62,000 nt of DNA from NCBI GenBank assembly GCA_013265495.1, contig MU058065.1:5764302-5826301 (forward strand), in the 5' to 3' direction. A program made the translations under genes and the position numbers. The notes under the pieces were generated by a model. The model was not told where the DNA came from. It worked only from the letters and a program-made list of their open reading frames with translations, and made no database searches. The DNA is from Vicugna vicugna (lineage: Eukaryota). Of the stretch, positions 1-62,000 are shown one piece after another. Positions within the stretch are counted from its first letter, which is position 1; every line of letters begins with the position of its first letter.

Positions 1-3000
1 GGAGACAGGCCGAGTGGGTGCAGCGGGGGCTGTGCGCTGGATTCGGGGTGGAGCACCTCTACCCCCTGACTCCCGCCTGTCCATGGCCCAGGACGGCCAT
101 ATCTACCGCCTCTTCATCCACGGCGTTGTGCTGGCCGACCAGGGCACCTACGGCTGTGAGAGCCACCACGATCGCACCCTGGCCAGGCTCAGTGTAAGGC
201 GTGAGTGCCCTGTCCTCTCCTAATGCATCGCCCACCCCATGGCACAGCCTCTCCTGGCTGGTCCAGGGCCCTTCAGACCCCCACCAAAGTGCCCCTTGCC
301 GCAAGGCAAGTCAGCTCTGGCCGACCCCCAGGAGTGTGACCTGAAGCAGCCTGCCCAAAGCAAAACTTTTCTTTTTCTAATATTTTCTATTTACCTTAGA
401 AGTCCATGTGGATTTTGCATTCCATTTCATATGTCCAAGTTGGCTTTGCTATAAACGTAAATGTTATACTCCAGAAAGATGTGCTGGGTTTATCTTTTCA
501 GTTACCTGCCCCAGGATGCATGGGCCCATCTGACAAGCAGGAAGCAGATAGCACCCCTACCCTCAAGCCCTCTATGAACTGTGTGACTTCATACAAATTA
601 CTTAACCTCTCTGAGCCAAATCTTCCTAAAAATGGAGCGGATGCCTATTTCAAGGGTCTTTGGGAACATTTGAGAAATAGCCACACAGAGCTTGGTAAAT
701 GGTTGTTGGTGGTGATATATATTCTCTTCTAATTTTATTTCATTTATTTAATCACAATAAACCTGCGTCTCAATGCTATTAGCCTTGTACAGTTGGAGAA
801 ACTAAGGCCCAGAGAGGTCAAGCCATTTGCCAAAGGTCACACAGCACACAAACTGTGTGGCAGAGCTAGGATCAAGTCCAGATGGTCTGATTCCAAATTC
901 TGTGCTCCTTCCAGTGTCACAGCACCCCTCACCCAACCTCTTCACCCCCTAACCACACATCACCCCCTTTATGTGTCCCCTCCTCCAACTCCAGTAAGCT
1001 CCTCTCTCACCCAGGTAAGGCCAGCTCTGCTCCCTTCTTTCTGCACCCTGGTCCTGTACTTTGTTCAACAGAACCTTACTAGATTGGGTGTTAGGGTGGT
1101 GCAGGCAGAGCCAAGGGGTGTGCAGGTCCCCCAAACCCCTGGCCAGATTTGGAGCCCTCATCCTTCCTCTTTCCTCATTTCCCCCCACCAGCAAGGCAGC
1201 TTAGGGTACTGCGGCCTCTGGAGGATGTGACCATCATCGAGGGGGGCAGCGCCACCTTCCAGCTGGAGCTGTCCCAGGAGGGTGTGACTGGGGAGTGGGC
1301 CCGAGGTGGAGTCCAGCTGCAGCCAGGGTCCAAGTGCCAAATTCATGCAGAGGGCCACACTCACCACCTGGTACTCAGTGGCCTGGGCCTGGCAGACTCA
1401 GGCTGCATCTCCTTCACTGCGGATGCCCTGCGCTGTGCAGCCAGACTGACTGTGAGAGGTGCGGCCTCTGGAACCATCGCCTGCCTGCTAACTGCTCTGG
1501 GTGTGACCATACTGACATCACTACCTGTGTGTCTCCCACTCACCTTGCCTGTCCCAGTGTGGCCCTTATTGACCTCCCTGCCAGAGTGTGACTCCCTTGA
1601 CCCTTTGGCCACGTGTGGCATCAGTGACTGCCCTGCCTGAGTGTGGCTCCACTGAGCCTCCAGTCCCTGTGGACCACTGGCTGTGCCGCTGTAAGATGCC
1701 TGTGCTAGGGTGGTCCCTGTTGCCTGCCTGCCTGACCGTGGCCCTGCCAACCACTCTGAAGGTGAGCTCACTGATTATGCCTGCTGCAGCCCCCTCTGCC
1801 TGCCTGAGTGTGCCCTTGTGACTACCCAAGTCCCAGTGATCCACTGACCATGCAGGAGGGTGACTCCACACCAGCAACTCTGCTTCAGGGTCCCCCAGTT
1901 TTGCTTTCAGCCCCAGTGTGTTTCCCAATGACCACATCAGCTCTAGGGTCCCACCATTGTTCCTCTAAGCCCATGGTGTCCCCACTGGCCAGTTTTTCCT
2001 GTCCATTCCAGCTAGTGTGGCCCCCACTAACCATGCCTGCCTATGGGTAACTCCACTGACATCTCTACTCCAGTTTCCGCCATTCCCCTGTACCCTCAGT
2101 ATGTCCCCCACTGACCCCCTTAAATGTGACCCCTATCTGGCCATTCCTGTCACACTGACTGCTCTGTTCCTGCTGTGTCCCTCACTGACCAGCATCCCCT
2201 TTGGACCACTTATCCCAGCATGCCCCTCACTCACTGGTGCCCTCTGTTAATCACTTTGTCTAACTATGCCCACTAGTGACCCCTTGTGCCTAAGTGTATC
2301 CTACTTCTGCTCCCAGAAGCCCCAGTGACCATTGTTCGGGGACCACAGAACCTAGAAGTGACTGAGGGTGACACAGCTACGTTCGAGTGTGAGCTTTCCC
2401 AGGCCTTGGCTGACATCACCTGGGAGAAGGTCAGAGCTCAGTCCCAGCCCAGCCCATTTCAGCTTCATAACAGCAATAACAAGGCCCCAACAGAAATAAC
2501 TAAAACTCAGTGAGTGATATGCCTGGCACTGTGCTAAAATTTATTTGCATTTAATCCTCTAACCCGTCCAGCAACCCTGTGAGGTAGGTCTTATTATCTA
2601 TAAGGAGACTGATGCTCAGTGGGGTGAAGCATTGCCCAGGGGCAGACATAGAGCCCATATTTTAATCCAGGATTCCTGATTCCAGAATCCACGCTCATGG
2701 CTGGTATGATCAGTAAATGACTCTAGGCTTCTCGCGCCTGTGACGCCCCTTCTTACACCTAAGGTTCCCAAAGGGTGCCACCTTCCCATGAGATTCCTGC
2801 CGCGGTCCCGAAGGCGCGGGATGGCCCTACCCCATAGCGTAAACCTGCCTTGAAACCGCTTGGCATCAACAGAGGGCGCCGCCGCCTACTGGGGCTGCGG
2901 CTGCCGATGCCTAACCGAGTTCACACCGACACTGTGCGACTCCCGCCCTTAGGACGGGCGCCCGCTCACTCCCAGCCCTCGGCTCAGGATCCAGTCCCTT

Positions 3001-5175
3001 GGCACTCGCCGCCTTCTTCAGCTGCGGCGCTGCGGCTCCTCAGACGCTGGGACCTACAGCTGCGCGGTGGGGATGGCCCGCGGCGGGCCCGTCCACCTGG
3101 TGGTGCACGGTGGGTACGGGGTGCTGCCCAGGCCGGGCACTGCCATGGGTGCGGGGCCTGCGGACCAGGCTTGCTTCCGGGACTCTCTCGGGTGCTTCTA
3201 AAGCGAGGACGAGATGTGGGCGTGGTCCGGTACCGCCACTCCCTCCTCACGCCCCTGACTCCGCCCCAGAGCGCAAGGTGTCGGTGCTCTCCGACCTCCA
3301 GTCGGTGCGCGCGCGGGAAGGCGATGGAGCCACATTCGAGTGCACCGTGTCGGAGGTCGAGACCACCGGGAGCTGGGAGCTCGGAGGCCGCCCGCTTAGG
3401 CCCGGAGTCCGCGTCCGCATACGACAAGAAGGTCTGGCCGACTTTCTACCCACTCTGGCCTCTCACTGCTCCGCCCCCGGCTCAGACAGACCCCGCCCTA
3501 CTAGGACAAGTCCCACCTCCAGCTCGAGTAGGCCCCGCCCCACAGCCCAAGGAGCAGTCTCCTGGTCCTTCCCAGGCCCCCAGCTTGAGCCCTCGGTCCT
3601 GGACCGCCCCTCTTTCCCCTCGGCATCCCAATTCCGCCCAGCCCCACTCACATTTACCGCCACTGAACTGACCCGGGGACCTACTGCGGCCCCATTCACA
3701 TCCCCGACCCCTCTCCAGAGGCGGCTCCGGCCTCTCTAGCGGCCCCCTTCACCCCCAGGGAAGAAACATATCCTGGTGCTGAGCGACCTGCGCGCGGAGG
3801 ACGCTGGAGAGGTCCTCTTCCAGGTGGGACCCGCCCAGTCCGTGGCTCAGCTGGAGGTTGAGGGTAAGAAACGGATGAGGACGGTCTGAAGTGGGCACTG
3901 TCTCCCCTTGGGACTGGCAGGCTGACAGCTGGTCCGGTGAACCCTGCTTCCCCGCCTCCTTCCTCGCGGGGCTCTCCTGGAGCGGGTCACAGAGGGCAGT
4001 GCGTTTCCTGGGGAGGAGGAGACTTTGAGTTTGAGGGTAGAGAGGAACTGACTGGTGGCATAGAGATCTAAGACCAGGAGTGGATGCTGCAGAGGGAGGG
4101 AAGATGCTTCTCTCCTCCTGGGGGCCCTTCGTGTCCTTATTAACTTAAGCCCTCGTCCTCCATCCCCAGCACTGCCTCTCCAGATGTGCCGCCGCCCCCC
4201 TCTTGAGAAGACGGTTCTGGTCGGGCGCCGGGCGGTGCTGGAGGTGACTGTGTCCCGCTCGGGGGGTCAAGTGTGCTGGTTGAGGGAGGGAGTCGAGCTG
4301 TGCGCGGGAGACAAGTACGAGCTGCGCAGCCATGGCCCCACCCACAGCCTGGTCATCCATGACGTGCGACCTGAGGACCAGGGCACCTACTGCTGCCAGG
4401 CTGGCCAGGACAGCGCCCACACACGGCTGCTGGTGGAGGGTAAGTAAATCCGATTGAGCAGAGGTCAGAGAGGCAGGTCAGCTGGCCAGCGGTCGCCTAG
4501 GAACCCGTGGGCTGAGACACATCTCCTGCAGGTTTTCCTGAACTTGGGATGGCAAGATGGTTCTGAGATGTGTTGGAGATGGGGAGTGAGGAGGCAGGCG
4601 GGACATCACAGCCAGGGCTGAGGAGAGAAGGGAGTCCTGTGTTCTCAACGGGAAACACTAGATTTAGGGCAGCTACTCCCACCTTTCTACACTCCTTCCT
4701 CTCTGAGCTTCTCATTCCCTCCTGCCTCTGGACCACGTTTGTCTCTCCTGAATGACCCATTTGTACTCAAGTTCCTCTCCTTCCCACCTACCCTAGTCTG
4801 TGCCCCTCACCTGTCCCTCACCCCTCCTGCTCTCTGCCCAGCTGGCTTCTCAGCCCATCTCAGTGAGCTCCACATCAGCCTGGGCAGAGGGCTCCTGAGC
4901 TAGTCCCATTTCTTTCCTCGTCCACATAAGGGATGCCCTACCCTCCACCTGAATTCCTGCATTCCCTTCAGATGCTTTGCCTTGCCCCACCTCTAACTGG
5001 CCACCTGCCCTTTCCTGCCCCTACAGACAGCCCTGACAGGAGTCCAGAAAGGGTGGAGCAGAGGGTGAGGGCCCAGTTCTTCCTGTGTAGGTGCCCAGGC
5101 TCTGCCAGGAGAGAGGAAGGTGGTACCCACTCTCTCCCCAGGCCCACTTGCTCTCATTCCTTTGCAGGTAGCTAG
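1..5175 (+). CDS. OBSL1: Obscurin-like protein 1, last 8 coding exons (C-terminal Ig domains); 5' part lies outside the window
   Basis: Exons <1-200, 1192-1458, 2317-2429, 2953-3109, 3270-3431, 3759-3863, 4170-4439, 5168-5175; all GT-AG with consistent phases. Translation gives tandem I-set Ig domains (…ADQGTYGC…, RQLRVLRPLEDVT…, PVTIVRGPQNLEVTEGDTATFECELS…, EKTVLVGRRAVLEVTVS…DQGTYCCQAGQDSAHTRLLVEGS*), matching the OBSL1 C-terminus as recalled; synteny agrees. Confidence 0.96.
560..910. mobile_element. MIR SINE fragments (two, opposite orientation)
   Basis: MIR core-like text: ctgtgtgact…ttacttaacctctctgagcc and gagaaactaaggcccagagaggtcaag…ccaaaggtcacacagc. Confidence 0.6.
2780..4450. other. 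Intragenic CpG-rich island over the 3' exons of OBSL1
   Basis: Visibly dense CpG and high GC relative to flanking introns; boundaries approximate. Confidence 0.65.
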
Positions 5176-5280
5176 GAGGACCCAAAGAGGCCAGGCAGGT
5201 GCCCTCGGACAGCTTGGAAGGCGTGTGCCCTTACCCCTGGAAGCGGTGGGGAGGGAGGGGAACCAGAGGTGTTGGGAGAC

Positions 5281-5286
5281 AATAAA
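5281..5286 (+). terminator. OBSL1: OBSL1 polyadenylation signal AATAAA
   Basis: AATAAA about 105 nt after the TAG at 5173-5175, followed by GT/T-rich sequence. Confidence 0.8.
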
Positions 5287-5462
5287 AGTGGTACAGCCCT
5301 TTTCCTGGCTCTCTGTGTGACATGGGAGGGCAGAACTTGCCTGGAGCCCCCGTGTAGTGAGTGACACAGGGAACCAAGGGCCACAGTGTTTCCAACTTGG
5401 CCCATGGAAGTGACAGCCACCAAAGACCACCACTCCTGGCAGAAGCTGCACAGTTTGGCACA

Positions 5463-5468
5463 TTTATA
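5463..5468 (-). terminator. TMEM198: Probable TMEM198 polyadenylation signal (variant TATAAA)
   Basis: + strand tttata; no canonical AATAAA seen on the minus strand between the TMEM198 stop (6190) and the OBSL1 3' end. Confidence 0.45.
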
Positions 5469-6189
5469 AAAGATGTAAAACAGGGTGGGATGGGGGGAGA
5501 CAGAAGCATGAGGTGTCCAGAGTGGCATGACAGACACCAGACATGCACCGTGCATTTAAGCCCCTCCCCCTAACCCCCTTCCCTAGCCCAGCCCAGAGCA
5601 GTACCCCCCACCCCCCTCCCCAGCCACTGCCCTCAGGCTGGTGGCTTGCAGAGAACAAGGGACCAAGGTGAGGGCTGCTGAAGTTTGCCCCATGGTCAAG
5701 GACAAGAAGCCTTAGATGAGCCTGGCTGAGAGGTGGAGGCAATGTGGGAGGAAGGCAGATCTCCTCCACTTCAACATGCAGGAGAGTGACCCATGGGACT
5801 CCAGCAGTGGGAGAAGAGGTGGGGCCACCCTTGGAGAAGCCCTACCAATCAGAAATCTAAGGCAAGGGTCCCAGTGTCCCCTCCAAGCCCATCCCTCCAA
5901 ACACACGCACACACAAGTGACACACTCACAACCCTGAGCACACCCCAATGGGGCTCACACTCGCGTCCCTCAGGAGCCCCTCGGGAGCTTGGGAGGGGGC
6001 TCTCCCCTTAGGCCAGGCTAAGACTGTGAGAGGTCCTCCCTTCTGGCAGCCAGGCCATCCCTCTCCCGGATAGGGAAAGGGACAGCCCAAGGCCACGGGC
6101 CAGGTGGGCTGAGTTGTGGCCCAGCAGGCCTCCTCAGGCTGGCAGAGCTGGTGACCGATGAGTCCAGGCAGGCAGGAGCAGCTTGACTG

Positions 6190-9100
6190 CTATACCCGCA
6201 CTGGGGGCCCCGAGCAGGCTGTCAGCGGCCCCCGAGACCCATACTCATAGTCCGCATCTGTGGGCGAGGCCATGAAGGAGCTCAGTGAGCTCCCTGTCTG
6301 CCGGTCCCGGAAGCTCTGGATGTAGCTCTGTGGGAGAGTAAACATGGGTGTGAGAGTGCCATCATGGACCCCCTGCCCTAAAAGCCACCCCAGGCAGACA
6401 TCCCCTCCCTGCACCATCACATCCTGGTCTGCTTTTGGCCTAGGACCCCATTACACCCAGAGTCCACAGCCCTGAGACCCTACCCCCATACCACACCTCA
6501 TTAAACTTCACGCTTAGGACACCTCACCCCCACCCAGCAGTTTCCCACGGGAGGGGTTATGATGGGTGGGTGGACATGCGCTAGGCCTTTTAGCCCCTAG
6601 GAAAAGCCCAGTCCTGCCTGGACAGTCTACAACCCTCCCTTCTCCACCCGGGCTGGAGTGGCTCGGGATGCTCACCGGGGAGAGGATGTCTCCATTGAAG
6701 CGTTTGATGGGCACTGGCCTGCGCCGATAAGCAGGGTCGGGGGGCCCAGGCCTTGGAGGAGCCCGGGGGCCTCTGGGAGGAGCCCTCGGGGGTCTCTTCT
6801 TGCGCCGCTTCTCCTTGCGATCTTCCTGCTGCCGAATCCGCATCAGCTGTACGCGTCGACGCTGCCGGCTGATAACCACTGTGAAGGGTTGGGCAAAGAA
6901 AGGTCTCAGAGGCCCACATGCCTCTTCTCCCCAAAGTGTGCCTGCTCTTTCCTACCCAAGGACTCCAGGCCCCCAGATTCTCCTTGTCCATAATTGCCCC
7001 CTCCTTACTTTCCTGGTCTCCCACCTCCCAGATGGGACTTCCTGCAGTTCCTTTCTTCCAAAGGTCTTTATGGAAAATTTCTAGACTCTAGGTACCTACT
7101 CCCCAGCTATTACCCTTCTCCCAATCCAGAGCCATAGGTGACTCACCTAGACTAGCTGTCATCTCTCAACTAGATAACTAAGCTGCTTCCTCACTGGTTC
7201 TCCTTCTATACTTCCCTTTTCCTTTGCTTTCTATACTTAGTAACCAGAATGAGCATCCCAAATGCTAAATTACATTATATTCTCCCTGTTTTATACCTCC
7301 AATGGCAGCTCATCACCCTTCTAATAAAGCCCAGAGTCTGCATCAATGGCCCAGGGTCCCCATGCAATCAGCATCCCTCACCCAGCACTCCAGCCCCACT
7401 TCCTCAACAGGCCAGGAATCTTCACGGGCCTTCACCCTTGGCTATTCCCTCTTCTCTAGCTCTTTGCCTGGCTTATCTTTCAGGTCTCTGCTTAAATGTC
7501 ACCTCTTCCAAGTAACCTTCCTTGGCCACTCTGTCTATATTTCACATTACCCTGCATATCACTCCACAGAACTGAAACTATCTTTTTGTTTGCATGTCTA
7601 TTTTCTCTCTCCCCCAACCCCAAATGTAACCCCATCAGGGCAGGGGCCTTTTCTGTTTTGTCTCTGCTGCATCCCCAGTGCCTGGAAATGGGCTTGGTAC
7701 AGAACCAGTGCTCTATCCATTGTTGTGGAATGAATGGTGGCACGGAGGGTGTCTCCCCAGAGAGACAGTCAGCTCTCTAACCTGACTAAGGCCTTCTGCT
7801 GCTAGTGTGTACAGCTCATTTCCCCACTCCCCAATCACTCAGCGCCTCCACCCAGCCCTAGCCTCCCAGTTCTCTTATGCCCACCCTGGCCTGGGCCCTC
7901 TCACCTTCTGTATGGGAGTCCCTCTCGGCTGTCACCCGCCACTGCACCAGAACGCCCATCAGGCTGAGCAGAGGCCAGAGTGCCAGCAGGGCCCAGCTCC
8001 GCCAGCAGAGCGGGGGAATGGGGGCAGCCCGTAGACGCTCCACCGCGTAGCGCCCCAGCAGCAGCAACTCGGCAAAGTAGTCAGCAGCGGTAGCGATGAG
8101 CGCAGCACCAGTCACAGCAGTGGCCAGGGTGGTGAGTGGGCGAGGCCAGCGCAGTGTGAGCAGGGCACAGAGAAGGCCGCCTCCCAGCAGCAGCCCCAGG
8201 GGGCCCCAAACAGAGCCAGGCTGGTAGTAGGGAGCGGAGCCCAGCAGGGCGGCAGCGGCGAGCAGCAGGCCGAGCAGCAGCCCCACCAGGAAGAGGCCCA
8301 CGCTGCGCACCAGCATGGCCACTAGCCCACAGAGCAGCCCGATGCCCAGTGCGATGCCCGCACTTGCCCCAGCACTCAGCTGAGTCTCCAGCACCCGCTC
8401 TCGGTAGCACAGCAGGAAGATGACCACTGAGCCAAACAGCAACCCAGTGAGGAAGAGTACTGCCTTGAAGCAGCGGTAACCTGGAGGGGAACAGGGGCTA
8501 GTGAGAGGCCAAAGCAAGGTTACTGGGCTGAAGGCAGGAAGTCAGAGGGGTCAGGGACATGGAATCACAAGGGAAACCATAGGCAGGACACTAATATCAG
8601 AGAACTGGGAGGGGGGTCACTGGGGTCCTGAGATTAGTAGTGAAGGGACCACTGAGGTCAAGGGAGGTCAGAGAGATAGGTCATTGGGAGTCATTGGGAA
8701 AAGAGAGAGACAGTCATTGAGATAAGCGTTGGGTCTTTAGGGGTCAGAGGAGTCAGAGATAGATCATTGGAGTCAAGAATGAATCAGTGATAGGGTCATT
8801 GGGATCTTTAAGGAGGGATTGCTCAGGGAAATGAGGTGTTCTGAAGTCAGAAAAACTTAAGAGGTGAGGTCACACAGATCAGAAAGATGAGGCCGCTGAG
8901 GGGTCTCAGGGCTTCAGAGATATGATGTTATTACAAAGAGAAGCAGAGTTATTGGGGTAGGTGTCCATGGGTTGAGGTCTTTGCAGGTCAGGAGAGATTG
9001 ACATCTGTAGGATCATTGATAGTATTAGAGGGTTTCTCAGGGAGAGTAATACTGAAGCCAGAGAAATGGTACATTGAGATCATGGTAGGAGCAATCAGAC

Positions 9101-10463
9101 AATGGGGTCATAGGGATCTCTCTATGTTAGAAGTAATAGAGAGAGTCACAGGGATAGAAGGTAATGAGATAGCTAGGGTGGTTGGGGGTCACTGGGGTTT
9201 ACAAGGGGTTGTAGGGAGTCAAAGAGGATTATAGGGGAAAATAGTGGTTATGGAGTTTCAGAAAAATGGAAATGATAGGGCCATTAGGCCCATTAAGCCC
9301 ATTAAGGGTATCTGGAAGTGTGAGGGACTTGTAGATCCTGAAAAGCTGGGAAGATGGAAGTCAGAAATGAAGATCAAGGGGTCAGGGAGAGCCAAAGAGG
9401 AAGGTCATAAAGAGGAGAGTCAGTTATGGGAATGAGAAGAAGCATTTGAGTCCTGGAGGTTCTGGGGTCAGAAAGAGGAGCAGGGCATGCACTAGGGCTC
9501 AGAGAGTCCAAGAGCCTGGGAGTCAGAGCCTCCAAGAGGGGTAGGGTGGCAGGGAAGCCCAGGAGAGTGAAGGTCAGGCTGCACTGAGCAATTGTAGAGG
9601 GAGGGGTAAGAATAGTGGAGGGGGTGAGGTGACACAGACTCCTTGGAGACCCAGCATGTGTCCTGAACCCTTAGAGGAGCTCCTCCTCCTGCCCACTCTA
9701 CAATTGTTCAGCCCAGAGTTCGGGGGTGGAAGGAGGGGAGGGACCATCTGGCTCACATCCCTGCCTACTACCCAGCCATTCTAGGGGGAGATGTAGAGGT
9801 CCCAGAGCACAAGTCACACCCCACCCCTTCCCAGACTGGAACCCAGACCTCTAAGCTTCCTTTGGACTTTATCCAACCACTTATAATGCTCTGCCTGGAG
9901 GCTTTCCTTGGAAACCTAGCCCATAATGCTCACTCCCCTATCTGAAGTTCTGTACCTTTTCTGTAGAGTCACTGGGCACTTACTCCACTAGACCATCTGG
10001 CACCTTTGTGCAAATCAGAAAAAGTTGTGCCTTCTTCTAGGCAAAGCAGCCTTGTGCCAAGGAATTAATAAGGTGCAGAGCCAGGTTCAAATTCAAGAAT
10101 ATCTAATTCAAAACCCTGTGTTCTCTAGGGTCTGGAGTCTAAATTATCTACAAACGTGTGCGATGGAAAAAAGGGGAGAGAAAAGAAAAGTAGCTATCAT
10201 GGTGGTAGTAAAGTTCTAAAGAAGATTTAGGGTGCCTCAGAAAAATAACTTGGGGAAACAGTGGAGAACCCAATTGAGGGATGAGATAAGGTCTCACCGA
10301 AGAAGCAGTAGACGACTCCAAACAGACAGCACATGATGCAGACGAGGGCCGGCAGTGCCTGGTACCTGCGCTCCAGGGGCTGTTCACAGGGTGCACCCCA
10401 GAAGGCATCATCTGGCTCAGGGGGCAGCAGCTGGAACCGCAGCGTCGCCACAGTGCCCGGCAT
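6190..10463 (-). CDS. TMEM198: Transmembrane protein 198 (LRP6/Wnt-associated multi-pass membrane protein), 360 aa
   Basis: Coding exons 10463-10298, 8480-7905, 6878-6676, 6327-6190 = 1083 nt; [19 protein letters not shown]…[10 protein letters not shown]…(hydrophobic helices)…SGPPVRV*; all GT-AG. Confidence 0.96.
7140..7740 (+). mobile_element. L2 LINE 3' fragment
   Basis: L2-like text: ctgcttaaatgtcacctcttcc…catccccagtgcctgg…ttgttgtggaatgaatg. Confidence 0.6.
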
Positions 10464-10819
10464 ATTGCTGGGAACAGAAGGGAGTCACCCTCCCAGGTCA
10501 GCCTAACAGAGAAGAAGTAGGGGTCAAGGAGGAGGCCTGGGTCCCTACCGGGATGGGGGTGAGAATGAGAGTGGGAAAACTAAACAAGGACACAGTGGAC
10601 AAAGGAGTGGTGCCCACATCATACAGCTCTGAAAGCATCCCTGAAGTAAGGAACAAAAGACAAAGGGAAACAAAAGTGCTTGGCTAGAGGGAGTCGGGAT
10701 GAAGAAGTTAAAAGGGGGACTGGGCTGGGGGAAGATGAGGGCAGTGTGCTGCCGGTGAGAAGGAGGCAGCCAGGAGACTGGTCCGTGGGAGGCTCAATCT
10801 GGGATTGTCCACGATCTAC

Positions 10820-11150
10820 CTGGGCTGGAGGCGACCTGAGCTTCTGAGCGAAAGAGGCTGTGCAGGGGCCGGCGGGGCTGGGGTTGCGGGGCTCCAGAGG
10901 TTCCAGCTGACCGGGGTCCGGTAAAAGTCCCCTGTGAGGGGAACGGGGCTGCTGGGCCGGAGGGACCAGTCCCGGCGCGGCGGCGTCGCCGCTCCGCCTC
11001 CAACACCGGCTGACACTCCAGTCCCGCGGCGTCCGGGGACTCGGACTCGGGCTGGGCCTGGGGAAGGGAAAGGAGCAGGAGCAGGGGCTCGGGCTGCCCC
11101 AGAGCCGCGGCCCCATGCCCTGAGCCCGCCCGCGGCCCTTGGTGCTGATG
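10820..11150 (-). other. TMEM198: TMEM198 5' exon 1 (5' end approximate), splicing to the acceptor at 10502
   Basis: Donor CAG|GTAGAT at 10820/10819; acceptor ctctgttag| at 10503/10502, 39 nt upstream of the ATG; lies in a CpG island. Confidence 0.6.
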
Positions 11151-12200
11151 GACAGCTCCGGCCTCAGCTCCTGACGTCACTCAGGGCGCACCATCCAGGC
11201 AGGGGCGGGCTACTTCTGACGTCACCCGGGACGCACCAACCACGCCGTGGGGAGGTAAGTGACTCCGCCCCCGGCGTCTGCCTCTCCCGCACTGAGGAGG
11301 GGGCACTTCCGGGGGTCCTTCCCCTTTAACCTCCCCCTTCTCCTCCCTCTCCGGTAGCTGGAGCCCGAGACCCCACCCCAGGGGCGGGGCCCTCCCAGTG
11401 ACACGTCGGACAGCGGCGGCCCCAGCGGAGGCTCCCGCGCCCAGCGCTGGGACCCTGAGCCGTACCAAGCGGCGTCTGGAGAGAGATCGGAACGCGGCGC
11501 AGGGGATTCGGCTCGGGCCGGGGACTCTACTCGGCGGGGAGGGAGGGGGCCCTCCCGCTTGGCCTAAGCCCTCCGGATCCGCCCCCTCCCCGGTCCCGCC
11601 CCCCTTGGAGCCTCCTCTGGCTGCTCTGGGGCTGCTCCACAGCCGGGGGCCCGCGGTCCGGGCGCCATGCGGGCATCACTGCTGTTGTCGGTGCTGCGGC
11701 CCGCAGGGCCCGTGGCCGTGGGCATCTCCCTGGGCTTCACTCTGAGCCTACTCAGCGTCACCTGGGTGGAGGAGCCATGCGGCCCAGGGCCACCGCAACC
11801 CGGAGATTCTGAGTTACCGCCGCGCGGCAACACCAACGCGGCGCGCCGGCCCAACTCGGTGCAGCCCGGAGCGGAGCGCGAGAGGCCCGGGGCTGGCGCA
11901 GGAGCCGGGGAGAACTGGGAGCCGCGTGTCTTGCCCTACCATCCCGCACAGCCTGGCCAGGCCGCCAAAAAGGCCGTCAGGTAGGGATTAGACCCACCAG
12001 CCCCACCCCCTGGGAACCGGCCGGGACGGACGGGCCGTGGAGGCCGCTAGGGCTGGGTCAGGGTCCGGAACGAAGGGGCTGGCCTGCCAGGAAGTCTTTG
12101 CGCCCCAATAATTTCCTATGGCCCTGCTTCCCCGGGAGGTGTGGAGCCCATCTGAGGCCTCTCTCGGCCCCATCCGGGCCTGGATAGAACTTGCCCGCCT
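10850..12200. promoter_or_regulatory. Bidirectional CpG-island promoter shared by TMEM198 and CHPF
   Basis: Head-to-head genes; CpG dense; two perfect CRE palindromes TGACGTCA (11172-11179, 11217-11224), GC boxes (11202-11209, ~11381-11390) and ETS/GABP-type ACTTCCGG (11305-11312). Confidence 0.85.
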
Positions 12201-15200
12201 CTTTCCTAAACCTGCTTGAACCCATGGTTCCCCAAAGATCCTCTTAGCCCTCTGGGTGGGTGCTGGGTTTAGAAAAATGACTGGTATATAGAGTGGGTTC
12301 ATAGAGGGAAAGAGAAAAGCGATAACTAGGATTTACTTGTATCTCTTGTTCCTGTGTGGGCATTTGAGGGGGTGAGGTTTGTGGGGGAAGAGTGAGGTAC
12401 CCATCCCATTCATGCCTCTGCATATGAGTTGAAACAATTCCTCCTAAGTAACACTGAGTTCATTTCATTTCTGTGTTACGGAAGGTAAGTTGCTGAAACC
12501 CGAGCCCTAGTTTGCCCTTCCCCCAAACACATTCACTACATCTCTATGCCATTTATTCCTTTACATCATTTATGTGATATATTCGTGTAATGGCATAATA
12601 TTTAGAAATAAGTATATACCTGATGTGTGGAGTTACCTGTGTGCCAAGCATTTGGCTAAGTGCTTTAAAGAGATAAAATCAGCCCCATTTTACAGATGAG
12701 GCTACCCAAGGCTCAGATAGGTTAAATAACTTGCTCAAGGACCCAACTACTAAGTAATGAAACAGGGAATCAGACCCACAATGTATCTCTCATATCTGCA
12801 TGGATAGTGCCATCTCCTAAAAGGCCAATCAGTATTTCACTTAAATCCTCATGACCCCGGGAGAGACTTATTCTTATCCTACCATAAGTGAGGAAACAAG
12901 CCCAGAAAGGATGTGACCTGCCAGAGCCTATGTACGCTGCCCTCTGCCTACCTTGTTGTCTTTTTAATAACCGTATCTTCTCACCCCTCCCCCACCCAGG
13001 ACCCGCTACATCAGCACGGAGCTGGGCATCAGGCAGAGGCTGCTTGTGGCGGTGTTGACCTCACAGGCCACATTGCCCACGCTGGGTGTGGCCGTGAACC
13101 GCACTCTGGGGCACCGGCTAGAGCGTGTGGTGTTCCTGACAGGCTCGCGGGGCCGCCGCGTACCACCTGGCATGGCCGTGGTGACACTGGGCGAGGAGCG
13201 GCCCATCGGGCACCTGCACCTGGCACTGCGCCACCTGCTGGAGCAGCACGGCGACGACTTTGACTGGTTCTTCCTGGTGCCCGATGCCACCTACACCGAG
13301 GCGCACGGACTGGCGCGCCTAGCTGGCCGCCTCAGCCTGGCAGCCGCTGCCCACCTCTATCTGGGCCGACCCCAAGAGTTCATCGGTGGAGAGCCCGCTC
13401 CAGGCCGCTACTGCCACGGTGGCTTTGGGGTGCTGCTGTCGCGCACACTGCTGCAGCAGCTGCGCCCCCATCTGGAAAGCTGCCGCAACGACATCGTCAG
13501 TGCACACCCGGATGAGTGGCTGGGCCGCTGCATTCTGGATGCCACTGGGATGGGCTGCACTGGCGACCACGAGGTAGGAAGATAAGTCAGTTCACCGGTG
13601 CCTCCTGTCGGGGCTTGTACACTTCCCCCTGAGAGGCAAAGGGGGTGGTTGGAGATCTAGGCCCGGTTTTCCGTGCCAGTTCTGTCATTTTGTATCCCTG
13701 TGACCTTGGGTAAATTCCTGAATCCCCTGAGCCTCCGTATCCCCATCCATACCAATGGAAATAATTATTCCTCAAGGTTGTTATGAGGATTAAGAAAAAA
13801 ATAAGGAAGACTTGCACATAGTAGGTGTTCGATGTTGGCGATTATTATCTTACTTGAGCTCCTGGATGGCTCTGAAATAAGATGCATGCCCATTTCACAG
13901 ATGAGCTAGCAGAAGCTTGCCCAAGGTCACAACTGGTCAAGGTAGACCTAAACCCACAGAATTCTGACCCCAAGTCCACAACAGGCCATAGAATGGGAAG
14001 ATGATACACATACTATTAGGTGTGGTGGGGCAACTATCACCTCATGTTTCCCATTATGCACCCCTTTCTCCTCCCCAGGGGGTACACTATAGCTACCTGG
14101 AGCTAAGCCCTAGGGAGCCCGTGCAGGAGGGGGACCCTCGTTTCCGCAGTGCCCTGACGGCTCACCCTGTACGTGACCCTGTGCACATGTACCAGCTGCA
14201 CAAGGCTTTTGCCCGAGCTGAGCTGGAACGCACATACCAGGAGATTCAGGAGTTACAGGTATGATCTGGGCTGGAGGACAGGTCAGAGGCAGGGGTGAGG
14301 GGTGGCTGAGAGGTCTCAGACATCTCAGAGTAATAAAAAATTAGCACTAGTATCACAGCACAAACCTGCTTCCCAGTCCCTATCTGTTTCTCCTTTTCTG
14401 AGAAGCCTTTCCAGAAACCCCCATTTGACTCTCAGGCTTCCTCCATCTGGGGAAAGGACAGGTGGGGGCCCTGGGTGGGCAGAGGTTGGCAAGGGTAGGG
14501 GAACCCATCCTGAGTGGCATCTAATACCTGCCCAGTCCCCCAGCTGTGTGCTGGCCCCCGTGATCTAGGCCTCACTCATGGCCTGTTTCTTCAATCCAGT
14601 GGGAGATCCAGAACACCAGCCGTCTGGCAGCCGATGGGGAGCGGGCAGCCGCCTGGCCCGTGGGCATTCCAGCACCATCCCGCCCGGCCTCTCGCTTTGA
14701 GGTACTGCGCTGGGACTATTTCACAGAGCAGCACGCTTTCTCCTGCGCTGATGGCTCGCCCCGCTGCCCACTGCGCGGGGCTGACAGGGCTGATGTGGCT
14801 GACATTCTGGGGGCAGCTCTGGAGGAGCTTAACCGCCGATACCACCCAGCCCTGCGGCTCCAGAAGCAGCAGCTGGTTAATGGCTACCGACGCTTCGATC
14901 CTGTCCGGGGTATGGAGTACACGCTGGACTTGCAGCTGGAGGCGCTGACCCCCCAGGGAGGCCGCCGGCCCCTCACTCGCAGGGTGCAGCTACTACGGCC
15001 ACTGAGTCGCGTGGAGATCTTGCCTGTGCCCTACGTCACCGAGGCCTCACGTCTCACTGTGTTACTGCCACTGGCTGCAGCCGAGCGTGACCTGGCCCCT
15101 GGCTTCCTGGAGGCCTTTGCCGCGGCTGCACTGGAGCCCGGCGATGCTGCAGCAGCCCTGACCCTGCTGCTACTGTACGAGCCACGACAGGCCCAGCGGG

Positions 15201-15859
15201 CGGCCCATGCAGATGTCTTTGCACCTGTCAAGACCCATGTGGCAGAGCTGGAGCGGCGTTTTCCCGGTGCCCGGGTGCCCTGGCTCAGCGTGCAGACAGC
15301 CGCACCCTCGCCACTGCGCCTCATGGATCTGCTCTCCAAGAAGCACCCATTGGACACGCTGTTCCTGCTGGCCGGGCCAGACACAGTGCTCACTCCAGAC
15401 TTCCTGAACCGCTGCCGCATGCACGCCATCTCTGGCTGGCAGGCCTTCTTTCCCATGCACTTCCAGGCCTTTCACCCCGCCGTGGCTCCACCCCAGGGCC
15501 CGGGACCCCCGGAGCTGGGCCGAGACACGGGCCGCTTCGATCGCCAGGCAGCCAGTGAGGCCTGCTTCTACAACTCCGACTACGTGGCGGCCCGGGCGCG
15601 GCTGGCGGCAGCCTCAGAGCAGGAGGAGGAGCTGCTGGAGAGCTTGGATGTGTACGAGCTGTTCTTGCGCTTCTCCAGCCTGCACGTGCTGAGGGCCGTG
15701 GAGCCTGCGCTGCTGCAGCGCTATCGGGCCCAGACGTGCAGCGCGCGGCTCAGCGAGGACCTGTACCACCGCTGCCGCCAGAGCGCGCTCGAGAGCCTCG
15801 GCTCCCGCACCCAGCTGGCCATGCTGCTTTTTGAGCAGGAGCAGGGCAATAGCACCTGA
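11667..15859 (+). CDS. CHPF: Chondroitin polymerizing factor (chondroitin sulfate synthase 2), 775 aa
   Basis: Exons 11667-11980, 13000-13573, 14079-14258, 14600-15859 = 2328 nt; MRASLLLSVLRPAGPVAVGISLGFTLSLL… type II signal anchor, …DDFDWFFLVPD…, …QLAMLLFEQEQGNST*; all GT-AG. Confidence 0.97.
12620..12930. mobile_element. MIR SINE fragments
   Basis: cccattttacagatgaggc…aggctcagataggttaaataacttgctcaagg. Confidence 0.6.
13680..13975. mobile_element. MIR SINE fragments
   Basis: ctgtgaccttgggtaaattcctgaatcccctgagcctc…; cccatttcacagatgag…ttgcccaaggtcaca. Confidence 0.6.
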
Positions 15860-16267
15860 CCCCGCCCTGTGCCTCGGAACCCTGGCCAGGCGGCGCCCCG
15901 CCCCGCTCCTCTCCCTGCCAGCCTCGCGGGACAGGGCTGGCCACAGCCTCAGACCCCAGGGCAGCCCACAGGCCCCCTCTCTCTGGCTTGGGGGGTCCTC
16001 GGGCTCAGGGCAAGCCCTGGAAGAGGTACCCTTGGAGCCACCCTTTTCTGCCCCAAACCAGGTCTCCCTGCCCCCTTGACGCTGCTGATTCAGGCTGTGG
16101 CCTCCGAATATTTATGTAGTGCAGTCTGCCTGACGCCAGCCCTGCTTCCTAGGGTCACCCCTGGGTGCTGGGCTGTAGATGAGTTGTTGGAGAACTGGGG
16201 AGCTGAGAGAGGAGGGTAGGGTGTCTCTCAGCTTCTCTCTGCACTCCTGATAAAGCTCCTTGCCTTT

Positions 16268-16273
16268 AATAAA
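16268..16273 (+). terminator. CHPF: CHPF polyadenylation signal AATAAA
   Basis: AATAAA about 410 nt after the stop, with T/GT-rich sequence downstream. Confidence 0.8.
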
Positions 16274-16470
16274 CTGTCTGAGTGTGGACTAGTAGTTCTG
16301 AATTTTTGAAAGGTAGACTTGGGGGCAGGGAGGGCTTTGAGGATGGATGGTTCCCTTGTCCTGGCTGGGGCCTGGATTTCCTTTTCCCAGGTACCAAGTC
16401 ATGCATATGCCCAGCCCCACCCCAGCTCCCAGCTTAGTCACATATACACACAGAGAATTCTTTATGCCTC

Positions 16471-16476
16471 TTTATT
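16471..16476 (-). terminator. ASIC4: ASIC4 polyadenylation signal AATAAA
   Basis: tttatt on + strand about 710 nt past the ASIC4 stop. Confidence 0.75.
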
Positions 16477-17189
16477 CCCAATTTTGTTCAGCACTTTATA
16501 AAACCAGACTGGAGGCAGAGAGGCCTGAGACGCCCCCTTCCCCACCCCCAAACTCAGACAAGGTCTGAAAGATCTACCTCTCCCTGTGGAGGGGACTCTG
16601 GAAGTGGGGTTGGAGCAGGGGGAACTGGGAACTGGGCCAGGCCTGCTGGGCCACCCACTCCCCCTGCCAAAAGGGGAGCTGGGACTGGAGAGGGGCAGGA
16701 AGTAGGACCAGCCCAGCAGTCCTGAGTCCTGGGGGCCTGCCCTCTCCTGCTGACACTCGAGGGCTGGGACCCTGGCTGTCCCTAAATTACCCACCCCATA
16801 GCCCCACTTACCTTCTACATCTTTACCCCCACCCCCACCCTGTCCTCCCTAAATATATACAAATGTACAGAGGATTCCACTCTGGTTGGGATGGGCCCCC
16901 TTTTCCACCTCCCTCTCTCCTTCCCTACACTCCCCTCCACAGGGGCCCATGGCCTGGTCTCCAGCCCTCCCTGGGCACAGCCTAGGGGTGGATGGTGTGG
17001 ACAAGAGGGACCTTTGTGCAAAGCAGCTGGCGCCAGGGTAGGCAAGAGCAGGAACTGAGTCCCCACCCTCCCAATGAGCACCGCCCTCTCACTGCCCCCA
17101 GATATTCTGTCCCAGGAGCAGGAGGAGACTATGGTGGGGATCCAGGGAGGGGACCCAGACTCCTGGGTCCTTTTGGACACAGCACCATC

Positions 17190-20100
17190 CTAGCAAGCGA
17201 AGTCTTCAAAGAGGCCCCCTGGGGGGCCATGTGGGTGATGGTGGTTGGGGAGCAGGCTGCTGGCACCCCCACCTTCCGCATGGCCCCGGCTTGGGCACGG
17301 ACTCTGCAGGGTGAAGAGTGAGTGGGACAAGGAGATTTCAAGCAGTACCCCCAAGCCTCACACAGCCATCCCTTCCTTGTCCCTGAACTCCTTCCCACAG
17401 GCTAGTTGAGACGTTATGGGGGATTCAGTCCCAGGAGGGAATGCTGGCTGCACACTAGACAGCACCCATCCTCACCTGCTCCTTCAGCTCCTGCAGCCCC
17501 AAAGTGGAGATGCCTCCAGTGGAGGTCCGGAGGGGGGTCTTGGGACGACGCCACACCCGCTTCAGTCGGTCCCAGGACACCTTGGGGTTCAGGGTTGGGG
17601 AAGAGGGACGAGCTCAGGAAACTTGCTAGAGGAGCAGAACGGGCCTCACCAGGCCCACCCTACAGACCAGCTGCCCCAGCAAACCCCCACTAGGACGCCC
17701 CAGTCCTCCTCACCCATCCCCTTCTCCTGACTCCTCAGTGCCCTCAGGCCTTCCTGCCAGTAAGGGGGCCCCAGCAAAGAACCCAGAGCTTGACTTCCCA
17801 GCCAGTCAAGCTCCACCAGGAAGCCTGCACCACCCCTCTGCTTTCCCCCAGCCCCTCCTCCCACCCTCCATTCTCCATCTGCATGGCCCCCACCAGGCCC
17901 CCATGCCTTGCCTCATAGATGTAGTCGAGGATCTCCAGCAGTGTGAGGATGCTGGCCCCAATGAATAGGCCCATCTGTCCCCCGAGGTCTCCTGGGGAGC
18001 ACGAGAGAACAGTCAGAGGGATCAGGCTTGGCTGGTCCACCCCTGAGGAATCAGGGCCAGGGCTCACCCAGCAGGGCTGACAGGCCATAGGCTGCTTGCT
18101 GCTCCATGGCCTCAGAGGTCAGGGCTTCAAAGAAGACGTCTAGGACCAGGAAGTTCTCCCTGCAGAGACAGGAAGCAAGGTATCCCTGTGGGGCCATCTT
18201 CTTGAGGCGGCTGGTAGGGACATCCCAGGCCCAGCAGATCCAGATCTGAGGGCCCCTGTGTGTAGAAGCTCTGAGGGGAGGCTGTCCCAGATGCATGTCA
18301 GTTCATATTTTGAGGGTTAGCAAAGGGCCTGGGAAAACAAAACTCTTGAGCCTGCGAGAGTCCCTCCTGCTTTCTCTAGAGGAACAAATAACGTTCCCTA
18401 TACCTCTCTAGAACCTTCAGTGGCTCCCTACTGCCTGACAGTCCACTCCAAAATTCCTGTTCCAGACTTTCAAGACTGCCCATGATCAGACTGCACCAAG
18501 ACAGCCCAGACCAAGATTGCACTGTACCATCTTATCCAAACTGCTTTCTTATCTGCTTCTCTCCACACAGCCTGCCTACTGCTCAGGCTGGCCTTGGCAT
18601 CATCTCACAGATCTCTAACTGGGATGCCTCCCTTCTCTCCTGTTCTCACGGACCCAAACCCGGGATCCTCAGATGCCCCACTCACACCTCCCCTGTTTCC
18701 CCTACCCTACCCACATTAATCTCTCCCGGGGCCTAAGAATCAATAGTACACCATCAAACACGGCCTCATCTACAATTTGTGGCATGAGTTTTGTGTTGTA
18801 ATCATCTCTGTCTCCATAGGATCCAGCGCTGGGCCTGGCTCAGAGGATGCTCAGCATTTGTGGATTGGTTGCAGGGTACCAGACCCAAGGTTCAGTATGG
18901 CCCTTTCCTGCAGGCCACCTGGTTCCTCCCCCATCCCTTCCAGTTCTCCCCGCCTCCCCACACAGCATTCACTCCATGTGCACTTAATGGCTGCCAGGTT
19001 GCTGGGGGAGAAAGACACACAAACAGAGGATTCTAAAACAGTGGGTAAGTCCAGTGACAGAGGTATGTACAGGATGCTGTGGGAGATGAAAGGCATTTGG
19101 GCTCAGAAGGGCCTCCATGGAGGCGGAGACACAGGATGTGACTTGGAGGATAGGTAGGGGTTGGTTAGAAGAAAAGGATCTGTGAAGGGCCTTCCTGGCA
19201 GAATACTCATTATTAATAAAGATGGGTCCCACTCCCAGCCTCCACCACAAATCAGGCCTATTGAGGGTGGCCTACACACACACACACACACACACATACC
19301 GTATGTAGGTTTCGTTGCGGTTGTACTTTCTTGCCAGGTACCGGGCCGAGCCCCTGTTGGGGATCCTGACCATGGAGATTTCTTTCCCGTAGCGGGTCAG
19401 GTTGCAGGGGGTAGGGCAGAAACATGGGCCTTGGGAGCCCCCGCCCAGGGAGTCTGCAATATAGAGGCACCAACTACAGTAGGGGCCGGGGGCAGCCCAG
19501 AGGCCCTCTAACTGCAAGGAGGAATCTTAGGGGTGTCCTGAGGCAGGCATGGCCACATTGAGGGCCTGTTCTGGCCAGTGCAGGCACTGTCTAGAGGAGA
19601 CTGGATGGGAGTCCCTTCCTGGACCAGCTTCAGAGCACCAGAGAAAGTGGGTGGAGGCAGAACCCCCAACACACTCCTGTATCCCTCTGCCTCCCAGCCC
19701 CCTGGGGCAGAGAGGTCCTCCTGGCTCAGAGGGAGGGCACAGCCCATTCACCAGAGCTAATTAGTCAATGAGGCCTTGGACACACAAGGGGCTTGGAGAG
19801 GATGCTAGGATGAATGGGATTTATGCATGTTTTCACATATGCATATGGATGAGTGGAGTGATGGATGAATGAACGGACAGAAGAACAAATGGACAGGATT
19901 GGTATTCTCAGGATGCTGGGTTTCCTCTGTTCACCGCTTCAGATCCACTTTCCACTCTCCCTACCTTATTCTGTCCCAGAGGTCTGATCTCTGCCAAATG
20001 CATCACCTAGACTCCCTGTCCACTGGCTTTGGGTTAGGTTTAACCAATGGGAGGCCCCGGCAGGATCACAGGGCAAGGAGAGGAGAGATGCTGGGGTATT

Positions 20101-23100
20101 TAGGTGGCAGAGGCTGCATTCCTCCTCTTGTGGCCCTCGCTCTTGGCTCCCATCCATCTCAGGCAGCCCCGGATTCCTTTCTGGGCCCAGGAGCGTTCCT
20201 TTCCTTTGTCCCTTCAGGCCCAGGTAGGAAAGACTCCCTGGTGTTGTGAGTTCTGTGGAGTCTCACCACCCCTTGTGGTTCCCCTAGCCCCACTCACACA
20301 TCTGTTCCTTCATTAATCACCTTCCATCACCCCTTTGGCAGATGTAGTTGGTGTGTGGGACAGAGAAAGTCTTAATGTGATTCTACTGCCCCAGCATCTC
20401 AAATCCATCCCCATGGCTCCAGCATCTGGATTTCCACAATGCTCTCCTGACCAGTCACCCTGCTTCTGGTCTTCCTCCCCCAATCCATCCTCACATCTAA
20501 TCAGAGTCACCTTCTTAAAATCAGATAGCATTCTTGCCTCACCTTAAGCTGTTGTTGGCTTCCTAGTGCCTCCTCCACTCTTTCCACCCGCTCCTTTGTT
20601 CTCTGCCCTCCAGCCACACTGACTTTGCCCTTTCATGGCCCCAGACACACATGCTGTCTCTGGTCTTTAGCACGTGCTGTTCCTACTGCCTAGAACATGT
20701 CCCCCTTTTCACCTGGCTGACTCTTCCACAGCCTTCAAGTCTCAGCTCATGTGTCACTTCCTCTAAGAATCCTCTCTGCCTTCCCAGGCAGGGTTGCATA
20801 CCTTTCCTGGGGCCCTGTAGGAACCCTGAGGTTCCCCTTCCCAAGAACTAACACCCTGCATTGTAATGCCTGTCCACAGCCCTGCCGGGCTCTTGTTCCC
20901 ACTCTTACCTCCAGCACCAGCGCAGGCTGTAAACATCTGTAGAATGAAGGAAGAAATGAAGGAAGGAAGGAAGGAAGGAAGGAAGGAAGGAAGGAAGGAA
21001 GGAAGGAAGGAAGGAAGGAAGGAAGGAAGAATCAGATGACACCTATGGACAGATCGGGTTGCCTTACTTAAACCAATAGCCAGCAATGCAACGTTCCTCA
21101 CACCAAGGGAAAAGTCATCTCACTTTCCCAGAGAGGCAAGCTCATCTGCAGAACCAAGGTGAGAAGTCCAGCCCTCACTCTCAGTCCCAGGTTCTCTGCA
21201 ACACCCCCCACCCCACTGCCTGCACTTACCCAAGGAACACACCTGCAAAGGTCCTCAGACCCCTGGAAGTATGGGGATATGGCTCAACCCCCCAGGAAGA
21301 AGCCCCCTAGGAAGAGACTGGGAGGAGGGGAACCAAGACAGTGAGGAGAAGGGTGGACAGAGAGATGAAGAAGAGGGTGACGAAAGGCAGGGAGGGGAGA
21401 AGGCAGCACGGACCCAGTGTGTGGTCAGCACACTCGATGTAGATATTTGGCGGGCAGATGGTCTCATTGCCTGAAAGGAAAGAAGATTATTCCTGGAGTC
21501 TACGGTTCCATCCGTGCTCCCCCACCACATTCCCAAATGTGGGCACACACATGCATGCCCATACATGTGTGTGTTTGCACATACACGTGCATATGTGAGT
21601 TTATACATGCTGGTGCATATCAGCATGAAAATATACACATGCATATATGCACACAAACCAATGTGTGCTTGGGGGCACATAGATGCACACACATTTGCAT
21701 GCATGTGTTCAAGCACATGCACGCAATCCCTACAAGTACACAAGCAGAGATGAACACAAGTACATGTATGCATAAATACATATTAACATGCACACAAACA
21801 GACATGTGCACACTCCCATGTGCATATGTGAAAACATGCAGAAAATTCAAACACATACCGTGTACACTCACGTGGGTAGAGACATATGCACACGTTGTAC
21901 ACATGCACCAGCCCCCATGCACAGGAGCAGTGTTCTGCCCCTGGAGGGCTGGCGGGGGGTGGGGCGCCCACCTGGCATGTGCACCATCCGGCAGTGGCAG
22001 CGCTGAAGCACAGCCTCCTTTTCACAGCGCAGCCGGCAGGCAGACACGCTGTAGGCCGAGTAGCCCTGAAGCTCAGGCTCCCTGAGCCCACTCTCCGCCC
22101 GGCAGTTGCCCCAGGGCTGGGGCAGATAGGTCAGCTGTGGAGGCGGGGCATGATGGGGTTACACCCAGAAGTCCCACCCAGCCCTCCAGTGCTGGAGGGT
22201 TGGGAGTTTCTGGAGGGCAGATCTGGACAGCATTCCCTCAGAGCCCAAAGGCCTGGTGCCGGGCCCAACCCAGGACCCAGCTTGCGGGGCTCACCCGCTG
22301 TTCCTGGCAGGACACAAAGGTCTGGAAGCCTGGGGACACACCGAAGCCCAGCTGGTGGATGTAGGGTGGCTCCTCCTGGCTGTGGATCTGTACTCGGATG
22401 CCGGCCTCAAACGATGTCTCGTCTGCACAGTGGAGATGGAGACCTTTGGAAACCCATCCCAGGCAGAGAGGACCCAGGCTGGAGCCCTTGTCCTTTTCCT
22501 GCCTGCATACTTGTCTCTCTCCAGATGGGCAGGTACTCCTCTTGCTGGATGTCCAACATGATCTCCAGGCCACTGCCCATGCCCCCTGCCCGGCTGGGCA
22601 GTGAGCTCTGTGGATCCGCATTGAAGGTATAACACTTCCCATAGCGAGTATAGACCTGGGGGTAAGAGAGAGGAGGAGGGGAGACGGAAGACAATGCCTT
22701 AGGCTCAGGCTTCCCTGTCCCCTGTGAGGAGCACCAGACCTGCCTAGAGCCCCTTGTCCCATATGCCAGCAACCAACCTACAGCCCAGCCTCCCCCGAGC
22801 TCCATCTTTTCTACTGACACCCTCAGTAAAAGGCAGCTCCAGCTTAACATATCAACAGCAGAACTCTTGACATCTTCCCAAATCCTGTTCCCCACCATTT
22901 TCCACCACCAAGTAAAGGGCCCCACTATCTACCTAATTTCTCAAGTCAGGATCCCTGAAATCTCTCCCCCACCCTGCATCCAATCCAGCAGCAGTCCTGG
23001 GCAATTAGACTTCTGAAATCTGCTTAGAATCTATCCACTTTCCTTCCATCCTCGTGTCCCCCTTTCACCATTCTCTCCCCTGACTTATGGCAGCGGGTCC

Positions 23101-26100
23101 TAACTGGTGTCCCTTCATCCCTCCTTGCCTTTCCTTCCAAGCCATTCATGACGCAGTAGCCATAGTGCTCGGTCTACACTGCATGGATCCAGTCAAGCCA
23201 CTCACCAGCTTAAAGCCCAACAATGACTTCCCATTTTACAGAGAATAAAACCAAATTACTTCCCTTGCCTGAAAGTCTCCAACGTGAGGAAACCTTTGCC
23301 TCTCTCTGCTGCCTCTCCACTCCCAGATCTCTGTGACAATTTCAAACTTATGGAACAACTTCCCTCCCTGGGGCCTTTGTTTATTCAGTTCCCTCTCCTG
23401 GAATGCCCCTCACCTACAACTGGCATGGCTAGCTGCTCATCCTTTAAGCCTCAGCTTAAATGTCCCTTCTTCAGATGCAGACTCATACCACACAGCATCG
23501 TCTTCCCCCCACAATGTGATTGTTGATTTGCTCAAAGTACTCATCAAGACCTGAGATGATGCTGTACGCCAGAAACTGACACATTGTAATTGACTGTACT
23601 TCAATAAAAAAGACCTGAGATGATTGTCTATTTGCCCCTGTGTTCAATATCCAGCTTCTCCTCACTTGAGTTTATGCTGCACACGGGCAATGAGCCCGTC
23701 TGCTGTCCCCAGCACCTGGCCCAGAGCAGGGCACAGGGATGCTTTAATAAGCATCCTTTGCAAAAAGTTCTCCAGCATGGACACCAGATGGAGCCGGCGC
23801 CCCGGAGATACAAACAGGCTCCGGCTGGGAACACAGCTGCAGTTGGGAGTTGAGAGCAGCTGGGGTGGGGAGGAGATTGAGAGAGAGGCGGATGGAAGTT
23901 CCCCTCTGCCAGGCTCGCCCCATAGGGACCAGCCCCAGGGTCAAACCCATCACAGGCAGCACCTTCCCTGGGGGTAAGGGGTGGGTGCACTCAATCACTC
24001 TCTCTCTCTCCTTCCCCTCTACTTGGGAACATTTTCACTTTGGTAAAAGCTGGGAGAAAAGGCACAAGGCAGGGTTAGGGAAAGATTCTGAAATGCCTAG
24101 CTCCACAGGGAGGGTGTGGAAGGGAAAGGGCTGAGTTGAGGGCTGTGGGAGTGAGGAGTTCTAAGAACTGGGGGCCTGGGGCCGCCCTTGTGGCGGGGCA
24201 GGGTTGTCTTCCATCCCCGCTAGATTAATCGCCCTGGCTACGCTCTCCTCTTGTACAGTTCTTCATTCACACCAACACCCTGCCTCAGATTCTCAAAACA
24301 AAAGCACACACATAACAAGCACTGTGCAGTTAACAAAACATGGCAACATCTACTGCTGCCCCACTTCATCGCCTTAGTCATTCTGGTATCGGGTGGGTTT
24401 AATTAGCCCGGTGATTACAGATGAAGCAACCAAGCTCAGAGGGGTGCTGTGATTTGCCTAACGTCACACAGCTAGTCAGTGGGAGAGGTGGAACCCCTCC
24501 AGATGCAAGACTCAAGATGTTTCCACAATCCATTGCTGGCAACTCCCCCAACCCAAGCCTACCCTACCCCAAGCCCCAGCTCCTGTCAACCCATCTACCT
24601 GAAATGAGACAGGAGTGTCACCCAACACCTGTCCCCTTTTCTCTTACCCCTCCTTCCCTTCCACTCCACTCCTCTACACCCTTCTCACTCTCTTCTCCAG
24701 ATCTGCTACCGTTCAATTCAGTTCCTCACCTGTCCCTCCCCTCCTCCTTCTGCACCCTTGCCAGCTTCTGGGTTCCAGTCCATGACACTGTCTACTCCAG
24801 CTCCCTACTGTGTGTCCATCTGTGGGGCAGGAGTGGGCATTGCTGACAGTCCCAGAACATCCGCTCCACCCCAGGCACTGCACTAAATGCTTAATGCACT
24901 CTTTCCAATTGAATCTTCAGAACCATGTTACATCCTACAGATGAGGAAGCTTGACACTCCTCAGTTTAGCCTCAGTTGGAGAAGCTGGCTGATTTGCCAA
25001 GGTCTCCAAGATCAGTGCTTCTCAAACTTTAATGTGTGCACAGAATACCTGTTGTTAAAATGCAGATTCTGATTCAGTAAACGTGTGCTGGGGGCAGGAT
25101 TGAGATTCTACATTTCTAACAACCTATTCGTCCAAGGACCGCACTTGGAATAGAAAGGCCCTAGATGAAGGGCAAGAGTCCATCAAGACAGCCCGACTCT
25201 CAACGTGTCACTGGAGGGAGAAGAACCCTAAAGGGGTCTGAGGCAAGATCCCTGGGTTCTCAGTGCTGTGGGAAAGGCAGATGGGGGGCATACATAAGTA
25301 TTTGCCCAAAATCTCAAAGCACTCCCCCCTTCCTATTTCAGGCAAAGAAGATGCTGGAATCGGCTCTTGCTGATGTGGCCAGTTGGAAGGCTAAACAAGG
25401 CCTGGGCTGCGCTGGGGACAGCAGTGAGCTGCTCACTCGTGCCCCACAGTGTACAGCACCACCTTGGTTGAACCTAACCCCAGGCATTGTCATGGTCTCC
25501 CTTGAGACTGTGGACTCCCTGAGGCCAGCAACCCTGGTTCACCATTTTGACATCCCCAGAGCCCAGGGCAATTTGCAGAAAGAGGCATGAGATGGGGGAA
25601 GGAAAGCAAAGTGAACATTATCAAACATTCCCATTTTGTACCAGGTCCTATGCTGGTACTTTTGATCTATTTTCTTCTTTGAGTCTCCAAGAAAACCACA
25701 TAAGGTAACCATTGGTGCCCCCGTTTCATTATGAGGAAGTTCAGAGAGGGAAAGTAATTTGACTAAGGGCACACAGCAAGTAAACAATAGTAGAGATTCA
25801 AGTAGAACTGAACCTGATGTCAAAGTAGAGTTAGTGCTTATAAATCACCTGGTGGATGTAAGTGAATGACTGGTAGGATCCTGAACCTGGGTGGGGCTGG
25901 GGCAGCCTCCCTATGTGGTACCTCCAACCTAGACACATAGCCACAGGCTATGTGATGCTGAGCCCAGCCCTGTGCTGGGAAGAGCCAACCTGGAAGGCTT
26001 TGGCTCTAAAGGTTTTGGATGGGGATGGCCACATGGTACCCCTGCCCTTGAGGCGACTGTGCAGAGTGGGGGTGACAAAGGGAGATGGGTGAAAGGACTC

Positions 26101-29100
26101 TGGGTCTGATGGACAATACTCTGCAGGGAATGGATAGGCCAGACTGGCAGGGCCAGGCCACCTGCACAGCCCGGGTCAGGCCTGACTGCTGGGCAGAGCA
26201 GAGCGTTGCCCTGGAGACGGTCCCTGGGCCAGGCAGGCAGCGGCAAGTGGAGACGCCAGCTCCTAAGTGGCAGAACTCTGGTGGCGGCACAGCCCACAGT
26301 CTCTTCCATGGAGACGGCACGGCTGCTCAGCCACAAGGTCCCACTGGCTGTCCACTGCTCTCTCCCCACGGACTGGCCCTGAAGGAGGGTGGGTGAACAG
26401 GAGTTGAGGGTCCAGAGTCTTGCCATGGAAAGGGGCATGTCCTGGGTCAGAATGTGCCCTAATGGGCCAAGAGGCTATTTCCAGGTCCTCTCACCCTAAC
26501 CCAGCCCTCAGCCTCTGGGGCTTGTCCCCATCTCAGAGCCCACCTACTCCTCCCGTCTGGCTCTCCTTCTTCTCTGCCCTCCCTTGCTCTCTGCCTTTGC
26601 TCCCAGGTCCACCCTCCTGACCCTAGGCTGAGCCCCTCTGTCCGTAGGTTGGACAGCTTCTAGACAGGACTATGTCTGCACTGAAGGCAGCCCCTGGGAC
26701 CCCTCCACCACCCTCCTTCCAGCCAGCCCTCTACCCATCCCTCTTGGACCATCTCTGTTTTAGTGTTGGTCTGGACCCTGCCCTGGATCTGTCCATCTTC
26801 CTAGTCTCTGTCTCCTGATCTTAGAATGTCCTCAAGTCCCTCTCTATCCTCCTGGCCTGACTGATCAATTATCCATCTTATCTCTGCCTCTGTCCCTTGC
26901 CCTCTGTCAGCCTGCCATCCCCCTGACCTCTGTCATCCCTCTCACTGGCCTGGCTGCCCCCAGCCTCTCTTTTCCTTTGCCCACTGCATCTCTATCCTGT
27001 TTGCTCTCCCCTCGGTCTATCCCCTAGTCTAGGTGTCTAGTCTCTGACTCTTGTTTTCCTCTTAGATTTTCCCCTGGGCCTGAAGCTGCCTCCCCAAGCC
27101 AAGAACCCTTCCCCAGGAGACTTTCCCTCCTTTCCCTGCCCCATCTTCTAGGTCTGCCCCAGATAACAATCAGGGGCTGGGGAAGATCTGTCCAGAGTTT
27201 GTGAGTGGTGGCTTCTCTCTCAGTCCCTTGAGTTCCATCTGTCCACAGCCCCCATTTCCTTGAAAAGCTCTCCCTGGCCGGCTGGCTCACATTCTCCCCC
27301 ATCCCTCCCCACCCCCTCATCCTCCCTGCAGTTACAGAGCCCACGGGGTTAACAAGCAATTAGCAGGGCCAGGGCTCAGAGCTGCGGAGGAGAAGGCTCT
27401 GGGCCTCCATGAGATAAGAAGCAGCCAGGAGCAGCCGAGGCCGGGCTAATCCCAGGGCTAATCTGCGGCCTGGGCTTTATCTCCAGGGCCTTCTGGGCAC
27501 CCTGTGTCTGCCAAGGCCCTGGCACCTCCCCCTACCCCACTTTTCCATGGCAGCTTTATCCCTTCAAATTCCATCAGCCCTCCCCTGATGTGGTCCAGCT
27601 TCATGCCTCTAACTTAGACCCCTGGAACTTACGCTGCAGTGCCCTGGGGTCCAGGGTGGGCCAATGGAAAGGGTCCTTCATCTTCATCTACCCTGGACTG
27701 TGACTAGCACCCCAAGTTAGATGGCTCTCAGGCCCCAGCTTCACTTGGGGGTGGCCCAAGTGTCCAGGTTCAAAGCCTCCTCATTTGCTATCTCTGCCAG
27801 GGAAGATGGTACCAACTCAAAGTGCTGGGGGCAGGGGGTGGAGGGTCAGGTCTGCACTGATCAGAACTGGGAGGTGACTCAGTCCAAACCCTTACTGTAC
27901 AAAGGCCAAAACAAAAGCCTAGAGATGGCAAGGGACATATCCAAGGGCATATAGAAAAAAGGGCAAATTCAGATCTAGAACCCAGTTCCCCCCCATCCAC
28001 TGGCCCCAGCATTCTCCGCTAACCTCGGGTGTCAGTAGACCCTGGTCCCAGCTCCCACTCCACCAGTGATAGCCTGTGTAATCTTGGTTAGTAAAGTGAT
28101 TTATTGACTTCTTTGGTCCTCAGTTTCCTCATCCGTCAAGTGGGGATAGAAATTCCTGCCCCACTTAATTCACAGATTGGTTATAAGTCTCAAAAGAGAA
28201 AGAATGTCAAAGGCATTTGCAGAGTGAAATCATATACACAAGGCCTCATTAGTAATGAGTATTGCAAAGACCAGTAAAACCCAAACTGGGGCAGAGATCG
28301 ACCACTGGATGTGGTGCTGGAAACAGATCCACAGAAGCTTCATAACATGCAAAATGGGTGCACATTATGGAGCCTAACAGAAAAGGGTTCAAATCCTGGC
28401 TTTGACACCAGCCTTGGACAGGCCACCTAGGGTGGTCATTTAACCTCTCTGAGCCTCAGAGTGCTCACCTGTAAAAAGGGAATGGTAATTCCTCCTCCTA
28501 AAGCCAGTGTGAGGATCGGAGACAAGTTCAGAGTGATGCAAGGCAGGTGCTCAAGAAAGTCGGGGAGCCCATGTGGGGCGTGGAACTCCTTGCCAAGATG
28601 GTGCAGCCATTTGATCTTGGATCCCCACTGGGCCCACTCTCACAGGGTATCATGCACCTTGGTAAAGGGTCTCTCAGCAATTTTGGAGGGGACAGCAATT
28701 TTGCTTCTTAGAGGATGGAATTCTGCTAGGGCAAACCCCCAAGCTCTGAGCTATGGCTCTCCTATCAGTGGAGGGTACAGGGTTGCAGCTCTGCCTTTAC
28801 TGACTGTGGGATTTGGGTTCAGCCATTTAACCTAGCTGATCCAACCCTTTTCATCTGTAAAATGTGAATAATAATAGGCACCTTTCAGAGGTATTATAAG
28901 GAAACAGATGATGTACCTAAATAATCGAACAACGGCTAACATTTACTTAGTGCTTACTCTGCGCCCAGCACAGTCCTAAGCACTTTATATAAATTAACTC
29001 CTTAATTCTCACAAAATCCCTCTTCTGAAGGTTTCTTAACAACTCTATTTTACAGAAAAGACAATGTAAGTTCACATGACGTGGCAGAGCAGGGGACCAG

Positions 29101-31293
29101 GCGACCTGGCACCAGAGTCTGTGCTCAGAGCCTCTGGGTGCTGACATACACCTGGCACAGCCCCAACAAACAGTAAGTGCTCAAGAAATGCTGGGTGTTC
29201 AAATCCCCCTCACCCATCCAACACTATTCCTTGGTATGATGCGTTGGGCACTGTGCTTGGTGCTGGGGACGATTCAGAGAACAAAATTGCTGGTCTTTGC
29301 CCTGAAGGAGTTTGCTGTTTGGCCACTGGGGCATTCATTCATTCCAGAAATGTTTACTGAGCACCTAGGCACTGAGCCAGGTGGACAGCAGCGGAGAACA
29401 AAGCACACAAAACCAGCGATCCCAGGTCCAGGTAAATCATGACTAGTTGTGATAAGTGCTACCAAAGGGGAACCAATCCAAGTCCTCTGCCAGGGAGTTC
29501 GATTTGGGTGGGAGAGTAAAACTTCCCAAAGAAGTGCACTCATCCACCCAAGAAGGGCATCAGATCACACACCAGTCAGACACAGGGAGAATGACCACCC
29601 TTCAAGAAGGCCTGACCCCTTCCCTACCACAGGGTCAACGCAGCGAACCCAGCCCTCCACCCCTCACCCCAGCCACCCAAGTGCTTTCCAAGGAACTTCC
29701 TCTCCAAGGTAGAAGTGCTTGTGGGTCTAGGAGGAAATGGGCACGATGTTTGTTCAAATGCACATGCGTTAGCGTTGGCGAAAAAGTAGGAGATGGTGAG
29801 ATGGTCAAGTCTGTGTGACCACAGGCTGAGGCCGAGCTGAAGCTGGGAGCCGAGGAGCGCTTGGGGCCGTGGAAGAATACGGTAATTTCAGGGAGCGCTG
29901 CGCTTCCACCGGAGAGAGGAGAGCAGGGCCTCCAGGACGCAGGTAAATAGTCAAACCTGTTCCCAGGTAGCGACCACTTTGGCCTTAAACCCTAGAAAGT
30001 CAATTTTCCAGGCGGGAATATTTTTAATTTGTAACGAAGTCTTTCCCTGGCATTCCAGCCCTCGACGCAAAGTTACTCGTTAAGAGTTTGCTTACACAGT
30101 GAGTCACACCCGTGGCCCGGCGGGCGTTCAGGGGCCGAGATTGAGAAGGTGGCGATGGTGGCGGTGGCGGTGGGTGAGTGAGTGTGCCAGTGACCCCCAA
30201 CCCCGCGCGTACACTCGAGCATGCAGGCCGGGCCCACCCGCACCCAGAAGGGCCGCACCCACCGCCTCTCGCTCTTCGCCGCGCCCCCTCCTCCCTCCCG
30301 CGGGGCAGGCATCCATCACGGCGCCCGGGCGCCCTCCCTCCCGTCTCCTCCGGGCTCCTCCGCTCTCCTCCCTGGGTTTGCCTCATTTGCATTCCCCCGG
30401 CTCCCCGGCAAAGTGACCTCCGCACACAGCCGCGCCAGAGGCTTCCACCGCGGAGGGAGACACCGCCTCCCGCCGCCCTCCGCGGCCGGGGAGGGGCGAG
30501 GGGGCGCGAGCCGGGACGGCGGGACTGGGGCCCCCAGCAGATGGCTGCAGAGGGAAAGGCCAACGGTGCCGAGGGGTGCAGAGGGATTCCAATGGGATTT
30601 GAACCCGCGGCTTCAGATCCTCAGCGGGGCGGATGTGAGACGTGGAGGTCAGCACTGGCCAGTGAAGCTGCGCCCCAGAGATGGGATCCCTGCTTGGAAC
30701 CCAGGGCTCCCCAACACCCCGTTTGCTCCCTCTCGCACCCCCACTGGAGAGGAGCCAACCCTACTGCGCAGTGGCCCAAGGGTCCCCAATCCCCCAGGGC
30801 CCTGACCAGCCCCCCCCCACCGCCGAGCCGCCTCCCCTCCCCCCGTTTGGTGTTCACACCTTTCACACATTTGTAAGCTATTATCCTGTCCACGCTTAGT
30901 CACCGCTGAGCCAAGCGCCACGGATTTAGCTCCTTTAATCTTTCCTCCTAAATCAATCCTCCATTTCCCCTTAATCATCCCGTGGCTCCTCTCTGAACTC
31001 TCTCGCTGCTGCCTCGGCTGCTGCAGCCTATGCCTGTATCTCTGGAACTGCTCCCCCATCCAACCCAAAACTGGTGTCCCAAGGGCATGGTGAACGTTTA
31101 GGGGTGTGGGTTGGATTTTCAGCGCTGCCATCCCCAGCCTGGGGACCTGGGAAGAATTGCAGACACCCCTTCCCTCTTCTGGAAAACACACAGCACTGTG
31201 AACCCTCTTATCTCCACCTCCAGGGTCTCTGTCCTTCTGCCTTCCCACCCCCAGTCATCTGGGATGGTTCCAAGACCCTAAACCTCCACCATG

Positions 31294-31341
<48 letters not shown>

Positions 31342-34300
31342 CCTCAGGCCTCCTGTCCCTCCTGTCCATGGTTCCGTTCTGGGTGTCCCCACCCCCTCTT
31401 CCCAGCTGCTCCAAGGAGGTGGCATTGCTAGTAGAGCCTGGAAGGACAGGGAAACACTGATAACTCACCGTCCTGGGGCTGCCCTCTCATCCCCTCCTCC
31501 AGGGAGACTGTCCATCTCTCTGACCACACTTAGACTCCACCTCACATTCACTCCCTCTCCTCTGCCCAGTGGGACCCACTGACTCGGGGCCTCAACCTGA
31601 GTAGCCCTGAGGCTCTGCACTGCTGATGCTCCCAGGGGTGCTCCTCCTGCCTCCCCGCCCCCCATTCCAGATGCTTTCTGCCCCTCGCCTGGGCCCGGCA
31701 GAGGCAGCCATGCCGCCAGCCACAAGAGGGAGCAGGTTCCTCCTGGGAAGCAGAAGGGCAGGGGTGGGGGTCCAGGAAGGAGAATGGGCAGGGGAGAAAG
31801 AGGGAGGACGGGAGGGAAATGTGGGGGCCATTTCTTCAAATGCTAATCAGCATCTTCCGGCAGTGCCACGAGAAGCTGAGCTGATAATGAGCCCAGCTCG
31901 GTGTTGATTCCTGATTAATGAAGAGGCCACAGGACTGCTGAGTGGGGCCGGGTGGGGCATGTTCCTCTTGGCCCTCCCCATTGCCCTTGCAGGCCAGCCC
32001 TCCGCAACAGTAACAGTGCCTGCCCTTGGCTGCTGGGATACATCACTCAAATCCCCCTCCACCAACTCCACTGGCCAATGGGAAGCAGCCAGGCTAAGAG
32101 CGCCACCTCCAGGAAGCCTGAGGGGCAGCAGCCAGTGGTGGGGCAGGAGGTGGGGAAGCCAGCACACCGTGTTCCGCTGTCTGAGTTGTAGGTAGCCCTC
32201 AGAGTATTGTTTTTTCAAATCAGGTAATTTTTAATTAAAATAATCAGGACTTGGAGCTTCTCTGCACAAAGTGGAAGACCCCCTAACACTGGGCATCCCT
32301 GACCATAGGGCAACAGTTAGCTGGGGCTGAGAGGTAGCTGCTCCCTTTAAAAATAACTGACCTTCACTTCTCCTCAGACCCCACCCTTCCCTACTGTGTG
32401 CCCTCTCCGACCTGACCTGCCCAGCTCCTGAAGGCAGGACCAACTCTGAACTAGATGTTGAACAAAACGTTTTCAAGGTTCATGCCCCGGGTGAAGATGG
32501 GACTGGAGGGCACAGAGAACCGGCCTGGGAGTGAGGGTCAGACGTAAACTCATCTGGTAGACAAGAAGCCCAGACCAACCTTGGAGGGAACCTTCTCCCT
32601 TCCTGAGTCAAGGGGCAAGGGACAGCCCTGAGGCCCTTGGAGCCAGTGGCAAAGGTATAGAGTTGGAATATTTGTAGAGTAGCCCCTCCCAAAATCAAGG
32701 AGGGGCCGCAGAGACTATCATTATGGGCCTGGCCACACCAGGGCAGGGACTGGCTCAGGAAGAAGCTTGGATGGAAGGCAGAGGATAGCGGAGGAGCCTT
32801 GAACTGGGGGCCAGCGGAGCCAGAGAGTGACAAAGCGCTTGCCGGCTGCTCCCTTTGCCTCTGAGCTGTCCTGATGGCAGCTGGGGTGGGGCTGGGAGGG
32901 GAGGGAAGAGGGCAGGGAGGGGGGACTGCCCAGCTGGAAGAGGCCTTGTCTAATTGTGCCTGATTAGTAGAGAGGAAGAGAACAGGGTGAGTGATTAATA
33001 GTCACGGCAGTCACCAGCGTGTGGGAGGGAGGGTTGGGAGGGGGAGAAAAGTCTGAGAGCCGAGAGGGGATGGAGACAGGGAAGCAGCTACAGGTCCCTG
33101 GTCACCTGCCCCTCCAGGGGCTGCTGGGACCCCTGATGACCTCATGGAGACGGGCTGGCCCTACCCCTGCCTCCTCAAGGATTTTCCACCTTCCCCATGC
33201 CTCAGTTTTCTAGACAATAGGATGGAAAAGACCAAGGTCATGTCCCGCACCTGGGAAGAAGTTGTATCTGCTCACATGTGTTTCCAGACACCTTGATATC
33301 CCCAGAAACTGGCCCCCTCCTCAGCTCAACCTGGGACCTCAGCCCACAGAGTAGATGGCCGGACTTCCAATCACAGACCACCGCCATCTCCTTATATCAT
33401 TTGATGCCAGTTGGAATGCCTAGCCCTGCCCAACGTGGCAGCCTGAACCTCGTTCCCAGGACCACCTGGAGCTGCACTGTCCAATAGACAGCCACTGACC
33501 CCAGCTATTTGAATTGATCTTTCATTCTCTCTGTCACACTAGTCACATTGCAGATGCTTAATAGCCAGTGTGGCTAGTGACTACCATGTTGGACAGCACA
33601 GTTGCAGAACATTAACATCACCACAGGAACGAAGCTCGAGTGTGTGTGTGTGCCCTCCTGCATGTACGCATGTGTGCCCCTGGATAGCATGGGGAGGGGG
33701 TAGGAGGGAGTTGGGGCCTGAGGGTGAAGAGAGGAGGAAGGCTAGGTGATGGAGAGTAGCGAAGATGCCAGCACGTGGGTCAGAAAATAGCAGGTGGTGC
33801 TGGGAACAGGCAGGTGAAAGGAAGCCAGGAACCGGGGTGGTTGCACTTATACCAGCTGACACGCTCAGAGTGCACAATTCACGCGTGCCAGCCAGTGTGC
33901 TCAGCCCTTTACGGCCATCTCTTTTAATCCTCACAACCACTCACATTATTTTAGGTTCTAGTATCCTATTTAACGAATATAGAAACTGATGCTCATGGAA
34001 GCTTTTTGACTTCTCAAAGACCACACAGTTTAAAGGCCACACAGCCAAAGCTCGAATTCAGGTGGTCTGGCTCTGGAACCCAAACACTTGACCACTCCAC
34101 TGTACAGTCCCCAGCTGAGAGGAGACACTGAGTTTTAGAGCCACATTTTGCAGCTGAAGAAACGAAGCCTAGGGAGAAAGAGTGATTTCTGCCTTCTAGT
34201 AAGTGGGCAGGCTGAGAGCAAGCCGCATTGGGGAAAGTACAGATGAGGCTTGGCGCACTTGTGTGGAGGGAGCGGATGGTGGTAGGACTCTAGGAGGAAG

Positions 34301-36592
34301 GAGGAGAACATTATAGGTGGTGGTGAAAGGAGGAGGTGGAGTGGGCTGGCATGAGACTGTGAGGAGCGGAGAGAGGGAAGAGAAGAGATGGGGGAGATAG
34401 GTGGAGGGGAGCACGAACAGAGAGGTGGGAGCATCCCCCACCACCCAGGAGCCATCTCCACTCTCCCACCCCCTCCCCTCCCTTCCTCTCCAAACCCTGC
34501 CCAGACTGCCTCACCCCTTAAGCCTTCCCAGCCCTCTTCAGTCCAGAGTGGCCTCTCTCTCTGAACTCAGGCTCTTACTATCCATGTACCTCGTTTGGCA
34601 ATTAATCCTGCCACCTCCTGACACTGTCTGCATGGTTGGTTAACTCTTGCATGGTTGGTTAAGCTTTTAAGTGTCCCTATCCTCGCTCCACCAGGAGACT
34701 GGAGGCTGCTTGAGGACAGGGACTGGGGACCAGGGCTCCCCTTCTTTGTTCTCCCCCACAGACCTGGCAGGGAGCCTGGCACATAGTAGGTGCTCAGAAC
34801 TCCATGTTGATTGATTGAATGACTGATGGGGAGTCAGTGAGGGGACATTAGGGAGCATGGGGATGAGAGCAATTGCAGTGGTAACAGAAGCAAGAGCAGC
34901 AGCTGAGGGGACTGGGGGAGGGTGCATTACCCAGAGTAAAAATAGGCTGGAAAATGTGACATTTATTAACTTGGATTCCAGAGGAAAGGTCATAGCAGAG
35001 TGGGGAGTGGGAAGGAGGAAACGGAAAAAGCAACAGAAAACACATAAGAGCCCCTGACCCAAAGCCTGTCGCTATCACTGACCATCTCACCACCCATGCC
35101 CTGGCAGCTTCCCACCACTCATCCCCGTACCCGTCTCCCCACCATAGGTGCCAAATCCCCATCGCACCTTCCGTGTTCTCACCACAGAGTCTATTAGGGA
35201 CCTCATATCCTCATCAGAGACCCTGTGTCTTTGTGTCCACGTCCTTCTCAGTCTTGCTGCCACAATACACCCCATCTTTCCCAATGCCACGGATCATGGA
35301 CTCCCATCCCAACCTATAATCCGAGACTCTGGTAAACTGTCAGAAGACTCAACCCTAGAATGCCAGGTCCAAGGGAGAGTTACACTCAGAAGGATGGGGT
35401 TTGGGGTTTGAGCAGAATGTAGGAGGACTAGGCTGGGTGGGGACAGGGGAGTCGGGTCCAAGGGGAATTCCTGTTCCCCAGTATTTGCTTTTCTTGACCA
35501 CCCCTCACCATGCCACCGCAGCCCCAGAGCAGAGACCCACAAACTTCTATCCTTTTCTCTCTAATCTCAGGGTAGGAGAAGTCCTGTGGGAGAGCCACCC
35601 TCACCCCTGCCCAGCCATCTCCAGATTCAGAGGGACTTGCCAGCCTTGAGCAGGGGACCCCTGTTCCCATATCCTCCAGGTATCTCCTTTCCTAGAGGCC
35701 AGGCAGGAACCCCCTGCCTCCTTCACCTTGCTTCCTTGCCCCTCCATCTCTTCCTCCCCCACCTCCCCTCCCACTGAGGCTTCACCACTCTTCCTCTTTC
35801 CCTTCCACCCCCAGCCGGGGCCTGGGACACAAACTCCCACTCAGGGACACAAAGCCCCCATTGATTCCTGCCCCAATAACACCTGCTGAGACTGGGCTCT
35901 GTCTGTGCCCCCCCCAACCCAGAGGGGTGAGGATGTCGCACAGAGGAGCCCCACGGACCGGAAAGGCCACATTCACACACTCCTCCTTGGGGACAATCGC
36001 AGCCCTGGCTTTGAGAGCAGTGATTTTTCCTAGAAGGCAGGGTGTGTAGCAGGGTGTGTACAACAGGCTAGTACCCCCTTGACTCCTCTCCCAGCACAAT
36101 CTTCCTTCCCATCCCTCCCTCCACTTCTACCCAATTCCCCCCAACCCAACGGCAGGAGGACCCAGAGGCTGCAGGGATGGTGGGGGCAGGAACACGCGTG
36201 GGACATGTTTCCTGGTGCTACTGAGGCAGTGAGTGAGTGAGAACCTGGGTGGGGGCCATGAGAAGGGGAAGTCTCCCATTTCGGGCTGGCGCTGGAGGCT
36301 AGGCTGGATGGGCACCATGTTGACGCCATGTATTTGCATATGTGCTGGGCAGTGGTCACAAGAATGAAAACACACCCCCCCCACACACACGTACACAATG
36401 CTGGAAGTAAACTGTGGACTGGGGACAGCATCTCAAGCAGCAGGAATAATAGACATCCTGTGACTGTGGGTGAATGGAGCACCAACAAACAGACAGACAG
36501 CGTACAAGACACACCCCTACACACACTTCACACACCTGATTGTGGATGGTGTGCATGGGAGGGCAGCCCAAGCTGACACTCCACTCCCCGTG

Positions 36593-36627
<35 letters not shown>

Positions 36628-38169
36628 ATTCACACACGTGAGAGACGGGGAGCAGTGGTTGAGATAGATGGGAGGGTCACAAGAGGGGACAACATTCACA
36701 GCGCGACCCTGCCCTCGGCAGCTAAGTCAGAGCAGGGATGTGGGCTCAGAGATGAGTAGCTCTCTCGGTGCGTGGGCGTGCAGGTGTGCACATGAGTGTA
36801 GTGACAGGGATATCGAGTGTGTGAAAGAGAGTGTGCAGGAAACTATGTCCCCACGCAGTGGGTGTGTGTATGTGTGTTCTGGGCAGCAGTGAGGGTGAGC
36901 TGTGCACAGAAGAGTGAATGAGTGATTCTCAGTTTAAGAGCCCGAGCCCAGCAAGGGAGCAGCAAGAACCAGGAAACGGAGGGAGGGCCTGGAAAGCGGG
37001 AGAAGCTGGAGGGGCCGCATGAAAGAGGGATGTGTGAGGGAGACAGTGAAAGGGGGTGTGTGCGAGACAGAGACAGACAAGAGACACTGGCACCCAGTGT
37101 GTGCAAAGATCAGCTCTATCCAGCCTCCCCCAGAGGCAGCCCCAAGTCCCTCCCTTGCTGGAGCCCCCCAGACATCCTTCCCCCATTGCCCTTGTTTGGT
37201 GGGGAGAAGAATCTAGCCACAGAAGAAAAAGGTAGCAAGAGATAAATAAGGGTCAGTGGGTCTGGTCGCGTCATGGTGCATCCCTTCCCCACAAGCTGAC
37301 CGGCTTCGGGCCCCCAGGCCCACTCCAGGACCCCCGGCCCCCAGACCTGGGCACTGCAGCAGCAGCAGGGCCACGAAGAGGAGCGGCAGCAGCAGGGTAA
37401 GCCCCAACAAGCGTCCACTGCTCCATGGCTGGGGAGCCAGAGGGAAACACCAGGCTTCGGGGAGACACGAGGCCAGCCCCTGGTGGCGGAAGGAAGGGAA
37501 GCCCTGTTGAGGATGCCCTGCGCACCCCCACCCCCCCTGCCAGCCTCTGGCCTCCCCAGGCCTGGCGGGCCAGCTGGCAAGACTCACCACAGAGAAGTTG
37601 CTGGCGGAGCAGTGGTGCCCACTGAAGTTGCAGCTCTTGAGCATGTCGGCAAGCTGGTGGCCAGTGCGATTGAGGATGTCTACCATGTCGGGCTCCGGGT
37701 AGCGCAGGCCGGCAGCACGGTGGCCGTCCCGGTCTTTGGGGGGCAGCCCGGTCAGGTTGGCCAGGTGAAAGATGTCGGCGTCGCTGAGTGCCGAATGCCG
37801 GAAACGGTTGATATTGCAGAGGGTGACAGCTGGGAAGCCCGCCACTGGGGCTGGGGCAGCAGGGTCCATTACCACCAGGTGAGGCCGGGTCAGGTAGCCC
37901 CGGGCCAGACCAGCCGCCTGGTACAGGAAGGCAGCCAGCGAGGTGAGTAGGGCCAGTGCCCACAGGGTTCTGCGCAGTCCATGGGGGCCTGGGCCACAGG
38001 CCCGGCCCAGCCCGTGCAGAGTGCTGGTGCTGGCAAAGGTGGCCAGGTCCCGGGGGGCTGCTGCCCTCCGCGCAGCCCCCAGGAGGCTCTGCTCATCCCC
38101 TGCCTCCTTCTCCTTAGGTTTCGCATCCTCCTCTGCAAATTTGATTTTGCACACAATCTCGATCGGCAT
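17190..38169 (-). CDS. ASIC4: Acid-sensing ion channel 4 (DEG/ENaC family), 539 aa from MPIEIV; frame is also open upstream (ATG at 38553)
   Basis: Exons 38169-37588, 22655-22511, 22422-22295, 22134-21972, 21470-21414, 19453-19300, 18159-18068, 17991-17912, 17580-17476, 17303-17190 = 1620 nt. Motifs: STLHG pre-TM1, [10 protein letters not shown], Cys-rich thumb, GLFIGAS filter, C-terminal LFEDFAC*. Intron 8 has a GC donor. Confidence 0.97.
19275..19296. repeat. (CA)11 microsatellite adjoining the ASIC4 exon 6 donor
   Basis: Read directly from the sequence. Confidence 0.9.
20330..20957 (+). mobile_element. L2 LINE fragment(s)
   Basis: ccctccagccacactgact…gctgttcctactgcctagaa…tctcagctcatgtgtcacttcctc…, ending in a gaatgaa tail. 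Confidence 0.55.
20958..21030. repeat. (GAAG)n tetranucleotide microsatellite, about 18 units, expanded from an L2 tail
   Basis: Read directly from the sequence. Confidence 0.9.
21541..21922. repeat. Degenerate alternating purine-pyrimidine (CA/TA/TG) low-complexity tract
   Basis: cacacatgcatg…atatacacatgcatatatgcacac…. Confidence 0.8.
22830..23530 (+). mobile_element. L2 LINE fragment
   Basis: ccagcttaacatatcaacagcagaactcttga…atctatccactttcc…cagaataaaaccaaa…gcctcagcttaaatgtccc. Confidence 0.6.
23546..23624 (+). mobile_element. 49-bp, extremely 5'-truncated L1 3' end with a perfect 15-bp target-site duplication
   Basis: AAGACCTGAGATGAT at 23546-23560 and 23610-23624 flanks gctgtacgccagaaactgacacattgtaattgactgtacttcAATAAAA. 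Confidence 0.75.
25013..25160. mobile_element. MER5-type hAT-Charlie DNA transposon fragment
   Basis: cagtgcttctcaaactttaatgtg…gttaaaatgcagattctgattcagta…tgagattctacatttctaacaa. Confidence 0.65.
28040..29460. mobile_element. Cluster of MIR and L2 fragments
   Basis: cctcagtttcctcatccgtcaagtggggata; tttaacctctctgagcctcag; ctattttacagaaaagac; cattcattcattccagaaatgtttactgagcacct. Confidence 0.6.
29830..30650. promoter_or_regulatory. CpG island in ASIC4 intron 1 (candidate alternative promoter or enhancer)
   Basis: CpG dense; AP-1 TGAGTCA 30100-30106; octamer ATTTGCAT 30385-30392; GC-box-like runs. Confidence 0.65.
31298..31338. repeat. (CA)~20 microsatellite
   Basis: Read directly from the sequence. 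Confidence 0.9.
33473..33601. mobile_element. MER3/MER33-type hAT DNA transposon remnant
   Basis: Terminal inverted repeats ctgcactgtccaa … ttggacagcacag, with internal tagccagtgtggctagtgactacc. Confidence 0.6.
36595..36626. repeat. (TG)~16 microsatellite
   Basis: Read directly from the sequence. Confidence 0.9.
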
Positions 38170-38650
38170 CTGTCCCCGGCTGCTGGGACTGGCCGGAGCC
38201 TCCCTGCCCCTGTCCCTCCCTGGCCAGCAGCCCCCGGTGCCCTCCGGAGTGGTGGCGGTGGCAGCGGCTGCTCTTCTAAACTCAGGGCAATGGGAGGAGG
38301 ACGGGGACAGGGTGGGGGCCTGAGGTGGGGGAGTCACTCCCACTCCCAGCAGCTCCGCAGCCCTGGTGCTGCCTCTGCCGCTGCTGCCTCTGCTGCCGCT
38401 TGTCTCTCTCCTCGATCGTCTCCTTGTGGCTTCCCTTATCAGCACCAGCACAGCTGTCAGCCCCTGCGTGTGTCCCTGCGAGCGAGCGAGTGAGCGAGGG
38501 AGCGAGAGCGCTGCTCCGCCACGCCGCGCAGCCCCAGCCGCTCCGCTCAGCATGTGCTCCGGAGCCCACCCCGTGCTTAATAATTCAGGACATGTCAACA
38601 GCATTTCACCGGCGGCACGGGCGGCAGGAGCCAGGCCAGGGAAGGGGGCA
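37400..38650. promoter_or_regulatory. CpG-rich region over ASIC4 exon 1 and promoter
   Basis: CpG enrichment across exon 1 and the 5' leader; AT-rich TTAATAATT element at ~38577-38585. Confidence 0.6.
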
Positions 38651-41600
38651 GCCCCCAGCCCAGGACAGGGATCCCCTGTCCCTGTCTGAGACCTCCTTGG
38701 GCTTCCCCCCAAACTCTTGCTACACTCCAGCCACTTGTGGGGTCCCCACATGGCCCCACTCCCAGGCCACCCAGGGAAGAGTGTCGCACCCAGAATCTTC
38801 AGCTCGTTTTTGCCACTTTCTTGGACCACGCCCCAGGAAGGGTCAGTCAACTCTATCCCCCACTTCCTGGCCTCCCTGACTCTTGACTCCAGCACCCAGC
38901 CACTACTGACCCCAATACCCGACTCACAGCGGCTTCCAGAAACTCCTTGGGAGAGCCACTTGTTTGAATGAGGGAGGGGAGGGGAGGGCAGAGGAGGGGA
39001 GGCAAGACAGACAAGAGGACAATGGTGGTTCCACTAATATTCTTGGCTACCCTAGAGCTTTGCTTCTGACTTAACACTGACCTTACCTTCTCTGGGACTC
39101 TGGCCACTCTCTCCCCAACTTCACCCCTACCTCCAAACTCAGTCTCTCATGTGTCTGGGACAGAGGTCACGCTGGCTGACTTGCACATCTGTGGCCACTT
39201 TACCTTCCAAATGTTTCCCAAATCCCTTGCCACAGCCAGGCTAGGGGTGGGGGGAGCGTATATTGGGTAGACAGGCCAGGGAGCAGAGAGGTGTGATGTT
39301 GTGGGGAGGGTGTCTGAAAAGCCCAAATGGGGATATTGGAGGGAGTAGAGATGTGCTGGGTTTGAATGGGAGGGGGTGCAATCCTAAAGAAACAGATGCA
39401 GGGAGTGCCTGGCAGAGAGGGGCAGGGGAGCCCTGGGGTGGCTGCCATCTTGCGGAGGGCAAGCAGGCACATGGGCTGTTATCACGGACAGGGACGGGGC
39501 CCCTGGTGGCCAGCTGGTGGGAGGAAATGATGCCTTGGCGCCCCCAGGGTGGGGTTGGTCACAGTGAGCAGCTTCTGCTCTGGGCCCGTGTGAGAGCTTG
39601 AGACCTCACAGGAGAGGAAGCACTTGTCCCCCAGAAGAAAGGGGGAGCTGATTAATCGGGGCGCTAATGAGCAGCAGTGAGCGGAAGCTCAGAGGGGCGG
39701 GGGAGGCGGCTCCATCGATCCGAGCCGCGGAACCAGCAGCTGAAAAAAAAGTGAGAAGGGAATCGATCCGAGGGAAACGGCAGCTGCTGGGGATTAGAGC
39801 CTGAGGTCCACCCGCTGCCCAGCGGCCACCCCTCCCCTGCGGCAGGCCTGCCCTGCCAGTCGCAGCCCCTGCCTGGTCTGGGAAAGGGGCCCAAGGATGG
39901 CTCCCCTGGGGAGCAGGGAGCTGCTCTGCTCGCTGCAAGGCCAGGTCAAGCCCCGTCCATCACGGATTACCCCAGCATGGAGGCCACCCATACAAGCTGC
40001 ACCCCCCCAACCCCAGCCCTGTGTGGCACCCTGCGGGGGTTGTCCCCAGGCTCTCAACAAAGAAGCCCTTTAGCTGGGCTTCCCACAAGCCAGCTCCCCC
40101 AGGCTGAGGAGATAGGACCTCTGGGGTCAGGGGCTGCATCTGGCAGCATCCCAGAGGGGAAGGGGGTTGGCACCGAAAGCAGCTGCTGAGTTAGCACTCA
40201 GAGTCTCCAAGTGACCACAGACAGTCCCCATCTCTCTGCCCCCCTGCCCAGGCAGCCCGCTCCCATGCTCCCCCCTCCCTGCTGGACTACCAGACCCTTT
40301 CAGAGCTTCCTCCTCCACCTCCTTACCCTTCCCAGCGCTTCTCTTCCCCTTTCTCCTGGTATTGATTTTTCTTTACTGGGTTTTTTTTTTCAAAGGTGAT
40401 TTAATTGCTTTTTTAAGGTTACTTCAGTCTGGGGCTCTGCCAAGAAAGCGGGGAGCTGCCCCCCAAGCTCTCCCCAGCACTGGTTGCTGCCTAGGACTCA
40501 GTGCCTACCCCTAAATTGTCCTGCCATCCAGTGAAATCACAGGGTCATACTTCCCGACATAAGACATAACTGGCCTCTATGGGCCCAAAGCCCACCCTCT
40601 TTCCTCCTGAGGGGATGTCAGGAAGCCTTCAACCGCCAGAAGGAATGAAGTTGGGTGATAACCTGGTATAGAGGGGCAGGGTGGAGGAGGGTGGAGAGGG
40701 GAGTTCCAGGCCACTGGGAAGTGGAACAGCAGTTAGCTGCATGCACCACCCCCTCCCACCAGCTGTCTCCAATTGTCCCCAGGTCCCCATCATCCAGTCT
40801 CCTAGACCCCCAGGAATCTGGTTATGCTCAGTGGGAGTAATCTCCACATCCTTTCAGCCCATCCCTTGGCCTTTTACCCCCACTCCTCCAGTCTCTCTGT
40901 CACCCCTCTGCCCCCCTGTCCCCTTACACCCCTTTCCCCTCTGGCCCCCATCCTTTCTCCCTTCCCTCTCCCTGCTTCCCTGCCTGCCTCCCTCTCTGCC
41001 CGGCTGCAGTTGGGTGATAATCTCCCTCATTTAGCCTCCCGGCTGCTTCCCCGGCTCATTGCCCAGCTGGTCCCTGGGGCCGGGCCCAGCATCTTCCCCA
41101 CCCCCACCCCCAGCCCTGTGCCCAAGCTCCCCCATCCCTTCCAGGCTTCCCCCACCCGCTCTCAGGGGACCAGCTGCCCCCTGCAGTGAGCATCAGGGCC
41201 AAGTGTGGCTGGCCAGGACCCTAGCAGAGTGCAAGCAAGGGGGGAGGGTCCGCATAGGACTCTGGGGGTGGGAGTGTGGGTGCAGGGTGCCGGGGGCAGG
41301 GGGCGGTGTTGGAGAGGTACAGGGTCAGGATGTGAAGCCTCAGCCAGGTGTCCTCCACCCTCCAGTTGTCCCCATTCCCCAGATTTGTTCCCAGTTCAAT
41401 TCTCCACCAACCCACCCCCCACCCAAGGGCTGAACTAGGCTTTCCGACTGAAAGAGAACGGTGGATGGACTGAGACGCAGAGATTAGAGTGTCCCTTGTT
41501 ACAACCTCACAAGGCTGGGGATGGGAATGGAGGCTGAGAGCTGACAGAGGGCAGGTGGGTTCTGACTCAGAACACCTGGCAGGGGGCATGGAGGTTTTTA

Positions 41601-42268
41601 TTTGGGCAAAATGTTCCAAAAGGTAGGTCTGGAGACCTCCCAGGATCCAGCTTGGGGGTTCCAAGGAGCCTCCAAGGCTCATCCTGCACCCTGGCTCTTG
41701 GGGTTGCCTCTTCTCCCAGCATAGGATCCCCCAAGCTGAGCTGCTTTGGCCCCTTCCCACCATTTGTGGGCCTCAGACTCCCTGCCTGGGTGGCCTCGTT
41801 CATAAAAGACATGACCCCCAGTCTCCCAGATGGCATTCTCCTGGGGAGAGTCCTCGGCCTCTCTCTGCTCCTAGAGTACACCCCCTTGCTACCCTCCCCA
41901 GCCCAGACACCTGTCCCAGGCCTGGCTCTGGTGTGGACCAAGGCATAAGCCAGTGTGGGACAGACGTGGGCGGGAAGGGACAGGGATGGGGGGGTGGAGG
42001 CCGGGACTGGGCCAGGCCTGGCTGGTGAGCGAGCAGCGGTGACAAACGGGCTGTGCGGGGGCCGAGGGGCGGGGGGCGGATGGCGGCTGATTTATCTGGG
42101 TTATTTATGCCGCGGACGAGGCAGGAGAAGCGGTTAATGAGAGTCCCAGTGAAGGGGGTGGGGAGGCCTGGACGTGATCTGAGGCAACTGAAGAGGGTTA
42201 GCGTCCTGCCGCCAGGCCCTGCCCCCACTGCCCGCCAGCATTCTGCACCTCCAACCCTGTCCTAGGGT

Positions 42269-42298
42269 CAGCCCAGCCCAGCCCAGCCCAGCCCAGCC
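42269..42298. repeat. (CAGCC)6 pentanucleotide repeat
   Basis: Read directly from the sequence. Confidence 0.85.
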
Positions 42299-45200
42299 CT
42301 GACCCGTCTCCTGTGGCTGGTACCAACAATTCATATCACTGCATCCCATTTTGGGGATGCCGAAGCCGAGACAGCTGGTCACTGTGGATTGGAGAGGACC
42401 AGGTCCAAGATCAAGGGGTGGCTGGAGGAACTGGGAGGGGGGCCAGGAAAGGGAGGACAGGGAAGAAAGAAAGATGAAAAATCTTGGCTGGACAGAAACT
42501 GACCAAGTCTGTGGGGCCTGTGGGGTAGGGGAGGGGAGGGAAGAAGCCAGTGTGGGTAGTGGGTGGGCAGCTGGCAACCTTGGAGCTGAGGCTGGAGAGG
42601 GGAAAGGGCACCGGGGTGCAGATCTGGTGTGAGCCAGGAGTCATCATGGGGGCGTGAGGCAGAGACAGGCGAGTGGTGGGTGCTGGTCAGAGAGGAGAGA
42701 AAATGGGAAGGAGGGGGAAGAAGATCCAGGGAAGGCGGGGGAGAGGGCTTTGCAGCAGTGAAAGCTGCTAGGAGCAGATAAGGCGGCACAGCAGCAGGAG
42801 GGATTAAAGCTCTGAGGGGCAGCGGTGGGGGGTGCTCGGCGTGGGACTCAAGGATGAGGGGATGCAGGGATGGGAGGGTTGAGGGCAAGACATCAGGGCC
42901 AAGGAGATGACTGTGAGAAACAAGGGCTGCAAGAGGATTTAATCAGAGGCCAAAGGTGGTTATTGCCTGTTGGGGGAGGCAGTGGCAGGAAGAAGGGAAT
43001 TCTGATCATCTCTGATGGTGAGGGGTTCTTTTCCACTACTGACGGAGCCCTCACACCCTGCACCTGTCAGGGTAGCAGAGCTAAATGGAGGGGTGCATTG
43101 CTGAGAGGAGGGAACTGGCAGACTATTGGGTAGAGGGGAAGAGGCAGGTGCCAGCCCAGGGAGCCGCTGAGCTCTGGCTAAAACTTGGACGTGCAGCACA
43201 TGCAGCGCCTCCTTGAGGTGCCCAATGGAACACAGTGTTAAGGGGAACTCGACAACAGTCAAGAGTGCCCAGCCAGCCCACCCTGGCATGGAGACCCATC
43301 ACATCCAGAGAAGCAAGGACCAGCATTTCAGAGGGGGTTTCTTTGTGGGGAGGGGCATCAGCATGGGGGGAGGACAGTGGCTTCCCCAGGCTCCAGCCTC
43401 AGATCAGTACGCCCCTTACCACCCTCTGCCCTCTGGTTCTCCAAGCCTCCCAGAAGGGTGTGCTTGGGAAGGGTGAAGCTCCGGCTCCCTCCAGACGAGA
43501 GATGAGGGCAGTTCAGAGGTGGCCGGGGTGGTGGAGGGGAGCCTGGAGGGAAGGAAAGGGAGGAGGAAGGGGTGGGGGTGGCGGGCGGGGCAGAGTAATT
43601 GCATGTTTGTCAGTTCTCCCGTCTCTGCACATGAGGGAGCGTGTGTGGTGGTTGGTGTAGCTTCGCCTCGAGGAGTCTGTGTCTGTTGGCAGAGGTGTCA
43701 GTGTGTCTGTCTCAGGGGTCTGGGCTCTCCTTGGCCCCCACCCCCACTTTGTGTTTTGGGGAGCGCAGCTCTGGGCACACCCAGCTGTGCTCTGTGCTGA
43801 TGCGGCAGATGTGGCGGGGCCCCAGCTGTGCCTGCTTCCCGGAGAGGGGGAGGGGGCTGCAATCTGCTCCCCCATAATGGCTGCTAAGTGCCAGGGGGAG
43901 GGGATGGAGATGAGGGTGGGAATGAGGCCCGGGCAGGAGGGAGATGAGGGCCCTGCCCCCGCTCCACCCCATCCTGGCCAGCCTCCCCCGAATCTGTGTT
44001 CTTGGCTTGGCCTCTCCCCCTGGCTGGCTCCTGAAGTCCATCCAAATTTCTCTCCATGCTCGGTCCCATCCCCAGCTCTCCTCTGTCACCCCATCCAGCT
44101 TGGTGCCAGGGACCCGCCCCCTCCCCGGCCCCCAGCTCGCTCCCCCTCACTGATTTTACAGAATAATCTTTTTATGGAAACCGAAAAAAGCACTAATGGC
44201 AGGAAGGCACCCCACCCCCGCATCCCTCCCCCCTCATCCCCTACTTCCCACCCCAGTTCCCTCCGTTCTCCGGGCCAGCACCCTCCTACCCCTCCAGAGC
44301 CCATGAGGTCCCAGAGGTGGTGAAGGGGTCTCCCTGCTCTTCCCTCCAGAGGCAAGGATGCTCCCACATCCTGGGCTCTGGTCTGTACCGCCAGAGGTGG
44401 AGGGGTGCTAGGCCCCTCCCAGGGCAGACGAGGCTGGAGAGGAGCGGGAACCATTGCAGCCTCTCTCCTTAGACTCCCTCCACCTGAGCACACACATACA
44501 ACTGTGACTCCATCCGCCTGGGGGGGCCACTGCAGAGACCTCCACTTCCTAGCCCCCCTCCACTTCAAACACTGACCCTTTCCCCTTCCAGTGCCTGTCC
44601 CCACCCTCACTGGGCCAGGAGGGGGCTCCTGGGGGCCAGGGCCTGACACAGACTTATTGGATTTCACGGTGTTTTGCTGAGAAAATAATTAAATTATCAT
44701 ATTTATGATGAAGCTGCCATGGCCTCTGCCAACCACATCGAACAGAAGGGTCAGGGCTCGGGGGAGGAGAGGAAGGGACCTAGCCCCTGGCCCTGTGGCT
44801 CACCCTTTCCCAGCCCTCCCCTCAGAGGGTTGACCCCAGGCCCACAGTTGGCATCTGCAGCCCCCTCCAGACCCCACACAGAGATGACAGAAGGTCTGGG
44901 CTGGAGGCAGAGACCAGAGGAACCAGGAACCAACTGGGAAAGGGGCTGAGTCACGGCAGGCTGTAGGTCAGGACTGCTATAGTCCCTGGTGGATTCATCA
45001 CGTGCTGACACAGCCTGAAGGGCCTACAACGGCTGGGAGGTCACACCTAGCCCCAGTCCCCAGGTCACCCTCAGCCCAGCTCCTGAGAAAGTCTATTTTC
45101 TAACTGCCCAGCTAAGAAGCTCTGAAATCCTGGGCTCGTCCCAGAACCTGGTGCTGACAACCAGGCCCCAGCACCCTGCCGCCTGCCACCCATGCCTGCT

Positions 45201-46123
45201 GCCAGGACCCCCTCCTTCCTCCCACCCACGCCCTGCCCCCCATTCTCTTCGGGTAATTAGATTCCTCTCAATTAGCAGATTACGATCATTACCAGCTCAT
45301 CTGGCAACTAAGCTCCGCACCCACAGCTGGGGAAAGCGGGGCTCCAGGAGGGGCACAAGGGGGTCATGGGCAAACACGAGAGAAGGCTGGGTTTCTCTGG
45401 GGCTTAAGGAATGTAGAAGGAAGACTGAGACCCCACCTCCCACACCAAAGGCCAGAACCAGGGTGGGGAGAGGTGGCCAGGGGCCCCCCTTCCCAAAACA
45501 GTAGCTCCCACTTCGCTTCTTTCTGGAGAGAAAGATACCAGCTTGGACCCACCCGCCTGCCATGAGAGTAGGAGACAGACATCAGGACTCCGGGCCGGGG
45601 GTGGGGGTGGGGGGTTCGGAGAAACCCCAACCCCGCTAAGAGCCAGGCTGGGAGCAGATGGAGCTGGCAAAGCGGAAAACGGGCCGAGGCCGGGGCTCGG
45701 CAGGAACCAAGAAAAACGTGTGCCTGGTAATCCAACCACGGGCCCACAGCTCCCAGCCCCTGTGCCTGCTGCCCGCACCTCACCGCCCAACCAAAATCCT
45801 TCCCCCAGCCCTTCGGAATCTTACACTCCCGGAGCCTGAGCCAGGCCCAGTGAAGAGGAACAGGGAGGCAGCGTCGGGGTAGGGGTGAAGGCGGGGGCCA
45901 GCGGGCTGGGAGCCTTGAGGGCCTTCCTCCAGAGCAGCGCAAGAGGCTGAGGCAGTGGGAGGGGGACATTTACCAGGGCTCCAGATTCATTATTCATGAG
46001 CCTGCAGCAACGACTCCAATTTAAATGCTAATGTGGGGGGGCCTGACTCAGCTGCCCCGCTTCCGCCCTCACCCCCAGCCCAGGCACAAGCGGAGTCCGT
46101 GCTGGCTCCAAGGTTCACCCGGG

Positions 46124-46129
46124 TTTATT
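46124..46129 (-). terminator. GMPPA: GMPPA polyadenylation signal AATAAA
   Basis: tttatt on + strand about 170 nt past the GMPPA stop. Confidence 0.8.
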
Positions 46130-46296
46130 AGGGAGTGGAGACGGAGGCCAGGAGTCCCCCAGCCAGCCACGTTGCCCGCCTTGAGTGTGGAGTGCCTGCC
46201 TGGTTTCCTCCAGTCCCTCCTGGACAGAGGCTGGCCAAGCAGGCTGCAGCCTCAGGGGAGCAGATAGGAGTTGGGGGGGCCCTCTGGCAGCCCCAC

Positions 46297-49200
46297 TCAG
46301 AGGATGATCTGGTTGGTGAAGCTGCGGCTCAGCTCCTTGTGTGGCAGAACAATCGAGTTCAGGATGAGCACCTCGGCAGGGATCCGGACGCGGCAGCCTG
46401 CAGTGTGGTTGAGGGCACGAGGGGGAGCCGTGGGGAGGGGAGGCCAGGAGTAAAGAGCTGAGGGCCATCCCAGAGGGACCCTTCCCTGCCCACCTGTGTC
46501 CTGGCCTCATGCCCTCTGTGACTCACACAGGACCTGGCACACAGCAGACATTTGGTAAATGTTTGCTAAAGGAATACATACACGCACACGCACACGCTGA
46601 TGAACAAATGCTCCCGCAGGGCATGGCCATCACCTGTGTAGGTTTCTCACAGCCTCGGGCCCTGGGACGCCGTACCTAGGATGGTGATGGCAGGCAGCAG
46701 CTTCCCATCTTTGAAGAGGCTCTCACTGTCCATGTGGGCTCGGGGGTCATTGGGATTGGGATCGTTGGGGGTACCCTCCACGCGGGCCCAGCGCCCCACA
46801 GTGCTCCCCCAGCCCACAATGCTGTGTAGCACACACGTGTGTTCCTGCCAAACAGGATGACATGAGGGGAGAGGGTGATGAGGGCCAGATGCAGAGCCCA
46901 CAGGGTTCACCCCCACCCTCAGCCTCCTGGGGCCCTATGCCCTGCTATATGTGCCAGGTGCCTACCTGCAGTGTGGCTCCATGGAGGACAATGCTCTCTC
47001 GGAGCCTCACACCCTCACCCACAGTCACCCCTTCCCCGATGGAGACGTTTGGGCCCAGCTGTGGAAAAGAGCACACATAATAAGCCTTGGCAGGCCTTGG
47101 AGGGCCCCAAATCCAGTCCCAAGGGGGAAGGGACTGCTTGAGGCTGTGACAAAGTGGGGACGGAGGCCAGCCCTCTGGGCTCAGGAGGCATCTGTACCAC
47201 CCCACCCAACCTGACAGCCACCTTCCTTTCCCAGGGCTGGCCCACTACTTACCACAGCCGATGGGGCCACCTTAGCTGTTGGGTGGATGTAAACGTTTCC
47301 TAGAAGCAGAAGAGAGGACCTGGGGCAAATACCCTAAACCGTATCTGGTTCAGGGAGGGCAGGGATTGAGACTTCACCTCTGGATCTGAGGTCAGGAGTC
47401 ACGGCTCAGAGGGTAGATAGGGGGCTGGAGTGGTGGGCAAAGGTTAGGACTTGGGGTGGGTACCTCGAATTCGTGGACCCCCTGGAGTGTGCTTGGCCAG
47501 GCGTTCTGGGTGAGTGATCTGATACTGGCTCAGATAGAGGCGGGAGGCATAAAGGGCTGAGCTGGGGGCCACAGAGTGAAGCAGGGGCTCAGGAGGCTGT
47601 GACCACCACCTCAAAGTCTCAACCCCCAGGCAACCGAACCACCACATCAGGGGCCCCTCCAATACCCTGCAGATTTGATCTGGCTCCAGATACCATCAGT
47701 GAGGTGCACGTAGATCTGGCCCTGCCCAGCCAGGGCTGAGAACACATCCTGCTCCAGGCGGATGGTACCTGCCCCGGGCCACAAGCCTGAACAGTCCTCC
47801 CTGGCAGAGAGGAAGGGATGCTGACATCAATTCCCCAGCTGAGCCCGACTGGGGGCCAACTCAGTCTCTTGGGTATAGGACTCAGAGGGAATCCACCACC
47901 TTTCCAGGTCTGGTCCGATCCACTCCAAAGGAATGCTCACATCCCAGGAAACTCCCATACCACCCTCATACTCCTCAGCCCTCTCCTCCCCAAGTTAGCA
48001 CAGACCTGCAGCCCAACCCGCCCCACATCCAGGAGTTTGACCAGAGCTGGCTTCCCACCATTGCCATTCTCCTCCCCATCCACTCCTCTGAACCCTGCCT
48101 CCAGGCACCCTCCCTCTCACTGGATGGAATGAAACACAGACAGACTCACCCCAGAGGAAGGCAGCTGGTGAGGTCACAGACAGTCACAGAAAGAAAGGGA
48201 GAAAGAGATGGTAGAGATGCCAGCTCAGCAGAAACAGACAGAGAGGCCAGGAGAGATGGAGAGAGAAGCAGAGAGATGGGTGGGAGTGAGATGAGTGAAT
48301 GAAGCATGAGATGGGGAGATGGGCGGGGGAGGAGGGAGCAAAGGCAGGGATCCACAGAAGGGACATGGCCCAGGCCTAGGAGGATGACCTCTGGACTGTG
48401 GCTTGTGGTGAGCAGGGGCACTATGCTCCAAGGGGAGCCTCAGCCTGAGTGTATGTGTGTGTGTGTATGTGTATGTGTGTCTGCACCCAAGCCTGTGTGC
48501 ACCCAAGTGTGTGTGTTGCCGTCTGTTCTGAAAGACATCTCTGGGACACTCAGGGCTTGAGAGAAATGGACCAGAAGGGGAGTGGGCAGGCAGTGACAGA
48601 AGAGGAACTGGGATGGATAAGGAAGAGGGACAGAATGAGGTTAGGCAGGGAGGGGCTGGGAGGCTCGGATGGAGATGACAAGTGGAGAGAAGGGAGAAGG
48701 AAGGTGAGCGGGTGGAGCTGCAGCCTGCAGAGACTTGGCGGGAGGGGTTTGCAACTGGGGACCAGGGGTTACAAGGTCATGGGGTCTGCCTCACAGTTGC
48801 CCATCCTGCTGATTACGCTGGAAGACATCCCCGAGGGGCTTCAGGGCTTCTGGGGAAAAGAGGTAGATGCCGCAGTTGATGATGTCACTGACAAACGTGC
48901 TGGGTTTCTCTACATAGTGCAGGACCTGAGGACAGAGTGGGCTGGGTTCAGTGGAGGAGACGCCACTGCCACCGCCTCCTAAGAGCCTCTGATCTCCAGG
49001 TCCTCCCAGCTGCCAGAGTGGTCTTCCTAAAATGCAGGCTGCATGCTACTGGTCTTCACCTTCAAGATAAGTCCGAACGACATGCCTTTCCCCTCCCTAC
49101 CTCCTCGTGCTCCCAGAACCCAGCTCCATGCTATTGCACGCCTATGCCTGGAATGCCTGTTCCCATCTCTTCATCTGGAAACCTCAGCCTTCAAAACCAA

Positions 49201-52116
49201 GCTGGCATTGTCACTTCCTGCGTGAGTCCACTCTGATCTGCCCTAGAGTTGGCTTCTCAAGTCTGGGCACCCCTGGCCTCTGACCATACCCCACTGTTAG
49301 CACTGGTGTCATTTGCAATGGTTGTTTTTTGATTGTCTCTCCCAGTAGTCCAAGGGTTCCTGAGAAGCAAGGATTGTCCTTTGGCTCTGTTTCTTCTACA
49401 CCTAGCCAGTGCCTAGCACAAAACTTAAAAATAAAATCCATATGCCTGTGTGTTCTTACATGTTTTTTAATACTAAAGCTTGAACAAATATAAGGGGGGC
49501 ATGAAAGTCAGCCAGGCTCAGGAGCAGGGAGTGTCACAAACAGGGACAGAGACCCTCTGCCTTGCTGATTATGTACTGACCGCCATAATTCTGGAGAGGC
49601 TATGCCGTTTCCTGCCTCCAGGCCTCTGCACATGCCGTTCCCTCTACCTGCAATGCCTTTCTGTCTTCTTCTTCATCTACATAAATTTAATTCTGCTCAG
49701 ACCTCACTTTCTCCAGGGAGCCCTCCCCACCCCTACCCAGGCAAAGCTTGGTTAGGCCTCCTTTTATGTTCCCAAAGCACCCTGATCATACATCTACTGA
49801 AGCACCACACCCATGGAAATTAACTGTTACCCCTTCATTCTCATCAATCTCTCCAGAAGGGATACAAGGAACAACCGAGGGTATACCCCACCTATCTGAC
49901 AAGACTGGGGCCCACGCCACAGCATTCCAGCTTCCTCTCCAGGAGGAAGAGCTGGGGAATGGTGATGAACAGAGCAAGTGCTGGGCCAGCCCTGTCTCTG
50001 CTCTCACCTCATGCGTCTGTGGATTCTCTACAATGCAGCCATAGTTGAGGGATTGTGTCCTGTTAGCCTGAAAGACAGACATACCAAGACAGTGACCCGC
50101 CAGCTCCAGGGCAGCAAGGTCGGTTTTCTCTCTCTTTATTTCCCTCCCCTATAGCACCTGGCACCCAGCTCCACCAAGGACAGGTCTTCAGCAAGGGCGA
50201 GAACTGACAACTGCCCCCACCCCTCCCTTGCTCCTGACTGCTAAGCAACCACAGGGCTCAGGGTCTCCACTGCCACCGCCATCACCACTGGGGTTTCTGG
50301 AATATCTCCCTCCTGATGCCTGACCCCACTCCAACCTCCTGGGCTGCCCCTGCCTCCCCAATACCCTGCATTCCAGAAACCTCTCTGGATCCCCCACTCT
50401 GCACCCTCACCGTGGTGCCAAGGAGCAAGAAAGGGTGAGGCTGGTGTCTGTGGGCATCCAGCATAGCGCTCAAGGGGAAGTTGGAGCAGACGTCAGCGTT
50501 GAGCACGAAGAAGGCCTCGGGGCCTCCAGCCAGAATCTGGTCCCGGAAATGGTAGAGACCACCACCTGTGCCCAGAGGGGCAAATTCCTGCAAGTATCTG
50601 TCCCCAGGGACCCCAGGGCCAGCTCAGTGAGATCAGAGAAGACAGATTCCACGAGCCTGGGCACCCTACTCTTTCTACTTCCAGGTGTACACCTGCCCAA
50701 GGCCCACAGAGAAAACCAATAAACTCGGGGATTCAGAGATGCCCAAATAAGAATCCTCATAGCGTGCGAGTCCAGCAAATGCTGACTCAACCCACTCTTG
50801 AGAACTCAGAGGCTTAGGGCACTTCCCCCCAACCCCCATATAGTACATGTGCACAAACACCTGATGGGAAGGTGAAAGTCCTGCTGGGCAGCTTCCAGGA
50901 ACCGGGTAAGAGGCTCATCAGGTTGGTAGAAGCCAATGAGCAGAATCTCCTGCATCCCAGGGACCTGAGGGCAAGAGAAGAGATTGGGAGAAAAAAAATT
51001 TGATTGGAAGGAATGACAGGAGGGAGAGATCCCTGCTACCAGCCCAAAAGTCCAGAGACCACAGTTACAGTCTCAGCTGTGGGGCCCTTGGGCACTCACT
51101 TGACCACTTTGGCCTGTTTTCTCCTCTGGACAATGAGGAAACTGGAAAGTCTCAGTCCCTGATCTTTTAATCTTTTATCATACTATTATTCCCCTGCCCC
51201 CTCACAACTGAATTGGTTCTCACCCTAGGAAAGATTCTGTGTACCAAGCTGCATTAAAGGATAATCCCATTCATTCCCCCCACCATATTTACTGTCTGTC
51301 AATCTGAGCTTGAAGTGAGGACACCATATACCAAGTGCCTACATCCTACGAGACACTTTATAAACATCATTGCAAGCTTAGCCACCCCAAAAAGCAGGTC
51401 CAATCACCCCCGTTTTACAAATAAGGAAACTAAGATTCAGGGAGGGTGAGATATTTGCTCAAGTCCTTGCAGCAGGCAGAGACTGGATTCAAATAAAACT
51501 TTGCCTGTCCCAATACCAAAAGCAATAAAAGAAATTAGCTCCACAGTGAGCAAGGGTTTAAGTTCTGCACTTTGCTATTAAGGTTCCCCTGCTACAGCAT
51601 TAAATTGTCTCTAAGATTCTTGCCTGATCCCACATTCCACACTTTAAAAAAAGGAGGGAAATCTGAGCCTGAGGCCAGATGAGAGACTAGATTAAGGGAA
51701 GACAGCAGAGCGGCTGCACTACACAACTCTAGGGGGCGCCACTCACGGTGTCATTTGTAAATGGTGGTCTCTGAAGTTATGCCTCCTGGGAAGGTCATGG
51801 TTGGGAAAGGGAAAACACAACATGAAGGAGATGAGCAGGAGGTGAGGTGGGAGAGGGGAGTCCATGGGGTTACCTGGGCACAAGCTTCAATGTGGTGCTG
51901 AATCATAGGGACCCCTGCCACAGGGAATAGGGGTTTGGGCACCTCAAAAGACAAAGGCCTGAAGCGAGTCCCTGGGAGAGGAGAGAGAAGCACATTTCAG
52001 CTTCCTGCCTCCCACTGCCCCCACCCTACCAACCACCATAGCCCAACCTCCTCCCCCCATTCTCCTGGCTCCTCACCCTTTTGAGGGCCTCCAATCAGGA
52101 TCACAGCTTTGAGCAT
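46297..52116 (-). CDS. GMPPA: Mannose-1-phosphate guanylyltransferase regulatory subunit alpha, 420 aa
   Basis: Exons 52116-52077, 51971-51874, 50964-50861, 50597-50411, 50067-50008, 48925-48795, 47800-47666, 47561-47464, 47299-47253, 47058-46966, 46844-46676, 46397-46297 = 1263 nt. [33 protein letters not shown] nucleotidyltransferase signature, C-terminal hexapeptide beta-helix ([19 protein letters not shown]), ends …[10 protein letters not shown]. Confidence 0.97.
49000..49830 (+). mobile_element. L2 LINE fragments in a GMPPA intron
   Basis: cagctgccagagtggtcttcctaaaatgca…gcctggaatgcc…; ggcctctgcacatgccgttccctctacctgcaatgcc. Confidence 0.55.
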
Positions 52117-52849
52117 GATGGCGATACTACCTAAACCTCAAATCCCAACAGAGAAATCAGGCTCAGATCTCACACCCCAACCAAACCCCAAACCGCGAAT
52201 AGCAACCTTTAGTCCTCTCTGAAGATGTAAATGCGAAGTCAATATAGATCCACCCTGGACACAACACCTCACAAATCCCAAACATCTCAAATCCCAGCTC
52301 AGATTCCAGACGGCCTTCAAATCCCACAGTGACTCCACCCCAGTTCTGAAATTCATATCCCACAATCTGACCCCTAACCGACTTCCCTCTGGCCACAAAT
52401 TCAGCAAATTCAGAAACTCAGCAATAGACGCCTACCTCAGACCCGAAACCTCAAAAAACCAAAACCCTAAAGCCACGTATTCCCAATTGTTGTATCCTTA
52501 CTCTCAATGTTAAGCCCTTAAACCTAACAGTGAACCCTGAATACTGAACCTCAAATTCTGAGTGAGCCCCAAATACTTAACTACAATCCCAAGAATGGAT
52601 CCCAAGTACGGAACTAACACTGATCCGCTTCTAATGCATCCCAAATCTTAGCAAAAACCCTAATAGGCTGAAACTGAGTCCTAAAACTAACCTCTGGCTG
52701 ATGAACCCTGAATCAAAAGATAGACTCCTTTGGCATCCCAAATACGGAACCTACCAACCCCCTGAGTATGGATACTGACAAGGCACTGAATCTCTGGATT
52801 CGGAGGATTGATTGTTGATCCTCTGAACCCCACAACTGACTGTCTAATA

Positions 52850-53200
52850 AACCCTAGCCTCACGTAGCCAGGGGTTGTGGGACCAACACAAGAGCGGAAG
52901 TGCGAAAAACCAGCCGGGACCTCCAAGTCACACCTCTGTCTACCGGCCGTCCCCTGCCCTCTACCCCTTCCGCCACCCCTCCATCAGCTCCCTTTACCAC
53001 TAGTTCTCTTTTGCCAGATCTGTCGCCCGCTGCTGCTTGCTACTTCCGCGCACGTGTCTTCTCGCAAATCGCGAGACCTCCTTCGCGGAGTCTGCCGGGA
53101 ACTGTAGTTCTTAATACCTCCCAGCTTTCTAACCAAGAGCGAGGAGGTGGGACTTACGGGAGAGCACGGGGGCGTGGCCAAGGGGTCGAGGGGGCGACTC
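52850..53200 (-). promoter_or_regulatory. GMPPA: GMPPA CpG-island housekeeping promoter and non-coding exon 1 (donor at 52934/52933)
   Basis: ZNF143/THAP11-type ACTACAGTTCCC (minus strand, ~53097-53108), E-box CACGTG 53051-53056, ETS ACTTCCG 53042-53048, TCGCGAGA (BANP/ZBTB33-like) 53069-53076; donor GAG|GTGTGA. Confidence 0.75.
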
Positions 53201-53739
53201 TAAGTGAGAAGGGTAGGGTCTGAGAAGCAGAGGTTGGAATTTAAGATTAGGACCTTGAGCTGTATGGGAAAGGGCTCAGGGGTAGCAGCCAAAGTAGAGA
53301 ACCAGGTCACAGGGAAGAGCGAAGCTTGAGACCTGAGGAGGTGTGGCCAGCCTTGAGGTGGGCGGGGCCAGAGTGCAAAGCCCCAGGAGAGGGTGGGGCT
53401 TAAAGTATACAAAAGAAGAGGAGTCAAAGGCTCTGCTATCCCGTTTGAGAAGTGAAGAAACTTCTGATCGTGAGAGAAATCCTATCTCAGATTTAACTAT
53501 CTGTAAAATGAAGCATTGGATTAGGCATTCTCCAAACATTCTGACCCCAACAGTCTGTGACCTTGGCGTGTTGATCTGGAATAAGTGTGGGTGCGAGAGC
53601 ATGGGGAAATGGCGTCTCAAAAGAATAGATGAGACGCGGAGTGTCAGAGAGAGCAGCTTTATTAAGCAAGATGAAGCAGGGTTGTCGGTCCCAACAACCC
53701 CAGAGCTTGAAGCCAGGGCGAAGTGTATGAGGGCCACTT

Positions 53740-55546
53740 TCTGGCCACATCCACGAGACCGAAGCTCGGTTCCATGCTCAGGCTGTTCTCCACATACACT
53801 TCGTACTTGCCGCTGTCTTCGGGCGTGGCCCGGCGGCTGGTCAGCGTCGTGGTGGTGCTGCTGATTACCGAAGAAAACTCTAGCGGGGAAGAGGGGGATG
53901 GCAGGACCTCGAATCAGTTTACGCGCGACCTGGGCAGGACTAATTAGCCAGCTCTGTTCTTCGCCTCCCATTTTCCCGCCCCCGTCCCACTCCTGCGTTT
54001 CTGGGCCCTGTGCCGCCCAAGCTCTGGCTCCAGGCGCTATCCTTGCAGCAGGTCCCCACCCTCCCCTGGCGTCCTCCTCGATGTCTTCGCCGTCCTTGGT
54101 CCAGCCCACGTCCGGCGCAGGCTCGCCCAAGATCTCTGCAGTCAGCGTAACCGTGGTGACTTTGCATGCCTTTGTGTCATTCGGTCCCTTCTGAATCTTC
54201 GCCGGGACTAGAGGAATGGAAAGGGAATGCGACCCATTGAGGCACCTAGAGATAAGATGAGCAGGAGCATCACTCCCCGGCTAATAGCCGGCTCTAAATA
54301 CAAAATGGATTTAGGCTGGCTGTGTGACGTTGGACAAGTCTTTAGCCTCTTTGGGGCTTCAGCTCCTCAACTGTCAAACAGGACTAATCCTGCCCCTCAA
54401 GTTGAATGGAGGAGCAAAAGAGATACTACAGGGTGAAAGCCCAAGAATATTCACACATCTCGCGGTGATTTGGAAATCGCCCTGGGCAGGGAGCCAGAAG
54501 ACTAAAACTCTAAACCTGGCTCTGCCTCTGACTCGCTGTGACCCTGGGGCCCTGGGGTCTAGTGACTGAAGCCCATAGCGGACTTCTTAACCTGGATGGA
54601 ACAGGATCCTAGGGTAGGAAAGGGCCACGGGCGGCCTACGCTGCACCCTGGTCTGTGTCTCGAGCTGTGCTGGGTCTGGGCCACATCCGCGTCCGAACTG
54701 GGTGAGGCCCGACGGTAAACGCGGCTGGACCCGGCTACGCGCCTGCTGGGTGGTGCTGTTCTGCGCGGTGGCACTGCACTCCGGGCGCGCGTACCTTCCA
54801 CGAGGATGCGCGCCAAGTCGGAGCACTGGCCAAAGTGGTTGGTTACGTTAATGCTGTACTGCCCCAGGTCTGCCAGCACGCCATCGCTCACCACCAGTGC
54901 GACTACGTTCGGGTCTCTGAAGACATAGCGATACTTGGGCCCGTCGCGCAGCTCCTTGCCATCCTTGCTCCAGTGGATGAACGGGTCCGGGAAAGCCGAA
55001 GCGGTAAGTCAGCATGGCCGCGCTGCCCTCAATCAGCACCACATCCTTCAGCGGCTCCAGCAAACGCGGCGGCCTCTTCCCGCGCAGTGCCTTCCGGGAC
55101 CTAGCCAGAGCTCCCATGACTCAGTTCTGACCCCTCGCAGTTCTATACATCCATACATGGTCCCCTGCCGATCCCCTCGGCCACTAGACCTTTAAACATG
55201 GGGGAGGGGCAGCCACTCCTAAATTGTTACCCTGATAAAAGTATCTACTCTGTGGGCCACCCTTTCACACCTCAGTAATTGCTCTTTCCTAAGTCCAGTG
55301 ACCCTAGCGGTACATGACACTATGCTCGGCCCTCCTCCATCCCCTAAATGCAAGGATGAGCGTTCTGCAGCTCCAGTTCCCTTTCTCCGGAAGCGGGTTC
55401 TTCAGGCCTCCCCCTCACCTGTGGCCGCGGTAAGAGGCCTGATGCTAGTGGCCACGCTCTGGACCTGGGGGATCGTTGATATCCACGGGACATCCCGGAG
55501 GCAGGGCTGCAGCCGCTGGTTTTTTGGCAGGAGCTGCTTTGGACAT
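53740..55546 (-). pseudogene. SPEGNB: SPEG neighbor (IQ motif plus two Ig domains), disabled ortholog
   Basis: Exons 55546-55419, 55100-54795, 54207-54066, 53879-53740 translate piecewise as MSKAAPAKKP…, …ASYRGHR, SRK…EPLKDVVLIEGSAA…, SAFPDPFIHWSKDGKELRDGPKYRYVF…, …LGEPAPDVGWTKDGEDIEED…, …DSGKYEVYVENSL…VDVA. They carry four indels, a premature TAG (55447-55445), a GT>GG donor (54064) and no stop at the expected position. Location between GMPPA and SPEG fits. Confidence 0.85.
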
Positions 55547-55656
55547 CTGGGGAGCAGAAAACAAAGAAGGGGGTCTAGGCTAACACAGGACTCTGACCTT
55601 CAGCCTTTTCCCTGCAGGTTCAGAACATCCCCTGAAATGGGTGTGTCTAGACTCAC

Positions 55657-55850
55657 CGTGAAGGGACTTGGGTCGACTAACTGGGTAGCAGGTGGCACGG
55701 AGCCCTTCCAGATGGCACAGCAGGATCATGGACAGGTATTTAGCTCCAGGCCCAGGTTTTATACATCACTCCCCTCCTTGCCTTGTTTGATGTGGTTGCC
55801 CCAAGCCCCTGGGGGCCCCTGCCCCCAACCCAAGCAGTCTCTTTATTTAG
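55657..55850 (-). promoter_or_regulatory. SPEGNB: SPEGNB non-coding exon 1 and TATA-containing promoter
   Basis: Donor ACG|GTGAGT at 55657/55656; TATAAAA on minus strand at 55763-55757; A/T-rich CTAAATA elements at ~55737-55744 and 55841-55850; downstream AATAAA at 53663-53658. Confidence 0.5.
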
Positions 55851-57984
55851 ACTGAGGATGCCTGAGATGCTGGCTCAGCCACTGAGGCAAATCCCAGGGT
55901 GGGGGTAATCCAAGAAGCTCTGGGGTGTACCACGTGTCAGTGCCAGGACAGCTGGGCAGCTGAAAGTGGCCCCATCCCTTCCTAGAGCAAGCAGTATCCA
56001 TCCTGCTGCCAGGAGGATCAGACAAGGCCTCAAGTCGACAAGAGATTCCTGCTGGGACAGTTTACACTGAGGTCAGTCCCTGGACACTGGGACAACATGC
56101 CCTTCCTGAGACACAGTTGGTTAAGGCGTGTGAGTGTTTGTGGAGGTGTCCTTGAATGAAGCCAGTGTAGCAATGGGCTTCACTGTCCATCCAGACTAAT
56201 TATGAGAAGGCCATGTGGCAATCTGAAAGTGCCTTTATTCTCCCCCACCTCAGGAGTCAAAGGTTGTCATTTCCAGACTGTGCCTCCTGATGGTAAACTG
56301 AGAAAAACCTAGAGAGGACCTTAAAGATTTTTGAGAACAGCATCCCCTGCTGCCACCCCATTCCCACTCACTCCCCTTCATGTGACATGGTAGGGTCTGG
56401 CTGGGCCACACTGTCCCTGGAGATTGGCACTAACACTGACTCCAATACTCTAGATCTGCCCAAGCTCCCTCTCCAGGCATAAACTGGTGCATAGGGGCAT
56501 CAGACCACCTGGGGTAAAGGGGTTAAGTTAACCCTTCTGGGACTCACCTGGAGTCCAGTCTGCCCAAGCTAGGGCACCAGGTAATACTTGCTTCCATTCA
56601 CTGTAACTGCCCGCCAAGGTGCAGAGCGCTGTCACCTTTTGATCAGAGCAATTTTGACATGGCTCTGCTGACATAAATTACCTTTGCTCCTCCGGGTTTG
56701 GAACAAGCAGTTCACATGCCATTTCCAATGGAGATGAGAAGGAGGTTCAAGATCAGAGGTGGGACAGGAGAGGAATTTTACCATTTATCAAGATATGAGT
56801 TCAGGCACCTCATTTTTATATGAAAACATTTGCAGTGTGTAGGGGATTAGAGATTCTCACAGGCAAACTGTATATCTTCATCGCTAAAATGGCAGGTGGG
56901 AAAGATGTCTCTCTGGTCCCTTCCAACTGGCTTTAATATCCTGTTATTTTTTGATGATGGGGCTTGCCTCTTCTCTGGGGCCTTGAGAAGCCAGAGAGGC
57001 TGGGCTGGGCTGGGCTGGGCAAGAGGTTGTTTGGGCTACAACCAAGCAGCCCTCAACCTTGATCAGCAATACACCAGCACCAGCTCCCTCTGCTCATGGG
57101 GTAAAGCTTTATTCCTTTTACTTTGCCAGGAACAGTTTTCAAGGTGGAGACGGGCAGGGGGAACAGTCCTTCTGGACACAAGAACTGACTCCCTTTCCCC
57201 ACACCTCCAGGCAGGGCAGCTCAGTTTTAGGACCCAGTGACCATTCTGTGGCACTGCAGGAGGGCAGGTAGAGTCAAGGTCCCTTAGCACCCACTGCCCC
57301 CTCCCCGCTCCCGGCTTGCTATGGGAATTAGAAGGTCCAGACTGAGTGTCCCTGGGACCTAGGAAAACACTTGTCTACAGCTTCATCACAGCAGACACGC
57401 GGACCAGAGCACTCACAACTGCCCTGTGTTGCTGGTGCCCTGGGTGTCCTGATTGGTGCTCTAACACAGAACGTGGACACATGGGCCAATCCTGGTTTTC
57501 TTTACAGCTCTTCACACCACCTGCTCTTGCCTACTATCATGATGAAACTCCCTCTGCTCCAGGGCTTAGGACCAGAGCTGGCCTGCCTCCCAAGCAGAAT
57601 GAAGAAGGCTGAGCCAGGATTGGGGTGTGGGCTGGTCCATTCCAGACCCCAGCATCCTCCCAGTTGTGATGATGGAACATGTGAGAAGAGGTGGGGGCCA
57701 CCAGAGTCTGGTTAGAGGGTGATGGTGGGGATTCAGTGGTCCTGCCAGGATTCCAGAAACTTCAGAGGGAGAAACAGACCAGTGTCTCTCTTCCCTCTAG
57801 GAATGAAGGAGAGGTGAGGGACCAGGAGGATCGGGGACAGGGGAGGAAGGTCCCAAGGGGCTAGCTGGTATACCTTGGCTCTCACTGGCTCAGATAAGGC
57901 TGGAATGACCCTATCCCAACACTCCCTGTACCCCCAGCCACCCCTCCCCATAGACTACACACATAGGTCCTGCTGCTTGCCGTT

Positions 57985-57990
57985 TTTATT
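57985..57990 (-). terminator. SPEG: SPEG polyadenylation signal AATAAA
   Basis: tttatt on + strand about 840 nt past the SPEG stop. Confidence 0.75.
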
Positions 57991-58829
57991 TTCCTTGTGA
58001 CAGACAGACAGACAGCTGCACAGACAGCTGGATGGCTGGGGGGATGGTCAGGACAACATGGGCATTAGGGATTGGATGGTAGGGAGACTTCATAAAAGTC
58101 AATAAATAAATAAATATGAATGGGAAGAAGGGTGAAGGCCACAGAGGAGCGGTGGGGACATCTTTGGGCCAGTAGAGTGCCCAGACCTGCATCCACTGGG
58201 ATAGGAGGAGAGTGCCACGTGAGTGACCACTACCTCCAGCCTCTAGCCCTCCATCCTTCTCCTTCTGGGGATGCTGGCAGCTGGCCCACCCCACCCTGGC
58301 CTGTGTCCTCTCTCCTCTCCCTCCCCCACCTTGCTGCCCTCTCTCACACAATGGCTATGGCTCCTTGGCCTGTCTCCTTGCCCTGTCCCTGCTTCACTGA
58401 CACTCCCAGCCCATGGCCTGTTGACACCCTGGGCTCCTCCCTTCTCCTCTCCAGCAACTCACACCTTCCTGGGTTGGTTCTCCCCCAGATTCATTGTCTC
58501 CCTCCCCCAGAACCTTCCTCGAGTCTCCCCCTCCCTATCTCTCAGCTTCTCCTCATCACTCTCCCATTTCCCCTTCTTGCCCCTCTTCCTGCTCCTGACC
58601 CCACCCAGCCTGGCCAGTGGGTCTCTCGCTCTGGCTCTGGCCCGGTGGCATTGGCCACAGCCCAGAGTCTCTGTCCCCGCAGGTCCATGAGGTAATAGCC
58701 CGGCCGGATGTTGCTGCTGGTGGTGTCCGAAGCCCCGGGCCCACCCGGCTCAGCATGGGCCCTGGAATGTCCCGCAGCATCAGCGGGAACCCCGAGTCAA
58801 AGCCCGAGGCCCGGCTGTGGTCCGAGCCG

Positions 58830-59647
58830 CTAGGGGTTGCCTGGGTAGGAGCGCAGCAGCACCTTGTGACGGGTGGCAGCCTCAGCCCGGCGGCGCCGCT
58901 GCTCGCCCAGGAACTCCTTGAGCCGGTTGGTGGTGAAGGTGAGCGTCTGGCGGCGCAGCTTCATCAGGTAGGCGTCCTGCAGCCACGGATGGGCCAGACA
59001 GTCCTGCAGGGAGGGCCGGCTCCTGCCAGGCCAAGCCGGGGACCGTAAGCCAGGACAGATGGGCCCCAGACCAGGGCGGGGCCCCACCTGGGCGGGGCCC
59101 CACCCTCCCAGAGATGGGGGCTCCAATCCTGGATTCATCCCTGGTAAGTGATCTTGGGCAACTCTGGGGCTCAGTTTCCCAATCTCTGGAATGAGGACAG
59201 TGATTCTGCCTATGTCCAGGAGTGTTATGGGCTTTAAATGGTAGTAGTACAACCACTTAGTAGTAGTGGTAATAGTAATAGTAATAGTATTAGCAACAGC
59301 AGCCACAGTGTATTATTAGGCATGGGCTAGGCAGGGGCAGGTCATGCTGGGAGGTTGGCAGGTGTGGGACCCACTCACCAGGGATGTACTGAGAGGACCT
59401 TTCGCAAGAAGAGGGTGGCGCTCTGGGACGTGTTGGGGTACAGCTGGAAGGCATCAAATCGACCCCCCACAATGCGAGCCTCTGTTTCCTGGGGGTCTGT
59501 CTCGTAGAACGGGGAGCGTCCACTGAGCCTGCGGTGGAGACAGTTCAACTGACATATGCAAATTGAGGGTTACAGGGCCAGGGGGACATTAGTGTGGGGG
59601 TTCTTAGGGACACAGAGCTCAGAGACAAGGCTACTCGCACCTGGGCA

Positions 59648-59684
<37 letters not shown>

Positions 59685-62000
59685 ACCAGTGTGCACATGC
59701 ATGTGTGGCTAGGGAGGTGGGTGGGGGAGAGGGTGCAGGTAGAAGGTGGTCCCAAGGGCACTCACATGATGTACGTCAGCACACCCACTCCCCATATGTC
59801 CGTAGCAGAGCCGATGGGGTCTCCCTTCACCATCTCAGGAGCTGACAGGAGACAAGAGGCCAAATTGAACCAGCTTCCTGGTGGCAAGGGAGCAGGGAGG
59901 GGCAGAAGAGGTCCCTAGGGGCTTGAGGACCAGGATGCCCAGGTCACCAGACCATGGGTAGGACCAGAATAGCAATCCCTGGATGCCAGTGGGCAGAGTG
60001 GCCCCTGGGGAGACGTAGGGCACTGAATGGTGCGAGGGGAGTTGGGGGTCACCAGAACTGCAGAGGAGCTGAGAACCAGGGTCACTAGGTCCCTCAGATC
60101 AGCTCCAAAGTAGGGTTCCCAAACAGCGTGGCTAACACTTGAGATTAAGACCCTTTGAAATCAGCTTGGCTGGCTCTAATCCCAGGCCTGCCCCTTCTAG
60201 CTCCAGGACCCTGGGCAATGTACTAGACCTGCCTGGCTCTCCATCCCCTCATCTGTAAAGTGTGGCTTGCAGAGTAACTCTAAGGAATGGAGATAATAAA
60301 CAGAAAGTATTTAGCAGGTAGCTAAATGGTAGATGGTTTCCCTGATTTATAGAAATTAATAATTGACTCTCCTGTTTTTCCAGCTTTATCAAATACCTGG
60401 CTCTACCATTTATAACTGTCTGATGTTAGACAAATACTTAACCTCAATGCACCTCTGTTCCCTTATCTGTAAAATGGGGGTGATATGCCAGTTTCAAGGG
60501 TTACTGTAAAGAGAAATTTTTTTTAAATCCATGGAAAGGACTTAATTCAGTGCTTGCATATAAATGGCACGTGTGTGAGCGAAGTGGGGTAAGCCCTGGT
60601 TGCTGCCCCTTTGGCAGTGACCCAACCCCAACCCTGGCTGGCACGGTGCCCTCACCCATGAACTCCAGTGTGCCCGTGCGGTGGCCAAGGGGCCGCAGGG
60701 CCTGGGGGTTGTAGGGCTGGGCGCTGCCAAAGTCCACGATCTTGAGGGCGTTGTCAGGGGCCAGCAGCAGGTTGTCTGGCTTGATGTCCAGGTGCAGCAC
60801 ATGGCGGCCATGGAGGTAGTCCAGGCCTTGTAGCAGCTGCACCACGTAGGTGGCCACGTCATCCTCTGAATACCGGAACCTGGAGAGGTGGGGGAGGGAA
60901 CAGGTGATATCTGAGCTCAGCTCTCCCCACCCTCCCTCCCTGCTCCCCTAGAAGGCCCAGTACCTGTCACTGAGCCCACAGAGGAGTTCCCGGTTGCCGC
61001 AACTCTCAGCGATGAGCACGAGGTAGCGTGGGGTGATGTAGGCCTCGTGCAGCGACATGAGCCGCTCGTGGTGCAGCGTCCGCAGCACCTCATACTCCTG
61101 CAGGACCCGCCGCTTGCCCTCGGCCGCATAGGGGACGATCTTGGCCACGAACGTTCGCCCAGTGGCATTCTCCCGGCAGGCGCGCACTACTCCAAAGCGG
61201 CCCCTGGGTGTTGGGTGGAGATAGCACAGGCTCAGAGGAGAGAGGGAGACACCTCCATGGTGAGGGCTAAGCAAGGGGGAGCAGGTATCCCCTGGGGGCA
61301 AGAATGCAGTGTGGGGTCTGGAGTTCAATCCTAGGAACCTGGGTTTGAGTCCCAGCTCTGCCACTTACTGACTTAGTCCCTGAGGCAAATCCCATAACCT
61401 CTCCTCTCTAACCTCAGTTTTCCCATCTGTGAAATGGAATAATGCAGTGTCTCCCTCTCAGTTGTGAAAATTAAATGAGATCAAATAGCTAAGAGCTTAG
61501 CATGGTGCCTGGCACAAAGAAAATCTGAACTTAATGGTGCTAAGGACCCAGATCTCCGTGCTTCCTGCCTTTGCCCCACCCCTTCTCCCACTCCCCGACA
61601 CCAGGCCCAGGCAGGCTGGTCTTCCCTCTGAATCCCTGTGTCGCCAAAGTTCCACCCACTCCCCACTTCTGTCCTCCTTCCCTTTCCCAGCCCTGGCCCC
61701 ACTTGCCTGGCCTTCTCCTCCAGGAAGGTGTAGGGTTTCTGAGGGAGGCCCTGTCGCAGAGTGGTACCCTCTGGCCTGGAAGAGCTAGGAGGACCACCTC
61801 CAGGAGAGCTGACCACCTCCTTGGCTGGACTGAGGCTCTGCACAGTCACCTTGGTGGGCTCAGGAGGGGGCTCAGGGGCTGGGGGCTCGGGGGCTGGTGG
61901 TGCAGACACAAAGGAGGTCACCACATACAAGGGAGTTGAGGAAGATGTTGCTTTTACCCCTTGAGGGGTGGAGGCTGGGGTCGGGGTCCCAGTGTCAGGG
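58830..62000 (-). CDS. SPEG: Striated muscle enriched protein kinase, last 6 exons (second kinase domain); 5' part lies outside the window
   Basis: Exons >62000-61707, 61203-60964, 60879-60656, 59841-59766, 59528-59379, 59022-58830. Kinase motifs [30 protein letters not shown]; ends …[13 protein letters not shown]. The first intron shown has a GC donor. Confidence 0.96.
59652..59682. repeat. (TG)~15 microsatellite in a SPEG intron
   Basis: Read directly from the sequence. Confidence 0.9.
61310..61535. mobile_element. MIR SINE (further MIR fragments at ~60140-60500)
   Basis: ctgggtttgagtcccagctctgccacttact…cctcagttttcccatctgtgaaatggaataat…gagcttagcatggtgcctggcaca. Confidence 0.7.

Follow-up and report, generated by a model that had tools for sequence, protein, structure and literature searches.

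Is the SPEGNB locus of the vicuña a recent casualty of one lineage, or part of an older and wider pattern of loss? The preliminary description of the window (the whole stretch of 62,000 nucleotides of Vicugna vicugna DNA analysed here) had read the interval between SPEG and GMPPA as a recent, lineage-specific unitary pseudogene. Four coding exons lie there on the minus strand (55546-53740), with SPEG on one side and GMPPA on the other, the same SPEG-SPEGNB-GMPPA order and exon number as for SPEGNB ("CAVP-target protein") of jawed vertebrates. The exons are 57-90% identical per piece to the SPEG neighbor proteins of whale, pig, and human, and the open pieces are 83-90% identical to whale, cat, and human proteins. 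With its orthologous syntenic position, parental exon-intron structure, and matching phases, the locus is not a retrocopy; the syntenic place, the parental exons, and inactivating lesions together uphold the diagnosis of a unitary pseudogene. Unlike intact SPEGNB, the copy in the window is broken: it carries four indels, and both a donor and the stop are lost.

Placing exon ends by hand at the orthologous splice sites, we delimited coding exon 1 (55546-55419, 128 nt; ATG, Pro/Ala/Lys-rich N-terminus, and IQ motif), exon 2 (55100-54795, 306 nt where 308 are expected; Ig I-set 1), exon 3 (54207-54066, 142 nt, without indel; first half of Ig I-set 2), and exon 4 (53879-53740, 140 nt where 139 are expected). 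They sum to 716 nt when spliced, where a 238-aa open reading frame plus stop would need 717. A probable upstream non-coding exon with a TATAAA box (55763-55758) occupies 55763-55656, counting from an inferred start site, and is followed by a GT donor at 55655; a homologous stretch occurs in a long cat model. CTAAATA is found at 55850 and 55743 near this exon, and no full MEF2 or CArG consensus was seen there. An ATG at 55729 in the same exon opens an 84-codon out-of-frame reading frame that runs over the SPEGNB start. The longest ATG frame of the spliced sequence, at 84 aa, is out of frame, and with intron 3 retained the longest has 110 aa and begins within the intron.

Using database orthologs as reference in place of the human protein used before, we found all seven lesions of the preliminary description where it had put them, amounting to a stop at codon 34, four indels, a GG donor, and a lost stop, besides one substitution. 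The first is an extra base in coding exon 1 (55472-55467), which is absent from the Camelus models and gives a premature TAG at codon 34 (55447-55445). Base and stop stand as described, but the lengthened C-run held responsible does not, as the 5-C run is unchanged; at this place the shifted frame of the Camelus models gives Arg-Pro-Pro, so that an added T at 55472 is the simplest account, and we reject a homopolymer slip. The second, a -1 at 55441 (55441-55439) in the IQ motif, is common to the C. dromedarius and C. ferus models and leads on its own to a TGA in coding exon 2. The third and fourth (55006-55000) are a -2 at 55000, where the frame moves from -2 to -3, and Cys75 replaced by Tyr (TAC, 55006-55004); the Camelus models skip this first part of coding exon 2. 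Coding exon 3 ends in a GG donor (54065-54064, AG/GGGAGG). Coding exon 4 contains a +1 (53869-53866) seen in the window and absent from both Camelus models, and ends in AGA where the stop is expected (53742-53740), the frame continuing to a TAA (53664-53662) that overlaps an AATAAA signal (53663-53658). That every coding exon is affected therefore holds internally for exons 1, 2, and 4; exon 3 has no internal indel and is hit at its donor alone. The shared -1, whose frame alone leads to a stop, makes the loss secure on the sequences compared.

The preliminary description rightly called the intron 3 donor non-canonical, but had assumed that it derives from GT. Intron 3 is in phase 2; where a product runs on into the intron, the second intron base opens the codon that follows Arg193. 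From a survey of 33 rows we left out 5 ordinary spliced models and 1 gapped model. The 27 scored rows comprise 17 Arg and 1 Gln, which require GC, and 2 Cys, 3 Trp, and 4 chain ends, which fit GT; among the Arg rows are 8 named mammals (chimpanzee, tamarin, a bat, Tasmanian devil, rhinoceros, hyena, and both camels). The mammalian donor is thus probably mostly GC and the change in the window GC to GG, and we reject GT as the ancestral state given that 18 of 27 scored products need GC. In fish, and in two products bearing a cetacean-type residue, the donor seems to be GT. Gene finders often read through this donor, which explains many of the odd SPEGNB models in databases.

The closest database entries among the matches listed are two de novo models, KAB1278437.1 (C. 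dromedarius) and EPY79428.1 (C. ferus); no intact camelid SPEGNB protein is named among those matches. Two scans of metagenome contigs for host DNA turned up no relative. Both begin in the frame shifted by the IQ -1 and regain the ancestral frame at QASYRGH, and they are identical at residues 88-220, so that the window, which differs from the dromedary, falls outside this Camelus pair, as most likely a South American camelid. The dromedary model has also lost the stop and reads on to the same downstream TAA as the window. Over residues 88-238, at least 12 derived amino-acid changes are common to the window and Camelus. Relative to the intact-mammal consensus, the window and the dromedary share 13 changes there, of which M172L probably predates camelids while E105 adds one further shared step, and 12 are private on the two branches combined. 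The shared lesions (the second in both Camelus models, the seventh in the dromedary) and the shared changes indicate that the loss is old and family-wide, predating the split of Old and New World camels, which is dated to 11-25 Mya in the available passages of PMC4884201. The ratio of shared to mean private changes is 1.8-2.3 (95% about 0.8-5), a rough guide, as rates may have changed: its central value would have decay set in some 30 Mya ago or before, its low extreme about 20 Mya ago. The origin of the camel lineage about 55-65 Mya sets the upper bound.

This overturns the claim of a recent loss: lesions and derived residues are common to Camelus, and decay started well before the split. The earlier argument from high similarity and CpG content describes the locus correctly, with a CpG observed/expected ratio of 0.9-1.0 in coding exons 2-4 compared to 0.30 for the whole window, but neither property shows recency. 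Similarity is high because the protein is very conserved, and the high CpG ratio does not date the loss. As an amino-acid proxy for relaxed selection, distinct from dN/dS, the exons differ between window and dromedary at 11 of 151 residues, as against 2 of about 380 in GMPPA (Fisher p 3e-5; 5 further GMPPA mismatches, which fall in an exon wrongly modelled for C. ferus, are set aside). Translated intron 3 differs from Camelus at 3-4 of 62 codons (p 0.76 versus the exons), indicating that the SPEGNB exons have changed at a neutral pace since the Camelus split, and the relaxed selection expected of a pseudogene is borne out. A single syntenic camelid SPEGNB was thus almost certainly inactivated on the camelid stem by the IQ -1, followed by neutral change and further lesions on the vicuña's branch; any transcript there would end at codon 34.

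What was lost? Intact SPEGNB has about 238 aa, and Pfam finds an IQ motif at 30-49 plus two I-set stretches in the cat, gar, and chimaera proteins. Pieces from the window also match I-set, which agrees with the identity first proposed, a muscle protein with an IQ motif and two Ig domains. The best PDB matches of the Ig part are titin and myosin-binding protein C (MyBP-C), and the protein cluster atlas holds SPEGNB's own cluster and general Ig clusters, nothing further. Among cluster representatives, titin-like giants dominate the matches. Seven proteins of 1000-1700 aa carry 15-25 repeats that are 43-47% identical to the SPEGNB IQ region. Intact laurasiatherian orthologs are off consensus at 0-3 of 151 residues, implying strong constraint where the gene is kept. 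The available passages of the papers found that name the gene describe no function. Expression of human SPEGNB is below 3 TPM in tongue and skeletal muscle (PMC9846087, in part), a spliced transcript was measured in pig loin (longissimus) muscle (PMC10137702, in part), and our search of the literature found no report on carnivore masseter or temporalis. A human frameshift, p.Val64GlyfsTer26, has a frequency of 0.058 (5.8%), with homozygotes at 0.005 (PMC11576641); Table 1 of that paper includes SPEGNB, and its available passages contain no comparative or functional analysis.

SPEGNB status elsewhere was read from protein models rather than DNA, with 15 members listed per cluster. Models of full length that have changed little are found in carnivores, bats, anthropoid primates, toothed and baleen whales, aardvark, tenrec, golden mole, elephant shrews, squirrels, gundi (a herbivore), tree shrew, and most marsupials, and full-length models extend to squamates, turtles, a caecilian, coelacanth, bony fish, and sharks; those of crocodilians are partial. 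Damaged, truncated, or "LOW QUALITY" models come from cattle, sheep, goat, musk deer, deer, pangolins, nine-banded armadillo, manatee, porcupine, and rhinoceros, with one frameshifted C-terminus common to Bos, Ovis, and Capra. No bird, frog, mouse, rabbit, horse, or elephant is named among the matches listed, and a search with shorter fragments likewise listed no horse, rabbit, elephant, or mouse protein. Whales nest inside artiodactyls and keep SPEGNB, so the camelid and ruminant losses are separate. "Lineage-specific" therefore fits the inactivating events themselves, but SPEGNB models from many further mammalian lineages look damaged. Unusual models come from tamandua, tammar, two lemurs, and pig, the last with two one-residue gaps and 12 changes. 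Changes or gaps are raised in Pteronotus, the tammar, the two lemurs, and the pig, which would predict loss of masticatory myosin there; such loss is reported for kangaroos in the literature available in part.

An old, family-wide unitary pseudogene is an ordinary kind of event, and the interest of this one is that the repeated loss fits that of MYH16, the masticatory myosin. In the available passages of PMC12906968, PMC11050549, and PMC6402096, MYH16, like SPEGNB, is repeatedly pseudogenised in grazers and ant-eaters and retained in carnivores, bats, most primates, squirrels, aardvark, and dolphins. For MYH16 we relied on Dataset S3 of PMC12906968, whose 57 species comprise 33 that have lost the gene and 24 with it intact; the comparison was chosen post hoc, once the pattern of SPEGNB loss had been seen. 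SPEGNB could be scored in 23 rows, three of them via a congener (Pteropus, Trichechus, and Balaenoptera); the other 34 (24 MYH16-lost, 10 intact) have no listed model. By these protein models SPEGNB is damaged in 7/9 MYH16-lost and 0/14 MYH16-intact species, an agreement in 21 of 23 species (p 1.5e-4, the species being related and the comparison post hoc). With Tamandua and Diceros dropped as unclear, p is 0.001, and by lineage, in our own grouping, damage is found in about 6/8 versus 0/9 (p 0.002). The other 13 genes of Dataset S3 agree with SPEGNB status in 10-18 of the 23 species. Aardvark and dolphin keep both genes; in pangolins, Dasypus, cattle, and manatee both are damaged. On the discordant side, the SPEGNB frames of blue, Rice's, and gray whale are complete at 238 aa, whereas minke and right whale are without MYH16; the partial tarsier model is well conserved despite MYH16 loss; and the model of the gundi, a herbivore, is intact. 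Camelids are absent from the 57 species of Dataset S3, and no paper on camelid MYH16 was found in the literature searched.

A second line of evidence comes from a pit-viper venom-gland library of 8696 ESTs rich in muscle transcripts. In the passages available, Table 1 of PMC1525187 lists superfast myosin with 47 reads, an atrial/embryonic light chain with 29, calglandulin with 81, and a CAVP-target-like cluster with 15 reads that matches the human protein at E 8e-96, a co-abundance in one library that has no other-muscle control. A look through the supplements of another snake study did not turn up SPEGNB. The muscle around the venom gland derives from the jaw adductor. Calglandulin, which we take to be CALML6, is abundant in this library full of jaw-type muscle transcripts and may stem from the muscle around the gland; the PMC1525187 authors, in the passages available, take it as gland-specific. 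Literature available in part reports MYH16 together with MYL4 in cat masticatory fibres, MYH16 expression in toothed-whale jaw tissue (bioRxiv 10.1101/2023.05.25.542234, whose available passages do not name SPEGNB), and masticatory myosin in sharks, crocodylians, and turtles (PMC12906968 or PMC11050549), groups in which SPEGNB models also occur (partial in crocodilians). The nine supplementary files of PMC6386725 contain none of six search terms, MYH16 included, which makes this blank a weak one.

We propose that intact SPEGNB would be an intracellular muscle adaptor, composed of a Pro/Ala/Lys-rich N-terminus, an IQ motif, and two titin-like I-set domains. The IQ motif may bind a Ca2+-binding EF-hand protein, calmodulin or calglandulin/CALML6, and the Ig pair a myofilament protein, so as to link the EF-hand partner to the myofilaments; by analogy with myosin light chain 1, the N-terminus may touch actin. 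SPEGNB would work mainly in MYH16-type jaw-closing fibres, tuning these high-force fibres, and selection would lapse when a lineage swaps them for slower grinding or tongue-feeding muscle. In cud-chewing ruminants, slow or cardiac myosins replace masticatory myosin according to the available passages of PMC11050549. The two genes differ in kind: MYH16 is a motor with proven expression in jaw closers, whereas SPEGNB is a small, predicted adaptor that this reading would place there. The amphioxus calcium vector target protein (CaVPT) is, we take it, a muscle protein of similar layout, with a Pro/Ala/Lys N-terminus, an IQ motif, and two Ig folds, bound by an EF-hand protein. NCBI gives the CAVP-target name to many SPEGNB orthologs; orthology with CaVPT is putative. 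Given that amphioxus is jawless, a masticatory role of SPEGNB would be a later restriction.

The reading we favour, modestly probable on the comparisons above, is that SPEGNB belongs to a masticatory-fibre programme and decays once that programme is abandoned. That the camelid loss is one of several parallel losses following loss of the programme, with camelid MYH16 loss assumed, is rated just on the likely side of even. For the fullest version we see an even chance: SPEGNB would be a component, so far unrecognised, of the masticatory ("superfast") sarcomere of vertebrates, structural or Ca2+-signalling in role and probably partnered by calglandulin/CALML6 as its EF-hand protein. Mammals would have eliminated it together with MYH16 at least 6-8 times, with the camelid stem one of the earliest cases, and its loss would now be under way in humans after the hominin MYH16 frameshift.

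Less probable, though still a serious contender, is that the camelid stem lost a general gene of skeletal muscle for which there was little need, whether by chance or along with herbivory, and with no special masticatory tie. SPEGNB is indeed not strictly jaw-bound, given the transcripts in pig longissimus and in human tongue and limb muscle and, unlike MYH16, its persistence in teleosts. It likewise outlasts MYH16 in baleen whales and probably in the tarsier, humans tolerate its homozygous loss, and diet could drive the losses of the two genes separately. Yet none of the 14 scored MYH16-intact species has a damaged model, the herbivorous wombat and fruit bats among them; damage spans grazers and ant-eaters, which have jaw change in common but not diet; MYH16 fits SPEGNB status better than the 13 other oral genes; and the near-invariance of intact laurasiatherian orthologs speaks against a weakly needed gene.

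Compared with the masticatory reading, it is very unlikely that the locus keeps a non-coding or regulatory function, as a transcript or as a CpG island beside the GMPPA promoter. TATAAA, upstream donor, and AATAAA are all retained and the coding exons are rich in CpG, but an unmethylated island keeps CpG without selection, divergence from Camelus is as fast in the exons as in intron 3, and Rfam has no match in the window. Six RNA (or guessed RNA) runs hold word shares of 0.10-0.29 and give no evidence of transcription.

That the lesions are assembly errors in an intact SPEGNB is extremely unlikely: although lesions 1, 5, and 6 are seen in the window only, lesions 2 and 7 and the shared substitutions recur in independent Camelus models, the neighbouring genes are clean, and the word shares of public sequencing runs exceed what errors would leave. 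Of 24 public runs, 14 hold 0.97-0.99 of 250 sampled words, 11 of these being marked as a possible source of the DNA; about 0.92 would be expected if all seven lesions were errors and about 0.96 if only lesions 1, 5, and 6 were. Since these three touch just 3.8% of the words, a share of 0.97 does not confirm them; for lesions 3 and 4, confirmation from outside this assembly is indirect. As first described, the six flanking genes are free of lesions: GMPPA (420 aa), CHPF (775), TMEM198 (360), ASIC4 (539), and the 3' parts of OBSL1 (396 codons) and SPEG (293 codons) form spliced frames without internal stop, with AG/GT intron ends except for one GC donor in ASIC4 (intron 8, minus strand, 17911-17910, GAG/GCAAGG), whose 539-aa frame is intact. 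Protein lengths presumably agree with those of the human neighbours. De novo database models join SPEG to SPEGNB (chimpanzee, hyena, and gray whale) or SPEGNB to GMPPA (C. ferus). Within the window, a stop at 58830 and an AATAAA signal belong to SPEG itself, and we reject the fused models as real proteins; they are probably annotation artefacts, with SPEG read-through transcripts remaining conceivable.

The literature searched, which left most subscription papers outside, yielded no account of camelids losing SPEGNB or of a tie between SPEGNB and MYH16; TOGA loss tables probably flag the gene. A rate-based screen for diet signals that drops pseudogenes has a blind spot here: Pollard 2024 (PMC11694762, Table S3), whose alignments exclude pseudogenes, scored SPEGNB null (rho -0.087, p 0.44). 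Humans lack MYH16 and, with a common frameshift allele, would be at an incipient stage of SPEGNB loss. In this they resemble cases of human polymorphic pseudogenes lost repeatedly elsewhere, such as GBA3 (PMC7360587, in part), where a segregating human loss-of-function allele likewise accompanies parallel losses. By itself a camelid pseudogene is routine, and this one is of value as a route to what an orphan human gene does. Should the co-loss with MYH16 hold true, SPEGNB would gain a tissue, the jaw-closing muscle, as well as a role open to testing and a candidate partner; a new component would be added to the masticatory programme, and the human frameshift allele would acquire an evolutionary cause tied to the human loss of MYH16.
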